A DNA stretch of 64,000 nucleotides, from assembly GCA_027002995.1 (NCBI GenBank), contig JALWZB010000155.1, forward strand, positions 26,365 through 90,364, in the 5' to 3' direction. Source of the DNA: Desulfurococcales archaeon (GTDB taxonomy: Archaea; Thermoproteota; Thermoprotei_A; Sulfolobales; NBVN01). A program made the position numbers and the translations under genes. This document shows positions 1-64,000 of the stretch, piece after piece. The notes below the pieces were generated by a model. The model made no database searches. It saw only the letters and a program-made list of their open reading frames with translations, and was not told the DNA's origin. Position 1 is the stretch's first letter; each line of letters opens with the position of its first letter.

Positions 1-618
1 ATATTCAACGCCACGCAACAGGAACTAGCCAGGATAATGGGGATAAGTGCGTCAGTCATTAGCGATTACGAGAAAGGGAGGCGCTCCCCAGGGGTTAAGT
101 TCCTTCGTAGGTTCGTTGATGCTTTATTACTCATAGACTCTAAACGGGACTGGGCAACCGTGAAGCAGCTTGCTAGGTCCCTCAGCATAAATGTTGGTGC
201 GATACTGGATGCTAGAGAACTCAGCATACCCTTAACGCTAGCCGAACTCGTTGACGTTGTTGAGGGCATTATCGTTAACTCACACGCCAACCCACGTCTC
301 GAGCTTTACGGTTACACAATAATTGATAGTATCGGAGCTATAGAGACAATGAGTGGTAATGAGTTCTGGCAAATAATGGGCACGACCAGTCGAAGAGCAT
401 TAGTCTTCACCAAAGTGCACCTAGGGCGTTCACCAATGATAGCCGTGAGAGTTGCACCGGTGAAGCCGGCAGCCGTCGTCTTCCACGGTTCTAGGAAGGT
501 GGATCCGCTGGCGATCAGACTAGCTGATAGGGAGGGTATCCCGTTAATACTATCGCTTAAGGAGGACCCTAAGTCGCTAATTAGCGCACTACGAAACGCT
601 ACCTCACTGCATCTATGA
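1..618 (+). CDS. HTH (XRE/Cro-type) transcriptional regulator, 5' end outside window
   Basis: Frame 1 is open from base 1 (IFNATQQELARIMGISASVISDYEKGRRSPG is an XRE-type helix-turn-helix) and runs into ORF 37..618. The C-terminal ~130 aa form a globular domain I cannot assign. Confidence 0.6.
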   Translation: MFNATQQELARIMGISASVISDYEKGRRSPGVKFLRRFVDALLLIDSKRDWATVKQLARSLSINVGAILDARELSIPLTLAELVDVVEGIIVNSHANPRLELYGYTIIDSIGAIETMSGNEFWQIMGTTSRRALVFTKVHLGRSPMIAVRVAPVKPAAVVFHGSRKVDPLAIRLADREGIPLILSLKEDPKSLISALRNATSLHL

Positions 619-627
619 CCTTAACCT

Positions 628-993
628 TCACTCACCGGATGTTAGCAGTAAGATTGCCTGAGCTATGTCACCGTTCGCCTCCTCTAACGCTTTGATGGCT
701 TCATCCCTACTTACGCCGGTTTGCTCCATTACGAAGCGTATATCCTCCTCAGAGAACTTCACCTCCTTAATCTCAGGCGCCCTCTCAAGTACCTCCTCCT
801 TCCCTCCCATGATCTGATAGATCTTCTGTCCCTGCGCCTTCATCACGATTACTTGAGGCGCCCTTATGATTAGCTCTTTATCCTCCAGAGTTATAGTTAC
901 CGAGCGCACACCCTCAAGCTCCCTCACGTCAATACCTAACCGCTTCATCGCCCGCTTCAGATCCCTCGGATTCATCGAGAACATATCCATCAC
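628..993 (-). CDS. nac: Nascent polypeptide-associated complex protein (archaeal NAC)
   Basis: 121 aa. It has an NAC domain ([36 protein letters not shown]) and a C-terminal UBA-like tail ([25 protein letters not shown]). Confidence 0.9.
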
Positions 994-1039
994 GACCTCA
1001 GTTCAGCTTATTACCTGCCAGAATAAAGGGTTTTCTCAG

Positions 1040-2329
1040 GTGTTAGGAGGGTTGAGTAAGTTAGAAGTAAGGATCTTGGGAAGCGGTCGTGAGGTAGGTA
1101 GGGCGGCCGTAGCCATTGGCAGGGACGGCCGTTACGTGCTCTTAGATTACGGTGTAAACTTTAATGAGAAGGATGAGCCGCAGTTACCACTACACATAAG
1201 GCCCGCTGACGTGACAGCTATGGCGGTGACGCACGCACACCTAGACCACATAGGAGCAGCACCGATGATGTTCACAACCTCCAAGGTGCCGTTAGTGATG
1301 ACAACCGTAACAAAGGAGCTTGGAGAGGTCATGATAAAGGACTTCCTGAAGTTATCTGGCTACTACCTGCCCTTCGAGGAAATAGACCTTAACACGATGA
1401 TGGATAATGTAATACTTACTGATTATGGCAGGACACTATGGTTTGAGGACTTCAGTATTAGGTTAATCAATGCTGGCCATATACCTGGTAGCGCTATGAT
1501 CTTAGTTGATCTCGATGGGGTTAAGGTGTTGTACACGGGTGACGTTAACACCGTGGACACTAGGTTAGTTAAGGGTGCTGACCTTGAGGGAATCACTGCT
1601 GACGTGCTGATAATTGAGGGTACCTACGGTAACTCGATACACCCACCGAGGGAGGAGACCGAGAAGGAATTCATTGATGCTGTGAGAGAAGTCGTTGACC
1701 GGGGAGGTAACGTCCTTGTGCCAGCCTTCAGCTTGGGACGCTCCCAAGAGATACTGGCACTGCTTTACGAGAAAATGCCGGACGCCTCGGTGTACTACGA
1801 CGGCATGATTCGTGTAATAAGCAACATCATCGTGAGCCATCCGGAACACATCAACAGGTATGGACTTGTGGCCAAGGCGTTAAGTGAGTTTAGAGCTGTG
1901 AGAAACTCTGGGGATAGGCGGAGAATCGTGAAGGGTAAGGGAAACGTCGTGGTGTCGTCGGCAGGCATGCTTAAGGGTGGACCCGCACAATACTACATGA
2001 AGAAAATCGCTAATGACTCTAAGAACGCAGTATACCTAGTGTCGTACCAGGCGCCGGGAACACCCGGCCGCGAGCTCCTAGAGACGGGAGTCTTCGGTAA
2101 TAACGGGGGATTAATGAAGGCTAGGCTAATGTGGTTCGACTTCTCAAGCCATGCCGGGCAGGACGGGTTACTTAAGCTTGCTAAGCAAGTGAGCGGGCTT
2201 AAGAAGATAGTGCTAGTACATAGCGGTGAGGACGTGGGTCAGGAATTTAAGCAGGTGCTTGAGGACGTTGTTGGCGCTGAGAACGTGTACTTCCCGACCA
2301 ACGGTGAGGTACTGTCTTTTGATGTGTAA
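1040..2329 (+). CDS. beta-CASP metallo-beta-lactamase-fold RNase, aCPSF2-type
   Basis: Carries the MBL motif THAHLDHIG and a beta-CASP region, is ~429 aa and has no KH domains. The ORF-track start at 866 overlaps nac on the other strand. The in-frame GTG at 1040 gives VLGGLSKLEVRILGSGREVG, a typical N-terminus. Confidence 0.8.
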   Translation: MLGGLSKLEVRILGSGREVGRAAVAIGRDGRYVLLDYGVNFNEKDEPQLPLHIRPADVTAMAVTHAHLDHIGAAPMMFTTSKVPLVMTTVTKELGEVMIKDFLKLSGYYLPFEEIDLNTMMDNVILTDYGRTLWFEDFSIRLINAGHIPGSAMILVDLDGVKVLYTGDVNTVDTRLVKGADLEGITADVLIIEGTYGNSIHPPREETEKEFIDAVREVVDRGGNVLVPAFSLGRSQEILALLYEKMPDASVYYDGMIRVISNIIVSHPEHINRYGLVAKALSEFRAVRNSGDRRRIVKGKGNVVVSSAGMLKGGPAQYYMKKIANDSKNAVYLVSYQAPGTPGRELLETGVFGNNGGLMKARLMWFDFSSHAGQDGLLKLAKQVSGLKKIVLVHSGEDVGQEFKQVLEDVVGAENVYFPTNGEVLSFDV

Positions 2330-2368
2330 TGCTGGTTAACCCACCATGGTTTCCGGAAATAAGTCGTG

Positions 2369-2671
2369 TTAAGTGCATTGAACTTCCTTTAACCTCTCCA
2401 TTACGTAGTCAGTATCCGCATTCCTGACTAGAATCACTTTTTCATGGCTAGTGAAGCCAGAAACAATCGATACAGATTTCTTGAGGAGCTTTTTCAGAAA
2501 CTTCACGAGTTCGTCGTTAGCCTTACCCTTAACGGGCGGGCTTTTCAACCTAATCACTATTCCTTCATAGCCGAGTTCTACGCATTGGCTCCTCGAGTTA
2601 GGCACCACTGATAACCTAATCAAGATGCCCTCTGAGTCCTTGACCACGAATTCCTCACTCCTCCCAGGCAT
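2369..2671 (-). CDS. DUF167/YggU-family small protein
   Basis: 100 aa. The pattern LIRLSVVPNSRS..IVIRLKSPPVKGKANDELVKFLKKLL matches the UPF0235/YggU family signature (KA.P..GKAN..L..FLA). Confidence 0.7.
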   Translation of the reverse strand: MPGRSEEFVVKDSEGILIRLSVVPNSRSQCVELGYEGIVIRLKSPPVKGKANDELVKFLKKLLKKSVSIVSGFTSHEKVILVRNADTDYVMERLKEVQCT

Positions 2672-2734
2672 GATTAGTACGCCACGAGCAGTATTAGTAA
2701 CTTAGGCACTATTAATTTAAGTGGGGGTCGAGAA

Positions 2735-3685
2735 GTGTCTTCCGCTGTGACACTGAGTGAGTACATCATGAGTGAATTATCGTTAATTCAAAAGGTGGTT
2801 AGAAATCAGCTCAAGTTCCTCAAAGAGCTAGAGAGGCCTTCGTTAAGGAGAGGGTTAGTTACGGGTGCAGGTGACTCCCACGCAGCATCGATTTTCGCGC
2901 AACTCGTCAGTAGGCATAGTTTTCTGGCAGTTGACCCCTACGAACTTAGGCTTAAAACCCCCTCCGTTAGTGAGGGCGACCTAGTAGCAATATCAGTTAA
3001 GGGCAGAACGCGAGAGGTCGTTAAGGTTGCGGAGACGTTACGTGGTAGGGGATGGAGGGTAATCTCCGTAACAGCTGATGAGGGATCACCCTTAGCTAGG
3101 GTCTCAGACGTTGTGGTAAAGCTAGTGTATGGCGGTGGTGCCCTACCCGTCGGAATAGGTAATTTCGCGGCAGTCCTAGCCGCATTATCGTGGTTATTTG
3201 AGGGTTACACGCAACCTCCAGAGATATGTGAAGTAAAACGTGAGGATCACACACTACTTGAGTACAGGGACGTTGTTACTGTTGGAGAGGACATTGGGGT
3301 TGTGTCTGCTTACTTCACATGTTTAAAGCTTCATGAAGTGCTCTGCATGCCATGCAGGTATTATAGCATCGAGCAGTTCCTCCACGCCATACTTTACTCC
3401 TTAAGCCCATCCTCCCTCGTAATAATCTTCCCAGGGAAGGAGAGGAGAAAGAGCATACAGCTAAGTAAGATCTTAGAGACCGCAAACATACCCCGTATCT
3501 ACGTGAATTCGCCTACCACTGGCACTCACTTGAGCCTAGTCTTAAGCGAGATTATATGGGGACTAAGTACTATTATGAACGCTGCTAGGAGAAAGGGGCT
3601 TAAAGAGCCTTGCTTCATGAGTAGAAAGGATTTACTAACGCTATCCACACCTATGATCTACGGATGTGAAAGTACCCTTGAGTAG
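2735..3685 (+). CDS. SIS (phosphosugar isomerase/binding) domain protein
   Basis: 316 aa with a GTG start. GLVTGAGDSHAASIFAQL and VAISVKGRTREVV are typical SIS-domain segments, and the layout resembles two tandem SIS-like halves as in GlmS-type isomerase domains. Confidence 0.6.
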   Translation: MSSAVTLSEYIMSELSLIQKVVRNQLKFLKELERPSLRRGLVTGAGDSHAASIFAQLVSRHSFLAVDPYELRLKTPSVSEGDLVAISVKGRTREVVKVAETLRGRGWRVISVTADEGSPLARVSDVVVKLVYGGGALPVGIGNFAAVLAALSWLFEGYTQPPEICEVKREDHTLLEYRDVVTVGEDIGVVSAYFTCLKLHEVLCMPCRYYSIEQFLHAILYSLSPSSLVIIFPGKERRKSIQLSKILETANIPRIYVNSPTTGTHLSLVLSEIIWGLSTIMNAARRKGLKEPCFMSRKDLLTLSTPMIYGCESTLE

Positions 3686-3971
3686 CTCTAACGTCCTTGC
3701 GGAGGTCTTGAACTTACTGTGTTCTAAGGGAGCCATAACTATTGGAGAGATTGTTAGGAGGATAGGCGTTCCGCGGAGTACCGCGGTGCAGGTCATTCAC
3801 GTGTTACTAGCGGAGGGAATAATAGTTAAGGCGGGCACGTGTGATGCATGTAGTGGTTGCCCGCTCAGAGATTTCTGCGGCCCACCACGTTCACACCCCA
3901 CTGAAGTATACGTCCTGACGGTTAGGGGGTTAAGGGTCTGCTCACAACATAAGAGTAAACACCAAGCTTAG
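3666..3971 (+). CDS. Small winged-helix DNA-binding protein with C-terminal Cys cluster
   Basis: 101 aa with a GTG start overlapping the SIS gene by 20 nt. The wHTH-like segment is ITIGEIVRRIGVPRSTAVQVIHVLLAEGIIV, followed by CDACSGCPLRDFC (C-x2-C-x2-C-x5-C). Confidence 0.55.
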   Translation: MKVPLSSSNVLAEVLNLLCSKGAITIGEIVRRIGVPRSTAVQVIHVLLAEGIIVKAGTCDACSGCPLRDFCGPPRSHPTEVYVLTVRGLRVCSQHKSKHQA

Positions 3972-3985
3972 GGAGTAACTCAATG

Positions 3986-4086
3986 TGGTGGGGCCGCGGG
4001 GATTTGAACCCCGGACCACGGGGACTTCCGCCGTCCGTGTGGGGTGGACCCGAACCCCGCATTCTCCCAAGCTAAACTACGGCCCC
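3986..4086 (-). tRNA. tRNA-Pro (anticodon CGG) with 24-nt intron after position 37; CCA encoded
   Basis: The reverse complement folds as acceptor GGGGCCG/CGGCCCC, D arm GTTT..GAAT, anticodon stem CGGGG/CCCCG, anticodon CGG (4052..4050) with G37, and T arm CGGGG-TTCAAAT-CCCCG. The discriminator is A and CCA sits at 3988..3986. The extra 24 nt (about 4048..4025) lie at the canonical 37/38 intron site. Confidence 0.9.
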
Positions 4087-4118
4087 ACCACCTCCGCAGT
4101 AACCTCATTACTCTGGGG

Positions 4119-4131
4119 TTTATTTTTATTT
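4119..4131 (-). promoter_or_regulatory. TATA-like box upstream of tRNA-Pro
   Basis: The minus strand reads AAATAAAAATAAA, 33-45 nt upstream of the tRNA 5' end at 4086. Confidence 0.35.
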
Positions 4132-4203
4132 CTGGTTCATCGCCGCGTAAGTGGCGTAACACACTCCTTTTTAGCGGTGTGAAGACTAGTTACTCCAGAA
4201 GAG

Positions 4204-5367
4204 GTGGATGCTGTGGATGCTACAGCGAAGCTTAGGAGGTTCCTGGACAGACTTCAATCACCGTTTGTGGGCAGGGAGGAGGAAGCTAAGGTAATAGTGC
4301 TAACTCTCCTTTCCCGTGAGCATGCCGTCCTAATAGGTGAGCCAGGGACCGCTAAGTCCGCCTTAGTTAGGCGAGCTGCTGAGCTTCTCAACGCTAAGTT
4401 CTTTAAGTACCTCTTGACGAGGTTTACCGAACCTGCAGAGCTATTCGGTCCTTTAGATATAAAGTTACTGGAGGAGGGAAGGTACGTTAGGCTTACTCAG
4501 GGTAAGCTTCCGGAAGCTGACATAGCGTTCCTAGATGAAATCTTTAAGGCTAATTCCGCCATTCTCAATGCGCTTAACTCTCTCCTACAGGAGAGAGTGC
4601 TATACGACGGCTTCACGGAGATGGACGTGCCGCTCTGGTCGCTCTTTGGCGCCAGCAATGAAGTACCTGACGATCCTGAGGTCGAGGCACTTTACGATAG
4701 GTTCACGGTGAGGCACTTCGTAAGGCCTGTACCCGAGGATCTCTGGAGTGACTTGCTACTTAAGTCATGGGAATTTGAGAGAGCCATGTACTTTAGAGGA
4801 GGTCTTGATGGATCAAGCGTGATGAGCATCACTGACTTGAGGACACTTCATGAGAAAGTGCTTAACGTGGATCTGGAGCCTATTAAGGGGAAGCTCGTCA
4901 AGCTATTTGCGGTTTTCGAGAGTCGAGGCGTGAAGGTCACCGACAGGAGGAAGGGTAAGTCCTTAAAGCTAATTGCCGCGAACGCAGTCCTCGAAGGCAG
5001 AGATTACGCTGATGAGCGTGACCTTATAGTGCTTAAGTACGTGATACCAAGGGATTGGGACGAGCTTGATAAGGTAAACATGATTCTCTCAGAAGAGCTG
5101 AAAACACCTTATAAGTACCTCAAGGAGTTGGAGGAAATCAGAAATAACGTGAGGGAAGTCATGAACTACGTAATATCACTTCAAGGCGTGAATAGTAAGT
5201 ACCTAACCTCGCGCTTCAAACTAATCCTCAAGGACCTAGAGGTAACTAAGGAGAAGGTACGCAGCATGATGAATGAATGTAGCGACGCAAGAGTACGTAA
5301 GGTTGCTGAGGACGTGATCACCCTGATAAGTGATGTGGAGAGAGCAATTAGTAGGAGGATAAAGTAA
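4204..5367 (+). CDS. MoxR-like AAA+ ATPase
   Basis: 387 aa. Walker A is GEPGTAKS and Walker B is IAFLDEIFKA, with the AAA_5/MoxR-type segment NALNSLLQERV. A VWA protein follows immediately. Confidence 0.85.
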   Translation: MDAVDATAKLRRFLDRLQSPFVGREEEAKVIVLTLLSREHAVLIGEPGTAKSALVRRAAELLNAKFFKYLLTRFTEPAELFGPLDIKLLEEGRYVRLTQGKLPEADIAFLDEIFKANSAILNALNSLLQERVLYDGFTEMDVPLWSLFGASNEVPDDPEVEALYDRFTVRHFVRPVPEDLWSDLLLKSWEFERAMYFRGGLDGSSVMSITDLRTLHEKVLNVDLEPIKGKLVKLFAVFESRGVKVTDRRKGKSLKLIAANAVLEGRDYADERDLIVLKYVIPRDWDELDKVNMILSEELKTPYKYLKELEEIRNNVREVMNYVISLQGVNSKYLTSRFKLILKDLEVTKEKVRSMMNECSDARVRKVAEDVITLISDVERAISRRIK

Positions 5368-5370
5368 GTT

Positions 5371-6648
5371 ATGCCGACCCTCATCCGCGGGATTAAGCAC
5401 GACGACCCCGTCGCTATCTATAGAGGTGAGAAGGTCCTCTCAGTCTCCAAGAGGCTAGGCAGGGTATGTACCGCCCTAGGTAACTTGGACTTCGCTATAG
5501 ACATGTTCTACGCCCTCTACCTGCCGTACCCCATACTTCTCCCCGCCCAAGATATTGCGGGAGAGAGCGAACTCTCGTACCGCATACTAAAATCGATTAT
5601 GGAGTCAGAGGACTTCCAACACCTGCGGCTTTCAACTATAGCGAACTCCACAATAAGCACATTGGTTTCAGCTTCATTCATAGATACCTTAAGCAGGGAA
5701 CTCTCCAAGGAGGGGCTACTGCTTGATAAGGAGCAAGCCGAGGCCAGCGTATCTGAGCCCTCACTAAATGCTGTGGTGAGGAGGGCATTGAGGCAAGTTG
5801 CTAAGGAAGCACATAGTATTAAGAAACTACAGCAATTAGTGGCTTTTGGAACGCAGGCAGGGACGGGGTCGGTATTTGACCTTGAGGAACGTGGGGATGA
5901 CGTAATCAGGCTTGCTAGGAACGCTGACGTGCAGAAGCTTCTTGAGGTGCTCTCCCTACTCCCTAAGATAGCTAGGAAAGTTAGGCGTAAGGTCATGCCG
6001 TTCAGCAGGGGTGAGCTCAGGGGCTATGACATAGGTAGCGACTTAGAGAGAATAGTCCCAACAGAACTGGCCTTACCGAAGCTCCTTTTCAGGATTAAAT
6101 ATATCGAGTCTAAACTTCTACTTTACGAGAAATTAATACCGAAGGACATAGGGCCCCTCTACGTCCTCGTGGATAAGTCCGGCAGCATGGAGGGCAAGAA
6201 AATCAGGTGGGCAAAAGCCACCGCCTTAGCCTTACTGATTAAGGCTAGGCGTGAGGGCAGGGACTTCTTTCTGAGGTTCTTTGATGGAATGCCACATGCA
6301 CTTACGTGCGTCCCTAAGCGCATGAGATCTGACGAAGTAATTGACCTCTTAAAGTATCTCTCTAGAGTCAAAAGTGGTGGCGGGACGGACATCACTAAAG
6401 CCGTCGCAACCGCGTGTGATGACCTTAGGGGTCCTAAGGTTAGGGAGGTTGCGGACGTGATACTCATAACTGATGGGGAGGACAACATATCCGACCTCCT
6501 TATTACGAGAAAGCTTAGGTCTGCTAACGCTAGATTAGTTACGGTAATGGTTATGGGTGAGAACAGGAGCTTAAAGAACGTCAGTGACTCTTACTTGCGG
6601 GTGACCAAGCTAGACGAGGGCGATATCCTAAGAGTTGTTGAGGCGTGA
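5371..6648 (+). CDS. von Willebrand factor A (VWA) domain protein, MoxR partner
   Basis: 425 aa. The C-terminal VWA domain carries the MIDAS motif VLVDKSGSMEG (DxSxS) and ILITDGED. The gene starts 3 nt after the MoxR stop. Confidence 0.8.
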   Translation: MPTLIRGIKHDDPVAIYRGEKVLSVSKRLGRVCTALGNLDFAIDMFYALYLPYPILLPAQDIAGESELSYRILKSIMESEDFQHLRLSTIANSTISTLVSASFIDTLSRELSKEGLLLDKEQAEASVSEPSLNAVVRRALRQVAKEAHSIKKLQQLVAFGTQAGTGSVFDLEERGDDVIRLARNADVQKLLEVLSLLPKIARKVRRKVMPFSRGELRGYDIGSDLERIVPTELALPKLLFRIKYIESKLLLYEKLIPKDIGPLYVLVDKSGSMEGKKIRWAKATALALLIKARREGRDFFLRFFDGMPHALTCVPKRMRSDEVIDLLKYLSRVKSGGGTDITKAVATACDDLRGPKVREVADVILITDGEDNISDLLITRKLRSANARLVTVMVMGENRSLKNVSDSYLRVTKLDEGDILRVVEA

Positions 6649-7417
6649 CGTAGAACGGTATTCTACCGCTCAGGTAATCACGTATGACAGCCTTAGCGGA
6701 TTCCTGGATTATGGGTTCCTTGTCCTTCCGGTACACCCATCCCCGCATTAAGGCTAACTCACGCAGTATCGTATCGGGGTTAGTGCTTGATATACCGTAA
6801 GCTTCCTTGAAGGCGTTTGGACTGTACTTAAGTATCTTTCTTATCAGCTCCACGGCCATGGCTACAGGGTTTTCTAGGGAATCAACAGGTTTCTCGCGAA
6901 TCTTACTTTCGATACCTCCACCCTCCGGTGGCACCAGCCCGGGTGTGTCTATTAGGTAGACACCCTCACCTATCCTGAAGGTTTGTGCGCGCTTCGTGTA
7001 TCCAGGGGACCCTGGGTACGGAGACGTAGAGGCTGAGTGCCTCCCCTTCAGCGTGTTAATCAGTGTTGACTTACCTACCTTCGGGATGCCGAATATGCCG
7101 GCGGTGAGGGGCGATTTATTCTTAACAACGCGTTTAAGTACACGCCTAAGTACTAGGGTACCCATCCTTTTCTGCGCGGATATGAACACTGCCGGGTAAC
7201 CCTCATCCTCGAAGTACCTTTTCCACTCCTTACTTACGGATAGAGGCACTAGGTCAGCTTTGTTGAGCACTATTATTAAGGGTACACCGGATCTCTCCGC
7301 AAGCTCCTCTAACCTTCTGCTCCTCGTGGATATAGGGTCCCTAATGTCAACTAACTCTAACGCAGCATCAACCGTTAGTAGTAGCTCCCTTATCAGCCTC
7401 CAGTTAGCTAGCTGCAT
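6581..7417 (-). CDS. Circularly permuted GTPase (YlqF/YawG family, ribosome biogenesis type)
   Basis: 278 aa. The G motifs are in permuted order: G4 (NKADLV) precedes G1 (GIPKVGKST) and G3 (DTPG). Confidence 0.8.
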   Translation of the reverse strand: MQLANWRLIRELLLTVDAALELVDIRDPISTRSRRLEELAERSGVPLIIVLNKADLVPLSVSKEWKRYFEDEGYPAVFISAQKRMGTLVLRRVLKRVVKNKSPLTAGIFGIPKVGKSTLINTLKGRHSASTSPYPGSPGYTKRAQTFRIGEGVYLIDTPGLVPPEGGGIESKIREKPVDSLENPVAMAVELIRKILKYSPNAFKEAYGISSTNPDTILRELALMRGWVYRKDKEPIIQESAKAVIRDYLSGRIPFYVTPQQLLGYRPRLAWSPASKSH

Positions 7418-7450
7418 TACAGTACCCCGTCCATCTTCACTACAACCTTA

Positions 7451-8821
7451 TTAGGGCTTCCTAAGACCACGCTGAAACCTTTCAAACAACTTGACATCAT
7501 CAACATATTTCTCAATCCCCTTAGCAGAGTTCAGCAAAACGTAAATCTCCCAGGAACGCAGGGATGGGCAGACATAGCACCCGGTCCTGTAGAATCCTTC
7601 CCAGTAAAGTGGGTTTTCAGGTAGGCCTATCAACTGATTGAAGACCTGGACAGATATTGTGGACCAATGCTTAATCGGGTATAGGTACGTGAACCGACCC
7701 TCGCGCCTAGCGTAGGGAGCGTGCGACCTCCCTCTGGATTCAACTTCCCTATCACCTACAACCACGGTGACGGTACCGTGTAGTCCCTCAAGGAACTCCT
7801 TAAGGGCTTTCTGCTTTAACTTCGTGCACCATCGATTATCGTGAGTTGGGAAAGGTTCCCGACCTTCACGCAGGAAAGTGCCTACAGGGGCTTCCACAGT
7901 AACTAAACGTACACTTAGTTCCTTAGCAAGTTTCTCCGCAACTTCCCTATTGCTTATGAAGTCCACTCCTGTATCAACATATACTGCCGTGACGTTCTTA
8001 TTGCCGAATGCACTAACAGCCAGGGCTAACGATGCTGCACTGTCCTTTCCTCCCGATACAGGCACCACTACGTTATCTGGGTCTCCGCTCAGGCTCCGTA
8101 AGTACCTTACTGATATCTCCTTCATGACCTCCATAACTTCCTTATTGCCCTCAGCAACCTTCGTAAGGTCAACTCCCTCGAGACGATCTACTTCAGCCTT
8201 ACGTTCTTCCAATACAGTTACAGGTCGGTCAAGGTCATCACTGAACCTTATTCTGAAAGCAGGCTCCTCCTTAACAAATACTATGTGTTCTCCCGCCCAC
8301 CTCCTGACTAGCAGTAATGAACCACGTACCTCCTTACCTAGTACCTTAGACAGCTTCCTTACGCCATCCCCGTAGATTAGGAAAGGATCACTAACCTCAT
8401 CCTTAGGATATGGTAGGTCACGGCATCCTTCACATTTCCCTATCCTGTAGACCCGGTGTCTTGGATCCCAGGTCACCCTACTCCGGATTATTGATTTCCC
8501 CGTATTGACGGCGCTGATTATTTCATGTTGCCGTGCGTTCCTTACCTTTCTCTTGTTCATTGCCACGACCGTTGCTAGCGGGGACATGTATGGGCACGTG
8601 ATGCCCCCCGCAATGTCCTCCCTGCCTAGCAGAGCGACTATGTATGCGTTTCTCTTGCTTAGTTCCTCACATAGTGCTTCAAGTAACCTGCTTCCGCGAA
8701 GGCCTCCTAAACTGATTATTTCGTAGCCTTCCGCCCCGTAAAACTTAGCTAGTGCGTGTTTGACTGCTGACGCATCACTTCGGGAGCGCACGATTATCTT
8801 GAGCATTAATGCATCACACAC
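7451..8821 (-). CDS. PP-loop ATP pyrophosphatase, PAPS reductase family, with ~240-aa N-terminal extension
   Basis: 456 aa. The PP-loop VVPVSGGKDSAAS and a C-terminal GCYVCP motif match the PAPS reductase/CysH-like fold. The N-terminal part is unassigned. Confidence 0.7.
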   Translation of the reverse strand: MCDALMLKIIVRSRSDASAVKHALAKFYGAEGYEIISLGGLRGSRLLEALCEELSKRNAYIVALLGREDIAGGITCPYMSPLATVVAMNKRKVRNARQHEIISAVNTGKSIIRSRVTWDPRHRVYRIGKCEGCRDLPYPKDEVSDPFLIYGDGVRKLSKVLGKEVRGSLLLVRRWAGEHIVFVKEEPAFRIRFSDDLDRPVTVLEERKAEVDRLEGVDLTKVAEGNKEVMEVMKEISVRYLRSLSGDPDNVVVPVSGGKDSAASLALAVSAFGNKNVTAVYVDTGVDFISNREVAEKLAKELSVRLVTVEAPVGTFLREGREPFPTHDNRWCTKLKQKALKEFLEGLHGTVTVVVGDREVESRGRSHAPYARREGRFTYLYPIKHWSTISVQVFNQLIGLPENPLYWEGFYRTGCYVCPSLRSWEIYVLLNSAKGIEKYVDDVKLFERFQRGLRKP

Positions 8822-9653
8822 CCTTCCCCAACGTTACCGCTACAGCTTCAGCAACCCTCCTCAGTGATTTAGGTAGTGATGGACCATAATGTGATAACGT
8901 GTTGTGCTCCAGCAACACCACCCTGTTCCTGCGTACGGCGTTGATGTGCGTTAATCCTGCAGCCTCAAACCTCTTGAGAACTGACCTTAGGTCCGGCTTC
9001 ACCTCACTACCCGACTCAACGATTATTACGTCCGGATTCCTTTCCGCTACTAAGTCATAGTTAGGGGTTACGTAGGAGCTTTTGATGTCATGCATTATGT
9101 TCTCTAGGTTAATGAAGCGTAATGCATGATCCACGAACGTATGTGCCCCTATAGTTACGGGTCCACCGAGATCAACCTCGTAGTACGCCCGCATCTTAGC
9201 CCAGGGTGTTTTAATGCTGTGTAGTTCCTCATTTATCTTCTCGGCTAGCTCCCTCCCTTCATCAACCCTCCCGACAACCATGCTGGTAGTTATGACTAAG
9301 TCAATCACTCCGTACACGCTTACTGGTAGCGGTATTGGGAAATACCTCACCTTAGCGGCCTCTAGCGATGAGTATATGGTGCGTTGCGCACCAGTAGTTA
9401 CGAGTACGAGGTCTGGGTCAAGAAGCTTAAGGAGTTTAAGGTTAACATCTAGGTAAGCGCCAACTTTCGGTTTACTCCTTGCCTCAGGTGGCTTACTACA
9501 GTACCTGCTGACGCCGACGACACTATCTCCCAGGCCAATCATAAAGAGCGTCTCCGTTATTGCCGGGGCTAACGACACTATTTTCTTGGGCTCATCGGGG
9601 ACGGTTACCCAGCGTGAGAGGACCTCGCTGTACACCCGCATCCACGCACCCAC
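8814..9653 (-). CDS. BtuF/FecB-like (class III) substrate-binding-fold protein without signal peptide
   Basis: 279 aa. KKIVSLAPAITETLFMIGLGDSVVGVS and DPDLVLVT match the cobalamin/siderophore binding-protein family. No hydrophobic N-terminus is present with either the GTG 9653 or the ATG 9641 start. Confidence 0.65.
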   Translation of the reverse strand: MGAWMRVYSEVLSRWVTVPDEPKKIVSLAPAITETLFMIGLGDSVVGVSRYCSKPPEARSKPKVGAYLDVNLKLLKLLDPDLVLVTTGAQRTIYSSLEAAKVRYFPIPLPVSVYGVIDLVITTSMVVGRVDEGRELAEKINEELHSIKTPWAKMRAYYEVDLGGPVTIGAHTFVDHALRFINLENIMHDIKSSYVTPNYDLVAERNPDVIIVESGSEVKPDLRSVLKRFEAAGLTHINAVRRNRVVLLEHNTLSHYGPSLPKSLRRVAEAVAVTLGKGV

Positions 9654-9717
9654 CTCGGACTTGACTGAGTTAATTCAATTATAACCCTAAATAATAATAG
9701 TAATCTTGCGTGCGCCG

Positions 9718-9767
9718 GTGATGAGAGCGCTCTTCGATGACTCGATGATTAGAAGTCCCATTGCTGA
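9718..9767 (+). ncRNA. Probable C/D box sRNA
   Basis: Intergenic. The layout is GUGAUGA (C, 9718..9724), a 12-nt guide GAGCGCUCUUCG, AUGA (degenerate D'), CUC, GAUGAUU (degenerate C'), a 13-nt guide AGAAGUCCCAUUG and CUGA (D, 9764..9767). The 7-12-4-3-7-13-4 geometry is identical to the clear sRNA at 43231..43280. Confidence 0.5.
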
Positions 9768-9808
9768 TTTCTTCACGACCTGCTTTAGTTTATTGAAAGA
9801 AGCATACT

Positions 9809-11188
9809 TTAAGGTTCCTGCCCTTTCTTGACAAACTTGTATCTCTCGTAGAGTAGCTCCACGCGCCCATCCTTTATCTCGAATATTACCGGCACTTTGG
9901 AACCGTAGTACCCTATAGTGTAGAATTCTGCGTAGTCTTCACTTATCTTGACCGGCACTAGCGGCGATGGCACGCCCTCAAACTCGCTTATCTCCTCCAC
10001 TGCTAGGAAGTTACCTAGCCTGAATACCTTAACCCTCATCGTGCCTTTGAACGCTTCGTATACGCCGATCAGTTTCGAGTATATCTCATCTTCCCGTATG
10101 AACGGTAATTCCTTGGGGTCTCTTCCCGTGAGGTGCATGAGTGCGCACATACCTATCTTTGAGGGTGGGTACCCGGAAGCATTTGACAACACTGCAACGC
10201 CTACTCTCTTACTGGGTATGAAGCCTATGTACGCGGTGTACACTAGCACGGAGCCACCGTGTCCTATTAGTGTTCCGCCGGGGAAGTTGGGGTGTATCAT
10301 TAAACCATATCCGTACGCGTCTCCTCCGAATATTTCGAAGTTTAACTTGATGTGGGGCTTCCACATAAGCTCTAAGAGTTCCTTTGATACGATTTCCTTA
10401 CCTTCAAATACCCCATCACTTAGGTACATCTTAATGTAGTTCGCTAGGTCCAGCACGTTGCTCAGAAGCCCACCGTCAGCCTCTATTCCATACGGGAAGC
10501 GACTGGGTCTTAGCTCACCGTCCTTCATTATTATGTAGGGCGTAGCCACGTCTGGATCGCTTGCTACGCGCTCCTTAGTGAAGTATGACCTCGTCATCTT
10601 AAGGGGCTTCAGGATATTCTCCCTCACGTACTCCCGGTAAGGCATGCCTGTTACCGACTCGATGATCTTGCCTAGGAGCACATACCCTTCATTGAGGTAG
10701 AAGAACCTGCTTCCCGGCTTAGCGACAGCCCACTTACTCGCTCCCTCCATGAAAGGTATTATGTCCTCTGGCTTAGCTATGGGCAACCACTCACGCTTCG
10801 AACCCAGTAGCCCGCTTATTAATGCTTCCGCATACCCGAGCGCCGGTATGCCGGACGAGTGCGTTAGTAAATGATGGATGGTTACCTTATTTTCATGATG
10901 GTCTATATCCACATCAACGTAGTTAGTTACGGGATCATCCAGCGAGACCTTACTCTCACTGACTAGTTGAAGTATTGCTAGGGCTGTGAAGGACTTCGTT
11001 ATTGAGCCTATGCCATAGATTGTTCTGGGGGTGGCTGGCTTCGTTGCCTCCACATCCCTAAAGCCGAATCCCTTAGCGTAAATTACTTCATCATCACGTA
11101 TTAGGGCTATACTTAATCCTGGTGTGCGGGTCTCAGCCATTTTCTTAATTATAAATGAGTCGAGTGTGCGGAAGGTTTCTTGACTCAA
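9809..11188 (-). CDS. Serine hydrolase of the beta-lactamase/PBP (class C, esterase EstB-like) family
   Basis: 459 aa. It carries the SxxK motif (GSITKSF), YxN (FYLNEGY) and an HGG/KTG-equivalent (IGHGGSV), plus an extra C-terminal ~100-aa domain. Confidence 0.8.
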   Translation of the reverse strand: MSQETFRTLDSFIIKKMAETRTPGLSIALIRDDEVIYAKGFGFRDVEATKPATPRTIYGIGSITKSFTALAILQLVSESKVSLDDPVTNYVDVDIDHHENKVTIHHLLTHSSGIPALGYAEALISGLLGSKREWLPIAKPEDIIPFMEGASKWAVAKPGSRFFYLNEGYVLLGKIIESVTGMPYREYVRENILKPLKMTRSYFTKERVASDPDVATPYIIMKDGELRPSRFPYGIEADGGLLSNVLDLANYIKMYLSDGVFEGKEIVSKELLELMWKPHIKLNFEIFGGDAYGYGLMIHPNFPGGTLIGHGGSVLVYTAYIGFIPSKRVGVAVLSNASGYPPSKIGMCALMHLTGRDPKELPFIREDEIYSKLIGVYEAFKGTMRVKVFRLGNFLAVEEISEFEGVPSPLVPVKISEDYAEFYTIGYYGSKVPVIFEIKDGRVELLYERYKFVKKGQEP

Positions 11189-11244
11189 TTTTGTTGCCCT
11201 TTGAATTATTCTTGAGTATCTTAGAAAATCCTTCCGCTAATTAC

Positions 11245-12000
11245 TTACACCACGTAAATCATCATGCCATCATACGATACGTAAACGTTGTCCCACCGTT
11301 CCCTCACGTACTTAACTAACCTACTGAAGGGTAGGTTCCTGTGGGATATGTGTGTTAGGATTATTTCCTCAGCCCCTATTCTCTTGCCTATCTCAACCGC
11401 TTCGTCCACGTTATTGTGTTTAGGGTCATGGGAACCGGGCGCTGTTGTAGCGTCAACTAGGGCGACCCTAACCCCCTTCTTCTTAAGTAGCTCCTCAGTT
11501 TCCTTAGGCAATAGCTTGGTGTCGTAGAGAATAGCTATGTTTTCCTTCCTACCTACCTCAATTAAGTAGCCGAAGGTCTCAATGGTATGATTAAGGGGGA
11601 GGGGCGTAACCTCCATGTCACCTAAGTCAATTTTCTCGAAGGGCTTAACGTACCTAATGCGTAAGCTCTTGGGGAAGTGCCTTATCTCGGGGTCAACATC
11701 GCCTGAAGGAGCGTACAGGTCTACAGGCTTCTCGATCCACCTGAACTTATAGAGACCTGCTATGTGGTCGTGATGCCAATGAGTTATCAGAACCGCGTCC
11801 AGATACATTTCCTCAACGTATTCGGACGCGTCCAAACTCATGTCAACCATTATCGAAGTACCGTAACTCGTTACGAAGACCGAGGCAGTACGCCTCTTAG
11901 CGAAGTGATAGATGCGTGCTTCATTACAAGCAGGGCAAACGCAACCCGGTACGGGAACCCCCTCCGAACCTCCCGTTCCTATAAGGACAGCAACTAGCAT
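11245..12000 (-). CDS. Metallo-beta-lactamase-fold hydrolase (PhnP-like)
   Basis: 251 aa. It has the HxHxDH motif (THWHHDHIAG) and an N-terminal Cys cluster, GCVCPACNEA, as in PhnP-type phosphodiesterases. Confidence 0.7.
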   Translation of the reverse strand: MLVAVLIGTGGSEGVPVPGCVCPACNEARIYHFAKRRTASVFVTSYGTSIMVDMSLDASEYVEEMYLDAVLITHWHHDHIAGLYKFRWIEKPVDLYAPSGDVDPEIRHFPKSLRIRYVKPFEKIDLGDMEVTPLPLNHTIETFGYLIEVGRKENIAILYDTKLLPKETEELLKKKGVRVALVDATTAPGSHDPKHNNVDEAVEIGKRIGAEEIILTHISHRNLPFSRLVKYVRERWDNVYVSYDGMMIYVV

Positions 12001-12212
12001 GCCCGCCTCACCTTCATAGGGGCCACATCATTTACCCCCCGTCAAGACATATACGTTTTTCTTTGTGGCGAGGTTCATAATATGGGAGCATCCTTTTTAA
12101 TGCCATAGATGAAGTGAGTCCTCTAATAGTTTATTGGAGTGAAGCGTACTGCACCCAAATTATTTTAAGATTTGATAAAAACTTTTTAGGAATCGAGCGG
12201 GTGCTAGTAACG

Positions 12213-13952
12213 ATGTCTAACAAGGATGAGAGCGTATTCGTTAGGTTGATTAAGTGCCTGCTAAGGAAGTGGCCGTTACTGCTGGCATCCACTATTGCCG
12301 TCATTACTTACGCTTACACTGTTAGCTTGGGACCCCTGTTACTGAGGTATGCTATAGATTACGGTGTTTCTAAATGTGACCTCAACAATACGGTGAGATA
12401 CTCACTGCTGATCCTTGGTGTGGTCGTCTTAGGTGGTTTATCTTGGTACGTAACTAGGGATATGACTGCCCGCCTTTCTCAGGGACTCGCCCATGACTTA
12501 AGGGTTAGGGCATTCGCTGCTGTGCATAGGCAGTCCATGGAGTTCTTCAATAGGGTTGCGGCTGGTCAGATAATCTCGAAAATCACTAACGACACGAATA
12601 GGTTAGCTAGGGTTCTTTCATGGCAGGTACGGAATGTGGTTAACCTATCATTCACCGCCGGCATCTCGCTGTACTACATGTTTACGATGAGTCCTAGGCT
12701 TTCTTATATTGTTTTGGTCGCGCTGGCTTTAATGGCCGCGGTGAATGCTAAATACACCACGACTATTCGACCTATCTATGATGAGATCAGGCAGCAACTG
12801 GGGACTCTCGCGTCCATAGTTACGAGCAACCTAAACGGGATTAAGACCGTGAAGTCCCTGACCCTAGAGGAGACGGAAATAAGTAAGTTTAAGAAGGAGA
12901 ACAGTAAGTTCGCGGACCTAAACCTAAGGGTAGCTAAGGTAAGGGCCATCTACGGTAACGCGTCGCAGTTAATCCTAGGTATCTCAATGGCATCTATGCT
13001 CTATTACGGAGGGTATGCAGTCTCCACTGGCACGCTGAGCGTCGGTGAATTAACAGCATTCATAACGTACTTGTCGCTCCTGATGTGGCCTATGAGGGCC
13101 TTTGGCTTCATGCTTAGTGCGACACAGAGAGCGTTAGCTGCAGCTAGCAGAGTTTTTGAGATAATAGACATGGGGAAGGCTTCCGAACAACGCAGGGGGA
13201 GGGTAAGGCCGGCATCGTTAAGGGGTGAGGTAGTGTTTAACTCAGTAACGTTCTCCTACGTCAAGGGCAAGCCAGCACTTAAGAGCGTCAGCTTCAGGGT
13301 TAAGCCTGGCGAGAAGCTCCTCTTAGCTGGCCCTCCAGGCTCAGGGAAGTCCACGATACTCAAACTTATACTCAGGTTCTATGAGCCCGAGTACGGTAGT
13401 GTACAGATCGATGGCGTAGATGTTAGGGAGTTGGATCTAGACTTGCTTAGAGGTATAGTTGCCTATGTTCCTCAAGAGCCGTTCATATTCTCTGGTTCCA
13501 TAAAAGAGAATATACTTTTCGGGAACCCGGACGCCAGCATGGATGACGTTGTTAGGGTGGCTAAGATCGCTAAGATACATGACTTCATAGAGTCCCTGCC
13601 TCAAGGCTACGACACGCTGGTGGGTGAGAGGGGCATTACCCTCTCAGGAGGTCAAAGACAGAGAATAGCGATAGCTAGGGCGCTTCTCAAGGATCCGAGA
13701 ATAATGTTGCTTGATGATCCCGTATCGAACCTAGATCTGGAGACAGAGCGTTACCTAGTTGAGGATCTCAAGGAGATCTTGAGGGGACGCACAGTAATCA
13801 TGGTTAGTCAGCGACCGTCCTTAGCGGCCCTAGCCGATCGGGTCATAGTCCTTGAGGATGGGAGGATTGTTGATGAAGGGACTCATGAGGAGCTCTTGAG
13901 AAGGAGTGCGTCATACCGCAAGCTTTGGATCACTGAGGAGGGAGGTGGTTAA
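12213..13952 (+). CDS. ABC exporter half-transporter (TMD-NBD), subunit 1 of a heterodimer
   Basis: A six-TM domain precedes an NBD with Walker A GPPGSGKST, signature LSGGQRQR and Walker B MLLDDP (Asp where the catalytic Glu is expected). The ATG at 12213 (MSNKDESVF) is preferred over the ORF-track GTG at 12114. Confidence 0.9.
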   Translation: MSNKDESVFVRLIKCLLRKWPLLLASTIAVITYAYTVSLGPLLLRYAIDYGVSKCDLNNTVRYSLLILGVVVLGGLSWYVTRDMTARLSQGLAHDLRVRAFAAVHRQSMEFFNRVAAGQIISKITNDTNRLARVLSWQVRNVVNLSFTAGISLYYMFTMSPRLSYIVLVALALMAAVNAKYTTTIRPIYDEIRQQLGTLASIVTSNLNGIKTVKSLTLEETEISKFKKENSKFADLNLRVAKVRAIYGNASQLILGISMASMLYYGGYAVSTGTLSVGELTAFITYLSLLMWPMRAFGFMLSATQRALAAASRVFEIIDMGKASEQRRGRVRPASLRGEVVFNSVTFSYVKGKPALKSVSFRVKPGEKLLLAGPPGSGKSTILKLILRFYEPEYGSVQIDGVDVRELDLDLLRGIVAYVPQEPFIFSGSIKENILFGNPDASMDDVVRVAKIAKIHDFIESLPQGYDTLVGERGITLSGGQRQRIAIARALLKDPRIMLLDDPVSNLDLETERYLVEDLKEILRGRTVIMVSQRPSLAALADRVIVLEDGRIVDEGTHEELLRRSASYRKLWITEEGGG

Positions 13953-13954
13953 GC

Positions 13955-15733
13955 ATGTACTCTAAAGCGACTCTCTCTAGCGGCATCTCTAGTTGGGTTC
14001 TGCTGAAGCGCGTTATCCGAGGCTTGCTTAGGTATAGGTTGCATGTAGCGTTGATAGTGATCTCCATCTCGGCTTACACGCTCACAGGTTTGGCGGCTCC
14101 GTACATCTTAGGAACGATAATTGACAGGAATATTCTTGGAGGAGACTTAGCGGATCTCCCCTCGTCCGCGGCGCTCTACTTGCTTCTGATGTTAGGGCAG
14201 TGGGGGTCAATGACTGTCAATAGCTACGGGATCCAGATGATTGGGCAACTCTACTTAAGAAACCTTAGGGACACAGTATTTAGGAAGCTCCAGAGGTTAT
14301 CGATGCGCTTCTATACCAAGCACAGGATAGGTGACCTCATTTCAGCCACGATTAATGATACCTCAACACTTAACGACGTGCTCGTGTCCGGCATGTTATC
14401 GGTTGCTGGTAGCATGATTTCACTGGTGGGTGTGGTTGCTATGATGCTTTACTTAAGCCCGACGATGACCGCGGTTGCCTTGGTGAGTTTACCCGTGTTA
14501 GTGGTGATTGCTAAGGTATTCGGAGCCAAGCTCAAGGAAGCTCACCGCAATGCAAGGAAAAGGGTCGCTGAAGCAACAATGGTTGTTGAGGAATCAATAG
14601 CTGGTATTGAGACTATTAAGGCATTCGGCAGGGAGGCCGAGTTCCTGAGGGTCTTCTCCGGAATCTCCACAGAGACTTCGAAGGCCTATATCAGGATAGC
14701 TAGGCTTATGGGGTTATTCTGGCCTTCCATGGACGCGGCAGTTATGCTTTCAACGATACTGGTTCTGATCTACGGGGCCTACATGGTGTCCGCGGGGCTT
14801 ATGAGCGTGGGTATGGTAGTGGCGTTCATTCAGTACGTAAATAGGTTCAGTCGACCAATAACTCAATTCATAAACATGTATGACTCGCTGCAAGCAGCCG
14901 TCGCTGCCGCCGAGAGAATCTACGCTATCGTCGACTCACCCGAAGTTGAGGAGGAAGGCAAGATTGAGTTACCGAGGATTAAGGGCGAGGTTGAGTTCAG
15001 GAACGTTACTTTCGGGTACGATCCTAAGAGACCCGTTCTTAAGGACGTAAGCATACGTGTAGCGCCAGGGGAGACCGTTGCTATAGTAGGTCACACCGGG
15101 GCCGGTAAGACGACATTAGTGAACCTACTTATGCGGTTCTACGAACCAGACCAGGGCCAGATACTCATTGACGGCACCGACATAAGGAAGATCAAGCTCT
15201 CCTGCCTAAGACGCGTAATAAGCTACGTCCCCCAAGAAACGTACCTCTTCCCCGGAACGGTGCTGGACAACATAAGGCTTGGGAAACCGGACGCCAGCGA
15301 TGAGGAAGTCATTGACGTCTGCCGTAAGCTAGGCATCAACGAATTCATACAGCGCCTACCAAAAGGCTACGAAACCGACGCCGGAGAAATGGGAAAGAAG
15401 CTTTCCCTAGGCGAAAAGCAACTAATAGCCATAGCAAGGGCGATGCTAAGGAACCCCCACATAGTAATACTGGACGAAGCACTATCAAGCGTAGATCCCG
15501 GCACTGAAGCAATCGTGAGGAGAGCTATAAAGAGGCTCCTGAAAAACAAAACAGGGATAATAATAGCACACCGACTAACCACAGCAAAAGAAGCCGACCG
15601 AATAATAGTGATGACCGAAGGGAGAGTCATCGAAGAAGGAACACATCAAGAATTACTGAGAAAGAAAGGAACATACAAGGAACATACTATAGACTATATA
15701 CCTCAAGCACGTTCACGAATCAAAAACACTTAA
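13955..15733 (+). CDS. ABC exporter half-transporter (TMD-NBD), subunit 2 of a heterodimer
   Basis: Walker A is GHTGAGKTT, the signature is the degenerate LSLGEKQ, and Walker B is the canonical VILDEA. The gene starts 2 nt after subunit 1. Confidence 0.9.
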   Translation: MYSKATLSSGISSWVLLKRVIRGLLRYRLHVALIVISISAYTLTGLAAPYILGTIIDRNILGGDLADLPSSAALYLLLMLGQWGSMTVNSYGIQMIGQLYLRNLRDTVFRKLQRLSMRFYTKHRIGDLISATINDTSTLNDVLVSGMLSVAGSMISLVGVVAMMLYLSPTMTAVALVSLPVLVVIAKVFGAKLKEAHRNARKRVAEATMVVEESIAGIETIKAFGREAEFLRVFSGISTETSKAYIRIARLMGLFWPSMDAAVMLSTILVLIYGAYMVSAGLMSVGMVVAFIQYVNRFSRPITQFINMYDSLQAAVAAAERIYAIVDSPEVEEEGKIELPRIKGEVEFRNVTFGYDPKRPVLKDVSIRVAPGETVAIVGHTGAGKTTLVNLLMRFYEPDQGQILIDGTDIRKIKLSCLRRVISYVPQETYLFPGTVLDNIRLGKPDASDEEVIDVCRKLGINEFIQRLPKGYETDAGEMGKKLSLGEKQLIAIARAMLRNPHIVILDEALSSVDPGTEAIVRRAIKRLLKNKTGIIIAHRLTTAKEADRIIVMTEGRVIEEGTHQELLRKKGTYKEHTIDYIPQARSRIKNT

Positions 15734-15856
15734 GCTAAACATAACTTCTGAGAGAATTACACAAAACATCTATCCATGATAGCTACCCAACAGTGCCTCA
15801 TGTTTGCATCAATGAATCGTATTTTGATAAGCTAATGAGAAGAAGATATTAGGATA

Positions 15857-15944
15857 TGGCGCCGGGGGCGGGATTTGAACCCGCGCGGGGGTGTACCCCA
15901 CCGGCTTAGCAGGCCGGCGCCCTACCGGGCTAGGCGACCCCGGC
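15857..15944 (-). tRNA. tRNA-Ser (anticodon GCU), class II with long variable arm; CCA encoded
   Basis: The reverse complement folds as acceptor GCCGGGG/CCCCGGC, D arm GCCT..GGGC, anticodon stem CCGGC/GCCGG with loop CT-GCT-AA, and a 16-nt variable arm (GGGG-TACA-CCCC). The T arm is GCGGG-TTCAAAT-CCCGC, the discriminator is G, then CCA. Confidence 0.92.
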
Positions 15945-15956
15945 TCCGTTAGGTTC

Positions 15957-16199
15957 TTACTTGAGCGGGGTTATAAGTGTTGTTAGTGTTTGAGTTATGG
16001 TTATTTCGAGTCCCTCGTCTAGTGCTTCTAGTTTTATTGCTTTTTGCGGGCATATTGCTTCGCAGCCGCGACAGTATATGCAGTTGTTTTCGTTTATTAT
16101 TAGTTTCCGGTTCACTATCTGGAAAACATTTGTTGGACAGGTTTCCTCGCATAGGCCGCATAGGTTGCAGTTATTGCTTACCTTGACTTTCACTTTCAC
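15957..16199 (-). CDS. 2x[4Fe-4S] ferredoxin
   Basis: 80 aa with two CxxCxxCxxxCP motifs (CNLCGLCEETCP and CIYCRGCEAICP). Its GTG start overlaps the stop of the upstream KaiC-like gene (GTGA). Confidence 0.85.
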   Translation of the reverse strand: MKVKVKVSNNCNLCGLCEETCPTNVFQIVNRKLIINENNCIYCRGCEAICPQKAIKLEALDEGLEITITQTLTTLITPLK

Positions 16200-17017
16200 T
16201 GCTTTGCCTCCTCCCCCGTTATCGCTGCTTTGTAGACTTCAGCCTCTTTCAGCCTTTCCCTGACAAGGGCTGCTAGCTTTGCTGGGTCGACGGCGTGGAC
16301 TCCGTCATCGATTATTGCGTAGGGTACCCATAACGGATTAGTTGGTAATCCCCTCATTTTCTTAGCCATGAGTTGCTTCAGCGGTATGCCTAACTCCATT
16401 AGGTTTGGCTCTATGCGCGTCGCTATAACGCCGTCGACAAGGTATTCTAGATGTGCCGCGAGCTCCTCTAGTACCGTGGTGTTAGTGTGTAGAATCATCA
16501 CTATCGTGGCTCCCTTACCCTTAGATATTATTGCCCGCATCGACTTAATGAACTCTAGCACCTGCATCATCTCAAAACGGAACATTAACTCATTTATCGA
16601 GTCAATAACGACGAGGCTAACAACGTCATCACTAGCTGGCGGAACCTCCTCATGCAGGGCATAAAGCATGCTGTTCAGGTCGTCGAGACGCTGCTCCCTC
16701 GTAACGCCCTTCACCGCCCTCTTCAACTTACCTAGTCTGAAGCTGAAGCAGTCAATTATCTTGAACTTACCCTCATCAATGAACTTATCTAGCCCCCACC
16801 CGAAGTTCGTGAAGAGCTCTATCAGGGCGTCGGGAGAATCATCGAGGTTAACGTAGGTTACATAACCACCCCCCTTCAACACGTTCCACGCTATGTGCGC
16901 AGCCAAAACCGACTTACCTGTTCCCGGCGCTCCCGTGATAGCTACCGTGGCGCTTCTAGGGAAGCCTGCAGGTAGCGCGTAATCTAGGGGTTCAATACTT
17001 GTTTTGAATGCCTTAAT
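16196..17017 (-). CDS. KaiC/RecA-superfamily ATPase (single-domain archaeal KaiC-like); start codon unresolved
   Basis: Walker A GAPGTGKS (16933..16910) and Walker B LVVIDSI are present, with a KaiC-like body. The first canonical start (TTG 16906) lies downstream of the Walker A, so the 5' end is set at an in-frame ATT at 17017 that follows an SD-like GGAGGGTGAT. See the finding at 16904..17032. Confidence 0.7.
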   Translation of the reverse strand: MKAFKTSIEPLDYALPAGFPRSATVAITGAPGTGKSVLAAHIAWNVLKGGGYVTYVNLDDSPDALIELFTNFGWGLDKFIDEGKFKIIDCFSFRLGKLKRAVKGVTREQRLDDLNSMLYALHEEVPPASDDVVSLVVIDSINELMFRFEMMQVLEFIKSMRAIISKGKGATIVMILHTNTTVLEELAAHLEYLVDGVIATRIEPNLMELGIPLKQLMAKKMRGLPTNPLWVPYAIIDDGVHAVDPAKLAALVRERLKEAEVYKAAITGEEAKQ

Positions 17018-17162
17018 GACCCATCACCCTCCTAGAAAGCGCTTCTCACGTAAACTAACTTAACTACCTAGAATAAAACACTAACTTCCAAGACACTACT
17101 ATCCGCATGGCTCGATGAATTATTAATTAAGCTCCCTAGGTTAGGTTAGTGGTGCCGTCATC

Positions 17163-17564
17163 TTGGGTAAGGTGATAGCGCTTAAGGTACCGGGTGGTGC
17201 CGACCCAATAGAGTTCCTTCAGAAGAAGATAAAGGAACTAGGACTTAAGCAGGGCTCCATAACCGGTGTGGGGGGCTTTAAGTGGGTTGAGGTTGGCGTG
17301 CTACGTAGGGAGGGAGGATACGATGTAAAGCGCATGGAGGCCTCTGAGGAATACTTCGTTGAGGTAGCTCCAGTTATAGGTAATTACGTCACGCTACCCA
17401 AGGGCGAGGTTTCGGTACACCTACATGTTACCGTAGGTAGGGAGCACGGTCTTACGTGGTGTGGTCACTTAGTTAGGGCCGAGACTTGGCCTTTCCTTGA
17501 ACTCTTCCTGTATGAGGCCGACAACGACGTACTAGCGGAATTCCCCCACCGCAAGGGTCGATAA
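17163..17564 (+). CDS. PPC/DUF296 domain protein (PD1-like putative DNA-binding fold)
   Basis: 133 aa. The pattern GSITGVGGFKWVEVGVL..VHLHVTVG is typical of DUF296. Confidence 0.65.
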   Translation: MGKVIALKVPGGADPIEFLQKKIKELGLKQGSITGVGGFKWVEVGVLRREGGYDVKRMEASEEYFVEVAPVIGNYVTLPKGEVSVHLHVTVGREHGLTWCGHLVRAETWPFLELFLYEADNDVLAEFPHRKGR

Positions 17565-17567
17565 GCT

Positions 17568-18932
17568 ATGGTTGACGAGTACTTCAAAGTATGCGTGGTT
17601 GGGGGCGGATTAGCAGGCCTATCCGTAGCTAAGTACCTGCTGGAGCTAGGACTGAAGAGTGTGATGGTGCTTGAAGCGAGCGAGCGGGTTGGGGGACTAC
17701 TTAAGTCGGAGGACGTGAGTGGGTACGTGTTTGACACGGGCGGTTCACACATAATGTTCAGCAAGAACCCTGAAGTTCTGGCGGAAATGACTGCCTTACT
17801 TAACGGTAACGTGATCTACCATAGACGCAACACCAAAATATACTACAAGGGCAGGTTCGTTAAGTACCCATTCGAGAATGGCCTCAAGGACCTCCCACCA
17901 GAGGAAAGGTACGAATGCTTGAAGGGGATGCTGGACGCCTACATCGCGAGGCTAACTGGAAGGGCTAGGGAACCACGCAACTTCCTTGAGTGGATAAAGT
18001 ACGTGTTCGGGGAGGCGATCGCCTCTAAGTACCTGATACCGTATAACGAGAAGATCTGGAAGACAAGCCTAGATAAGATCTCCTTAGACTGGGTTGGTGG
18101 GCGCGTGCCAAACCCTCCACTGGACGACGTCATCAAGGCCGCGGTAGGGCTGGATGTGGAGGGGTATAAGCACCAGTTAAACTTCTGCTACCCGCGCGAG
18201 GGTGGCATAGAGGCCTTAGCAAAATCACTGGCTCGGTTGCTTAGGGTGAACGGGGGCGTGGTAAGAGTCAACGCACCAGTGACCTCTATAGAGCGCTCAC
18301 CACATAACGACCTAATCGAGGTGAGTTCAGAGGAATTCACGGTTAAATGCGAGTGCGTGGTGTATACGTCCCCACTAAACAGGTCACATAAGATATTGGA
18401 ACCCGTACTCCATGAGAAGGTAGCGCTCCTTAACGAGTTAAGGAGCGTGTCCCTCGCAGTGGTTGGCGTAGGTGCTAGGGGACCCACGCCACCCTACCAC
18501 TGGATATATTTCCCCGAGACCAACGTTCCATTCCATAGGGTAGGGATACTAAGTAATTACTCACCAGCCAACGCACCTGCAGGTGGGGTAGCATTAATAG
18601 CTGAGGTATCATTTAAAGAAGACTCAACACCACCTAAAACACGGGTCGAGCGAGAGGTTCTGGAAGGGCTTGAGAGCGTTGGGCTCTTGAGGCTCAGCAA
18701 CGTTGAAGTCACTGAAACATGGTTCTGGAGGGACGCCTACGTGCTGTATGACGATAGGCGCAGGAACGTATTATCTGAGATCCTCCCGCTGCTCAGAAAA
18801 GCAGGAATCTTCCCCCATGGGCGCTTCGGATCTTGGGAGTACCTTAACATGGATGCCGTTCTACTGAAGTCCAGGGAGCTTGCTGGGGACATTATTTCGT
18901 ACCTCAATCACTCGGCCCGACACCACCACTAG
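17568..18932 (+). CDS. FAD-dependent oxidoreductase (amine oxidase / UDP-galactopyranose mutase-like family)
   Basis: 454 aa. It has the N-terminal dinucleotide-binding motif VCVVGGGLAGLSVA..VLEASERVGG and the segment YLIPYNEKIWK, as in the Glf/protoporphyrinogen oxidase-like family. Confidence 0.7.
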   Translation: MVDEYFKVCVVGGGLAGLSVAKYLLELGLKSVMVLEASERVGGLLKSEDVSGYVFDTGGSHIMFSKNPEVLAEMTALLNGNVIYHRRNTKIYYKGRFVKYPFENGLKDLPPEERYECLKGMLDAYIARLTGRAREPRNFLEWIKYVFGEAIASKYLIPYNEKIWKTSLDKISLDWVGGRVPNPPLDDVIKAAVGLDVEGYKHQLNFCYPREGGIEALAKSLARLLRVNGGVVRVNAPVTSIERSPHNDLIEVSSEEFTVKCECVVYTSPLNRSHKILEPVLHEKVALLNELRSVSLAVVGVGARGPTPPYHWIYFPETNVPFHRVGILSNYSPANAPAGGVALIAEVSFKEDSTPPKTRVEREVLEGLESVGLLRLSNVEVTETWFWRDAYVLYDDRRRNVLSEILPLLRKAGIFPHGRFGSWEYLNMDAVLLKSRELAGDIISYLNHSARHHH

Positions 18933-20366
18933 TTTCGGGCGAGTAGCCGCTACATCGTAGGGCGCTACACTACCCATGTCGTGATCCAGTACTACTAAGT
19001 CAGCTCTGCAGCCGGTACTTATGGTTGTGCCGCCGAAGGAGGGGTCACGCAGGTACATACGCACCGCACCCTCTAGGTTTAGGGCCTCCATGCGCGTGAC
19101 GTACTGTAGCATTCCTCGGGTGCAAACACATGAAATACCCAGATACGGGTTTAGGGGCTCTACGGGGTAGTCACTACTCCCGTAGAGAGTTAACCCTGAA
19201 TCAGAGAGGGTCTTGAAGGCATACAACCATCTTACCCTACTACCTAACCGACTCTCTGCCCACCAATCGCCCACCAGGAAATGCGGCTGAACCACGACAT
19301 CCCTAATAGTGTTCGAGAGACCATCAACTATGTCGGGTGGCGTGAGGGAGGCATGCTCGACCCTCACAGTCCTTCCGGGTTTAACCTGCTCAGCAAACTT
19401 GATAACCTCCTCAAGCGCACCATCACCGATTGCGTGAACCGCCAGCTTCAGTCCCATGCCGCGGGCAAGTCTCCACACCCCCTCAAGTAACTTAGAGCTC
19501 ATCAGTAACTTGCCCTTGGTGTCAGAGTCGCTGTACTTCTCCCTCAGGTAGGCGGTCCTCCCACCGAGCGAGCCGTCCGCGAACACCTTTACTCCCACTA
19601 CTAACCTATCCTCCTGTAGGGTGGGGTGACGCTTAGCGTCCTCAAGGCTTACGTAAGTAGCTACGTTGATTCCATCAACGTGCTGGATAGCTTCCTTCAG
19701 TATAGTTAGTGTTTCGTTGGTTACGCTCATGAAGTTTAAGTACAACACACCGTAGTCCCTATACGTTCTCAGAAGCTCAACTACTTCCTCCACAGCTTCC
19801 TCACGGGAAGGTCTAGGCAGTAGATTCCTGAGCATCGAAACACCGTCCTCAACAACCACGCCTGTGGGCCTACCATCCTCGAACTCCATGTAATCACGTA
19901 GCTTGTCGAATATGTTAGAGGATTGAGCCAACTTCAGAAGCGCCGTGTTAGCTACTGCAATATGTCCGCAGACACGTATAATTAGCGTGGGCACGGTTCC
20001 CGTTGCTTGATCTAGGTCCTCAGCCCTAGGCATCCTGCGCTCCGCGAAGGACTCATGATCCCACCCCCTACCCACTATGTAAGGCGGGTGGTGCCTGGCG
20101 ATAAATGATGCTATCCTGTTACGCAACTCACCTATACTATGAATTCCTCTAAGGTTAATCCCACACTTACCCTCGACAAATACGTGGGCATGGGACTCGT
20201 GAAGGGCTGGCAGAACTGTTGCCCCGCCCACATCAATCCTCTTAACGCCAGCGAGCGTGGATGCTAGTGAGTGCTCCCATCCAACCTTCTCTATCACACC
20301 ATTGGAATTGATTACTACGGTATCAGCTTCGACATCCCAGAGGTGTGCGTTAACTAGCGCATACAT
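18861..20366 (-). CDS. Amidohydrolase-family metal-dependent hydrolase (YtcJ-like, Amidohydro_3)
   Basis: 501 aa. It has the N-terminal metal-binding motif HESHAHV, an internal HAIGD and a C-terminal DLVVLD. Confidence 0.75.
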   Translation of the reverse strand: MYALVNAHLWDVEADTVVINSNGVIEKVGWEHSLASTLAGVKRIDVGGATVLPALHESHAHVFVEGKCGINLRGIHSIGELRNRIASFIARHHPPYIVGRGWDHESFAERRMPRAEDLDQATGTVPTLIIRVCGHIAVANTALLKLAQSSNIFDKLRDYMEFEDGRPTGVVVEDGVSMLRNLLPRPSREEAVEEVVELLRTYRDYGVLYLNFMSVTNETLTILKEAIQHVDGINVATYVSLEDAKRHPTLQEDRLVVGVKVFADGSLGGRTAYLREKYSDSDTKGKLLMSSKLLEGVWRLARGMGLKLAVHAIGDGALEEVIKFAEQVKPGRTVRVEHASLTPPDIVDGLSNTIRDVVVQPHFLVGDWWAESRLGSRVRWLYAFKTLSDSGLTLYGSSDYPVEPLNPYLGISCVCTRGMLQYVTRMEALNLEGAVRMYLRDPSFGGTTISTGCRADLVVLDHDMGSVAPYDVAATRPKLVVVSGRVIEVRNNVPSKLPGLQ

Positions 20367-20494
20367 TCGCTGTCGACCCTCACAAGTATTGCTACTAATC
20401 CTTATGAGGAGTTACGCTCAAGCCCATAGGGACTTGCTATCTACGTAGTTAAAGCTTTATACGATACCCGTACTCACAAAGAGGGTGACCTGTA

Positions 20495-21541
20495 GTGAAG
20501 GGAGTGAGTACTCTGCGTAGGGTGGTAGCCACTGCCCTAATGATTACAGTACTTACAACGGTATTCATGATGTCGCTTCAAACGCATGCAACTCAGTGGA
20601 GGTGGGAGACCGTAACCTCCTTGAAGGATCCTGTGGGCGACGATAAGGGCGTGGGGAATTACGTTTATCCTGAAGCTAGCGAATTCCGGAAAGGAGTGCT
20701 TGACCTCACGGGCTTTACGGCCAAGTTTAACAGGGGGTACGGCATTCAGTTCGTAGTTAACTTATCTAAGATAGGTGGTAACCCAAGGAACTTTAACACT
20801 GGTTTCAGCCTTCAGGAAATCCAGATATATGTTCATGCTAAGGATGGCGTGCCCGGAAGCATAAACACGTATGGACTCAACGTCGTTGTTAGGGGACCTG
20901 ACGCATGGCAATTCACCGTAATAGCCCCAGCGTACGCACCCCCATGGAACGCCACGATGGTGCTTATTTACGCTAACGGCACTGTGGTTAAGGACCCTGA
21001 AGGCGCTAACATTAGCGTAAAGGGCAACTCAATAGTGATTAACATCCCGATGAAGTACGTGAAGAGCTGGAGTGACAACATGAAGTACTGGAGGTACTTC
21101 GTCGCAGTAACGCCTTTCGACCCTAAGGAACCTTTCGGCGTCATGCGCCTAAGCACGACACCGGGCAAGGACGTCATCGGTAGTGTCAGTCCCTTGATGC
21201 TGGGTGCGGGTGTAGCACCGAAAATCATGGACCTACTAGCTCCTAACGCATCTGCGCAGTACCTAATGCTTAAATCGTATGACATCTCAAGCGGATCCCC
21301 CGCAGTAGTTGCTGCAGTCCCGTACGCCCAGAGCTACATACTGCCTCAACCGGTGAAGACCGCTACATTGACAGTAACGAAAACCAAGTCTACCACAGTA
21401 ACGCATTATGAGTACAGTACCGTAACAACAACTGTCACTAAACTGCATGAGTACTACGGTTCAATGACATGGGGATTAATGGGACTAGTCATCCTCCTTG
21501 CTATAGTGCTCGCAGTACTACTGGAGAGGAGTAGAAGGTAG
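20495..21541 (+). CDS. Secreted, C-terminally membrane-anchored protein (glucodextranase-C-like domain, Thr-rich stalk)
   Basis: 348 aa. It has a signal-like N-terminus, DPVGDDKGVGNYVYPEASEF..LDLTGF (resembling the glucodextranase C-terminal/S-layer-associated domain), a TVT-rich linker and a terminal TM helix followed by RSRR. Confidence 0.5.
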   Translation: MKGVSTLRRVVATALMITVLTTVFMMSLQTHATQWRWETVTSLKDPVGDDKGVGNYVYPEASEFRKGVLDLTGFTAKFNRGYGIQFVVNLSKIGGNPRNFNTGFSLQEIQIYVHAKDGVPGSINTYGLNVVVRGPDAWQFTVIAPAYAPPWNATMVLIYANGTVVKDPEGANISVKGNSIVINIPMKYVKSWSDNMKYWRYFVAVTPFDPKEPFGVMRLSTTPGKDVIGSVSPLMLGAGVAPKIMDLLAPNASAQYLMLKSYDISSGSPAVVAAVPYAQSYILPQPVKTATLTVTKTKSTTVTHYEYSTVTTTVTKLHEYYGSMTWGLMGLVILLAIVLAVLLERSRR

Positions 21542-21644
21542 AGTTCTTTTCCCCACACTGCCATGGTTACCACAGTAATGACATACTCCCCATATTGCTT
21601 CTGTTTATTACTTACATTAAGTAGTGTATACTTGGTGCAGGATT

Positions 21645-24032
21645 ATGCTTAGATTCTACCTCCTAGACACGAGCTATGAAGTTCTAGGGAAAACACCTGT
21701 AGTACTTATCTGGGCAATCAAGGATGACGGCACACCAATACTGATTAAGGATGATTCCTTCAGGCCATATTTCTATGCTTTACTCGAAGATAATGCCGAC
21801 GCCGAGGAGGTTGCTGGAAGAGTTAAGTCCCTCAGCCGGGCTGCCTCACCCATAATCAGTGTGGAGGTGGTTAGTAGGAAATACTACGGTAAGCCAGTTA
21901 AGGCCTTAAAGATAACCACTCAGATCCCTGAGTACGTCCGAACCTACAGAGAGGAAGTTAAGAGCTTGAAAGGCGTAAAGGAGGTTCTGGAGGCAGACAT
22001 CAGGTTTGCCATGAGGTACATTATTGACAAGGATCTTTCACCCTGTACGTGGTACGAGGTTGAGGCTGAAGGCCCGTTCAAAGATGAGAAATATAGGGTG
22101 GAAGAGGTTTACAGAGTAAGTAACCCAGTATACAAGCCGTTGCCGGAGAAGAAGTTCCCACCTAAGCTCAAGATACTCGCCTTCGATACTGAGGTTTACA
22201 ACCCAGCCGGTGCTCCGAGAAGCGATAAGGATCCCGTAATAATAGTTTCGCTTATGAACTCTAAAGGCGAAATTAAACTACTAACCGCCTCCGAAGGACC
22301 TAAAGGAGATCTCGAACTTCTCAAGGAATTCAAGGATTACGTGCTAACATACGACCCAGACATTATCGTCGGATACAACACCAGCGGGTTTGACTGGCCC
22401 TACCTGCTCGAACGCTCGAAAATCCTAGGTGTAAAGCTTGATGTAGGGAGAGTTAAGAATGCACCCCCAAGAACGTCCGCATACGGTCACATCTCCGTAC
22501 CAGGCAGGCTTAACGTTGATCTCTACGACTTTGCCGAGGAACTTTATGAAGTTAAGATAAAGTCACTTGATGAGGTCGCTGATTACTTAGGGGTTATGAA
22601 GAAGAGTGAAAGAACTCACGTGCCTTGGTACGAGATCTACAGGTATTGGGACGACCCTAAGAAGAGGGAAACCCTCCTCAAGTATGCACGGGATGACGTG
22701 GTGTCGACCATGGGACTCGCCGACAAGTTCTTACCCTTCGCCATGCAACTCTCAAGCCTCACAGGCTTACCACTGGATCAGGTTGGTGCAGCCTCGGTAG
22801 GATTTAGACTTGAGTGGTACTTGATCAGGGCCGCATATAAGTCGAAGGAACTGGTTCCCAACAGAGTTGAGAGACCTTACGAGCCATACAAGGGCGCCAT
22901 CGTGCTCGAGCCGATTAAGGGTGTGCATGAAAACGTGGCTGTCCTTGACTTCTCGTCAATGTATCCCAACCTAATGATTAAGTACAACATTGGACCCGAC
23001 ACGTTCGTAACGGGCGAATGCAGTGATGACGAATGCCACATCATACCAGGTCTCGGATATAAGTTCAGAAAGGAGCCGCCGGGATTCTTCAAGAGCGTCC
23101 TTCAAACGCTACTAACCTTGCGCAAGAAGGTCAAGGAGGAAATGAAGGCATACCCGCCTGATTCACCGGAGTACAGGCTACTTAACGAAAGGCAGAAGGC
23201 GTTGAAGGTGCTTGCTAACGCATCGTACGGATACATGGGGTGGGTCGGTGCTAGGTGGTACTTCCGGGAAGGGGCTGAGGCTGTGACTGCCTTAGGAAGG
23301 GCGACGATCATGCAGGCAATAAGGATAGCTAAGTCGTTAGGACTCAAAGTGATCTACGGAGACACTGACTCACTCTTCGTGAGCTACGATAAGTCTAAGG
23401 TTGAGGAATTCATAAGACGTATTGAGAAGGAACTCGGCTTAGAAATAAAGATCGATAAAGTATACAGGAGGGTGTTCTTCACCGAAGCCAAGAAAAGATA
23501 TGTGGGACTCACGGAGGACGGCAGGATAGACATAGTCGGGTTCGAGGCCGTCCGCGGTGACTGGACCGACATAGCGAAGGAAGTTCAGGAAGAGGTGGCT
23601 AAGATAGTCCTATCAACTGGAGGAACAAGGGACGCCATAGAGTATGTGAGGAATGTGATAAAGGAGTTAAGGTCGGGGAAGATACCTATAGAGAAGTTAA
23701 TAATATGGAAGTCAATCACTAGGAGACTTGAAGAGTACTCCGTTGACGCACCACATGTTGCTGCGGCAAGAAGGCTTCAGAAGATGGGGATTAAGGTCGA
23801 TGTTGGGAGTAAGGTGGGGTACGTGGTCGTTAAGGGTAGTGGAAACATATCGTCAAGAGCCTACCCGTACATGATGGTCAAGCCCAGCGACGTTGATGTG
23901 GAGTACTACGTAAAACACCAGATACTCCCTGCCGCACTCAGAATACTGTCGTACTTCGGAGTGACTGAAAAACAGCTTGAAGTTGCGGGTAAGGGCATGC
24001 GTACATTAATGGATTTCATGAAGAAGAAGTAA
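21645..24032 (+). CDS. polB: Family B DNA polymerase
   Basis: Exo I is FDTEV, motif A is LDFSSMYPNLM, motif B is KVLANASYGYMG and motif C is YGDTDS. The ATG at 21645 (MLRFYLLDTSYEV) is preferred to the upstream GTG at 21624. Confidence 0.95.
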   Translation: MLRFYLLDTSYEVLGKTPVVLIWAIKDDGTPILIKDDSFRPYFYALLEDNADAEEVAGRVKSLSRAASPIISVEVVSRKYYGKPVKALKITTQIPEYVRTYREEVKSLKGVKEVLEADIRFAMRYIIDKDLSPCTWYEVEAEGPFKDEKYRVEEVYRVSNPVYKPLPEKKFPPKLKILAFDTEVYNPAGAPRSDKDPVIIVSLMNSKGEIKLLTASEGPKGDLELLKEFKDYVLTYDPDIIVGYNTSGFDWPYLLERSKILGVKLDVGRVKNAPPRTSAYGHISVPGRLNVDLYDFAEELYEVKIKSLDEVADYLGVMKKSERTHVPWYEIYRYWDDPKKRETLLKYARDDVVSTMGLADKFLPFAMQLSSLTGLPLDQVGAASVGFRLEWYLIRAAYKSKELVPNRVERPYEPYKGAIVLEPIKGVHENVAVLDFSSMYPNLMIKYNIGPDTFVTGECSDDECHIIPGLGYKFRKEPPGFFKSVLQTLLTLRKKVKEEMKAYPPDSPEYRLLNERQKALKVLANASYGYMGWVGARWYFREGAEAVTALGRATIMQAIRIAKSLGLKVIYGDTDSLFVSYDKSKVEEFIRRIEKELGLEIKIDKVYRRVFFTEAKKRYVGLTEDGRIDIVGFEAVRGDWTDIAKEVQEEVAKIVLSTGGTRDAIEYVRNVIKELRSGKIPIEKLIIWKSITRRLEEYSVDAPHVAAARRLQKMGIKVDVGSKVGYVVVKGSGNISSRAYPYMMVKPSDVDVEYYVKHQILPAALRILSYFGVTEKQLEVAGKGMRTLMDFMKKK

Positions 24033-24040
24033 GTCATTAA

Positions 24041-25237
24041 CTACTTCGTTAGGTCATCAAACGTCAATATCACTGTGTCTGCCGGTTTCTTAGTTATCGT
24101 CGCGACCCTAGCCCCTATTATGACCTTCACACCCTTAACAGAGCAGGCGTCCGCAACCCTCTGAGTAATTATTCCATCCATAACGACCGCATGGACTTTC
24201 TTGTCCGTCGTAACTAGGTAATCAACTATATCCTTAACTGGGATCCTCTCAAGAGGTTCCCACTTATCATTATATACTATTGCCTCGAGGGTACCACGTA
24301 GCGACTCTATATCTTTTAACACCTGAGTAGGTATGTGGAAAGTCTCCATCACTTCAGGTTTCGGTGTGATGGCAGCCTCCGGAAGTGTCACTGCCTTACT
24401 CACTTCCTGTGCTTTCTTTGCGGCCTGCATTTGCTGTAGGTACGTCTGCACAGGGACAGCATTCTTCAGAGCCTTCGCTATCTCCTTACCAGTTAGATCC
24501 TCAACCTCTCTCCCTGGCGGTGCTCTAGCTATGTAGTCTACCTTAGCGACCCGCAGGAGTTCCTTGAGTATAAGGTCCCCGGCATGGTCACCGTCTAGAA
24601 ATGCTATGGTTCTCTTCCTTCTCGATAACTTGATTACTGTATCGGGGATCTTCCCTTTAGCGCCTTCAATAGCGATCGCGTTCTTGTACCCGTACTTAAG
24701 CAGGTTGATTACGTCGGCCCTACCCTCCACGATTATCAACGTGTCTGACCTATCTACTTCTGGGCCCGCCACAAGTCCCTCTGGCCCATACTTTATGATG
24801 CCTCCGGCCTTCACGGAACTCTCTATTTCGTTCAGCACCTCACGCACGTCAACCGTCTTCTCACGGAACCATTTCTCTAGGATCTCCTTAGCACGCTCGG
24901 TAATCTTCTTGATTTTCTCGTACCTTAGATCCACTATGTCCACTACCCGTATCCGTGCATTGAATGGCCCAACCTTATCAACCATCTCTAGCATTGCCGC
25001 GACTAATGCCGTCTCCGCCTTATCGAGGTTGGAAGGCATCAGTATCTCCCCGAAGGTTTTCCCGCCTTGATGTTTGATGTCCACCGATATTCTTCCTATC
25101 CTGCCTTTATCCTGCAATTCCCTCAGGTCGAAGTCAGGTCCGAAGAGGCCCTCTGTTTGACCGAATATAGCCCCTATTATGTCTGATTTTTCGACCATGC
25201 CATCTACTTCTATCTTGGCTCTGATCATGTACTTCAT
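24041..25237 (-). CDS. dnaG: Archaeal DnaG-type primase (TOPRIM; exosome-associated)
   Basis: The N-terminus MKYMIRAKIEVDGMVEKSDIIGAIFGQTEGLFG is the conserved archaeal DnaG opening, and the TOPRIM segment is LIIVEGRADV..FLDGDHAGD. The ATG at 25237 is preceded by the SD-like GAGGTGAT (25251..25244) with a 6-nt spacer. The ORF-track extension to 25408 is rejected. Confidence 0.9.
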   Translation of the reverse strand: MKYMIRAKIEVDGMVEKSDIIGAIFGQTEGLFGPDFDLRELQDKGRIGRISVDIKHQGGKTFGEILMPSNLDKAETALVAAMLEMVDKVGPFNARIRVVDIVDLRYEKIKKITERAKEILEKWFREKTVDVREVLNEIESSVKAGGIIKYGPEGLVAGPEVDRSDTLIIVEGRADVINLLKYGYKNAIAIEGAKGKIPDTVIKLSRRKRTIAFLDGDHAGDLILKELLRVAKVDYIARAPPGREVEDLTGKEIAKALKNAVPVQTYLQQMQAAKKAQEVSKAVTLPEAAITPKPEVMETFHIPTQVLKDIESLRGTLEAIVYNDKWEPLERIPVKDIVDYLVTTDKKVHAVVMDGIITQRVADACSVKGVKVIIGARVATITKKPADTVILTFDDLTK

Positions 25238-25658
25238 GTGAGCATCACCTCTTACGATGATGACTGATGAGTATCCACGATAGTTACACCTCAGAGTAAA
25301 TAAGCTAATTATGTTTCCCTTCTGGTTTTTCCAACTGTTGCTTAACCTACTCAGAACACTAAACTGGCTGTAAGTGTCCATGCAAGTCCAAGAGTGCCTC
25401 ATCCCCACTAATTATTAAGGGTGATTTCGAAGTGAATTATATAGGGTGTCTTCTTGACCGCGAACAACGTAAGTTATTACGATAGAACACATGCCCGAAG
25501 GAGATGCCGCGAATTATGTGCGGAATATGGCTTCTCAGGTGACGCTTTCAATAACTGTGTTAATGCCTGTTTGAAGGAACTCTTAAAAGAGAAGAGTCTT
25601 TAACGCGGTTAAAGTTTTAAGGAATAATACGTTAAACAAGGATAGCGGTGTATTTTAA

Positions 25659-26000
25659 ATGAAGAAACCCCCGTGCGAGTGGCGGGTTAGGGAATTAATT
25701 CCAGTAATAAGGGCGTCTATAGCGAAGATTCTAGTTGAGAAGCATGGTTATTCAATATACCAGGCATCTAAGGTTATGGGTGTTACCCCAGCTGCAGTAT
25801 CTAATTACCTTACTATGAAGAGATCTAAAGCAAACGTAGTTCAGGAGATTCTTAAAGATGAGAAATCCTCGAAACTAATTAATGAGTTCGTCAAGAAGAT
25901 GGTTGCTGGCGAACTAGAAGTTGGTGAGGCGCTGTGTGCTCTATGTAGGAGATTAGCAGATTGTGAAGTCATAAGGAGGATTATGCCACCTAACGAATAA
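25659..26000 (+). CDS. Small HTH transcriptional regulator with Cys motif (COG2522-like)
   Basis: 113 aa. The HTH is YSIYQASKVMGVTPAAVSNYL, followed by a C-terminal CALCRRLADC (C-x2-C-x5-C), with a further Cys at position 6. Confidence 0.55.
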   Translation: MKKPPCEWRVRELIPVIRASIAKILVEKHGYSIYQASKVMGVTPAAVSNYLTMKRSKANVVQEILKDEKSSKLINEFVKKMVAGELEVGEALCALCRRLADCEVIRRIMPPNE

Positions 26001-26110
26001 TCCACGGTTTTTAAGAGAGAAATTAAATGTAAGGATCACGAAGTATTCTCTTTCCCAAGGCGGGTGATTAGGTTATATTAGTGACCCCCTACTAAGTCTT
26101 AGGTGTCTGA

Positions 26111-27547
26111 GTGAAGCTTTCCAGCATAGCTAAGGCAGTATGTGGCCTATTAACAGTGCTGGGCAGTCTGATGCTCACTGTGCCTTTTATAGATTATGTT
26201 TATCATGAGCCAATTAGCGAGTACTTCCTAGTTGCCGGTATTCTGTTGCTGGGTGTTGGATCCATATTAGGTCGTATAAGGGCTGAACCGTTAACGACAC
26301 TTGAGGCCTTGGTTACGGCTGCAATAGCGTGGTTTATCATACCTCTGATATCGGCAGTAGTGCTTTCACTACAGATAAACGTGGATTTCGTGGATGCGCT
26401 CTTCGAGTCCGTTAGTGGATTCACCGGTACGGGATTCACAGTTTTGACACCATCCCGCCTGAAGCACTCGATAATTTTCTGGAGATCCTTTATGCAATGG
26501 ACGGGTGAGCTAGGGTTCGTTGTATTCGCTATGGTGCTAATACCTTACTTCTACAAGATAGCGAGGACACTCTACGGCATAGAGCGTCCCGTAAAGCTGG
26601 AGACAACATTCTACCGGACAGCTATAAGGCTCATACTCATTTACCTACTATTAACGGTCCTCGGCACAGTGGCGTACGTATTAGCGGGTATGCCGTTCTT
26701 TGAGGCGCTGAATCACGTGATGACTACTGTGGCTACGGGAGGCATGTCCACATACGACAACGGGTATAACACTATCTATGCTTACGCTCCCGCAACCTAC
26801 TGGCCATTTATGATATTCATGATTCTGGGAGGTATGAATTTCATAGACCTTCACTCCATGTTCAGTGGGAAGATAAAGAGGCTAATTACATCCGAGGAAT
26901 TCAGGTACTACATTGGCTCGCTAATATTCATATCGCTTCTCGTCTCACTCTCCTACCACTACGCTGAGGGCGTAAAAAATTGGGTTGATGCATTTAAGAT
27001 AGGATTCTTCAACACAGTTTCGGGAATGACGACCACGGGCTTCAACATAGGATCCCTAGCTAATCTAAAGGACGTCACGAAAGCCCTAATAACGGTCGGC
27101 ATGTTCATCGGGGGCATGACGTTCTCGACAGCGGGTGGGATCAAGAGCTTAAGATTAATGCTCTTCATGAAGAAGTTAAAACACTATGTCCAATCAATGA
27201 TCTCACCATCCTCAATAGTGAGGGCAATATCAGTACATGGAAGAAGCGTCAGCGACACCGACATAGCCGCGGCATTACTCTTCATAGTAATCCATGGCAT
27301 CGTAGTCGTCTCGGCAGCCCTAGCGATATCAGCGTACGGATATTCTTTCACCGACGCACTATTCGAAACTACGTCAGCAGCAAGCTGCGTGGGATTAAGC
27401 GTAAACGTCGTTTCAAGCACGGCACCCACTGGCGTTAAACTAGTAATAACGGCAGTCATGCTGATGGGTAGAATAGAGTACCTTAACGTGTTCTTATTGC
27501 TGGCACTAATCTTTGGAAGGAAAACTATAGCCCTCACGCGTCAGTGA
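26111..27547 (+). CDS. trkH: TrkH-family K+ uptake membrane subunit
   Basis: 478 aa and polytopic. It has repeated selectivity-filter-like segments (SGFTGTGF, TVATGGMST, SGMTTTGF, FSTAGGIK), and trkA is adjacent. Confidence 0.9.
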   Translation: MKLSSIAKAVCGLLTVLGSLMLTVPFIDYVYHEPISEYFLVAGILLLGVGSILGRIRAEPLTTLEALVTAAIAWFIIPLISAVVLSLQINVDFVDALFESVSGFTGTGFTVLTPSRLKHSIIFWRSFMQWTGELGFVVFAMVLIPYFYKIARTLYGIERPVKLETTFYRTAIRLILIYLLLTVLGTVAYVLAGMPFFEALNHVMTTVATGGMSTYDNGYNTIYAYAPATYWPFMIFMILGGMNFIDLHSMFSGKIKRLITSEEFRYYIGSLIFISLLVSLSYHYAEGVKNWVDAFKIGFFNTVSGMTTTGFNIGSLANLKDVTKALITVGMFIGGMTFSTAGGIKSLRLMLFMKKLKHYVQSMISPSSIVRAISVHGRSVSDTDIAAALLFIVIHGIVVVSAALAISAYGYSFTDALFETTSAASCVGLSVNVVSSTAPTGVKLVITAVMLMGRIEYLNVFLLLALIFGRKTIALTRQ

Positions 27548-27629
27548 TTCTGCGTATCACTGGACGAGCCAAATACTTTAGCAAAGCATTATTAATTCAG
27601 GGGCATTATAATCAGCTTAGGGAGAGCCA

Positions 27630-28274
27630 TTGAGAATCTTGATAATAGGGGGAGGGGGAGTAACTGAGGAATTACTGCGGGTCATTAACTTGAAACGTAA
27701 TCAGGTAATAGTTATCGAGAAAAGCCCGGAGCGGTGCTCGTCATTAAGTAGCCGATATGATGTGCTGGTAATTAATAAGGATGCGACTGACGTCTCCGTA
27801 TACACGTCCGACATCTCCATGAGCGAATTCGACGCTGTCCTCGCACTCACCGATAAGGATGAAGTCAATATCTTCGCATTAACCGTTGCTAAGCTCTACA
27901 AGATACCTTTCCGCCTAGCAAGGGTCAAGAACCCCAAGGTTGCTGAGCTAATCACGCAATTAGACCTCGGTGTGTCCATAACCTTACCCTCCGTGATAGC
28001 AGATGTTGTTAGATCTTACCTAGAGGCACTTAACGAGCCGAAAAGGCTTGCGTCATTCAAGGACTTCCACTTATTTATGTTGACTCTCTCTGAGACTGAT
28101 AAGGTCGTGAATAAGAGGATCAAAGATCTAGACCTTCCTGAGGACGTCGATATACTACTAATTTTTGATGGGACTGGCTTTAAGGTTCCTCATAAGGATG
28201 ACGTCTTGCTTAATGGGTACCAACTCTTAGTTATATCTCGCGGCAGTGATGTAGTTAAAGTTTTCAAGGGTTAG
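27630..28274 (+). CDS. trkA: TrkA K+ transport regulatory subunit (RCK N and C domains)
   Basis: 214 aa. It has the Rossmann motif ILIIGGGGVTEELL and a C-terminal TrkA-C-like domain. Confidence 0.85.
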   Translation: MRILIIGGGGVTEELLRVINLKRNQVIVIEKSPERCSSLSSRYDVLVINKDATDVSVYTSDISMSEFDAVLALTDKDEVNIFALTVAKLYKIPFRLARVKNPKVAELITQLDLGVSITLPSVIADVVRSYLEALNEPKRLASFKDFHLFMLTLSETDKVVNKRIKDLDLPEDVDILLIFDGTGFKVPHKDDVLLNGYQLLVISRGSDVVKVFKG

Positions 28275-28286
28275 GGGGTTGCTTAA

Positions 28287-29081
28287 ATGCCCGAACTATT
28301 TAACTTAACGGGCTGGGCAGCGAATTCCTCAGCGTTCGAGGAGTGGATAATATATGTCTTCATATTTATTGCGGTAGTGTTACTGATTCGCTACCTAATA
28401 TCGTGGTTCGTCTCGACACTGCGTCAGAGAGGCATAATCTCTGCCAGCACGAAATCCATGCTCATAAGGATCTTGGACCTAATAGTGATAATCGTCGTCA
28501 TACTAGGCGTTGTGGAGTCGCTGACAGCTTCGCTGACACCTTACATCGTCGTTATAGCTTTAGGTATAATGCTGTTTATCTTATTCTATTACGAGATAAG
28601 GGAATTCACAGCATTCATAACGATCCAGCTTCAGAAATACGCGCGAGGGACGTGGATAGAAGTGTATCTACCTGGCCAGATAAGGCCTATTAGGGGGAGA
28701 ATAATTGACATTGAGCCCTTCAACTCGGTCCTTGAAGACCTCTACGGGAGCAGGGTATACTTAGCTAATTCGGTGCTTGTTAATGCCCTGATAAGAGAGT
28801 ACACACCATGCGTTACGATGAGGATAAGCATAGATCAGCCTCAAAGCATAACGTTAGACGACATGCTGAGCGTTATAAAGGACGCGATAAGAGGCACCCC
28901 GTTCAGAATGGATGAAACCAGGACACCCATAAATTCCATCGGAGGGAATCGTCTAACATTTACGTTGAGGTTAATACCGCTATCAACGCCAGTGAGGTCA
29001 ACCGACCTCTATAAACTCATGCGTAGGATCAGTAACGTCCTATCCAACTATAATCCCTACATTGAAATAGTTGAGAAATAA
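28287..29081 (+). CDS. MscS-family small-conductance mechanosensitive channel
   Basis: 264 aa. Three TM helices precede a beta-domain, GTWIEVYLPGQIRPIRGRIIDIEPFNSVLEDLYGSRVYLANSVLVN, matching the MscS pattern G..V......G.V..I....T.l....g....iPNs. Confidence 0.75.
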   Translation: MPELFNLTGWAANSSAFEEWIIYVFIFIAVVLLIRYLISWFVSTLRQRGIISASTKSMLIRILDLIVIIVVILGVVESLTASLTPYIVVIALGIMLFILFYYEIREFTAFITIQLQKYARGTWIEVYLPGQIRPIRGRIIDIEPFNSVLEDLYGSRVYLANSVLVNALIREYTPCVTMRISIDQPQSITLDDMLSVIKDAIRGTPFRMDETRTPINSIGGNRLTFTLRLIPLSTPVRSTDLYKLMRRISNVLSNYNPYIEIVEK

Positions 29082-29098
29082 TTAAGCCTCCCAACACA

Positions 29099-32000
29099 TC
29101 ACCCTTCACTACCCTGACCTTTCCGGGATAGTGCCCTGCAGAACAGGTAAGCACCGTAAGTCACTTTTAAGAGGAATTCCATGTTAGATTCAGTATCGCC
29201 CTCTCTAAATTCCTGCGAGTTCTCACCGCCTCTTCGGAGGGTAGTAGGGAAGGGTACCCTCACTCCCATGACCCTAGCTATTTCCTCAATATCAATGAAG
29301 TCTTCTCCTGTGACTTCCTTGAGCTTCTCGAAGGGATTAATTACGCGTCCCTCCTTCATTAATTCGTCAAGCAACAGTGAAGCTGTTCTTCCGAAGGCAT
29401 ACTCCTCCAGTTTAGTCGTGGTGACTATTGTGGCGTTCTCATCAATAACTTTCTCCAGTATGTTTACTAGCCATTGGCGAACTGCTCTAGGTATGCCCGT
29501 CTCCTTTATTGTGGTGACGTCAATGTTCTCCCCGTCAAATACCCCAACCACGAACTCATCCTTCCCTACGGGGATCACCTCAACTGTATATATGTTGAGT
29601 TTCCTTGAAGGCCTGGGTATCCAGGTCCGCATCCCTTTCATGAGGGCCGGTTCTACCCCGCTTATTCTACGTATCAGGGAGGCACAGAGCCTTACAACAT
29701 CATGCCATTCTAGAGAATTAGTTAGTAGGTAGTCCCTAGCTGTTGGGTCGAGCATCCCTATTAGTGGTATCCATATTTCTGGAGGTTTAATGTGACTTAG
29801 CTCGTTAATAAGGTGCTGCCAGTCTATGATGTTGAGTACTCCTGAGGACTCCGGTTCCCACATTGCTACGGTGGGTACTCCAGCAACTGGCTTGAATACG
29901 GCAATGCGTAACTCGCGGAACGATATTCTGTATTTGGGGTGGATCCTTAAGACTAGCCTTAGTGCGGCTGCGGCTAGTTTTAACTTATCGATGTCAGTGT
30001 CGGGATCCAGTTGCTTCACAATACCATACGTTAAGTCGGTGTAGTTTCCTGTCACGTCAGAATTTATTTCTAGGGTGGCTTTCTCGAATAGCTGCAGTAT
30101 GGTTTTCCCGGCCTTAACCACTCTGTACCTGCTCCGTGACTCGATGGTCCAGAGAACCCTGAGCGGTATTTCCCTCAGTATTCCGAAACCTTCGCTTGGG
30201 ATGCGAAGCGCGACCTCAACGTAGGAGGTTAACCTGCCTGTGAGGATATCCGTACGTAGATCCGGCCTCTCACCCCACTTAGCCTTTACAGACTCGTAGT
30301 GTGGTAGAATTTCAGAAAGCCAGGGTGGTGGGTTGCGTAAGGCACTGTCTATGGGTTCCTCTACGATACGATCGAAGCCAGACTTCACCACGAATGAGTT
30401 CTCGGAATGATCTATCATACCTATCTGGTATCTTTCGACTAGGTCTCTACGCGACGACTGCTCCAGCTCCACATGCTCGCTATCCTTTCTTATGTACCTT
30501 CGGATGCCGTAAGGTGGGCCGAACTCATAGAAGTTCAAGTATCTCCATATCTTAACAGTTTCTTCGTTGGGGTAGGGTTTGCCACTAACCCAGTTGAGTA
30601 GTTTTAACTCGTTAAGTAACTCGATGTCATCGTGATCTAAGCTAATATCAGAGAAGAGCTTGTAGAGTGAGATGAATAACTTAGCGTACTTGTTCCCATT
30701 GATTACGTAGACCTTCTCCAGCGACAGGTCTTCAAAGGATCGAATACCATCCTTACCTAGCGCTAGGATCTCTCGATCCCACGGACTCATAGGTATTATG
30801 ACTGTTTCAGTCTCGCCGATCTCCCTACGTCTTCCCTTCCTTCCCTCCCTTTGCCAGTATTCTCGGGTTTCTACAGGTAATCCGTAGTGGACTATCCGCC
30901 CTATTGTTGGGAGGTCAATTCCCTGCAGTAATGTCCTTACTGTTACAATGACCTTAACTTTAGGTGGTGTATGCGCCGCGCTCTTCTCTATCTTGGCTCT
31001 GACGTCCTTTGGGACTAGGTGATGGTGAGGTTGAATTAGGGGCTGTAAATTGGGAGGGAGTAGTGACCTTACCCGCTTCACTAGTTTATCAACTACGCGG
31101 ATGCTTGGGGCGAAGACAACCGTGACTACGTCGTCTCGTAGGTACTCACTCAGTACTTCTGCTGGGTCAAAGTACGGTACGCTTACGTTAATGCCGTAAC
31201 GGCGGGCCTCCTTAACTAAGACGTGCGCGTTTCTGTGGAAAAGCTCCGGGTTCTCAAGCCATTCACGGTATCGCTTAAAGAAGTACGTGCCTCTAGTTAG
31301 TCTCAGCAATTTCTTCCTTAGCTTCTCGAGGTCCTTACCTAGAATTACGTACACGCAGTTCCTTAGCTTGAAGGGTCTCCCGTGAATTATCTTTGTTGTC
31401 CTACCCGTGATCTTCTCCAGTATACCTGCGAATTCCTCGGGGTTTCCGAGCGTGGCCGTTAGGACAACTACCTGAGGGGAGACTTTACTTGTGCGTAGGA
31501 ACTTAGTGATGACTTCAATCATCGCTACTATCAATGACGCGCCATGTGATCCGTAGAAGTCTAACTCGTCAACGACTATGATGTCAGCAACACCCACGAA
31601 CTCAGCAAGCACTGATGACTGCGGATTCACTGCCGCTCTCTTCAAATCATTCATCAGGAATGCCGGGTTAGTTATCACTATTGATGCTGCCCTAATGCGC
31701 CTCCTGATATTGTCTCTGCCTAAATGCTTACACTCCGGGGCGTCAACGATAACGACGCGATGTGATGCATTAATGGCGCCATAGTATTCCTTAATCCTCA
31801 ATATCTGATCCCGTGATAACGCCAACGTTGGATAGATAGCGAGCACCCTTTTCCCCGCTGTTAACGCATGCATTACCCATGCCTCAGTTTTCCCAGAGCC
31901 CGTACCGGATATAAGGACCACGTTTTTACCTTCCTCAAGAACCCTCAACGCCTCTAGTTGATGTGCGTAAAGACTTTGATTAGATAGGGATCTACACCTT

Positions 32001-32149
32001 GGCCCGCCGTCGCGGAGTTCCGGTAAGATGTCGGAGAACCTTACCTCAGTTCTCTCGGGTTCCGAACCTTCCTCACAGTATGTCTCCACATTCAAACCAT
32101 GTTTCTCTGCTATGCTTTTCGTTAAGATTCTCAACGTAATTCCGATCAC
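29099..32149 (-). CDS. Large SF2 DEAD/DEAH-box helicase (YprA/MrfA/Hrq1-like core) with unassigned ~450-aa C-terminal region
   Basis: 1016 aa. The core includes LYAHQLEAL..GKNVVLISGTGSGKTEAW (motif I), AIYPTLALSRDQ, DELDFYG (motif II), TATLGN (motif III) and QREGRKGRR (motif VI). Confidence 0.8.
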   Translation of the reverse strand: MIGITLRILTKSIAEKHGLNVETYCEEGSEPERTEVRFSDILPELRDGGPRCRSLSNQSLYAHQLEALRVLEEGKNVVLISGTGSGKTEAWVMHALTAGKRVLAIYPTLALSRDQILRIKEYYGAINASHRVVIVDAPECKHLGRDNIRRRIRAASIVITNPAFLMNDLKRAAVNPQSSVLAEFVGVADIIVVDELDFYGSHGASLIVAMIEVITKFLRTSKVSPQVVVLTATLGNPEEFAGILEKITGRTTKIIHGRPFKLRNCVYVILGKDLEKLRKKLLRLTRGTYFFKRYREWLENPELFHRNAHVLVKEARRYGINVSVPYFDPAEVLSEYLRDDVVTVVFAPSIRVVDKLVKRVRSLLPPNLQPLIQPHHHLVPKDVRAKIEKSAAHTPPKVKVIVTVRTLLQGIDLPTIGRIVHYGLPVETREYWQREGRKGRRREIGETETVIIPMSPWDREILALGKDGIRSFEDLSLEKVYVINGNKYAKLFISLYKLFSDISLDHDDIELLNELKLLNWVSGKPYPNEETVKIWRYLNFYEFGPPYGIRRYIRKDSEHVELEQSSRRDLVERYQIGMIDHSENSFVVKSGFDRIVEEPIDSALRNPPPWLSEILPHYESVKAKWGERPDLRTDILTGRLTSYVEVALRIPSEGFGILREIPLRVLWTIESRSRYRVVKAGKTILQLFEKATLEINSDVTGNYTDLTYGIVKQLDPDTDIDKLKLAAAALRLVLRIHPKYRISFRELRIAVFKPVAGVPTVAMWEPESSGVLNIIDWQHLINELSHIKPPEIWIPLIGMLDPTARDYLLTNSLEWHDVVRLCASLIRRISGVEPALMKGMRTWIPRPSRKLNIYTVEVIPVGKDEFVVGVFDGENIDVTTIKETGIPRAVRQWLVNILEKVIDENATIVTTTKLEEYAFGRTASLLLDELMKEGRVINPFEKLKEVTGEDFIDIEEIARVMGVRVPFPTTLRRGGENSQEFREGDTESNMEFLLKVTYGAYLFCRALSRKGQGSEG

Positions 32150-32326
32150 ATTACTGAACCCAGCGATTTTAAGTTATGGTGGGTTCAAGGGCGCAATCTA
32201 GTAACTAGCCTTATTTACTACGTGATGTGGAAACTCCCCTAATCTAGAAATAGAAGTTATTTACTAAGGGTATTTCCGTAAACATTTTTAACTAAAAGCA
32301 AGTTATTAATAATAAGAAAAATTCAG

Positions 32327-34708
32327 GTGAAAATTTTGAAGGCCTATAAGTATGTAGGGAAGCCCATCCCCCGACAAGACGTATCTAAAGTATTTGGTGA
32401 CGCGATTTACGCCTATGACGTAAAGCTGCCGGGCATGCTATACGCTAAGCTTGTAGGGTCGACGTACGCGCATGCAAGGATAAAGAGAATAGACTACTCG
32501 AAGGCACTGAAAGTACCGGGAGTAATTAAGGTCTTCACAGGAGAGGACTTCCCATTCAAGGTAGGCATTTATGCGGCGGACAGGGACGTCCTAGCACGTG
32601 GGAAAGTGCTTTACTACGGACACCCTGTTGCTGGCGTCGTTGCTGAAACGCCTGAAGCTGCGGAGGAAGCTGCAGAACTTATTGAGGTTGAGTATGAACC
32701 CTTAGAGCCCGTCCTTACGATAGAGGATGCGCTACGTCCTGATGCACCCTTGATCCACGAGCACATGGAGGAGTATAGGCATGCATCCTTCATATACCCA
32801 AGGCCGGGAACTAACATCGCTAACTACCTGAAGCTACGCAAGGGCGACATCAAGAAGGGATTTGAGGAAGCGGATGTCGTGGTTGAGAGTGAGTACAGAG
32901 AGCCCCTAATAAGTCATGCCTACATGGAGAACTGGGTAGGGATTGCCCGAGTACTAAGTGACGGTACTGTGGAGGTGTGGTCATCACATCAATCACCCTT
33001 CGCGGTGCGGCATCTCCTCGCCGCGTCCCTAGGTCTACCTATTGGCAAGGTCGTAGTGCATCATACTTTCGTCGGTGGAGGTTTTGGCGGTAAAGCAGGC
33101 CTTCTGCTCGAACACATCCCAGTGCTCTTCTCCATGAAGCTTGGTGGCAGGCCTGTGAGGCTGGAGTTGAACAGAGAAGAGAACTTCCTCTTCATGGCAC
33201 AGAGGGCCGGATACTTATTCAAGATGAAGACCGGTGCCACGAAGGACGGTAGGCTCGTAGCACACTATGGTGAGTATTATTTAGATGCCGGCGCATACGC
33301 CGACTATACAGTCAACATAGGTAGGTCCGTGGGCTTCGTCCCCACAGGGCCTTACGAGGTTCCAAATATTCATGTCGACTCAATAACTGTGTACACCAAT
33401 AAAGTGCCAACGACAGCGTTCCGTGGGTTCGGGATGCAGGAAATGCACTTTGCTTTCGAGCAACAGATAGATCAACTCGCTGAGAAGCTCGGCATGGATC
33501 CGCTAGAGCTCAGACTTAAGAACGCGATAGTCCCTGGCAAGTCATACTTACCGACCCAAGTACGTGTCAGGGAAGACGCTGGAGATCCGGCAGGCACGAT
33601 GAAACGTGCTGCGGAACTCATAGGCTGGGGGAAGAAGCCAGAAAAACCTGATGAGCCTTGGAAGTTCCGCGGGATAGGGATAGCGTCTTTCTGGAAAGGG
33701 CCGGTGCAACCATCTAATGCTGCGTCATCAGCCATAGTTAAGGTTAATGAGGATGGTTCCGTCGACGTCCTAGTAGGTACTGGTGAGATGGGTCAAGGCA
33801 CTATTTACGCATTAGCTCAAATAGTTGCAGAGGAACTGGGGATACCGGTAGAGAAGGTTAGGGTCGCCCCAATAAGGTCAACGGACTCAGTCGCCTATAC
33901 GTGGCAGACCGTGGGATCACGAGGTTTATTCTCAGAGGGTCAAGCACTAATGCGTGCACTCGATGACCTTAAGAACCAAATGAGGGAGATCGCGGCCAGG
34001 GTATTCAACGTGTTTAAGGACGAGATTGAGATCAAGGACGGGAAGGCATGCGTTAAGGGCAAGCCATGGGAGTGCATATCATTAGCTGAGATGGCGCTAG
34101 GTTACACACTACCCAACGGTAACGCCATTCACGGCCCGCTGATAGGGCGCGGTTCTCACGTGCCTTCCCAGACAACATACCTTGACCCAGAAACCGGGAG
34201 GGGTGAGCCGAAGCCCTTCATGACTTTCGGCACGGGCGCCGTGGAGGTTGAGGTAGACCTGCTGAACATGCGTGTCAGAGTGCTTAAGGCGGTCACCGTG
34301 CTTGACACCCCAGTAATTAATCCGGGACTCGCCCTCGGACAGGCATATGGTGGTGCTGTGATGGGCATAAGCATAGCGCTCAACGAGGAACTGAAGCTCA
34401 CTAAGGACGGTCGCCTACTGAACCCGAACTTCACGGACTACAAGGTAGCTAGGGCAGGTGACATTCCCGTGGAGATGGTTGCGGAGTTCCTAGGTGTTGG
34501 GCAGAAGAACGCCCCATACGGAGCCAAGGGAGTGGGTGAGCTAACGATGCTTGCGTGGCCCGCAGCGATAGCTAACGCCATATACAACGCGATCGGTGTG
34601 AGAATCAGGAAGCTCCCGATAACGCCTGACAACCTACTGGAGGCCATTAAGGAGCAGAGACCGGAGCTACTCAAAGAACTTGATAAGTACCTCCTAGGGG
34701 GTGAGTGA
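32327..34708 (+). CDS. Molybdopterin-binding large subunit of a xanthine dehydrogenase/aldehyde oxidoreductase-family enzyme (CoxL/CutA-type)
   Basis: 793 aa. It has TTAFRGFGMQE, GGGFGGK and GEMGQG motifs. The form-I CO dehydrogenase signature (VAYRCSFR) is absent, so an aldehyde oxidoreductase-type role is more likely than CODH. Confidence 0.85.
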   Translation: MKILKAYKYVGKPIPRQDVSKVFGDAIYAYDVKLPGMLYAKLVGSTYAHARIKRIDYSKALKVPGVIKVFTGEDFPFKVGIYAADRDVLARGKVLYYGHPVAGVVAETPEAAEEAAELIEVEYEPLEPVLTIEDALRPDAPLIHEHMEEYRHASFIYPRPGTNIANYLKLRKGDIKKGFEEADVVVESEYREPLISHAYMENWVGIARVLSDGTVEVWSSHQSPFAVRHLLAASLGLPIGKVVVHHTFVGGGFGGKAGLLLEHIPVLFSMKLGGRPVRLELNREENFLFMAQRAGYLFKMKTGATKDGRLVAHYGEYYLDAGAYADYTVNIGRSVGFVPTGPYEVPNIHVDSITVYTNKVPTTAFRGFGMQEMHFAFEQQIDQLAEKLGMDPLELRLKNAIVPGKSYLPTQVRVREDAGDPAGTMKRAAELIGWGKKPEKPDEPWKFRGIGIASFWKGPVQPSNAASSAIVKVNEDGSVDVLVGTGEMGQGTIYALAQIVAEELGIPVEKVRVAPIRSTDSVAYTWQTVGSRGLFSEGQALMRALDDLKNQMREIAARVFNVFKDEIEIKDGKACVKGKPWECISLAEMALGYTLPNGNAIHGPLIGRGSHVPSQTTYLDPETGRGEPKPFMTFGTGAVEVEVDLLNMRVRVLKAVTVLDTPVINPGLALGQAYGGAVMGISIALNEELKLTKDGRLLNPNFTDYKVARAGDIPVEMVAEFLGVGQKNAPYGAKGVGELTMLAWPAAIANAIYNAIGVRIRKLPITPDNLLEAIKEQRPELLKELDKYLLGGE

Positions 34709-34711
34709 GCT

Positions 34712-35602
34712 ATGAGAACCGTACTCGCTTTCCGCACGATCCTCCCAACATTCATGTACCACAGACCATCATCGCTCGCTGAGCTACTGGAACTTAAAGC
34801 CAAGTTAGGGAAGGATGCCGCAATACTTGCTGGCGGGACAGACCTGCTCGTTGACATGAAGATGGGTGTTAAGAGACCTCCCCACGTGATAGACATCAAA
34901 AGCATCAAGGAACTACACGTACTTGAGTATAAGGAAGGCTCAGGACTAATAATCGGCCCGACAGTAACGCTCAGAGAGCTCGAAACAAATAGCCTTCTAA
35001 AGGAGAAGTACCCCGTGCTATGGGACGCAGTGCGTAAAATCGCTGATATCGCCTTAAGGGAGCGGGCAACGCTTGCAGGCAACATCGCTAACGCGTCACC
35101 AGCCGCAGACTCAGCACCAGCCCTGCTGGTCTACGACGCGAAAGTAGAGCTAACATCAGTTGACGGAAGTAGGTTAGTACCTTTAAGGGAGTTCTTCACG
35201 GGAGTTAAGAAGACCGTGATGAAGGAGAATGAAGTCATAACGAAGATAATAGTTCCTGAGCCTCCCGCAGGGGCTAAGGGAGAGTACTTCAAGGCCGTTA
35301 GGTCGGCCGAGGACCTAGCGTTGGTGGGCATAGCTGCACTCGTGGCTAACCCGAATAACCCCGCTGAACGTGTGGTTAGGCTAGCCTATGCTTCAGTGGC
35401 ACCAACACCGGTCTATGTGAGGGAAGTTGAGGAGCTATTCAAGAAGGATGAACCACTTAACAAGCTAATTAAGGAGGCCGTGAACATCGTGCTAAGTAAG
35501 GTCAGCCCAATAAGTGACGTAAGGGCCACGAGGGAGTACAGACTCCACCTCGTGAAGTACGTGACGGCATACTTGCTCAGGAAGTTGTTGGGGGTGAAGT
35601 AA
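34712..35602 (+). CDS. FAD-binding medium subunit (CoxM/CutB-type)
   Basis: 296 aa. It has AILAGGTDLLVDMK and ATLAGNIANASPAAD, the FAD_binding_5/CO_deh_flav_C pattern. Confidence 0.85.
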   Translation: MRTVLAFRTILPTFMYHRPSSLAELLELKAKLGKDAAILAGGTDLLVDMKMGVKRPPHVIDIKSIKELHVLEYKEGSGLIIGPTVTLRELETNSLLKEKYPVLWDAVRKIADIALRERATLAGNIANASPAADSAPALLVYDAKVELTSVDGSRLVPLREFFTGVKKTVMKENEVITKIIVPEPPAGAKGEYFKAVRSAEDLALVGIAALVANPNNPAERVVRLAYASVAPTPVYVREVEELFKKDEPLNKLIKEAVNIVLSKVSPISDVRATREYRLHLVKYVTAYLLRKLLGVK

Positions 35603-35604
35603 AG

Positions 35605-36084
35605 ATGGCTGAAACCATAACAATTAGGCTCAAGGTAAATGGTGTTGAGAAGGAGGTTACCGTTAAGCCTAATGAGAGGTTACTTGACGTCCTAAGGGAG
35701 AAGTTCTACATAAACAGCGTTAAGGCAGGATGTTTGAGAGGAGAATGCGGTATCTGCACCGTAATAATGAACGGGAAACTCGTTAAGTCATGCCTAGTCC
35801 TGGCCCCAGAGGCTGACGGTGCTGAGATCCTCACTGTGGAGGGCTTATCAAGACCCGGTAAGCCCTCAGTGGTGCAGAGGGCGTTCATAGAGAAATTCGG
35901 ATTTCAGTGCGGGTTCTGTACCCCAGCATTCATAATGGCTGCGTACTGGATCGTTGAGAACATGCCAGATGCTTCCGAGAAGGAGATCAAAGAAATACTT
36001 AACAGCGTGATTTGCAGGTGCACCGGTTATAAGCAAATAATAGAAGCTATAAAGTATGCCATAGAGCTTAAGAAGCAGGCATGA
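35605..36084 (+). CDS. [2Fe-2S] small subunit (CoxS/CutC-type)
   Basis: 159 aa. The first cluster is CLRGECGICTV..C and the second is CGFCTP..CRCTGY. Confidence 0.9.
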   Translation: MAETITIRLKVNGVEKEVTVKPNERLLDVLREKFYINSVKAGCLRGECGICTVIMNGKLVKSCLVLAPEADGAEILTVEGLSRPGKPSVVQRAFIEKFGFQCGFCTPAFIMAAYWIVENMPDASEKEIKEILNSVICRCTGYKQIIEAIKYAIELKKQA

Positions 36085-36129
36085 GTTACTTTTTAATTTT
36101 CTGTATCGAAGCACAACTAGTTACTTAAA

Positions 36130-37194
36130 TTACTTAGCTTTCCACACGTATTTTTTACTAATCACGTAGTTCAGTATGAACCCCGCGATTATGCCCAATA
36201 GTTGCGCTAGGATCGAGTTATGCACTATGAATTCGTACGTCCCTATCGAGACGCCCACCTGTGTTAGGATGCCAGCCGCGCTTGATCCATGGAACTTCAC
36301 CAGACGTGACACCCAACTACCTTTCCTCGCGGTTTTAAAGGTCCAGAGGTCGTTTAGCGTGAAGTTATTCAGTACTGAGACCTCAATCGCTATGGGGGCA
36401 GCGATCACGTGCGGTATGCCTAGTAAGTACCTCTCCAAATACAGGACAGCTAGGTTCACTATAGTCCCTATACCACCAACAATGGCAAACTTCAGGTATG
36501 AAGGGGAGAGGGTCAGTACGTGGATAACGTAGTTGATTATTTCCTTCATACCCAGCTTGGATTGACCCTTGAAGCGTTGACCGAACTTAAATGGGACCTC
36601 ACAGACGCTTCTGTAGCGCCCCTTGACTAGGATCTCCAGCAATATTTTGAAGCCCTTAGGATCTAGCCCCTCGGATCCTTCCAGTACCTCGCGCTTAAAT
36701 AGGAAGAAACCAGACATTGGGTCCTTTACGTTCCGGCTTTGGGGTAGGAGTATACGAGCTATTAATGTTGCACCCTTAGATATTAGTTTTCGTAGTACCG
36801 ACCATTCCCCTACCGATCCCCCCTTAACGTACCTGGACGCTATTACGATGTCGCATCCATTCGCAGCAGTCCTCACTAACTTCGGGATAACCTCCGGCGG
36901 GTGCTGGAGGTCTGCATCCATAACAACTACTAAATCACCCTCAGCCACCTTGAATCCGTCGAGAACCGCGGAGGAGAGACCTAATTTACCGGGCCTCCTC
37001 ACTACCTTTATGGGATATTTGAAGCTTAGGCTCTCTGCAACGTCAGCCGTCCCGTCAGGTGAGTTATCATCGACTATTATTACCTCATACTTCAGACCTT
37101 CCTTCCTTAACGAGGCATCGATACGCTTGACCAGTTCCTCAATGTTTTCTCTTTCATTGTAGGTGGGCACTATTATGCTTATCAGCCACATCAC
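36130..37194 (-). CDS. GT2 dolichyl-phosphate mannosyl/glucosyl-transferase (Dpm1-like) fused to GtrA-like membrane domain
   Basis: 354 aa. It has IIVPTYNERENI, IIVDDNSPDGT and VVMDADLQHPP, plus a C-terminal 4-TM GtrA-like region. Confidence 0.8.
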   Translation of the reverse strand: MMWLISIIVPTYNERENIEELVKRIDASLRKEGLKYEVIIVDDNSPDGTADVAESLSFKYPIKVVRRPGKLGLSSAVLDGFKVAEGDLVVVMDADLQHPPEVIPKLVRTAANGCDIVIASRYVKGGSVGEWSVLRKLISKGATLIARILLPQSRNVKDPMSGFFLFKREVLEGSEGLDPKGFKILLEILVKGRYRSVCEVPFKFGQRFKGQSKLGMKEIINYVIHVLTLSPSYLKFAIVGGIGTIVNLAVLYLERYLLGIPHVIAAPIAIEVSVLNNFTLNDLWTFKTARKGSWVSRLVKFHGSSAAGILTQVGVSIGTYEFIVHNSILAQLLGIIAGFILNYVISKKYVWKAK

Positions 37195-37228
37195 CCCAAG
37201 CCCACTGTCAGGTCACGTTAACTACTCC

Positions 37229-38122
37229 CTACTGTAAGCACCTCATCCACTCTAAAACTTTCTTGCTTAACACGTAGAGCTCTTTTCTGGAGAACCATGG
37301 TATTCTTGACCTAGCTATCCTTAAGAAGGAGGCAGCAGTCCCTGCCGCGACCGCGTATTTAAGTTCGTGGTTATGCAGATGCAAGGCAATAATGCTTGAG
37401 AAGACATCCCCAGCACCTATATCATCCCCGTAGGCATGGTCAAGCGCGTTAGCTATACATAGACGCCCATCAGGGTATGCAACATAGATGGGCCCTTCAC
37501 CCATGGTCTGTACTGCTCGGGCTTTGCCGCCCTCAATACACCTAACTAGGGCTGGCCCCCTGCACTCCGGCGGGAACTCTGAAATCTCACCCCTTATCAC
37601 GATGTCTTCGTTGCGTAGCTTTCGAATTACTTCTCGACTCAAGTTATGGTCAATCCACACGCGTCCTTTAGAGTCAAACATACGTACTAAACCTTGAATA
37701 TCGACTATTACGTGTGGTATGTGTCTAGTGATTAGTATCACGTCATCAACCGTGATTTCCTGCGCCACTGGTGAAATTAGCGCTGATTTCACATCATCTA
37801 AGGCACCATTATCGATGACCTCATTTATTAGGTCTGAGAAGGCTTTAACCTCGCTACGCAATCTTAGGTCCCTCTCTCCGCTTTCTCCAGGTAGTGTTAT
37901 TTCGTATATAATGTCGAACTCGGGGTTTGGCGTTATTATAACGTGTCGTCCTCGTTTACCACATACTTTCCTTAAGAATGATGAATTTGTTAGTACTATT
38001 GTCTCAACGTCAATGTGTGATAGGGCTGTTAATGCGTAGTAGGCTGAACCACCTATTCTTAATTCACCGTTCACGTAATCCTTCGTTGTTCCGGCAACCA
38101 ATAATACCTTTTCCTCCTCCAT
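37229..38122 (-). CDS. PfkB/ribokinase-family carbohydrate kinase
   Basis: The C-terminal PfkB signature is DDIGAGDVFSSIIA. The ATG at 38122 (MEEEKVLLVAGT) lies 5 nt after the lhr stop, so the ORF-track start at 38158 is rejected. Confidence 0.7.
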   Translation of the reverse strand: MEEEKVLLVAGTTKDYVNGELRIGGSAYYALTALSHIDVETIVLTNSSFLRKVCGKRGRHVIITPNPEFDIIYEITLPGESGERDLRLRSEVKAFSDLINEVIDNGALDDVKSALISPVAQEITVDDVILITRHIPHVIVDIQGLVRMFDSKGRVWIDHNLSREVIRKLRNEDIVIRGEISEFPPECRGPALVRCIEGGKARAVQTMGEGPIYVAYPDGRLCIANALDHAYGDDIGAGDVFSSIIALHLHNHELKYAVAAGTAASFLRIARSRIPWFSRKELYVLSKKVLEWMRCLQ

Positions 38123-38126
38123 CTTC

Positions 38127-40718
38127 TCACCCCCGAACCTTGCGCATAACGGCTTCATAGAGGCGGAGGAGTAGTTTCTTACGATCCTCCATGAGTACCA
38201 CGTCGCTGTATCCCTGCGCGACTATGTTGTGTGCGAAGGGGGATGGTGCGTCGTAACTCCTGAATATGGTGACCCTTACCTTTCCCTCTTCTATCCACTT
38301 GAGTACCTTCTCAGCGTCACTTACGTTCATATGGTCTTCCATCACCTCCCTGTATGCTTCCTCTAATAATGGGAACCCGGGGATTTTCTCTACAATGCGT
38401 AAGAGAGTCTCGGAGTTAAGTTGCCTTCTATTAATATTGGTTTCCACACCCTTATAGTTTTTCAGTATTGCGAAGGATCTCTCCGCAACGTGTCTGAACC
38501 TTCTCTTAAGTATCTCGCTTCTTCGTAAGGCTTTCCTCAATATTAGTCGTAGGTTAGAGCTCCGCACGCTATTCAATAAGTCCCTCACATCATTTTCAGT
38601 TACGTGCGCGTAGCTCGGAACAGTTAACATAAAGCCATTGTCAGTTACGGTTACCCTTACGCTGGCTTCGACGATTCTACTCAACACCGCGGCATAGGCT
38701 CTAGATAGTGCTGCATTGACCCTCCTTCCAAAGAGGTAGTGGAAAATTACGTCAGTGCCATTTACCTGTGGGTCCTCCCATATCTCGATTGCTAACTCCT
38801 TATTCGTTGGCACTATTCCTCCAGTGTACTTCATCTGTTCCCATACGTAACTCACTATCTGAGCTGCGGCATGTTTCGTTAGCTTATACTGTTTTGAGAT
38901 AATGTTTACTGCTTCCTCGTAACTTAGCTTAGTGATTAGGTCCTTTACGTATCCCCGGAACCTACCTACTTCTAGGGCTGAGTCGAAGGATAGTGGGAGC
39001 ATCTCGGAAAACCAGCTTGGTACTGTGGGTCTCTGATTATCGGCTCGTTTCACTATTATTTTCATTCCCTCCGATCTCACGTACTGGTACGTTCTCCCTC
39101 CAAGCACGAAGATATCTCCGGGCTCCAGGTACTCGACGAATCCCTCATCTAGGTTCCCAACGTACCGGTGGCCATCTAGAAGCACCTTTATTTTGGCTTC
39201 GTCCGGTATCGCGCCTGAGTTCAAGTAGTATATCATCCTAGCCGACTTCTTCCTGCCGAAAACACCCTCGAGTTCGTCCAACCATATCTTAGAGTAGACA
39301 GCAAGCCCTGTGAATGAAGCTTCGTACCTGCCTGCAAGGAACCTTAGTACGCGCATGAACTCATCGAATGTTAAGTTCCTGAAATTAAACGATCTTCTCA
39401 CAACTCGGTAAGCGTCTCTTATGTTCCATTTCTTCTCGAGCGACATGCCCACTATGTGTTGGGCTAGCATGTCGAGAGGTTTCTCAGGGATCCTTATCCT
39501 GTCTAGCTTCCTCTCCATCGCGAGCTTAGCTAGCACCGTGTCTTCTATTAGGTCGTCTCTGTCCACCGCTATCACGTAGCCCTTACTTACGTCGCTTACG
39601 CTATGCCCTGACCTCCCCACGCGTTGAATTAAACGGGTGACGCTTTTGGGACTACTGAGTAGCACGACGGCGTCTATGTAGCCTATGTCAATGCCGAGTT
39701 CAAGGCTCGACGAACAAACTACTGCCTTCAGTTCACCTCGCTTGAGCCTGTCCTCAACCTCAAGCCTGACGTCCCTACTTAATGAACTGTGGTGCGCCTC
39801 TATGTCATCCGCGTTAGCAACGCCCTCACTACTTAGTATTTTCTTTAACTTATAGACTACCCTCTCTGTGGCGCTTCGTGTGTTCGTGAATATTAACGTT
39901 GTTCTGTGATTGCTAATTATCTTCTTGAGTAGGTCGTATATGGCCTCATTTATCTCTGCAGCGGATGCCCTCACAATATCTATTTTGGGACACAGTACCT
40001 TGACCCTTAAGGGTTTCACGAATCTTGCGTCGATAACCGTGCAGTTCCTAGGCTTTCCGTTATCCTCGTAACCCACGAGAAACTGTGCAACGACCTCGAG
40101 GGGCGATATCGTTGCGCTTAGGCCTATTCTCTGTATCCTCCTCCCAACTAGTTCCTCGAGCCTCTCAAGGCTTAGGCTTAAGTGAGCGCCTCTCTTACTG
40201 GACGCTAGCTCATGGATCTCATCTACTATTACCCACCTAACGCTCCTGAGCCTCTCTCTGAACTTGGGAGCTGTTATTATTATTGCTAGTGATTCAGGCG
40301 TAGTTATGAGTACGTGGGGAGGGTGACGCAACATCCTTTGCCGTTCTGAGGGCGTGGTGTCGCTTGTCCTGACACCCACACTTATTTCAGGTAACTCTAT
40401 CCCTAGTTCCTTTGCCTTCTCCCGGATCCCTAGTATCGGTGGTATTAGGTTCTTCCTCATATCATTGTTCAGCGCTCTCAAAGGGGAGACATAGAGAACG
40501 TATACTTTCTCCTCGAGCTTACCCTGCTCACCCAGCCTGTACAACTCATCGATTAGCGCGAGAAAAGCAGCGAGCGTTTTCCCCGTACCTGTAGGTGATG
40601 ATATTAGTACATTCTCACCCCTCTTGATTCTAGGTATGGCCATTAGCTGCGCTGGTGTGAACTTACCGTACTTCTCCCTAAACCATTCAAGGGTGTACCT
40701 AGCTAGGTACTTCTCCAT
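38127..40718 (-). CDS. lhr: Lhr-type large ATP-dependent helicase (SF2, DEAD_assoc C-terminal domain)
   Basis: The opening is FTPAQLMAIPRIKRGENVLISSPTGTGKTLAAFL, followed by VDEIHEL, LSATI and QRVGRSGH, with a long Lhr-core C-terminal region. The ATG at 40718 gives MEKYLARYTLEWF. Confidence 0.85.
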   Translation of the reverse strand: MEKYLARYTLEWFREKYGKFTPAQLMAIPRIKRGENVLISSPTGTGKTLAAFLALIDELYRLGEQGKLEEKVYVLYVSPLRALNNDMRKNLIPPILGIREKAKELGIELPEISVGVRTSDTTPSERQRMLRHPPHVLITTPESLAIIITAPKFRERLRSVRWVIVDEIHELASSKRGAHLSLSLERLEELVGRRIQRIGLSATISPLEVVAQFLVGYEDNGKPRNCTVIDARFVKPLRVKVLCPKIDIVRASAAEINEAIYDLLKKIISNHRTTLIFTNTRSATERVVYKLKKILSSEGVANADDIEAHHSSLSRDVRLEVEDRLKRGELKAVVCSSSLELGIDIGYIDAVVLLSSPKSVTRLIQRVGRSGHSVSDVSKGYVIAVDRDDLIEDTVLAKLAMERKLDRIRIPEKPLDMLAQHIVGMSLEKKWNIRDAYRVVRRSFNFRNLTFDEFMRVLRFLAGRYEASFTGLAVYSKIWLDELEGVFGRKKSARMIYYLNSGAIPDEAKIKVLLDGHRYVGNLDEGFVEYLEPGDIFVLGGRTYQYVRSEGMKIIVKRADNQRPTVPSWFSEMLPLSFDSALEVGRFRGYVKDLITKLSYEEAVNIISKQYKLTKHAAAQIVSYVWEQMKYTGGIVPTNKELAIEIWEDPQVNGTDVIFHYLFGRRVNAALSRAYAAVLSRIVEASVRVTVTDNGFMLTVPSYAHVTENDVRDLLNSVRSSNLRLILRKALRRSEILKRRFRHVAERSFAILKNYKGVETNINRRQLNSETLLRIVEKIPGFPLLEEAYREVMEDHMNVSDAEKVLKWIEEGKVRVTIFRSYDAPSPFAHNIVAQGYSDVVLMEDRKKLLLRLYEAVMRKVRG

Positions 40719-40899
40719 CCTAACACTTCCAGCTCTCCGAATTACTCGTAGCATCCACCATCACCTCGCTGGCGATTAACTCAATGCTGTTTAGGCCCGG
40801 GGCTCCAGAGCTACGTATGTCTTTACTCCTGAACTTATCTTCGTTTCCTAAACGTAACCCTATATAGGGCAAGAACTATCTATACGTAGGGTTTCATCA

Positions 40900-41466
40900 T
40901 TGAAGGTCGAGGCAATAGTGGTGCTGACGGTGTTTGTACTCGCTATACTTTACGGTGCTTTACTACCACCTGATTACAAATCGAGCGTAACCTCCTCCAC
41001 GAAAGAGGTGCTGGCACCTGTATCTGATTTCGTTAAGAAGAACCCCATTAAGACATTCCTTTCGTTGCCGTTCATTATATTTTATAATAACTTGAGGGTA
41101 GCAATAGTTAATCTATTACTCGGTGTTACTCTACTAGCCCCCTTGGGGATAGCTTGGTTTAATGGATTCATAGTAGGGTCCATAGCAACTTATGGTGATG
41201 TCACTAGGAATATTATATTGCTACTACCACACGGCATAATTGAGCTAACGGCAATACTGTATTCAGCTGCTCTAGGTTTGAAAGTAGGTGTTGAGTTCAT
41301 AAAGAAGGTTCTACTTAAGAGAGGTGCGCCCCTTAAGGCATTTAAGTATGCCCTAAGTAAATTCAGAATAATATTCATCCTCCTGTTGATCGCGGCAATT
41401 GTGGAATCATACATTACCCCATTAATATATTTTCTATACGCTTTAATCACGGGTAGCAAGATATGA
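40900..41466 (+). CDS. SpoIIM/DUF95-family integral membrane protein
   Basis: 188 aa with a TTG start and several TM helices. It contains the family motif LLLPHGIIELTAILYSAALG. Confidence 0.6.
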   Translation: MKVEAIVVLTVFVLAILYGALLPPDYKSSVTSSTKEVLAPVSDFVKKNPIKTFLSLPFIIFYNNLRVAIVNLLLGVTLLAPLGIAWFNGFIVGSIATYGDVTRNIILLLPHGIIELTAILYSAALGLKVGVEFIKKVLLKRGAPLKAFKYALSKFRIIFILLLIAAIVESYITPLIYFLYALITGSKI

Positions 41467-41593
41467 GTAGTGAGCTATGCAGAAGGGCAACACAAGCATT
41501 CATTGACGCGCTACTCTGCTACCTACGGTCAAATGCCTTACGCACCCTTAAGATAGCGTTCTCCGTCTACCGTTATTTCTAGTTATTTTTTGA

Positions 41594-41604
41594 ATATTTT
41601 TAAT
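41594..41604 (+). promoter_or_regulatory. TATA-like box (ATATTTTTAAT) upstream of the GC-rich block
   Basis: This AT-only box lies ~20-30 nt before the abrupt rise in G+C at 41611. It is also part of the left inverted-repeat arm. Confidence 0.3.
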
Positions 41605-41610
41605 ACGGTA

Positions 41611-41712
41611 GGCGGGTCATCACGCTTCCGCTCGGAGCCCCTCACCGCAGTAGCTCACCCCTAGTTACCTAGGGGCTCACAGCTCTACGGCTCCTGGAAC
41701 TCCGAGGTCACT
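41611..41712 (+). ncRNA. Candidate structured RNA or transposon-end hairpin region (unclassified)
   Basis: A GC-rich island between AT-rich flanks. It has a perfect hairpin, CCCCTAG-TTAC-CTAGGGG (41658..41675), and long-range complementarity CTCGGAG/CTCCGAG (41631..41637 with 41700..41706). The strand assignment is a guess. Confidence 0.35.
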
Positions 41713-41731
41713 GATAAATTTATGGCATTCT

Positions 41732-41744
41732 AAGTTTATAAGTG
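41732..41744 (+). promoter_or_regulatory. TATA-like box (AAGTTTATAAGTG) for a leaderless TnpB-like mRNA
   Basis: It is centred ~24 nt upstream of the TTG start at 41762. Confidence 0.35.
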
Positions 41745-41761
41745 TTTATGGGGCTATAGCC

Positions 41762-42862
41762 TTGCAAAAACGACCATTATACACTGTTAAACTAACATTT
41801 AATGATAGTGGGGAGAAAGCTAAGAAGATATTGTCTACTGCATGGTTGTTTAAGATAGCTTGTCATAGGGTTCTAGGTAGGTCTAAGGATTTGAGGGACA
41901 TGCTTGTTCCTTCAAAGATTGCTTGGCTAAAGATGTTCAAGGACTATGCATATAGTATCATACCTAATAAGAGGTACTCCTATGGTGTTGTCTACCTAGT
42001 CTATGGAATATGGGAATCTGCTAAGAGACTAAAGATAGACTATAATAATGTAGAACTTAGCGACTGGTTGCTCTTTCAACATTATGATAGGGAGGTTAAT
42101 GGTAATGTGATAAGGGTTTATGAGGATGGTTCTGCACTAGTAACCACTTATGGCTATGATGGTTCAAAGGATAGGATACTCGTAAAGGCGAAACCTCATA
42201 GAGGTTATAAAGAGTTGCTTGGGAGGATTGTTGAGTCTAAGGAGAAGTACATGCCTAGAGTAGTGGTTAGGGACTATGGTGTAAGGAGTGGCAAACTCTA
42301 CGTTAGGGGAGAAATACACGTCTCTATATCATACGACTTCTACCTAAGATGTGCTAAGAGATATGGTGAACCCAAGGGCAACTTGATTGGCGGTGTAGAC
42401 GTTAATACCGACAGGATTAACCTAGCAATAATAGACGAAAACGGCAGGTTAAGGGATAGGAAAACATTCTGGTTCCCCGAAGTAACAGCTAGAGGGTACC
42501 CAAGGAATAAAGCCTGGGGCATCATAGGTATGAAAATACATGAAATGCTCAGGTACGCCTACTATCATGGAGTATCAACTTTAGCTTTAGAGAGCCCCGA
42601 GATTATGGGCAGGTTAAGGCTCTTCTGGATTAAAAATGGTAGAAGACTACATAAAGACTATAACTGGAAGGTAAGCATCTTCCGTAGCAGAATCATAGAG
42701 AAGGTAAACATGAAAGCACCTATCTATGGGCTACGCGTAAAGTACGTAGACCCAAGAGGGACAACTCGCTCCAGAGAACATAATGAAACAATGCAAAGAT
42801 ATGGATTAGACAAACATACAGTATCTGCTTACCTAATAGCATTAAAAAGTATTCAAAAGTGA
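41762..42862 (+). CDS. TnpB/IS605-OrfB-like RuvC-fold protein lacking the zinc ribbon
   Basis: 366 aa. The OrfB-like opening is YTVKLTF..KKILSTAWLFKIACHRVL. RuvC-I is GGVDVNTDRINLAIID (D213), RuvC-II is STLALESPE (E277), a YVDPRGTTRS segment replaces V.P.YTSQ.C, and RuvC-III-like is GLDKHTVSAYLIA (D350). There are no Cys pairs between these last two motifs. Confidence 0.7.
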   Translation: MQKRPLYTVKLTFNDSGEKAKKILSTAWLFKIACHRVLGRSKDLRDMLVPSKIAWLKMFKDYAYSIIPNKRYSYGVVYLVYGIWESAKRLKIDYNNVELSDWLLFQHYDREVNGNVIRVYEDGSALVTTYGYDGSKDRILVKAKPHRGYKELLGRIVESKEKYMPRVVVRDYGVRSGKLYVRGEIHVSISYDFYLRCAKRYGEPKGNLIGGVDVNTDRINLAIIDENGRLRDRKTFWFPEVTARGYPRNKAWGIIGMKIHEMLRYAYYHGVSTLALESPEIMGRLRLFWIKNGRRLHKDYNWKVSIFRSRIIEKVNMKAPIYGLRVKYVDPRGTTRSREHNETMQRYGLDKHTVSAYLIALKSIQK

Positions 42863-42890
42863 TTAAAAGTATCTTAAAGTATCAATACCT
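42841..42890. repeat. Four to five tandem 10-bp units with phased A-tracts
   Basis: The sequence reads ATTAAAAAGT / ATTCAAAAGT / GATTAAAAGT / ATCTTAAAGT / ATCAATACCT, in exact 10-bp register. The TGA stop of the TnpB-like ORF is at 42860..42862. Confidence 0.75.
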
Positions 42891-42922
42891 TAGAAACAAC
42901 CTCACTAACGGGCCAGAACGAA

Positions 42923-43168
42923 GTGAAGGTCTCGCTGAGGGCGTTCATGCGTTGCCATGACACGTCCTCAGGATTTGCTAGGATTGAGGAGGTGGTGAAC
43001 ACCTTGACTAGGTGTAGTGAGGGTTCCTGGATTCAAAGGCTTGGGTGGGGTTACATCTTCGAGGGGGAGGAGCTGTACTTCATAATCCCCCTAGAAAGCC
43101 TTAAGAAACTAACTGAGGCTGAGGAAAAAGAGCTTGCATCCGCCCTGCTGAGAGATCTGGGTTTCTGA
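42923..43168 (+). CDS. Hypothetical small protein (81 aa), doubtful
   Basis: It has a GTG start and no recognisable motif. The C-terminal half (EELYFIIPLESLKKLTEAEEKELASALLRDLGF) looks protein-like, but the ORF lies in the unassigned 3' flank of the TnpB-like gene. Confidence 0.3.
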   Translation: MKVSLRAFMRCHDTSSGFARIEEVVNTLTRCSEGSWIQRLGWGYIFEGEELYFIIPLESLKKLTEAEEKELASALLRDLGF

Positions 43169-43230
43169 CTAACGTGTAAGGAATTACTTTAAGTAAGCTA
43201 AGAGCAAAGAAAATGAATGAGTTAAAGCTG

Positions 43231-43280
43231 TTGATGAGAGTCATGCCCCCTGATCGGTGATGAGCATTAGGGGTAGCTGA
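43231..43280 (+). ncRNA. C/D box sRNA (2'-O-methylation guide)
   Basis: The layout is UUGAUGA (C), a 12-nt guide GAGUCAUGCCCC, CUGA (D'), UCG, GUGAUGA (C'), a 13-nt guide GCAUUAGGGGUAG and CUGA (D). All four boxes are consensus. Flanking AGCT (43226..43229) and AGCT (43284..43287) can form a terminal stem. Confidence 0.85.
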
Positions 43281-43457
43281 AGGAGCTCCATTACCCTAAC
43301 CTACTTCAATCCTCGGAAGCCCGGACCTTTATGAAACCCCCTAAGTCCTTGGGTAGTCCTTGCATGTAATGAGAGGAATGTTAGAAGGCTTGGTAAAAAT
43401 CAAAACATTAATAGGTAAAGCATCAGGAGGGAAGCCCTACTCTAAGTAGAGGATGCC

Positions 43458-44030
43458 TTACCTTAACTTCTTTCTAGCATCCCTCTTTATTGTTGGGATC
43501 GTTGTTACTATGGCGTAAACCCCTGCTTCCAGCAGTGTCGTGCAGATCGCCACATCGTTAACTAGTCGAGCAATAATGTTGATCTTACGTGCCTTAGACT
43601 CACTCAGTATTCTCCCCCTTACTAGGGTTGGGGGCATGACAATGAATTTCGCCCCTGCTCGTTGATAAGGGCTTAAGGTGGATGCCGGATGGTTAAGCAT
43701 TAGCCCTACCTTCACGGTGTTTGGTAGTTTAGGCTTACTGAGTAACATATCTTGCATATCGTTAAACGCTAATAATATCTCGGTGTTCCCCATCTCCACT
43801 AGCTTTACAACCCCGTTGATCTCCTCATCATACCTCTTAATACCAAGAATTAACATTACGCGGAGTTCCTTAAGGTGCTCAGGGCTTAGGGAAGCCCCTA
43901 ACTCTGACAGGTTTACTTCATTTAAGTTAACGGCAATACCATCCAAGTACCGCTTATTTAGTCTGAATTCCTTTAAGCCCTCCTCGATATTAGTTACTTC
44001 AAGAAGCACTAAACCTGAGTTATTACTCAT
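43458..44030 (-). CDS. Hypothetical protein, weak resemblance to the C-terminal half of GDPD-type TIM-barrel phosphodiesterases
   Basis: 190 aa. INIIARLVNDVAICTTLLEAGVYAIVTTIPTI resembles the GDPD C-terminal pattern (V..WTVN....L...GVDGIITD.P). The N-terminal catalytic His/Arg/Glu motif was not seen. Confidence 0.35.
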   Translation of the reverse strand: MSNNSGLVLLEVTNIEEGLKEFRLNKRYLDGIAVNLNEVNLSELGASLSPEHLKELRVMLILGIKRYDEEINGVVKLVEMGNTEILLAFNDMQDMLLSKPKLPNTVKVGLMLNHPASTLSPYQRAGAKFIVMPPTLVRGRILSESKARKINIIARLVNDVAICTTLLEAGVYAIVTTIPTIKRDARKKLR

Positions 44031-44283
44031 TACTTATCACCAACTTATTCAAGGTCTTAAAAGATATTAAGGTATCCGAAGGTGCTACTTGAGTTAGCTA
44101 GAACCAATAACCAAAGGGAAATAAGTCCTTGCTAAGCTCTTACCGTTATGTTGAACCTAATGATTCTTTGCTAAGCCAATTGCATAATGAAGCGTTAGTA
44201 ATTCTCATTATTCAGTACTTTGAGCTAGGGTTGGAAAGAATGTTTCGGGATTAAAAACTGTGGATTTTAACCTAGCCTTTTAT

Positions 44284-47200
44284 TTAATCACCTGAGGGTG
44301 CCGTATAATACAGGTTACCTGTTATCATCCAGTCTTGAAGTACGTATTGGTCTGTTAATGTGTAATAGCTGTTGAAGTACTTGTAATATACTGGGATCTC
44401 TGGGAACGATGCAATGTACAGTACTATTAAGTCGACCCTTGGCTTCTCAAAGCTTAGGTAGCAGTTCAGGCCACCCCACTTAAGCGTGTACCTATAGAAT
44501 ATTGATGGTCTACTATACCCTGATGGCGTGATTTGCAAGGTGCTGTAGTTGCAGAGGCTTTGCGATGTGAACATCGGTAATGCTGCCTGACCAAAGACGA
44601 AGTCTATAGAGCTCGCTCTGTAGGGCAGTCTAACATACGTTGTCAACTGCCCGCTTGTTGACATGACTGCATTGGGTAACATCTTGTAACCTGGTAGTGC
44701 CCTTACCCAGACTCTGAAGCCCTCGAAATAGTATGACCCACCGTAAAGTACTGTCCTAACTATTATTGTGTATACTCCTAGGTTTGGCTTGGTGGTTGGG
44801 TACTCGCCGTCACGGTATGTTGTTAGTGGGAAAGTTATTACTGACCTAGTGTTGGGTGACTTATACCTTCCTGTATCCATCCATAAGAACCTTCCACTAC
44901 CTAAGTAGTAATGGTAGGAGGCACCCGTTCCGTAGTAGACACCTGCGAATTGCCCATCAGGTCCCAGCGTGTATGTTATTAGTGATGTGTAGCTGTTGAA
45001 CCAGCTTACCTGGAGCTGGAGCAACCATACCTTAGAGTCTGGGATGTTAACGTAAAACACTCTCCAGTCACCGGATTCATACCTCCAGTCCCATGCAGTG
45101 TCTCCTTTCAGGAAGCTCCATGAGTATGGATATGATGCTGCTCCTGGCCCTGTATTCACTATGCGTGACCATCCGGCTCTTAGTGTAGTGTATATTGTGT
45201 AGCTTAATGGCACGTAGTAAGTCATCGTTGTCCCGTCCGCGAACCTAACATTTAATCTTACGTAGTCCTGATACGCTGTTGGCGCCGCATATACTGGCGG
45301 CCTTATAATACCTTTGATCGTCACTGTACTGCCTGCCCTAACAAAGAACTTACCGCCTGGATACCTGCTCAGTAACCTTACCCAGTTGTCTGCTTTGAAC
45401 CCATAGTAGGTTATCCCGACCTTAACTACTTGATTGCGTAACGCTGTCTTGGCAGGGGTTGGATCGTCTCCACGCTCTAACCATATCCTAAGTAATAACT
45501 TGGCATTAGGACCGTACTCCTCAAGTAGCTGTAACGGTAACTTAACCTGCACTAGGTTGTGGTTTGACAGAGAGTAACCGAAGTTTATCACCACTCTTTC
45601 ATCAACATCTGGTACACCGTTTCCGTTGAAGTCATCAATCCATACGTAGGCTATTATAGATACGTAGTAATCAGCGTAGTAGTCATTATCACCGTCGAAT
45701 ATCGAGTATGGTAGTACCACATCTGCTGTTAGGTACTCCGTTCCCTTAGGTATCTTTGATTGAGATATCACTATGTATTCGTATGTGCCGAAACTATCCT
45801 CAGGTATGGTGAATCTTAGGTAGTAATTTACTGGCCCAGCAATTTTTGCGGGCCTAACGACGCTTGCCTGTATAACTGCTAGGGAGTTCGTTGGGTTCTC
45901 TACCGTGAATGTGAAGTACCTTAGACCCCCCTGCGGTATGTCTGGCTCGTATATGCTGTAAGCCTTACCCTGAGCATATGAGGATAGTAGGTCGTACGGC
46001 GACATGGACGGCAGTGTGAAGCCGTACCAGTAGTACAGGTTTAAATCACAGTAGTCTGCCCACATCCATTCCCATATCCTAGCCATTTTAGCGGCAGTGT
46101 ACTTGTAGAATGCGTCGCTGAAGATCCTTAAGCCCTTGTAGGTATTGGCGCTTGAATTGGCTATTTCTAATGCTAGCTGAACAGCAGCTAAAGCATTCAC
46201 ACGGCCAGCACCCTCGTCAAATGGTGGGTAGTGTAGGTTTACGGCGGTATTCATTATTATTTGCTTAACGAGCCAAGGCGGTATATTCGTCATTCCCTGG
46301 GATTTTAGGGCCTGATATACTAGTGCCGCGACGCCGGCTGTTAAGGGGGTCGCGTAGCTGGTTCCTCCGAATATTGTGTAGTTACCCGCACTTAACCATA
46401 CCGGGGCTGCGGTTAATCCCCACGCACCAACGTTAACTACGTCCGGCTTGATGTATCCTGCCGGTGTTGGGCCTCTGGCAGACCAGGATACTATGTCGTC
46501 ATAGGTGTATCCTCCGAAGCCATAGAAGTAGTAGTATATGTGTGTCGAGGTTGATGCGCCTACGGTCAATACTCCTCCAGCTGCCCCTGGCGACGTGATC
46601 GTGCCATAGCCTGCGCCGCCGTTACCAGCTGCATGGACTATCAATACTCCTGGGTAGTTCGGGTCCAGGAACCCTGGGGTGGTTATTGCGTCCTCAAATA
46701 GGGATTCGAAGTCATAGCCGAATCCTGATATGTCGTATACAAAGGTGCTTATGCCCCAGCTATTGCTTATTAGGTCTACCCTCGGCGTGCCAGTATATAC
46801 TGGCGTGTACCCACTTATGTTGAATCCGGCTGCCCAGAGCATACCTACCTCTACGTCACCGAACCATAGCCCCTTTATACCTACTATCTTAGCTCCGGGT
46901 GCTATGCCTTCAGGGAAGCCCCTGCTCGCTATGGCCGCTGCACAGGATGTTCCGTGCCCGTAGAAGTCGTAGAATATGCTTAGGTATTTGCCCTGAAGGT
47001 TCCAGCCAGCATATATCTGTCCTGGGTAGTTGAAGTTCCAGTAGGCATCGAAGAAGAAGCCGCCTGCTACTCCGAAGCTCGCGTAGGGCCATGTGCTTCC
47101 GGGTTTGTATGCGGCCAGTATCCTGTTGCCGTCATATGTGACCTTAATGTCTTCTGGGTCGTTAAATATGCTGTTATTGTTAGCGTCTACGTATAGCGTC

Positions 47201-48183
47201 GTGTAGTTTCCGGCGGTTGTTGGGTCGGTTAGAAGTACACCTACTTTTACCCATTTGCCTTCACCCTCCATATACTCATAGAGGACTCCGAACTTGTAGT
47301 TGCCGCTTAGTGATGTCACGTTACTCACATTGTAAGCACTGTACGGCGCAGTTAGGTTGACTGGGTCGGGTATGTAGTCGGTGAAGTTAATTCCGCCAAC
47401 ATTTATGAAGCCTGTGGCGTTCGCTGTGAATGTCTTGAACAATATTACTAGGTTCTCGTCAGCGTCCAGCACTAGTGGTTCCCTTATATCTGTGCCATTG
47501 TATGTGCCCACGTAGTAGGTTAAGGCACCCTGTAGGTCTGGATTCCCGTAGTCAACACCGGTATCTATTACTGCTACTTTTATGCCTGTGCCATTGAAAC
47601 CATAGAGTTCTTCGGCGGCTGCGGCCCCTATTAAGTACCTTATGAAGAAGTTATTTGTTTTAGGCTTGATCTTGGATATGTCTGGGGTCTTTGCGGAGTC
47701 CGTTATTAGTGACTCTTTGTTCTTGGGTGGTACCTTATAGAGAAGTGCTGTTTCGAAGTTTATTAGTGGTTTTTCTGCAAGGCCCAATACTACTGTCTTG
47801 TATGGACGTAACGCATTAACTATCTTGCCTATGGGCCCCACAACCTTAAAGATGTAGTTACCCTTTGCGTCCCTCCTGAGTGTTGAGGCAACAATACTGA
47901 ACTTCTTGCCCAGCACGGTTATTGTCACCTTCCTCAAGCTATTGTAGAGTTGTAGAACCTTGCTGAGGGGTGTTGACGCTTTAATGACTACCACAGCCTG
48001 AACCTTGAAGTCCTTGTTAATACCAGGAGGTATGTTTAAGCCGTGTAACTTAGTGCTTTGTATTGTGTATTGTTCTAGCGTAGGTGCGGTACTGGCTGTT
48101 ACTGATGACGATACCGCTGTCAAGGCGGTTAACGCCACTAAGGTTATAATTATTAGGCTAACTACCCTCCTCACTGCATGCAC
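44284..48183 (-). CDS. Giant secreted subtilisin-like serine protease (peptidase S8)
   Basis: 1299 aa with a signal peptide (VVSLIIITLVALTALTAVSS). The catalytic Asp is in VAVIDTGVDYG, His in YGHGTSCAAAIAS, the oxyanion Asn in HAAGNGG and Ser in GGTSYATPLTAGVAALV. It has large insertions, a long C-terminal extension and many N-x-S/T sequons. Confidence 0.9.
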   Translation of the reverse strand: MHAVRRVVSLIIITLVALTALTAVSSSVTASTAPTLEQYTIQSTKLHGLNIPPGINKDFKVQAVVVIKASTPLSKVLQLYNSLRKVTITVLGKKFSIVASTLRRDAKGNYIFKVVGPIGKIVNALRPYKTVVLGLAEKPLINFETALLYKVPPKNKESLITDSAKTPDISKIKPKTNNFFIRYLIGAAAAEELYGFNGTGIKVAVIDTGVDYGNPDLQGALTYYVGTYNGTDIREPLVLDADENLVILFKTFTANATGFINVGGINFTDYIPDPVNLTAPYSAYNVSNVTSLSGNYKFGVLYEYMEGEGKWVKVGVLLTDPTTAGNYTTLYVDANNNSIFNDPEDIKVTYDGNRILAAYKPGSTWPYASFGVAGGFFFDAYWNFNYPGQIYAGWNLQGKYLSIFYDFYGHGTSCAAAIASRGFPEGIAPGAKIVGIKGLWFGDVEVGMLWAAGFNISGYTPVYTGTPRVDLISNSWGISTFVYDISGFGYDFESLFEDAITTPGFLDPNYPGVLIVHAAGNGGAGYGTITSPGAAGGVLTVGASTSTHIYYYFYGFGGYTYDDIVSWSARGPTPAGYIKPDVVNVGAWGLTAAPVWLSAGNYTIFGGTSYATPLTAGVAALVYQALKSQGMTNIPPWLVKQIIMNTAVNLHYPPFDEGAGRVNALAAVQLALEIANSSANTYKGLRIFSDAFYKYTAAKMARIWEWMWADYCDLNLYYWYGFTLPSMSPYDLLSSYAQGKAYSIYEPDIPQGGLRYFTFTVENPTNSLAVIQASVVRPAKIAGPVNYYLRFTIPEDSFGTYEYIVISQSKIPKGTEYLTADVVLPYSIFDGDNDYYADYYVSIIAYVWIDDFNGNGVPDVDERVVINFGYSLSNHNLVQVKLPLQLLEEYGPNAKLLLRIWLERGDDPTPAKTALRNQVVKVGITYYGFKADNWVRLLSRYPGGKFFVRAGSTVTIKGIIRPPVYAAPTAYQDYVRLNVRFADGTTMTYYVPLSYTIYTTLRAGWSRIVNTGPGAASYPYSWSFLKGDTAWDWRYESGDWRVFYVNIPDSKVWLLQLQVSWFNSYTSLITYTLGPDGQFAGVYYGTGASYHYYLGSGRFLWMDTGRYKSPNTRSVITFPLTTYRDGEYPTTKPNLGVYTIIVRTVLYGGSYYFEGFRVWVRALPGYKMLPNAVMSTSGQLTTYVRLPYRASSIDFVFGQAALPMFTSQSLCNYSTLQITPSGYSRPSIFYRYTLKWGGLNCYLSFEKPRVDLIVLYIASFPEIPVYYKYFNSYYTLTDQYVLQDWMITGNLYYTAPSGD

Positions 48184-48361
48184 ACCCTCAAAAAGATTAT
48201 GTTTCCCTATGTTTTATAAGTCTGTCTCGTTTAAGTAAAAACAAAGGATCGTTGAGAGAGTCCTAAACATTGATGTTACGATCGGTAACACTAATTCACA
48301 TTCATCAGCTTATCGCAGTAGGCGTTACTCTGGGGTAATAGAGTATGTGATCGAACTAATC

Positions 48362-49063
48362 TTATATTTTGGGTAATCCTGAAGCAAGTTCCTTCGATGC
48401 TTCCTCTACGTCTTTTACCGTGTCGATGGATCTCCAGTAGACATTAGTATATACTAGGCCCTTAAGCAACTTGTTGCTAGCTAGTTCAGGGAATGTGGTC
48501 TTCTCTAGGTCCCCTTTCTCTGGGACGTACTTGAATACTTCGGGCTTCATAGCGTAGACGCCAGCGTTAATTAAGTATTCCCTAAGAACGGGTTTCTCCA
48601 TGAACTCCGTCACTAGGCCTTCTTCATTTATTTTCACTATTCCGTAAGGTGATTTTAGAGGAACGAGGGCCATCGCACCCAGTATTTCTTCTGACTTCCT
48701 TAGTTCCTCAACTAACTTCCTAGCAGGTATGTTCGTTATTATATCCCCATTTACCGCTAGGAAAATATCATCGCTTAACACGCTTTCAGCATTCTTTAAC
48801 GCCCCTCCCGTCCCTCTAGGTTCGTCCTCAACGGCATACACTACCTTGACCCTGTATTTTGATCCGGATCCCAGAAACTCTATTATTTTCTCATGTAGGT
48901 ATCCTGCGAGTATGACTATAGTGTCGACACCTTGCGATCTTAACCACTCGATCTGCCACTCAATAATTGGCTTACCACCAACCTCGACTAGTACCTTTGG
49001 TATTGCCTCAGTTATTGGTCTGAGACGCCTTGCTAAGCCACCAGCTATAATTGCGGCTTTCAA
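48362..49063 (-). CDS. NDP-sugar pyrophosphorylase (sugar-1-phosphate nucleotidyltransferase)
   Basis: 233 aa. The N-terminal motif is MKAAIIAGGLARRLRPITEAIPKVLVEVGGKPII (G-x-G-x-R-L). Confidence 0.85.
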   Translation of the reverse strand: MKAAIIAGGLARRLRPITEAIPKVLVEVGGKPIIEWQIEWLRSQGVDTIVILAGYLHEKIIEFLGSGSKYRVKVVYAVEDEPRGTGGALKNAESVLSDDIFLAVNGDIITNIPARKLVEELRKSEEILGAMALVPLKSPYGIVKINEEGLVTEFMEKPVLREYLINAGVYAMKPEVFKYVPEKGDLEKTTFPELASNKLLKGLVYTNVYWRSIDTVKDVEEASKELASGLPKI

Positions 49064-49140
49064 GTATTAAGCACCGAAGAAAAGAGTAGTGCAGAGAAAT
49101 TAAAAATGGTTTTGATTTTGGTTTACCTTACTGTGTACCA

Positions 49141-52100
49141 TTAGCTAGCGGCTGCCTTCCTAGCCGTTGCCCAGGACAGTATGCCGAAGATGAAAGCTAG
49201 CAGTGCGAAGATCGTTGCCACGTACAGCACGTACGTGGCTGAGTCGATCTTGCTGGCTAGCTCGGTCTTCACGTTGCTGACCGCGCTGCCAGCAGCCTCG
49301 GCTGCTGACTTAGCGGCGTTCGCTGCTGAGGCCGCGTTGTCCGCTGCTGACTTGGCAGCGTTAGCAGCGCTTATTGCTGACTGTACGTTGCTGTTTATCG
49401 TGTCTAGTTCACTTAGCTTGCCTAGGCTGGACTTGATGTCACTTAGCTGACTGCTTATTGAGTCTAGCTTGCTGGTTATCGGTGTTAGGTCAACGCTTAG
49501 CTTTATGTTGCTCACCATGCTCTTCAGTGTGGCTAAGTCACCCTTGATTGCGGCAGTGTCGCTCAGTATGCTTGACACGCTACCTGACAGACTTGATATG
49601 CTACTCTTGAGGTCGCTTACCACACTCTTTAAGTCTTTCACATCACTGCTCACGCTACTTATGCTGGCTGCTAGGCCGTTCACGCTTGAGGACAGGCTTG
49701 ATACCTGCCCTACTAGGGCGTCTAGCTTGCTGCCAAGCACGCTGACTGACCCGCTGATGCTGTTCAGGGAGGTGGTCACGTCATTGGCAAAGGCGTTGAA
49801 CTCGTCGCTTGTTACTATCTTAGTTAGGTTGTTCACTACGTACACGAGTCCTGGCTGGCTGATCTCTGAGCCGGTCGGTGTCTGGAAGGCTAGGCCTATC
49901 TCGTAGACGCCTGGCTCTAGTGCGGGTATGAATAGGCCTGGCGTTAGGTTACCGTAGGCCTCCAGCACACCGTCATTGTTAGCGTACCAGTTCGTGACCT
50001 GCGTGTTCAGCGTGTATAGGGCGTCAGTACCGTTCACGGTTACGGTCTTCACGCTAGCTCCTGGCGGGAAGCCTGTGCCTATCACCTTCACGAAGCCGGG
50101 CCCTACTAGCACAGGTATCTTGTGCACGTCATTCAGTGATACTATTAGTACCTTCGGCACCACCTCAGGCTCAGCAGGCACTAGGGTGCCATTGTAGAAG
50201 TACATCACCTGTATGGTGGTCTGCGTGGTCTCCACTTTTAACGGGTACTTACCTTCGGGCACGGTCGGCACTATGAACGTTATGTTCACTACGTTAGCTC
50301 CCTCAATTACGTTGTAGTCAGTTATCTTTACGTTGCCGAAGTACACGGCCGTTATGTCACTCTTCTTGATACCATACAGTACTATCTTGATTATATCACC
50401 TAGGGTCTCTGTCTTTGGTCCGCTCACTACTTTGATACCGCAGTACTTGCAGCCTGCGTACTGCTTGCAGACAGTTGCAACGATCCTACCGTACTCGGGG
50501 TGCTTAGCGGTTACCTTCCAGCTTGTGGTTACACCAGTTATTTTAGCCCAGTAGGAGGCAGCACCTATCACTACTAGTAGTGTATACTCGTACTTGAACG
50601 TGTCCTTACCTCTTAGGTAGTGTGCACCGAACTTGGCATTCTTCGGCAACTGCACCATGAAGGTTACGTTACCGTCCTTACCTACAGCCACAGTATTGCC
50701 AGAGAACGACAATCCATCCTCAGCCCATATCACTGGAAGCGTTGCATTCTGATCCCAGTATATTGACATAATGTTCTTTGTGCCTTGGTATGTGCCTGGG
50801 CCGTAACCATAGGCTGCAATCATTACCTTATCGCCAGGCTTAATTATAGTGGTATTCAGCACCTCTAGGTATGGCCTCACTATATAGGCCGCGGTTGGGA
50901 ATACCTGCCAGACTATACCTCTGTATACAGTTATCGTTAGGTTAGTTGAGTTGTAGGTGCTACTGTACAGGTTTAAGTCTGCGTTGAAGTATATGTCGAC
51001 TACGTACTTGCCGTCTATGACTTCTAGAGGCGTCGATAGGGAGACGGTGCTTGTTGCATTGTCAAGCACTAGCTTGACGGTACTGTTACTTGGCGTTATT
51101 ACGTAGTCCTTGACGGTCCCTGTGTCAGTGTTGTTGTACCTTACCTCGAGTTTCGAACCTGCACTGTAGAGTACGAACTTCCTCTGGTAAATGTATAGGT
51201 TACCTACATTCAGTGTGTAGTTACCCCAGTACTTTGCTAGGAACTGGCTGTTGGAGGGAGCGGTGCTTACATTAGCGCCCGCACTGGAGCTGAACGTGCC
51301 GCTTAGGTTGAACGCGTACCAAGCTGTGAAGTAGTGCGGTGAGTATGACGTGTCTACCGGCACATTGTATACTATCTGGTGGTCTATCAGCACCATCGGT
51401 GTTGCACTAGCATTATATAGGTCGAACGTTATGTTAGCATTAGTTCCGTTATAGCTCGTAATGTTCGCCACTAGATAGTATAGTGTTCCCTCAAACGTGA
51501 ACTCAGCGACTACCCTATATGAATTCACGGTCTTCTCAACGATCTTCACATATTCAGTGGTGCCGTTTACGTAGAGTGTACTGTTAACGTACACCGATAC
51601 GCCGTCATCTACCCTGTTTGTCGCCTTCCATAGGTGAGTCGTGGCGTTAATTAGGAATACGTTGTTTGATCTGAAGTCCTCGTAAGTGCCGCTTGACGCC
51701 CATGTTACGTTAATGTAGTACATGCCTGCAGTCATGTTAGTCTCTGGCACTAGGTGTACAGTCGCAGTCGGATCTGTGGTGACGGTGAAAGTACCGTCAG
51801 AGCTTGTCTCAATCTTACTTGTGGTGTTCGTTGCTGAGTTGTATAGCCCTGTGAACGCGTACTTTACGCCAGTGAAGTTCTGGTTCACGAACTCAATACT
51901 GGTTAACACAGCATTAGCGTCAAAGCCGTAACCCCTAATTGTTATTGCATCAGTCCACTTCCCGTGGCCAGCGTTAGGAGTCACAGCGACTATCGGGTTA
52001 ATCGTTAGTGAGCCGGGGGTCTCATTATTGTCAAGGGACGTACCAGTAGTTATTATGACATCGTATGTACCCCTAGGTAGGTACGGTGATGGTGAAAACG

Positions 52101-52722
52101 TGGTAGCGTTAAGTAGGTCACCGAAAGATAGCCCCGTTATGTTAATGACACCGCAGTCATCAGCGGTTATACCCTGCGCAGTTATATTCCATACCTTAGT
52201 CAGAGTTGCGCTACTTACGTTAACGTAGTTAGCTGGTGTTCCCTCTGGAAATCCGTAGCCTATAACGTCAATCGTGGCGTTGCTTACGCCTCCTGTTGCT
52301 GTGCTTACCTTGACGTTTGTTGTTACTGACGGCACTATCTCGATTATAGGCTTGACGAAGACCGATGCTGATCCTGCTGAGGTGCCTCCCACTTCGACGT
52401 CTATCGTGAAGTAGCTATCAATGAGGCCTGGTAGTTCTTTAGGTAGGTTCAGGGTTATGTTGTATGTGCCAGGGTTCACTATAACCCTTGAGACGCTTCT
52501 CCACACCGTTCCGTTAGGTGCTGTTAGGTTCACCTGTACTAGCGTGTTCCCTGTTGGCACGTTTACTGCTACCCATACTATGCCTCCGGGTTCTGCACTA
52601 CTGCTAGCACCCACTATGCTAGCTTGCGCCCTCACTACGTTCACGATGCCGGCCGGTATTATGGGTGCGAGTATGAGTGCCAGTGCTAACGCTGCAATTA
52701 GTTTAGCGTATACTCTATTCAT
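49141..52722 (-). CDS. Large envelope glycoprotein: signal peptide, Ig-like-rich ectodomain, Ser-rich coiled-coil stalk, C-terminal TM anchor (S-layer/tetrabrachion-like candidate)
   Basis: The ATG at 52722 gives MNRVYAKLIAALALALILAPIIPAG. I count more than 30 N-x-S/T sequons. The last 224 aa (49141..49815) are a Ser/Leu/Ala heptad-like region that ends in YVLYVATIFALLAFIFGILSW plus a basic tail. Confidence 0.6.
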   Translation of the reverse strand: MNRVYAKLIAALALALILAPIIPAGIVNVVRAQASIVGASSSAEPGGIVWVAVNVPTGNTLVQVNLTAPNGTVWRSVSRVIVNPGTYNITLNLPKELPGLIDSYFTIDVEVGGTSAGSASVFVKPIIEIVPSVTTNVKVSTATGGVSNATIDVIGYGFPEGTPANYVNVSSATLTKVWNITAQGITADDCGVINITGLSFGDLLNATTFSPSPYLPRGTYDVIITTGTSLDNNETPGSLTINPIVAVTPNAGHGKWTDAITIRGYGFDANAVLTSIEFVNQNFTGVKYAFTGLYNSATNTTSKIETSSDGTFTVTTDPTATVHLVPETNMTAGMYYINVTWASSGTYEDFRSNNVFLINATTHLWKATNRVDDGVSVYVNSTLYVNGTTEYVKIVEKTVNSYRVVAEFTFEGTLYYLVANITSYNGTNANITFDLYNASATPMVLIDHQIVYNVPVDTSYSPHYFTAWYAFNLSGTFSSSAGANVSTAPSNSQFLAKYWGNYTLNVGNLYIYQRKFVLYSAGSKLEVRYNNTDTGTVKDYVITPSNSTVKLVLDNATSTVSLSTPLEVIDGKYVVDIYFNADLNLYSSTYNSTNLTITVYRGIVWQVFPTAAYIVRPYLEVLNTTIIKPGDKVMIAAYGYGPGTYQGTKNIMSIYWDQNATLPVIWAEDGLSFSGNTVAVGKDGNVTFMVQLPKNAKFGAHYLRGKDTFKYEYTLLVVIGAASYWAKITGVTTSWKVTAKHPEYGRIVATVCKQYAGCKYCGIKVVSGPKTETLGDIIKIVLYGIKKSDITAVYFGNVKITDYNVIEGANVVNITFIVPTVPEGKYPLKVETTQTTIQVMYFYNGTLVPAEPEVVPKVLIVSLNDVHKIPVLVGPGFVKVIGTGFPPGASVKTVTVNGTDALYTLNTQVTNWYANNDGVLEAYGNLTPGLFIPALEPGVYEIGLAFQTPTGSEISQPGLVYVVNNLTKIVTSDEFNAFANDVTTSLNSISGSVSVLGSKLDALVGQVSSLSSSVNGLAASISSVSSDVKDLKSVVSDLKSSISSLSGSVSSILSDTAAIKGDLATLKSMVSNIKLSVDLTPITSKLDSISSQLSDIKSSLGKLSELDTINSNVQSAISAANAAKSAADNAASAANAAKSAAEAAGSAVSNVKTELASKIDSATYVLYVATIFALLAFIFGILSWATARKAAAS

Positions 52723-52855
52723 CCTATTATTCACCTCAAGTTCTATCTTGACGGTCTGCGGTTTAAATAGGTTAAGCCTCATTGAGGGTAAGACAGGTGT
52801 CGTAAATTTGCGTGTTAACTGGTTTTTATGGATTCTAGTTTACTTTCGTAACGCA

Positions 52856-53575
52856 TTAGGCGTAAATATTATGCGTGTATCCTGTTAAGGAGGTTAATTT
52901 GTCTTTAAGGATCCCGTCCATGAGGTTCATTGATCTGTCGACGTACTCTAGGATTCTTGGGTCGTGGGTCACTATGAGTACCGTTGTTCCGAAGTCCTTC
53001 CTTATTCTCTTAAACATCTCGGCTACCTTAATGGCGTTCTCCCAGTCTAGGTTAGCTGTCGGTTCGTCGGCTAGGAGGACCGAGGGAGTCGTTACTAGGG
53101 CTCGTGCTATAGCTACCCGCTGTCTCTCACCACCGCTTAGTCGTGTGGGGTAGGAGTTGGCTTTCGGCAATAGACCCATGTATTCGAGGGCCTCCCGTAC
53201 CTTGGCTTCCCTTTCTTCCTTGGGGATGCCAGCTATTAGCAGTGGTAGCTCAACGTTCTCCCTGACGGTTAAGTTCTCCACTAGCCCGTAATCCTGCGGT
53301 ATGTAGCTAACTACGGTATTCCTTATCATTGCTAAGCCTAGGTCATCCAGCATGTTTAGGTTGTAACCATCCACTATCACCTCCCCGCGGTCAGGGCGCT
53401 CAAGACCGGCGATTATCCTAAGTAGTGTGGTTTTCCCGGAGCCGCTGGGTCCGTGGATACCGGCTATCTCTCCCCGGTAGAAGACCGCTGAGACGTTCTT
53501 TAGGACGGTTACTATGGAGTCACCCTCCTTATAGCTCTTCCAAACATTCCTCAGCACAACAACAGCGTCGGCCAT
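52856..53575 (-). CDS. ABC transporter ATP-binding protein (MacB/LolD/FtsE-like)
   Basis: 239 aa. Walker A is GPSGSGKTT, the signature is LSGGERQR and Walker B is LLADEPT. Confidence 0.9.
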   Translation of the reverse strand: MADAVVVLRNVWKSYKEGDSIVTVLKNVSAVFYRGEIAGIHGPSGSGKTTLLRIIAGLERPDRGEVIVDGYNLNMLDDLGLAMIRNTVVSYIPQDYGLVENLTVRENVELPLLIAGIPKEEREAKVREALEYMGLLPKANSYPTRLSGGERQRVAIARALVTTPSVLLADEPTANLDWENAIKVAEMFKRIRKDFGTTVLIVTHDPRILEYVDRSMNLMDGILKDKLTSLTGYTHNIYA

Positions 53576-53650
53576 CGCTACCTCAGCACCATGTAACCCT
53601 TCTACAGAGCATTATTAACATGATACCTGATTCGGGGATGCGCGTCACTA

Positions 53651-54085
53651 TCATTGCGTGTACATCGCTACGGAGGTTAAGAAGCCTTTCTTAGTGATGC
53701 GTAGCGCGAGTATCATTACGGTTAGTGAGGAGGTTAGTGAAAGAATGAGTGCCAGAACTACCCATACCGCGCCTATGGTTACGTAAGGCGCCCCACAGAT
53801 TGCTGAAAGTATTGTTGAGGGTGCCAGCATGTACGTTTTCACCTGCCTTGGCGTGGCCCCCACCATGTAGAGGACCCTAAGCATTGAGTAGTGGGCCCTG
53901 AAGTCTATTATTAGAGATGAGGTGGAAGCCGGTAGCATCACCCCTATTAGCACCGGGTCAGGAACCTTATCGCCTGCTACCTTAATGAGTATAGCTAGCA
54001 TTAAGGCCGCTACTAGACATACCTTCAGTCCGTGTCCTCTCAACATCTGCTTTAGCGCGAGCGTTAATACTGCGATAACTCCCAA
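53651..54085 (-). CDS. Minimal FtsX-like 4-TM permease component
   Basis: 144 aa. The opening LTLALKQMLRGHGLKVCLVAALMLAI resembles the FtsX/MacB permease N-terminus, and LRVLYMVGATPRQVKTYMLAPSTILSAICG resembles the FtsX-domain core. Almost no extracytoplasmic domain is present. Confidence 0.55.
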   Translation of the reverse strand: MGVIAVLTLALKQMLRGHGLKVCLVAALMLAILIKVAGDKVPDPVLIGVMLPASTSSLIIDFRAHYSMLRVLYMVGATPRQVKTYMLAPSTILSAICGAPYVTIGAVWVVLALILSLTSSLTVMILALRITKKGFLTSVAMYTQ

Positions 54086-55701
54086 GACTTTAACCTCCCA
54101 ACGACTCTTGAGAGGAGTAATGCTAGTACGTTATTCATTATTGCTTCCGACACTTCCTCTATACCCCATATCATGCAGGATATGTTAACGTAGGTTCCCT
54201 CGTCAGCACTAGTGACTAAGATACTCATATCCGCGCCCACGCCCCAAGACTCGATGTAGGCGAGTCGGGCGTGAATTACGGCCTCATTGCCTTGAGCCTT
54301 TGTCTCGAACTCCAGTAGCTCGAAGAATTCATTTCCTTGTAGGCTCCTTGAGATTTCCTGGACGATCTCAGTAATTTCCTTCCTCCTCAGGAATATGACG
54401 TATCGTTGTGATGGGGGAGAATACACGTCGGTCCTTAGTTTAGGCGGCTTAGATTTGAGGCTTAAGTACGTGAACATTAAAGCCCAAGTAATTACAGCAG
54501 AAATCAGTGAGTTGAAGGCCGAGACCCCTCCTAGGTAGTGGTACGAGTATAGAACAACAGTGACTCCAGGAACTAACGCCACTAGCATCGTGTAGGCAGT
54601 ATTTATTATTGAGGCACCCCAGGGAGGCATTCCCTGAATGCTTAACCTAAGGTAAAGGTTCTTAAGGCTTGGGAGGAGTGCGGAAGCCACAGCTAGGCAT
54701 AGCACTGTAGCCGTCGCCGATGAAAGTAGGGCAACAACCATTGACCTAGTTGTGGGTATCTGCACGGTGCTTATTACGTAGAGTTTCCTGCCGTCTAAGA
54801 ACCAAACCCTGCTAAAGTCAGCATTTCTTACTAACTGCGTAAGCGTGTGGAGGTTGAAGAGCCCGGTTCCGCTAACTACGAGCACGTCAGTGATAGTATC
54901 TCTAGGCACGCTAATTAAGGAGTTGACCGCGTCGATATCACCCACCAACACGTACTTAGGTGGTGGCGTAACTGGTTTCGTGCCTATGTAGGACTGCACC
55001 GGGAGGAGAGGCACGCCAGGTATGATCTCAGCCCTCGCTAAAGCGTTGCCGGGAATTCCTTTGACGATTACATTGAATGCCTTACCCCCGGCTGCAATCA
55101 CTGTGGCGTTAACTTCGTTCGTTGGGCTAATACCTGCATAAAGTAACTCGTGCGCACCCTCCTGGACGCTGGTGTTGAGGAGTCTTTTCAGCTCATCAGT
55201 ACTTAACCCTAAGAGGACGTATATCACGTATGTATTGCCGTTGCACCTAAGCTTTATTGGACTGTTAAGTACGTGACGTGCGTACCACGTCAAGCGCACC
55301 TCCGATTCATTTAATCCCTTAGTAAGGCTGTAGATGCTTTTCTTGGCAACGTCCTTGGGTATCGCGTGCGAGAATTCTATGAAGACTGCCTGCGTAAATT
55401 CGTGTCCGCTCTCCACATTAAATGCGACATAGCTGGTGTGTGAGGATGCAGCGTAACCTGAGATAAGTGAGGTGAGGATTACTGTGGTCATTATTATTAG
55501 TGTTAGGGGGTTCTTGAGAACTACCCACGTGGTCTTCCCTAAGAACGTTATGCGGGAAATGCTGGAGCTTCTCCTGCCAGACTCCCTTTCCGGTGGGTGG
55601 GGTGACTCTGTCTTAATGTACTTAACTGCTAAGTACGTGAATACTGCTGTCGCGGCAATGTAGGTTATCATCATTAGGATGAAGTCTGCTGATAGGCTCA
55701 C
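54064..55701 (-). CDS. Polytopic membrane protein with large extracytoplasmic domain, putative ABC permease partner
   Basis: 545 aa. It has two N-terminal TM helices, a ~230-aa external domain, three further TM helices and a soluble C-terminal ~130 aa. The gene lies between the OPT-like and FtsX-like genes on the same strand. Confidence 0.45.
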   Translation of the reverse strand: MSLSADFILMMITYIAATAVFTYLAVKYIKTESPHPPERESGRRSSSISRITFLGKTTWVVLKNPLTLIIMTTVILTSLISGYAASSHTSYVAFNVESGHEFTQAVFIEFSHAIPKDVAKKSIYSLTKGLNESEVRLTWYARHVLNSPIKLRCNGNTYVIYVLLGLSTDELKRLLNTSVQEGAHELLYAGISPTNEVNATVIAAGGKAFNVIVKGIPGNALARAEIIPGVPLLPVQSYIGTKPVTPPPKYVLVGDIDAVNSLISVPRDTITDVLVVSGTGLFNLHTLTQLVRNADFSRVWFLDGRKLYVISTVQIPTTRSMVVALLSSATATVLCLAVASALLPSLKNLYLRLSIQGMPPWGASIINTAYTMLVALVPGVTVVLYSYHYLGGVSAFNSLISAVITWALMFTYLSLKSKPPKLRTDVYSPPSQRYVIFLRRKEITEIVQEISRSLQGNEFFELLEFETKAQGNEAVIHARLAYIESWGVGADMSILVTSADEGTYVNISCMIWGIEEVSEAIMNNVLALLLSRVVGRLKSWELSQY

Positions 55702-55703
55702 CT

Positions 55704-57416
55704 CTAAGTCACCCCGGCGAGTGAGAGGATCACTGATATGGCGACACCTGCTCCTGCTCCAGCAAGCATTACGGATGCATTATATAGGAGGCTCTCGTAA
55801 ACGTCCGTTCCGACTCTGAGGGCGACGTACTTTATGGCTGAGGCTAGCAGAAAGAGTAGGCCTAGGTCAGGCGTCAGCGTTAGGCCGAGTAATACAGCGA
55901 ATAATGATATACCACCTAAGTGGAGTGCTCTTAAAGCAAGTATCAAGGCTACCGCTAGGATCGCCCCCGTGGCCACAGCTATTATGCTGAACGACGTTAT
56001 GTCGCCGAGGTAAACCGCCTTCATCCACATGACCACCGGCACCCACCTGAGCAGGTTAAGTTTCGGTGAGTTAATGCCGTAAACGCTTAGGAGAATATGC
56101 CCATACATGAACGTTACTGGAGCACCTAGTAGGAGAGCTACCCCTAGCCAGTAAGCCGGTACCTCAGGTTCAACATTAACCGCTTTACTAGCCTTCATTA
56201 CGTTCATTGAGGCGCCAGCAATGAACTGCGGCATCGGTACCCCCGTATAGGGGTCCAGAAGTACGTAGGGCATCGCTTTCCTGGCGCCAGCACCGTATAG
56301 GGCTAGTGTCGCTAGTGGTAACGTGGATTGAGAAGCCGTCCCGGCCTCCCCAACGACACGGATCGTTACTAAGGTGATTACGAATTGAAGCGCTACATAG
56401 GCTGGCGCGATCATGAGGAACCTTTGAGTAACGACACCCATTAAACACGCCACAATAACCGGGATGGACATTAAGGCTATGGACGCCACGAGCCTCTTAC
56501 TTAAGTAGTTACTCATAGCTATGAACTTGAACGTAGATAGCAACACCTTCCTACCTGAGAGCATGTAGAAGGTAATGATTACGACCAAGAACCCTATGAT
56601 AGCCGAGGCCGTTAATGGGGCTGCTGCGACAGCCAAGTCATCTGCTTTCATGAAGGGCGTTGATATTAGTGCTCCAGACGCGACGAATACTGGTGTTAGG
56701 ATAACGTACATTAGTAAGTTACCTATGCCCACACCTACGGAGGTACTTAATGGTATCAGTAACGCCAGTAGGAATACGAAAAGATCTAATGAAATAGCTA
56801 TTGCTGAACCCGGCAGCACTGATTGAAGAGCTGGCGTGGGGTCCACGGAAGGTACGTTTAAGGTGATTATCGCTAGTTCTAGGGTAAGCCCCAAGGTGAA
56901 CGGAATGATTACTTGTTTCTTGGGGAGTAACGATGCTAGCTTAATCATCGCGGACGCAGCTGTCCCAACAGGGAAGGGAAGTTTTTCCTTTTCAGTGAAG
57001 TGCTTAAAGAATACTAAAGAAAGCGCTATACCTGAGGCTGATGCTGCCGTTGCGAAGAGGTAAAAGAGGATTGACTTTACCTGTACTTCCGGGCCGATGA
57101 AGCGTAGCCAGTCAGGAAGTGCTAGTTTCCTTGGGTCACCTACCTCGCCAAGCATAGTGTAAGTTATGTACATGCCTGACGTTATTGCTGTTGAGAGTGA
57201 AATACCTGAGGCTATTGCAATCGCGACCACGTGCTCCAATGGTGTTGGGCGTCGTTTAAGAAGCCCTGTGAAAAGGATTAGTGTCAGCACAGCTGCTATG
57301 ATGGGCGATAACTCTGACGTAGTATACCCTGTGACCGCGTAACCGTAAGTATCTATGAATCCCATTAACAGACCGACAGTAGCTCCGATAGTGATCGCGC
57401 TACCGAGCCTACTCAC
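55704..57416 (-). CDS. Multi-pass membrane transporter, OPT (oligopeptide transporter) superfamily-like
   Basis: 570 aa with roughly 14-16 predicted hydrophobic helices. The opening GSAITIGATVGLLMGFIDTYGYAVTGYTTSELSPIIAAVL resembles OPT-family N-termini. The assignment is by resemblance only. Confidence 0.5.
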   Translation of the reverse strand: MSRLGSAITIGATVGLLMGFIDTYGYAVTGYTTSELSPIIAAVLTLILFTGLLKRRPTPLEHVVAIAIASGISLSTAITSGMYITYTMLGEVGDPRKLALPDWLRFIGPEVQVKSILFYLFATAASASGIALSLVFFKHFTEKEKLPFPVGTAASAMIKLASLLPKKQVIIPFTLGLTLELAIITLNVPSVDPTPALQSVLPGSAIAISLDLFVFLLALLIPLSTSVGVGIGNLLMYVILTPVFVASGALISTPFMKADDLAVAAAPLTASAIIGFLVVIITFYMLSGRKVLLSTFKFIAMSNYLSKRLVASIALMSIPVIVACLMGVVTQRFLMIAPAYVALQFVITLVTIRVVGEAGTASQSTLPLATLALYGAGARKAMPYVLLDPYTGVPMPQFIAGASMNVMKASKAVNVEPEVPAYWLGVALLLGAPVTFMYGHILLSVYGINSPKLNLLRWVPVVMWMKAVYLGDITSFSIIAVATGAILAVALILALRALHLGGISLFAVLLGLTLTPDLGLLFLLASAIKYVALRVGTDVYESLLYNASVMLAGAGAGVAISVILSLAGVT

Positions 57417-58135
57417 TCTACCACCTTATCCTGGGTGTCTAGGCAGGTAAGGCTCTCTGCAAGCTTAAGCACTACGGAACACACATGCCTTAACTCCTTG
57501 CTACCTATCCTCATAGGCAGTGAGCATACTTCACTTATCCTTCTGAAATACTTCATCCTCTCCTCACAGGACATACTTGTTGCTAGAGCCACCAACTTAG
57601 TTAGATACACCAGAGCCTCAATCACTGCCGAGGCTCCCCGGCTATAAGCTACCTTCGACCCTTCACACTCGTATGCATCATTGACTGACCCAATAACTAA
57701 GTCCCTCCCTTTCACATCGCGGTACTGTGCCTTGACCTCACACTCAAGTACTAGGTCAACACCGTTACCCAGCCTAGGTGGACGTACATAATGTGATGGA
57801 AGTAGCGTTAAGGATTGTTTGTGAAATAAGGAGTTAAAGAAGAGGATGGGGTTATGAGTGAAATTCAACGTGAATTCCGGGACCTGACGCAGGTTCATGG
57901 ATGTGCGTGTCTCAGGGTAGGGCCTTATGATGACATCCACATTAGATCCTCTATCAAGTACCTCCACCCCCATGGGAGCAACGTTCACTCTACCGAAACC
58001 GTCTACCGTAACACATATTCCTTCATGTAAACCATACCTGAGATACTTCCTTACTAGGTCTCGCAACCCTACCGATAGCGTCACGTCATCACCCACTCCA
58101 GAGCGTGTTCGCTCTGACACAATTATGGGGAACAC
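57413..58135 (-). CDS. DUF447-family protein (split-barrel flavin-binding-like; methanopterin-pathway associated family)
   Basis: 240 aa. EGICVTVDGFGRVNVAPMGVEV..VIIRPYPETRTSMNL matches the DUF447 pattern (..N.APMG......l.l.py.gs.T..Nl). Confidence 0.65.
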   Translation of the reverse strand: MFPIIVSERTRSGVGDDVTLSVGLRDLVRKYLRYGLHEGICVTVDGFGRVNVAPMGVEVLDRGSNVDVIIRPYPETRTSMNLRQVPEFTLNFTHNPILFFNSLFHKQSLTLLPSHYVRPPRLGNGVDLVLECEVKAQYRDVKGRDLVIGSVNDAYECEGSKVAYSRGASAVIEALVYLTKLVALATSMSCEERMKYFRRISEVCSLPMRIGSKELRHVCSVVLKLAESLTCLDTQDKVVE

Positions 58136-58168
58136 GATTTTAATGAGTTTAATCGAAGAGTAGGTTGC

Positions 58169-58903
58169 GTGGGTGGAGTGATGGACTTGAGAGATCCGGT
58201 GACGTGGTTACATATGTATTCCGTGATCCGCTCCGATTTAGGTTTTGACGAGGGTAGTGACTGTGCCGCTGCCACACTTCTCGACGCCATGCTATCTGCG
58301 CAACGTGAGGACGTGGAGGAACTCATTGGATCGCTACGGTCATTGCTTCAGGGGGCGAGGGCGTTAGTTGTTGGCGCGGGGCCCTCATGCGTTAAGTGCC
58401 GTGAGGTTCGTAACTCGTATGACGTCATGATTTGCGCTGATGGGGCCACGCGCTGTTGCATTGACTCTGGTGTGAAACCAGATATAGTCGTAACTGACTT
58501 AGACGGGATTCAAGGTTTCGAGAAGTTACTTCGCGATACACTAGTTGTAGTGCATGCGCACGGAGATAACATGCGGTTACTCACTACATCACTTCCCTTG
58601 ATACTCAATGTGAGCTCGGGAGTCATAGGGACTAGTCAGTGCTTAGTGAGTAGTAGGGTACGCATATTCGGGGGATTTACAGATGGTGATCGAGCGGCTT
58701 ACCTAGCGAGTTACTTTAATGCTCAACGCATTGGATTAGTGGGTTTCGACTTCAGCGGTGTTATAGGGCGGTACTCCAAGCCCTACATGGTTCGCGAGAT
58801 GCGTGCATCATCTGTTAAGTTGAGGAAACTTAAATGGGCTAGAGTTTTACTAGCATATTTGAGGAGCTGGCGCGGTGAAGGGTACGTCGTCTGGGAAGGG
58901 TAA
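58169..58903 (+). CDS. mptE: MptE-like 6-hydroxymethyl-7,8-dihydropterin pyrophosphokinase (DUF115 family)
   Basis: 244 aa. ALVVGAGPSC, MICADGATRCCIDSGVKPDIVVTDLDG and VVVHAHGDN form the DUF115/MptE pattern. Confidence 0.65.
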   Translation: MGGVMDLRDPVTWLHMYSVIRSDLGFDEGSDCAAATLLDAMLSAQREDVEELIGSLRSLLQGARALVVGAGPSCVKCREVRNSYDVMICADGATRCCIDSGVKPDIVVTDLDGIQGFEKLLRDTLVVVHAHGDNMRLLTTSLPLILNVSSGVIGTSQCLVSSRVRIFGGFTDGDRAAYLASYFNAQRIGLVGFDFSGVIGRYSKPYMVREMRASSVKLRKLKWARVLLAYLRSWRGEGYVVWEG

Positions 58904-59846
58904 GGAAGTCATCATCACCGCCGGGTACAGGGTCCACTTAGGGTTCTATAGGTTCTACGACCCTCCCTACGTTTATGGCTCTCTAGGCGTTAGCCTAAGC
59001 AATCCAAAGCTAACTATTAGTGTCTCTTTGAAGGAACATTCAGGCATACAGGTAAGTGCCCCTACCGAGGAATCTAGAGGCTTAATTCAGCGGGTACTCA
59101 CCTCCCTCAACATTAGCGGCGTTAGCGTTACGTTAAGCGGCTATGTCGAACATCACGTAGGATTAGGGAGTAAAACCAGGATCACCATGGCGCTGCTGAG
59201 AGCCCTTGAGGCACTAGGCATAATTAATGAACCAGCGGATATGCTGGCACGCAGGTTTGGTATAGGGTCTGTTTCCGCTGTTGGGATGTACTCCTTCCTT
59301 AAGGGAGGATTTGTAGCCGATACAGGCAGGTTAGTTTCTAGTGGTGAGGGACCTAATTTGCTACTTTCCCTCGACGTTCCTAGGGAATGGCGTGTGGTGC
59401 TGTGCATACCTCAAGGTAGGAGGGGACTGAGCGAGAAGGAGGAGGAACCTATTCTCAGCGAAGTTAGGCCCCATCCGAAGCAGGACGTGCTTTACGCACT
59501 ATTTACTAGGTTAGTAACGGCAATACCCCTTAGGGATTACTATTCCTTCGCGAAGGCGTTAACTAAGTTGCAAGTACTCACCGGTGAGTACTTCAGCGAG
59601 TATCAGGGAGGGATATTCTGCTGCGACGAAAGTAAGGAGCTAGCGGAGATGCTGGAGAAGTCTGGAGCGCTGGGTGTGGGTCAAAGTAGTTGGGGACCAG
59701 CCGTGTATGGGTTCGTGGATAACGTTGAGAAGGCGAGACGTGTCGCATCGGAAATCATCAAGCTAAGCGATGAAGTAGGGATAAGGACTAACGTGATAAT
59801 TTCCGATATCTCTGCCCGCGGCCATCAGATTGTTAATAAGGTGTAA
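58875..59846 (+). CDS. mptG: beta-ribofuranosylaminobenzene 5'-phosphate (beta-RFAP) synthase, GHMP-kinase fold
   Basis: 323 aa. The opening is ITAGYRVHLGFYRF..YGSLGVSL, and HVGLGSKTRITMALLRAL is the GHMP motif II equivalent, as in archaeal MptG. Confidence 0.7.
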   Translation: MKGTSSGKGKEVIITAGYRVHLGFYRFYDPPYVYGSLGVSLSNPKLTISVSLKEHSGIQVSAPTEESRGLIQRVLTSLNISGVSVTLSGYVEHHVGLGSKTRITMALLRALEALGIINEPADMLARRFGIGSVSAVGMYSFLKGGFVADTGRLVSSGEGPNLLLSLDVPREWRVVLCIPQGRRGLSEKEEEPILSEVRPHPKQDVLYALFTRLVTAIPLRDYYSFAKALTKLQVLTGEYFSEYQGGIFCCDESKELAEMLEKSGALGVGQSSWGPAVYGFVDNVEKARRVASEIIKLSDEVGIRTNVIISDISARGHQIVNKV

Positions 59847-60838
59847 TATACGGTCAACGCGATTGCACTAGATATTATTAATAATAATGTATAGGCGATG
59901 ACTATTTCCTTCTCTGTAAGGGGTTCCTTAAGTATGAGGAGCTGAACCAACGTTACTGGGGCCTCCGGATTTCTTGAGGGTCTTATTCGCCAATCATCAC
60001 CTAATACCGCTGGTCGTACTTTTATTCGCTCCTTGTTTTTCAAGCCCTTGATTGAGGAGAGTATGCTGAAACCATTAAGAACCAGCGGAATTAGCAGGAG
60101 TATGAAAAGGAACTCCTCGCGGCAAAGCGCCATTGCCGAAGCCAGCAACCCTCCCATAAGGAAGGAGCCGCAGTTCCCGTTAAACACTTTGGCTGGGTAC
60201 TTGTTGAAGGGAAGGTACCCCACTAGGCCCCCTAGGCTAGCCATAAGGAATACAAATGCTCCTGGGAGCGGCTCTACTCTAGGGGCGAGGACCATGCCTA
60301 CCAGCAGTGAAGCTAGCACTATTATCGAGGCGGTTGGCGCAATCCCGTTATGTGTGTCAGCCATGTTCAACGCGTTGGCGGCTACGCTATACCCTATAGC
60401 GAACAGGAGTGGGTAGAGTATCGTTAGCCTTAACGTACCATTCAGTACTGGCAAATAAGGTCTCGGGACGTAAGCATGAGCAAGAACCGGTATTAACGCT
60501 GGTGCAACAAAGACCACAACCTTAGCTACTGCACCTATACCCCTCACATCATCAACTAACCCTAAAAATCCGGTAAGTAGGACAGCAAACATGTATATAG
60601 CAACGACAGTTAAGTTAAGGTAAAGCGCCACTAAGGCCGCAATCCCGCACACCACCATTAAGGCAGGCCCGCCCGACTTAGGAACAAGCGGATTCCCTGG
60701 TTTGTGAGCATCGGGGGCCAAGTAGCCTCTAGACCTCTCAATCCTCACGACAGCAGCCGTAACTACGTAAGAAAGCAGTCCACAACCCACGAACCACGCC
60801 AGTAAGTGATAGATGTTTACGCTACCAGCATTGCTCAA
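59825..60838 (-). CDS. GT4-family polyprenyl-phosphate HexNAc-1-phosphate transferase (MraY/WecA/AglH-like)
   Basis: 337 aa with ~10 TM helices. It has FLGLVDDVRGIG (the DD motif) and NMADTHNGIA (the N..D..NG motif). Confidence 0.75.
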   Translation of the reverse strand: MSNAGSVNIYHLLAWFVGCGLLSYVVTAAVVRIERSRGYLAPDAHKPGNPLVPKSGGPALMVVCGIAALVALYLNLTVVAIYMFAVLLTGFLGLVDDVRGIGAVAKVVVFVAPALIPVLAHAYVPRPYLPVLNGTLRLTILYPLLFAIGYSVAANALNMADTHNGIAPTASIIVLASLLVGMVLAPRVEPLPGAFVFLMASLGGLVGYLPFNKYPAKVFNGNCGSFLMGGLLASAMALCREEFLFILLLIPLVLNGFSILSSIKGLKNKERIKVRPAVLGDDWRIRPSRNPEAPVTLVQLLILKEPLTEKEIVIAYTLLLIISSAIALTVYYTLLTI

Positions 60839-60915
60839 GACTTCATGCCTCAGTAATTCACAGGACGGCTTAGCTTAAATTTTTACTAGGAGAGTAGGGG
60901 ACAGGCGTAGGGGTT

Positions 60916-61800
60916 ATGAAAGTAGCCGTCATACACGATGTCCCCGTACCGCCCAGCACAACTAGGCAGATCTTTGTTGCGTTAATGAAGCGTGGCGTCG
61001 ATACGACGTACTTAAGAGTATCCAGGATGACGCCAGTAATAGGTCGGGGCACCTCAGCCATAATCTACGGGAGACGAGTAATTGAGGTCGACGCAGCCAT
61101 AGTTAGAGGGTTAGGCATGGTTACGTCGACTGAGGCAATATTCAAGAGGGTAGATGTGCTGAAGCAAATGCATGACTCGGGAACCCTCATAGTTAACTCA
61201 CCGGAATCAATACTTAATGCACGAGATAAGCTTAGATCCATGCAATTACTGTCAGCTGCTGGCCTACCAATACCGGATACCGTGGTAACCGAGGATTTAG
61301 TGGTCGTAGTAAACGTCGTTAAGGAGTGGGGTAAGTGCGTCATAAAACCCTTAATGGGTAGCATGGGTTATGGGGCCGTCCTTACCGACGATCCGGACGT
61401 GGCTTACATGGTGGCCAAGGTATGGATCTCCCACAACCAACCAGTAATGATTCAAAAGTATGTAAGGTCTATGGACAGGGATATACGGGTCTTCGTGGTC
61501 GGCAACGAAGTCCTAGGCGGCATATACCGTTATGCCCCGGAGGGAAGCTGGAAAACTAACGTGGCGCAGGGCGCGAGGGTTGAGAGGGCCGAACTCAACC
61601 GTGAAATTAAGGAATTGGCGCTTGAGGCTACGAAGAGGCTTGAATTGCTGTATGCTGGTGTGGACATAGGTGAGTTTGAGGGGAGCTATGTTATTTATGA
61701 AGTGAATTCCATGCCCAACTGGCTGGGGTTTATGGAGGGAACCGGCATTAATCCGGCAGAGTACCTTGCTGAGCTAGTGGTTACCTTACTGAGAAAGTAA
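60916..61800 (+). CDS. RimK-family ATP-grasp alpha-L-glutamate ligase (MptN/CofF/RimK-like)
   Basis: 294 aa. NSPESILNARDKLRSMQLLSAAGLPIPDT, VIKPLMGSMGYGA, IQKYV and the region around YEVNSMPNW match the RimK ATP-grasp pattern. Confidence 0.75.
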   Translation: MKVAVIHDVPVPPSTTRQIFVALMKRGVDTTYLRVSRMTPVIGRGTSAIIYGRRVIEVDAAIVRGLGMVTSTEAIFKRVDVLKQMHDSGTLIVNSPESILNARDKLRSMQLLSAAGLPIPDTVVTEDLVVVVNVVKEWGKCVIKPLMGSMGYGAVLTDDPDVAYMVAKVWISHNQPVMIQKYVRSMDRDIRVFVVGNEVLGGIYRYAPEGSWKTNVAQGARVERAELNREIKELALEATKRLELLYAGVDIGEFEGSYVIYEVNSMPNWLGFMEGTGINPAEYLAELVVTLLRK

Positions 61801-61819
61801 CCGACATTAGTTAAGGAGC

Positions 61820-62299
61820 TTATAGCTGGGTTTTGAGGAGCTTTGCCAAGAATTCCGTGCTTACTTGATTTGATATCACCTTAAGAACGTATCGCACGCG
61901 AATGTCTTTAACTCCGTTTATCCTTGCTACAGTGTCTATTTTCTCTGATAGGTCGATGTTGTCTCGGGCAATGATCCTCACAGTGATCGGGTACTCGCTA
62001 CTCACCTCGTAAACCTCGACTGCCCAAGGCATGTTCTTCAACTGCATTAGTATGTCCCCCATCCTCTTGGGTTCTGCCCTAATGTCAACGAATGCCTGAA
62101 CAATGAAGCCTAACTTACTTAAGTCAACGTCAACAGTGAATGCGCGCAACACACCCATTTCTATTAGCTTCCTTACGCGCATGTATACCGTCGACTCACC
62201 CAAATTCAGCATCCTCGCTATCTGACTATAGGGAGTTCTAGCGTTCCTGAGGAGCACTGACAGGATCTTTAAGTCCGTGCTATCAACGCTTCCGGGCAT
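61820..62299 (-). CDS. lrp: Lrp/AsnC-family transcriptional regulator
   Basis: 159 aa. The HTH is DLKILSVLLRNARTPYSQIARMLNLGESTVYMRVRKLIEMGVL, followed by a C-terminal RAM/ACT-like domain. Confidence 0.9.
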   Translation of the reverse strand: MPGSVDSTDLKILSVLLRNARTPYSQIARMLNLGESTVYMRVRKLIEMGVLRAFTVDVDLSKLGFIVQAFVDIRAEPKRMGDILMQLKNMPWAVEVYEVSSEYPITVRIIARDNIDLSEKIDTVARINGVKDIRVRYVLKVISNQVSTEFLAKLLKTQL

Positions 62300-62541
62300 T
62301 ACCGCCTCGCCTCACGCTCCTCGCACTTCTTACCGAACCTGTTCTCAATCACTACTATGGCTCCACGCCCTTCCTCACGAGCATCAATCATAGATAATCC
62401 GTTCTTAACGGAGTACACAGGAACTAAGCTCAGCAGATCCAGTGCGTCTAATTTAATCTTAACACTGTCCCCACACTCTAAATCACGGGCTAGTTCATGC
62501 ATTAGGTCCCTTAATTTTGCCTCAGTACTCACTTTCCGCAA
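62299..62541 (-). CDS. Hypothetical small protein (80 aa) translationally coupled to lrp
   Basis: Its stop overlaps the lrp start by 1 nt. No recognisable motif is present. Confidence 0.35.
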   Translation of the reverse strand: MRKVSTEAKLRDLMHELARDLECGDSVKIKLDALDLLSLVPVYSVKNGLSMIDAREEGRGAIVVIENRFGKKCEEREARR

Positions 62542-62637
62542 TTACGTTCCCTAGTGTCTATGTTTTACGGAGGTTATTAATGAGGAGTATACCACTTATT
62601 TAACGCAGATGCGACTTTTACGCGGGTGCGTTGAACG

Positions 62638-63849
62638 GTGTTTGAGGATCTTTTCGAGCTCATAAAGGATGCTAGTTTAGCCCTAAGGAACGTTGTTCAC
62701 AGGACGCCACTAACCTATTCAACATACTTCTCGAGGTTAACGGGAAAGAATGTTTATTTGAAGTTAGAGAACTTACAGAAGACTGGGTCCTTTAAGGTTA
62801 GGGGGGCCTACAATAAGATTCGGTCATTAATGCCGGAAGCCCATGAGCGAGGCGTGATAGCGGCATCGACAGGTAATCACGCTCAGGGCGTGGCGTACGC
62901 GGCAAGGGAATTAGGTGTTAAGGCAACAATAGTTATGCCTGAGACCGCCCCACCCTACAAAATCATCTCAACAAGATCCTATGGGGCTGAAGTATTACTT
63001 CACGGTAAGGTATATGATGATGCTTACAGGAAAGCCGTCGAGATCAGCATGAAGACCGGTGCTTACTTTATACATCCCTACGATGACCCGCTAGTCATAG
63101 CTGGTCAGGGAACCATCGGGCTCGAGATAAGTGAGGATCTGCCGCAGGTTGATGCCGTCATTGTCCCGGTGGGGGGCGGCGGGCTGATATCAGGTATAGC
63201 GATCGCATTGAAGAACGTAATCGGTGATCACGTTAAGGTCTACGGTGTGGAGCCCGCAGGCGCGCCGAAACTTAAGGAGGCACTGACACGTAACGCTCCC
63301 GTAACTATAACGCCCTCACCTTCACTGGCTGATGGCGTAGTTACTAAGGGCGTGGGTAGGCTAACTTTTCGCATCATGAAGGAGCTAGTGAGTGACGTCA
63401 TACTAGTTAGTGAAGATGACATAGCTAGGGCGATGTACTTAATGCTTGAGAGGGCCAAGCTACTCGCTGAGGGTGCCGGCGCATTACCCCTTGCGGCACT
63501 ACTGAGTAATCCTGATGCAATCGAGGGTAAGAACGTCGTTGCTGTAATTAGTGGCGGGAATGCAGACCTAACAACGCTTTACAGAGTGATTCTACGGGGT
63601 CTAATGGTTGAGGGAAGGATAGCTAAGGTTACGTTAATGCTTAAAGACGTGCCAGGCACCCTCGAACGCGCCTTAAAAGTAATCTCACAACTTCGGTGTA
63701 ACATAATAGATGTGAGGCACGACAGGTTAAGTCCGGAAATACTGCCAGGGTACGCACGTGTGGAGGTACTCATAGAGGTCCCAGACATCGAGACGTTGAG
63801 AACCTTGAAGAAGGAGTTAACGGAACAAGGTGTCGAGGTGATTCACTAG
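62638..63849 (+). CDS. ilvA: Threonine dehydratase (PLP-dependent, with C-terminal ACT-like regulatory domain)
   Basis: 403 aa. The PLP-lysine motif is TGSFKVRGA, the phosphate-binding loop is VGGGGLISG, and a ~80-aa ACT-like tail follows. Confidence 0.9.
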   Translation: MFEDLFELIKDASLALRNVVHRTPLTYSTYFSRLTGKNVYLKLENLQKTGSFKVRGAYNKIRSLMPEAHERGVIAASTGNHAQGVAYAARELGVKATIVMPETAPPYKIISTRSYGAEVLLHGKVYDDAYRKAVEISMKTGAYFIHPYDDPLVIAGQGTIGLEISEDLPQVDAVIVPVGGGGLISGIAIALKNVIGDHVKVYGVEPAGAPKLKEALTRNAPVTITPSPSLADGVVTKGVGRLTFRIMKELVSDVILVSEDDIARAMYLMLERAKLLAEGAGALPLAALLSNPDAIEGKNVVAVISGGNADLTTLYRVILRGLMVEGRIAKVTLMLKDVPGTLERALKVISQLRCNIIDVRHDRLSPEILPGYARVEVLIEVPDIETLRTLKKELTEQGVEVIH

Positions 63850-63851
63850 TC

Positions 63852-64000
63852 ATGACCCAATGCTTCAGCGTCAAGTTAATTATAAGCCCGCCTCCAGAAC
63901 TGTCACCGGAGCTACCTCAAGTGCTTAGAGAGCTCAAGAGGAAACTCGCGAGCCTAAATGAATGCCGTTGCAGTGGCGGGTCTTACCTCTATGTGTGTGC
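63852..64000 (+). CDS. Start of an unassigned ORF running off the window
   Basis: ATG at 63852, 2 nt after the ilvA stop. The frame stays open to the window end (MTQCFSVKLIISPPPELSPELPQVLRELKRKLASLNECRCSGG..). No family was recognised. Confidence 0.25.
   Translation, partial: MTQCFSVKLIISPPPELSPELPQVLRELKRKLASLNECRCSGGSYLYVC

Follow-up and report, generated by a model that had tools for sequence, protein, structure and literature searches.

A covarying structured RNA module predicted on the strand opposite a TnpB/Cas12f-fold nuclease gene at one end of an archaeal insertion sequence

The closest described counterparts of the locus considered here are the OMEGA systems of IS200/IS605-type elements, such as ISDra2, in which a short insertion sequence encodes a compact protein of the TnpB/Cas12f fold that works with an ωRNA (reRNA). 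Inverted repeats and target duplications are absent from ISDra2-type elements and from the present one alike; in both, the last scaffold helix lies at the transposon end, so that the flank would give a 3' guide, a conserved motif that could be a TAM occupies the opposite junction, and miniature derivatives devoid of the ORF occur. However, the scaffold predicted here is antisense to the ORF and on its 5' side, has a predicted promoter of its own instead of being carved from the 3' end of the mRNA, and contains K-turn-type motifs and a GNRA loop; moreover, the protein is without the zinc-finger (TNB) insert and is missed by the TnpB models of Pfam, and the element is without TnpA. The ωRNAs of IscB and IsrB offer a second parallel, as they are also structured RNAs positioned upstream of the nuclease gene and inside the element end. 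Nevertheless, in IscB systems gene and ωRNA share a strand and the guide is at the 5' end of the RNA, whereas here the opposite strand would be used and the guide would be 3'. IscB itself is a Cas9-like protein with an HNH-interrupted RuvC and a PLMP domain, in contrast to the Cas12f-like fold found here.

The proteins with the best structural matches to that of the present element, Cas12f and Cas12k, are served by guide RNAs (tracrRNA and crRNA) that are separate transcription units with the guide 3' of the scaffold, both of which are features of our proposal; yet in our case there is no CRISPR array or repeat and there are no adaptation genes, and a single RNA module is fixed to the transposon end. 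The L7Ae-bound K-turn RNAs, such as those of the box C/D class, share with this module a C-box-like GUGAUGA opposite UGA beside a Watson-Crick stem, a type of motif that here is repeated in the apical hairpin. In distinction from them, the module lacks a D or D' box as well as the layout of a methylation guide, its Rfam score is far below threshold, and it is transposon-borne and about three times longer than a C/D sRNA. Finally, the ends of IS608, where internal guide nucleotides pair with the cleavage site next to a subterminal hairpin, follow a comparable logic, as the helix that we term P0 joins nucleotides 5' of the hairpin H1 to terminal or target ones on its 3' side; the IS608 mechanism has been described for DNA acted on by a Y1 transposase, whereas no transposase is encoded here and the remainder of the module has RNA-type signatures. 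We found no precedent in the literature for an antisense, ORF-proximal position of the RNA in TnpB systems, and publications on PF27229, on SSO2105 and on TnpB in connection with L7Ae, kink-turns or the carrier taxa nowhere describe this arrangement.

The window, by which we mean the whole analysed stretch of 64,000 nucleotides, comes from contig JALWZB010000155.1 of a Desulfurococcales archaeon. An original prediction had singled out a GC-rich, palindrome-dense block at 41611-41712 upstream of a TnpB-like ORF. The abrupt rise in G+C is real (0.60 at 41600-41699 versus 0.34-0.46 on either side), and every hairpin and repeat that had been listed was recovered at its coordinates: two GCTCAC copies (41653-41658 and 41675-41680); a hairpin formed by CCCCTAG (41658-41664) and CTAGGGG (41669-41675) around TTAC; a long-range pair of CTCGGAG (41631-41637) with CTCCGAG (41700-41706); and an alternative pair of GGAGCC (41634-41639) with GGCTCC (41689-41694). 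The 28-nt unit of hairpin and repeats occurs once in the window, with zero occurrences expected. For a 121-nt stretch the folding energy is -45.5 kcal/mol (z -3.5) when the plus strand is taken and -57.1 kcal/mol (z -5.06) when the minus strand is taken, and no shuffled sequence equalled either value. Homologous loci conserve both the 7-bp hairpin and the CTCGGAG/CTCCGAG pair, and covariation is seen in each. The supposedly mutually exclusive GGAGCC/GGCTCC pair is present in the window but finds no comparative backing, being paired in 64.9% of cases as against 64.7% after shuffling (246 of 500 shuffles reach the observed value) and showing no covariation. Of the AT-rich flanks that had been described as TATA-like, the downstream boxes at 41716-41723 and 41735-41741 are conserved across loci, whereas the upstream box at 41574-41604 is no conserved promoter box but makes up the variable loop at the tip of another hairpin in this RNA module.

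The block belongs to a mobile element of 1,343 bp (41558-42900, plus strand), the limits of which are set by an empty site. This is found on a contig (L159) that is 97-98% identical to the window and is without exactly the 1,343-bp insertion, its positions 1-1084 corresponding to 40474-41557 and its positions 1084-2787 to 42900-44600 of the window. The register of the element is ambiguous by 1 nt (alternatively 41557-42899), and the rejoined empty site reads, in the orientation of the RNA, 5'-...GTTAGTGAGG(C)/TATCTTAAGGGTGCG-3' (slash, junction). The same ends are inferred from Caldivirga sp. MU80, which holds several copies of the element. There are no terminal inverted repeats and no target duplication beyond 1-3 nt, the ambiguity at the junctions being 1 nt for the empty site and 3 nt (GGC) for a nested insertion, and the insertion lies beside a short conserved motif; this combination is that of IS200/IS605-type elements. 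The placement of the block in the left end of an IS-type element is upheld by the boundary that the empty site provides. The terminal motif of the right end, GAAACAA followed by CCT (42893-42902, plus strand), departs from the consensus G-W-W-W-C-W-G followed by CCC(C) in having A where 96 other junctions carry G; given this substitution in an otherwise invariant right-end G, the window copy is perhaps no longer mobile. Written with ambiguity codes, the end sequences of the element are WGWWWC ... GWGAACGS. No second ORF fits inside the element, it encodes no TnpA and no transposase, and inspection of the sequences established no hairpin at the ORF-distal end, a clear one being present only at the end with the RNA module. 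Crossover may have occurred at the shared GC/GGC core, in the manner of a serine recombinase or of IS110. As these core nucleotides are common to both junctions, an analogy with the IS110 bridge RNA was also considered, and it was rejected because the protein fold is Cas12f-like and not IS110-like.

Relatives of the element are carried by hyperthermophilic archaea, in Desulfurococcales, Caldivirga, Vulcanisaeta, Ignisphaera and Aeropyrum-like lineages; Vulcanisaeta sp. JCM 14467 and Caldivirga sp. MU80 are among the carriers, and at least two carriers are cultured. A miniature copy of 275 nt, nested within the ORF of another copy, is without an ORF but still has the RNA module together with the promoter region and the two ends. 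The genes that flank the element in the window are common to none of the 153 loci; together with the existence of the empty site, this leads us to reject a domesticated syntenic gene. A viral origin is likewise unsupported, as IMG/VR contains no relatives.

The sole ORF of the element (41762-42862, plus strand) starts with TTG and specifies a protein of 366 aa with a TnpB/Cas12f-like fold, assigned to PF27229 ('SSO2105_N'), a family named after SSO2105. It is immediately preceded by a conserved palindrome at 41752-41761, which is GGCTATAGCC here and GGGGATTCCCC in most other loci. The earlier label 'TnpB-like' is accurate with respect to fold but not with respect to Pfam and NCBIfam: a local search of these databases with the 366-aa ORF gave no match at E 0.01 or better, and the OrfB_IS605 and Cas12f1-like_TNB models show no threshold-level similarity to the ORF family, with only sub-threshold hits of the N-terminal part of Cas12f1-like_TNB to 10 of 22 members (best E 0.034). 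A profile search against 1.84 billion representatives retrieved only 286 relatives, and the family profile found no PDB sequence. The predicted structure of the protein (pLDDT 87.7) is nonetheless matched over its full length by Cas12k and Cas12f in Foldseek (E 6e-10 to 1e-8, TM 0.44-0.63). In the family alignment D213 and E277 never vary and D350 has a conservation of at least 90%; the model situates the three at strand ends or at a helix start, as would be expected of a RuvC domain. The model displays a predicted RuvC-like domain with a D-E-D triad in its C-terminal half, behind WED/REC-like N-terminal domains, the combination by which membership in the TnpB/Cas12f superfamily is recognized. 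A C4 zinc finger is absent, residues 325-366 being without cysteine and helical in the model; some TnpB clades have been reported to lack the zinc finger (PMC10691335).

On the nucleic acid side, the GC-rich block is the core of a predicted non-coding RNA gene of about 160 nt (41555-41714, minus strand), delineated by a covariance model and covariation, within the 1.34-kb insertion sequence. The model matches the window once, at 41542-41718 on the minus strand (118 bits, E 2e-30). From its 5' end the module comprises UCAGUGACC, the S1/S2 helices with an apical hairpin and the P0/H1 domain, and it ends at the element boundary. Helix S1 (41629-41707; 41696-41707 with 41629-41641, minus strand) encloses S2 and the apical hairpin and incorporates the CTCGGAG/CTCCGAG pair; its 12 pairs are 94.6% paired, with two-sided changes in 11 of them. 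The S1/S2 junction and S2 extend over 41642-41695 (minus strand). The junction is an asymmetric GA loop with 5' AGGAG (41691-41695, consensus RAGAN) and 3' UGA (41642-41644), and among independent loci the UGA is found in 66 of 75 and the RAGAN in about 70 of 75. S2 (41682-41690 with 41645-41654) has nine pairs, which are 90% paired and show compensatory change in seven. The apical part (41655-41681, minus strand) unites a K-turn-type motif, UGUGA ... GA, which corresponds to the two GCTCAC copies, with an 8-bp hairpin, of which five pairs covary, and a GNRA loop, which in the window is GUAA, the complement of TTAC at 41665-41668 of the plus strand. In the independent set, 63 rows possess this extension, and all 45 rows listed show xxUGA...NGA along with G(C/U)(A/G)A.

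The terminal P0/H1 domain (41555-41626, minus strand) begins with P0 (41622-41626 with 41555-41559), which is 95.5% paired and has one covarying pair, CG in 44 and GC in 9 sequences. It is followed by a K-turn-type junction (GAUGAC at 41616-41621 versus AGA at 41560-41562, minus strand), which in most loci has NNUGA on the bulged side and NGA on the opposite one, and by the hairpin H1 (41605-41615 with 41563-41573, minus strand), with its A-rich loop (41574-41604) and compensatory change in eight of nine pairs. A K-turn sequence pattern, CCGU-GAU-GA... versus ...U-GA-ACGG, is seen at P0/H1 in most loci and also in the apical hairpin; the K-turns at these two places are putative, assigned from sequence motifs, and with complete pairing of S1 the central RAGAN/UGA loop would have a bulge of 2 nt, not 3 nt. 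The empty site also contains the outer 2-3 nt of P0 (41555-41557), so P0 pairs sequence of the element with target or core nucleotides. This pairing resembles the recognition of cleavage sites in IS200/IS605 DNA.

Across the genome loci the five helices are paired in 88.4% of the alignment cells, as compared to 70.1% in shuffles and 39-47% with slid partners. Compensatory substitutions affect 34 of 43 pairs, a level that none of 500 shuffles attains, and an independent metagenome set gave closely similar values (90.1% paired, with compensatory change in 28 of 35 pairs). Every one of the 55 genome loci has the module directly upstream of its ORF. The metagenome contributed 75 independent loci with enough upstream sequence, none of which was used in building the covariance model, and of these 72 have strong matches and three have weak, degenerate ones. 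Furthermore, the module is absent from the empty site and conservation ends at the element boundary in all alignments. Covariation and co-occurrence together sustain the earlier view that the block is structured, RNA-like and tied to the TnpB-like ORF, and the constant company of the ORF, with the absence from the empty site, removes the third of the origins that had been suggested, an unrelated small RNA. In contrast, folding of the final 170 nt of the element in 32 loci gave nothing significant (mean z -0.15 for the plus strand, -0.38 for the minus strand), and a canonical 3' ωRNA, on the strand of the gene and overlapping its 3' end, is hence unsupported.

Several observations point to the minus strand, which is antisense to the ORF, as the one that would fold as RNA. 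It folds better in 52 of 56 loci, with a mean gain of 10.6 kcal/mol, and over the whole module it has 237 G·U pairs versus 59 A·C mismatches. This bias is pronounced in S1 (141 versus 5) and S2 (41 versus 10), and it is missing from P0/H1 (47 versus 38), which could accordingly be a DNA signal instead of, or besides, an RNA signal. On the minus strand, the apical loop is a GNRA in all 17 loci with the extension, and the GA/UGA signatures of K-turns are on this strand too. None of 53 modules and 2 of 75 have runs of five or more T, which are terminators of archaeal transcription, on the minus strand, as against 10 of 53 on the plus strand. A promoter for the minus-strand RNA is predicted at 41735-41748 (minus strand), with a TATA box, TTATAAA, at 41735-41741 and an A-rich, BRE-like stretch upstream of it at 41742-41748. 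In the loci compared, about 27 nt separate the centre of the box from a conserved 5' UGGUGA downstream of it, and the A-rich positions are on the side that fits transcription of the minus strand. The second conserved A/T box (41716-41723, plus strand, consensus TTTATTA) is about 10 nt from the 5' end of the RNA and is too near UGGUGA to serve the minus-strand RNA; the ORF may have its TATA box here. A scan for bacterial promoters and terminators, which is ill-suited to archaea, returned nothing.

In light of these observations, we consider it moderately probable that the module is an ωRNA-like guide scaffold, transcribed divergently and independently of the ORF and reading out of the transposon end. 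The RNA would be made from the strand opposite the ORF of a 366-aa, zinc-finger-less RuvC nuclease of the TnpB/Cas12f fold, and the BRE/TATA elements in the short spacer between the two would allow divergent transcription of both. It would consist of one domain formed by S1-S2 with the apical K-turn and GNRA hairpin, and another formed by P0-H1 with the C-box-like GUGAUGA/UGA K-turn. The end of P0 at 41555-41559, compared with the empty-site boundary at 41557/41558, shows that the scaffold abuts this boundary, so a guide would derive from the flanking DNA; because the last helix ends there, transcription would continue into the host flank. The product could then serve as guide RNA of the nuclease, with the scaffold 5' and the flank-derived guide 3', a logic like that of TnpB ωRNAs but realized by an antisense unit that is transcribed separately and lies at the end nearest the ORF. 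In the window the putative guide would be read from the host DNA beyond the scaffold (41535-41557, minus strand; 5' (GC)UAUCUUAAGGGUGCGUAAGGC), which belongs to a host ORF of 120 aa; the empty site has this ORF uninterrupted. The K-turns of the RNA are probably bound by the archaeal L7Ae, and the motif of the opposite junction, G-W-W-W-C-W-G then CCC(C), could be the TAM. The analysis demonstrates the structure with its covariation and strand asymmetry, the co-occurrence with the ORF, the limits of the element and the fold of the protein; beyond this, we infer that the module would be transcribed and read out into the flank, that the protein and L7Ae would bind the RNA, and that DNA would be targeted beside a GGG(G)C-type motif at the other end. 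The fuller version, which we advance only tentatively, is that of a zinc-finger-less nuclease family whose guide RNA is an independent, divergent antisense gene with interleaved promoters, whose K-turns recruit L7Ae and whose read-out is ORF-proximal.

It is possible, but in our assessment unlikely, that the minus strand yields an RNA that is not a guide, acting instead as a regulator of the ORF through promoter interference or titration, or as a structural or L7Ae-binding component in transposition or element stability. The two A/T boxes are interleaved, each being situated between the other box and its presumed start, so mutually exclusive transcription would be possible, and the K-turn motifs imply a protein partner besides, or other than, the nuclease. 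Moreover, transposon-associated antisense small RNAs are among those reported from Sulfolobus (PMC3388794). However, the RNA does not overlap the ORF, and classical cis-antisense pairing is therefore unavailable to it; its scaffold end coincides precisely with the boundary; the module is retained in the ORF-less miniature copy; and one would expect a TnpB/Cas12f-fold protein to depend on a guide, for which the element offers no other structured region.

Slightly less probable is an end that operates at the DNA level, in which single-stranded minus-strand DNA would fold and be recognized by a transposase supplied in trans, with P0 pairing internal 'guide' nucleotides with the cleavage site as in the right end of IS608, and with no functional RNA at all. 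The terminal position of the module, the presence of the outer P0 nucleotides as target or core nucleotides in the empty site, the want of a G·U excess in P0/H1, the insertion beside G-W-W-W-C-W-G then CCC in the absence of duplication, and the absence of an encoded transposase are all compatible with such an end. The earlier suggestion of a left-end subterminal hairpin is partly right: the module occupies the end of the element, with its last helix reaching the boundary, but it is a five-helix structure of about 160 nt and not one hairpin. Against a DNA-level end stand the strong G·U bias of S1 and S2, the GNRA loops and K-turn-type GA motifs, which are RNA features, and the five helices with more than 30 covarying pairs, which go far beyond the known hairpins of IS200/IS605 ends. 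The conserved BRE/TATA is at a proper distance for a minus-strand transcript, and the other end of the element is without comparable structure.

A functional plus strand, as the 5' leader of the ORF mRNA or as an IscB-style upstream ωRNA initiated from the AT box at 41574-41604, is very improbable. The plus strand does fold better than its shuffles, the upstream AT-rich stretch resembles a TATA box, and the IscB arrangement provides a precedent. Nevertheless, 237 pairs turn into A·C mismatches in this reading, the fold is worse in 52 of 56 loci, the loops become UUAC, UUGC or UCGC and not GNRA, the AT-rich stretch is a variable hairpin loop, T5+ runs interrupt 10 of 53 modules, and the conserved A/T boxes fall between the module and the ORF; we reject it on the folding energies and the counts of G·U versus A·C. 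Thus, of the proposed IscB-like 5' scaffold, the idea of a guide scaffold survives in spirit while the geometry does not, since the G·U and A·C counts, the GNRA loops, the energies and the promoter position indicate the minus strand with a guide that would be 3'. That a known class of archaeal small RNA (box C/D, H/ACA or intron-containing tRNA) adjoins the ORF by chance is scarcely credible: the GUGAUGA motif and a weak minus-strand match to the Rfam C/D sRNA sR10 (14.9 bits, E 0.25), the only one from a permissive scan, point that way, but this score is far below the gathering threshold of 45, the Rfam scan of the window at gathering level yields only an unrelated tRNA-Ser elsewhere and no family passes for the module, ARAGORN finds no tRNA or tmRNA at the block, there is only a C-box-like GUGAUGA and no D box (which rejects a box C/D sRNA), there is no pseudouridylation pocket in the fully paired region from S1 to the K-turn and no ACA box after S1 (which rejects an H/ACA sRNA), and the module always travels with the ORF and is missing from the empty site.

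Even if the RNA is not a guide, the module is a very well supported new structured element, with more than 120 loci and about 30 covarying pairs, for which the scaffold, the predicted 5' end, the boundary, an empty site and a candidate target have been delimited. Should the minus-strand RNA be a guide, the TnpB-type ωRNA would be separable from the nuclease mRNA and could be placed on the other strand, which would be a move in the direction of Cas12 systems, where tracrRNA and CRISPR are separate units. It would also make the element the source of a very small RNA-guided nuclease, zinc-finger-free and presumably heat-stable, for which the scaffold is defined and a TAM candidate exists, and the host RNA chaperone L7Ae may, via the K-turns, be part of a transposon-borne guide RNA. 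The arrangement, if true, would be a new OMEGA architecture that links transposon-guided nucleases with the archaeal world of K-turn/L7Ae RNPs.

The GC-rich, palindrome-dense block at 41611-41712 is one component of a larger conserved module. Together with ~60 nt to its left, it is kept immediately 5' of the ORF in 55/55 genome loci with sufficient upstream sequence. Every motif of the original prediction was found in place, as was the abrupt rise in G+C (0.60 in 41600-41699 vs 0.34-0.46 on the surrounding DNA), and the string made up of the hairpin and its repeats occurs once in the window, with a chance expectation of 0. A minus-strand alignment of 53 loci supports five helices, namely S1, S2, an apical hairpin, P0 and H1. 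The predicted 7-bp hairpin corresponds to the apical hairpin and the long-range CTCGGAG/CTCCGAG pair falls within S1; the alternative GGAGCC/GGCTCC pairing found no comparative support. The covariation statistics of this module are strong: 88.4% of cells pair, vs 70.1% in shuffles and 39-47% with partners slid, both sides vary in 34 of the 43 pairs, and 0/500 shuffles match the observed values on any measure. The covariance model derived from these loci has one match in the window (41542-41718, minus strand, 118 bits) and recovers the module just 5' of the ORF in 72 of 80 metagenome loci independent of model building, with weak, degenerate matches in 3 further metagenome loci. This independent set repeats the covariation (90.1% paired; compensatory pairs 28/35). 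An Rfam scan at the gathering threshold detected no family at the block, the sole signal nearby being a sub-threshold C/D-box match on the minus strand, attributable to a GUGAUGA motif, and a tRNA scan found no tRNA there. The only Rfam or ARAGORN match in the 64-kb window is a tRNA-Ser (GCT) at 15857-15944 on the minus strand.

Several independent lines of evidence favour the minus strand, which is antisense to the ORF, as the functional one. Over a 121-nt stretch both strands fold better than all shuffles, with the minus strand (-57.1 kcal/mol, z -5.06) clearly superior to the plus strand (-45.5 kcal/mol, z -3.5); it also folds better in 52/56 loci, by a mean of 10.6 kcal/mol. Read on the minus strand, the helices contain 237 G·U pairs vs 59 A·C (the latter being G·U on the plus strand), and S1 alone has 141 vs 5. 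Furthermore, the apical loop is a GNRA tetraloop (GCGA, GCAA, GUAA or GUGA) in 17/17 loci, and the two GCTCAC copies become GUGAGC, forming a K-turn-type pattern (stem-NNU-GA vs N-GA-stem) seen in all inspected rows of 63 independent extension-carrying loci. A second such pattern, a C-box-like GUGAUGA facing UGA, is present at the P0/H1 junction, and the large H1 loop is A-rich. Runs of T5+, the archaeal terminator signal, are nearly absent from this strand (0/53 and 2/75 modules).

The module and ORF are carried by a mobile element. In Caldivirga sp. MU80 the ORF is present in multiple copies, whose similarity begins ~205 nt 5' of the ORF and stops 5-55 nt 3' of it, and the window's flanking genes are shared by 0/153 fetched loci. 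The decisive evidence for the limits comes from L159, an empty-site contig from another sample, which has the same neighbour genes at 97-98% identity minus exactly 1,343 bp. Comparison of its junction, AAGATAGC/CTCACTAAC, with the left (AAGATAGC/GTTCTCC) and right (GAAACAAC/CTCAC) junctions of the window therefore places the element at 41558-42900, or 1 base leftward, with neither inverted repeats nor a target duplication; the covariance model has no match in the empty site. The insertion splits a 120-aa host ORF (MSSELCRR...LRDLGF; window 41463-41557 and 42900-43168) which is intact at L159:990-1352 and belongs to no Pfam family, an 81-aa ORF at 42923-43168 being its C-terminal remnant. Right ends share the consensus G-W-W-W-C-W-G followed by CCC(C) across 96 distinct junctions. 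The window has GAAACAA at 42893-42900 vs GAAACAG, with the G invariant, in 96 other junctions; the end or target motif of this copy may be mutated, and it has possibly lost mobility. The neighbouring genes encode an Lhr-type helicase (38127-40754, minus strand), a SpoIIM-family membrane protein (40900-41466, plus strand) and a 1,299-aa S8 subtilase (44284-48183, minus strand); in other genomes none of them is associated with the element.

Derivatives and probable further copies of the element were also observed. A 275-nt ORF-less miniature (L008:3443-3717) retains the RNA module, promoter region and both ends, and is inserted within the ORF of another copy, with GGC common to both junctions. 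Two loci (L101:444-780 and L103:866-1202) have two RNA modules back to back in opposite orientations, adjoining an ORF that lacks its first 66 codons, which suggests that one element has landed in another, close to the promoter region. Extra inverted modules a few kb from the first copy, at L020:6531-6674 and L033:5650-5812, are probably second element copies cut by the locus end.

The ORF (41762-42862, plus strand) codes for 366 aa from a TTG start and has no match in the Pfam or NCBIfam libraries used. Its 768 homologues, mainly from Desulfurococcales and Thermoproteales metagenome bins, bear the recent Pfam family PF27229 (SSO2105_N). By sequence the family is narrow and distant: 286 relatives were recovered by profile search among 1.84 billion representatives, the profile matches no PDB sequence, and similarity to Pfam is limited to a sub-threshold match with the N-terminal portion of Cas12f1-like_TNB. 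A confident AlphaFold model (pLDDT 87.7, with 22 homologues as input) gives full-length matches to Cas12k and Cas12f (E 6e-10 to 1e-8, TM up to 0.63), followed by RuvC resolvases. D213 and E277 are invariant and D350 nearly so, and in the model these occupy the positions expected for the RuvC acidic triad; the C-terminal part has no cysteine and thus the usual zinc finger is missing. The predicted label of "TnpB-like" therefore holds by fold and not by family assignment.

Between the module and the ORF (41716-41761) are two conserved A/T boxes, each of which lies between its partner and the partner's presumed start. On the minus strand, TTATAAA and the A-rich stretch preceding it are centred ~27 nt 5' of a conserved UGGUGA preceding S1, a distance that equals archaeal BRE/TATA promoter spacing. 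The other box is only ~10 nt from the predicted minus-strand RNA start and probably serves the ORF; hence the two promoters would be interleaved. Together with a conserved palindrome immediately before the start codon (GGCTATAGCC in the window, GGGGATTCCCC elsewhere), they could act as a switch that selects transcription of either the RNA or the ORF.

A minus-strand transcript would begin near 41712, traverse first S1, S2 and the apical hairpin and next P0 and H1, and reach the element boundary at the P0 3' arm (41555-41559), where conservation ends. For a protein with a Cas12f fold, we predict, with moderate confidence, that the module is an ωRNA-like guide scaffold with the guide copied from the flank, this being the best-supported reading. 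In the final 170 nt of the element, the expected place of a canonical TnpB ωRNA, neither strand folds significantly (32 loci); that the module is instead a non-guide RNA, one of the two main rival readings, appears unlikely. P0/H1 is without G·U bias (47 G·U vs 38 A·C) and the empty site likewise contains the outer 2-3 nt of P0; therefore, this terminal domain may additionally or instead act on DNA, which would resemble the cleavage-site pairing of IS608 ends or a shared crossover core. Given the strong G·U bias of S1 and S2, the other main rival, a module that is purely a DNA end structure, is quite improbable. At alignment columns 101/186 (window 41555-41557) a scaffold nucleotide covaries with one at or just beyond the boundary (CG in 44 sequences, GC in 9), and the element may recognise its own end or target through base pairing.

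As a guide scaffold, the module would resemble TnpB systems in having the scaffold 5', the guide 3' and a TAM candidate, proposed here, at the opposite junction, but would differ in having an RNA unit of its own, divergent from and antisense to the ORF, at the ORF-proximal end. A PNAS census of TnpB and Cas12 locates ωRNAs downstream of tnpB (PMC10691335), and no description of the present arrangement was found in the literature searched. We propose that these archaea harbor a new OMEGA-like element, which would combine an antisense, K-turn-bearing RNA module with a predicted zinc-finger-less nuclease.
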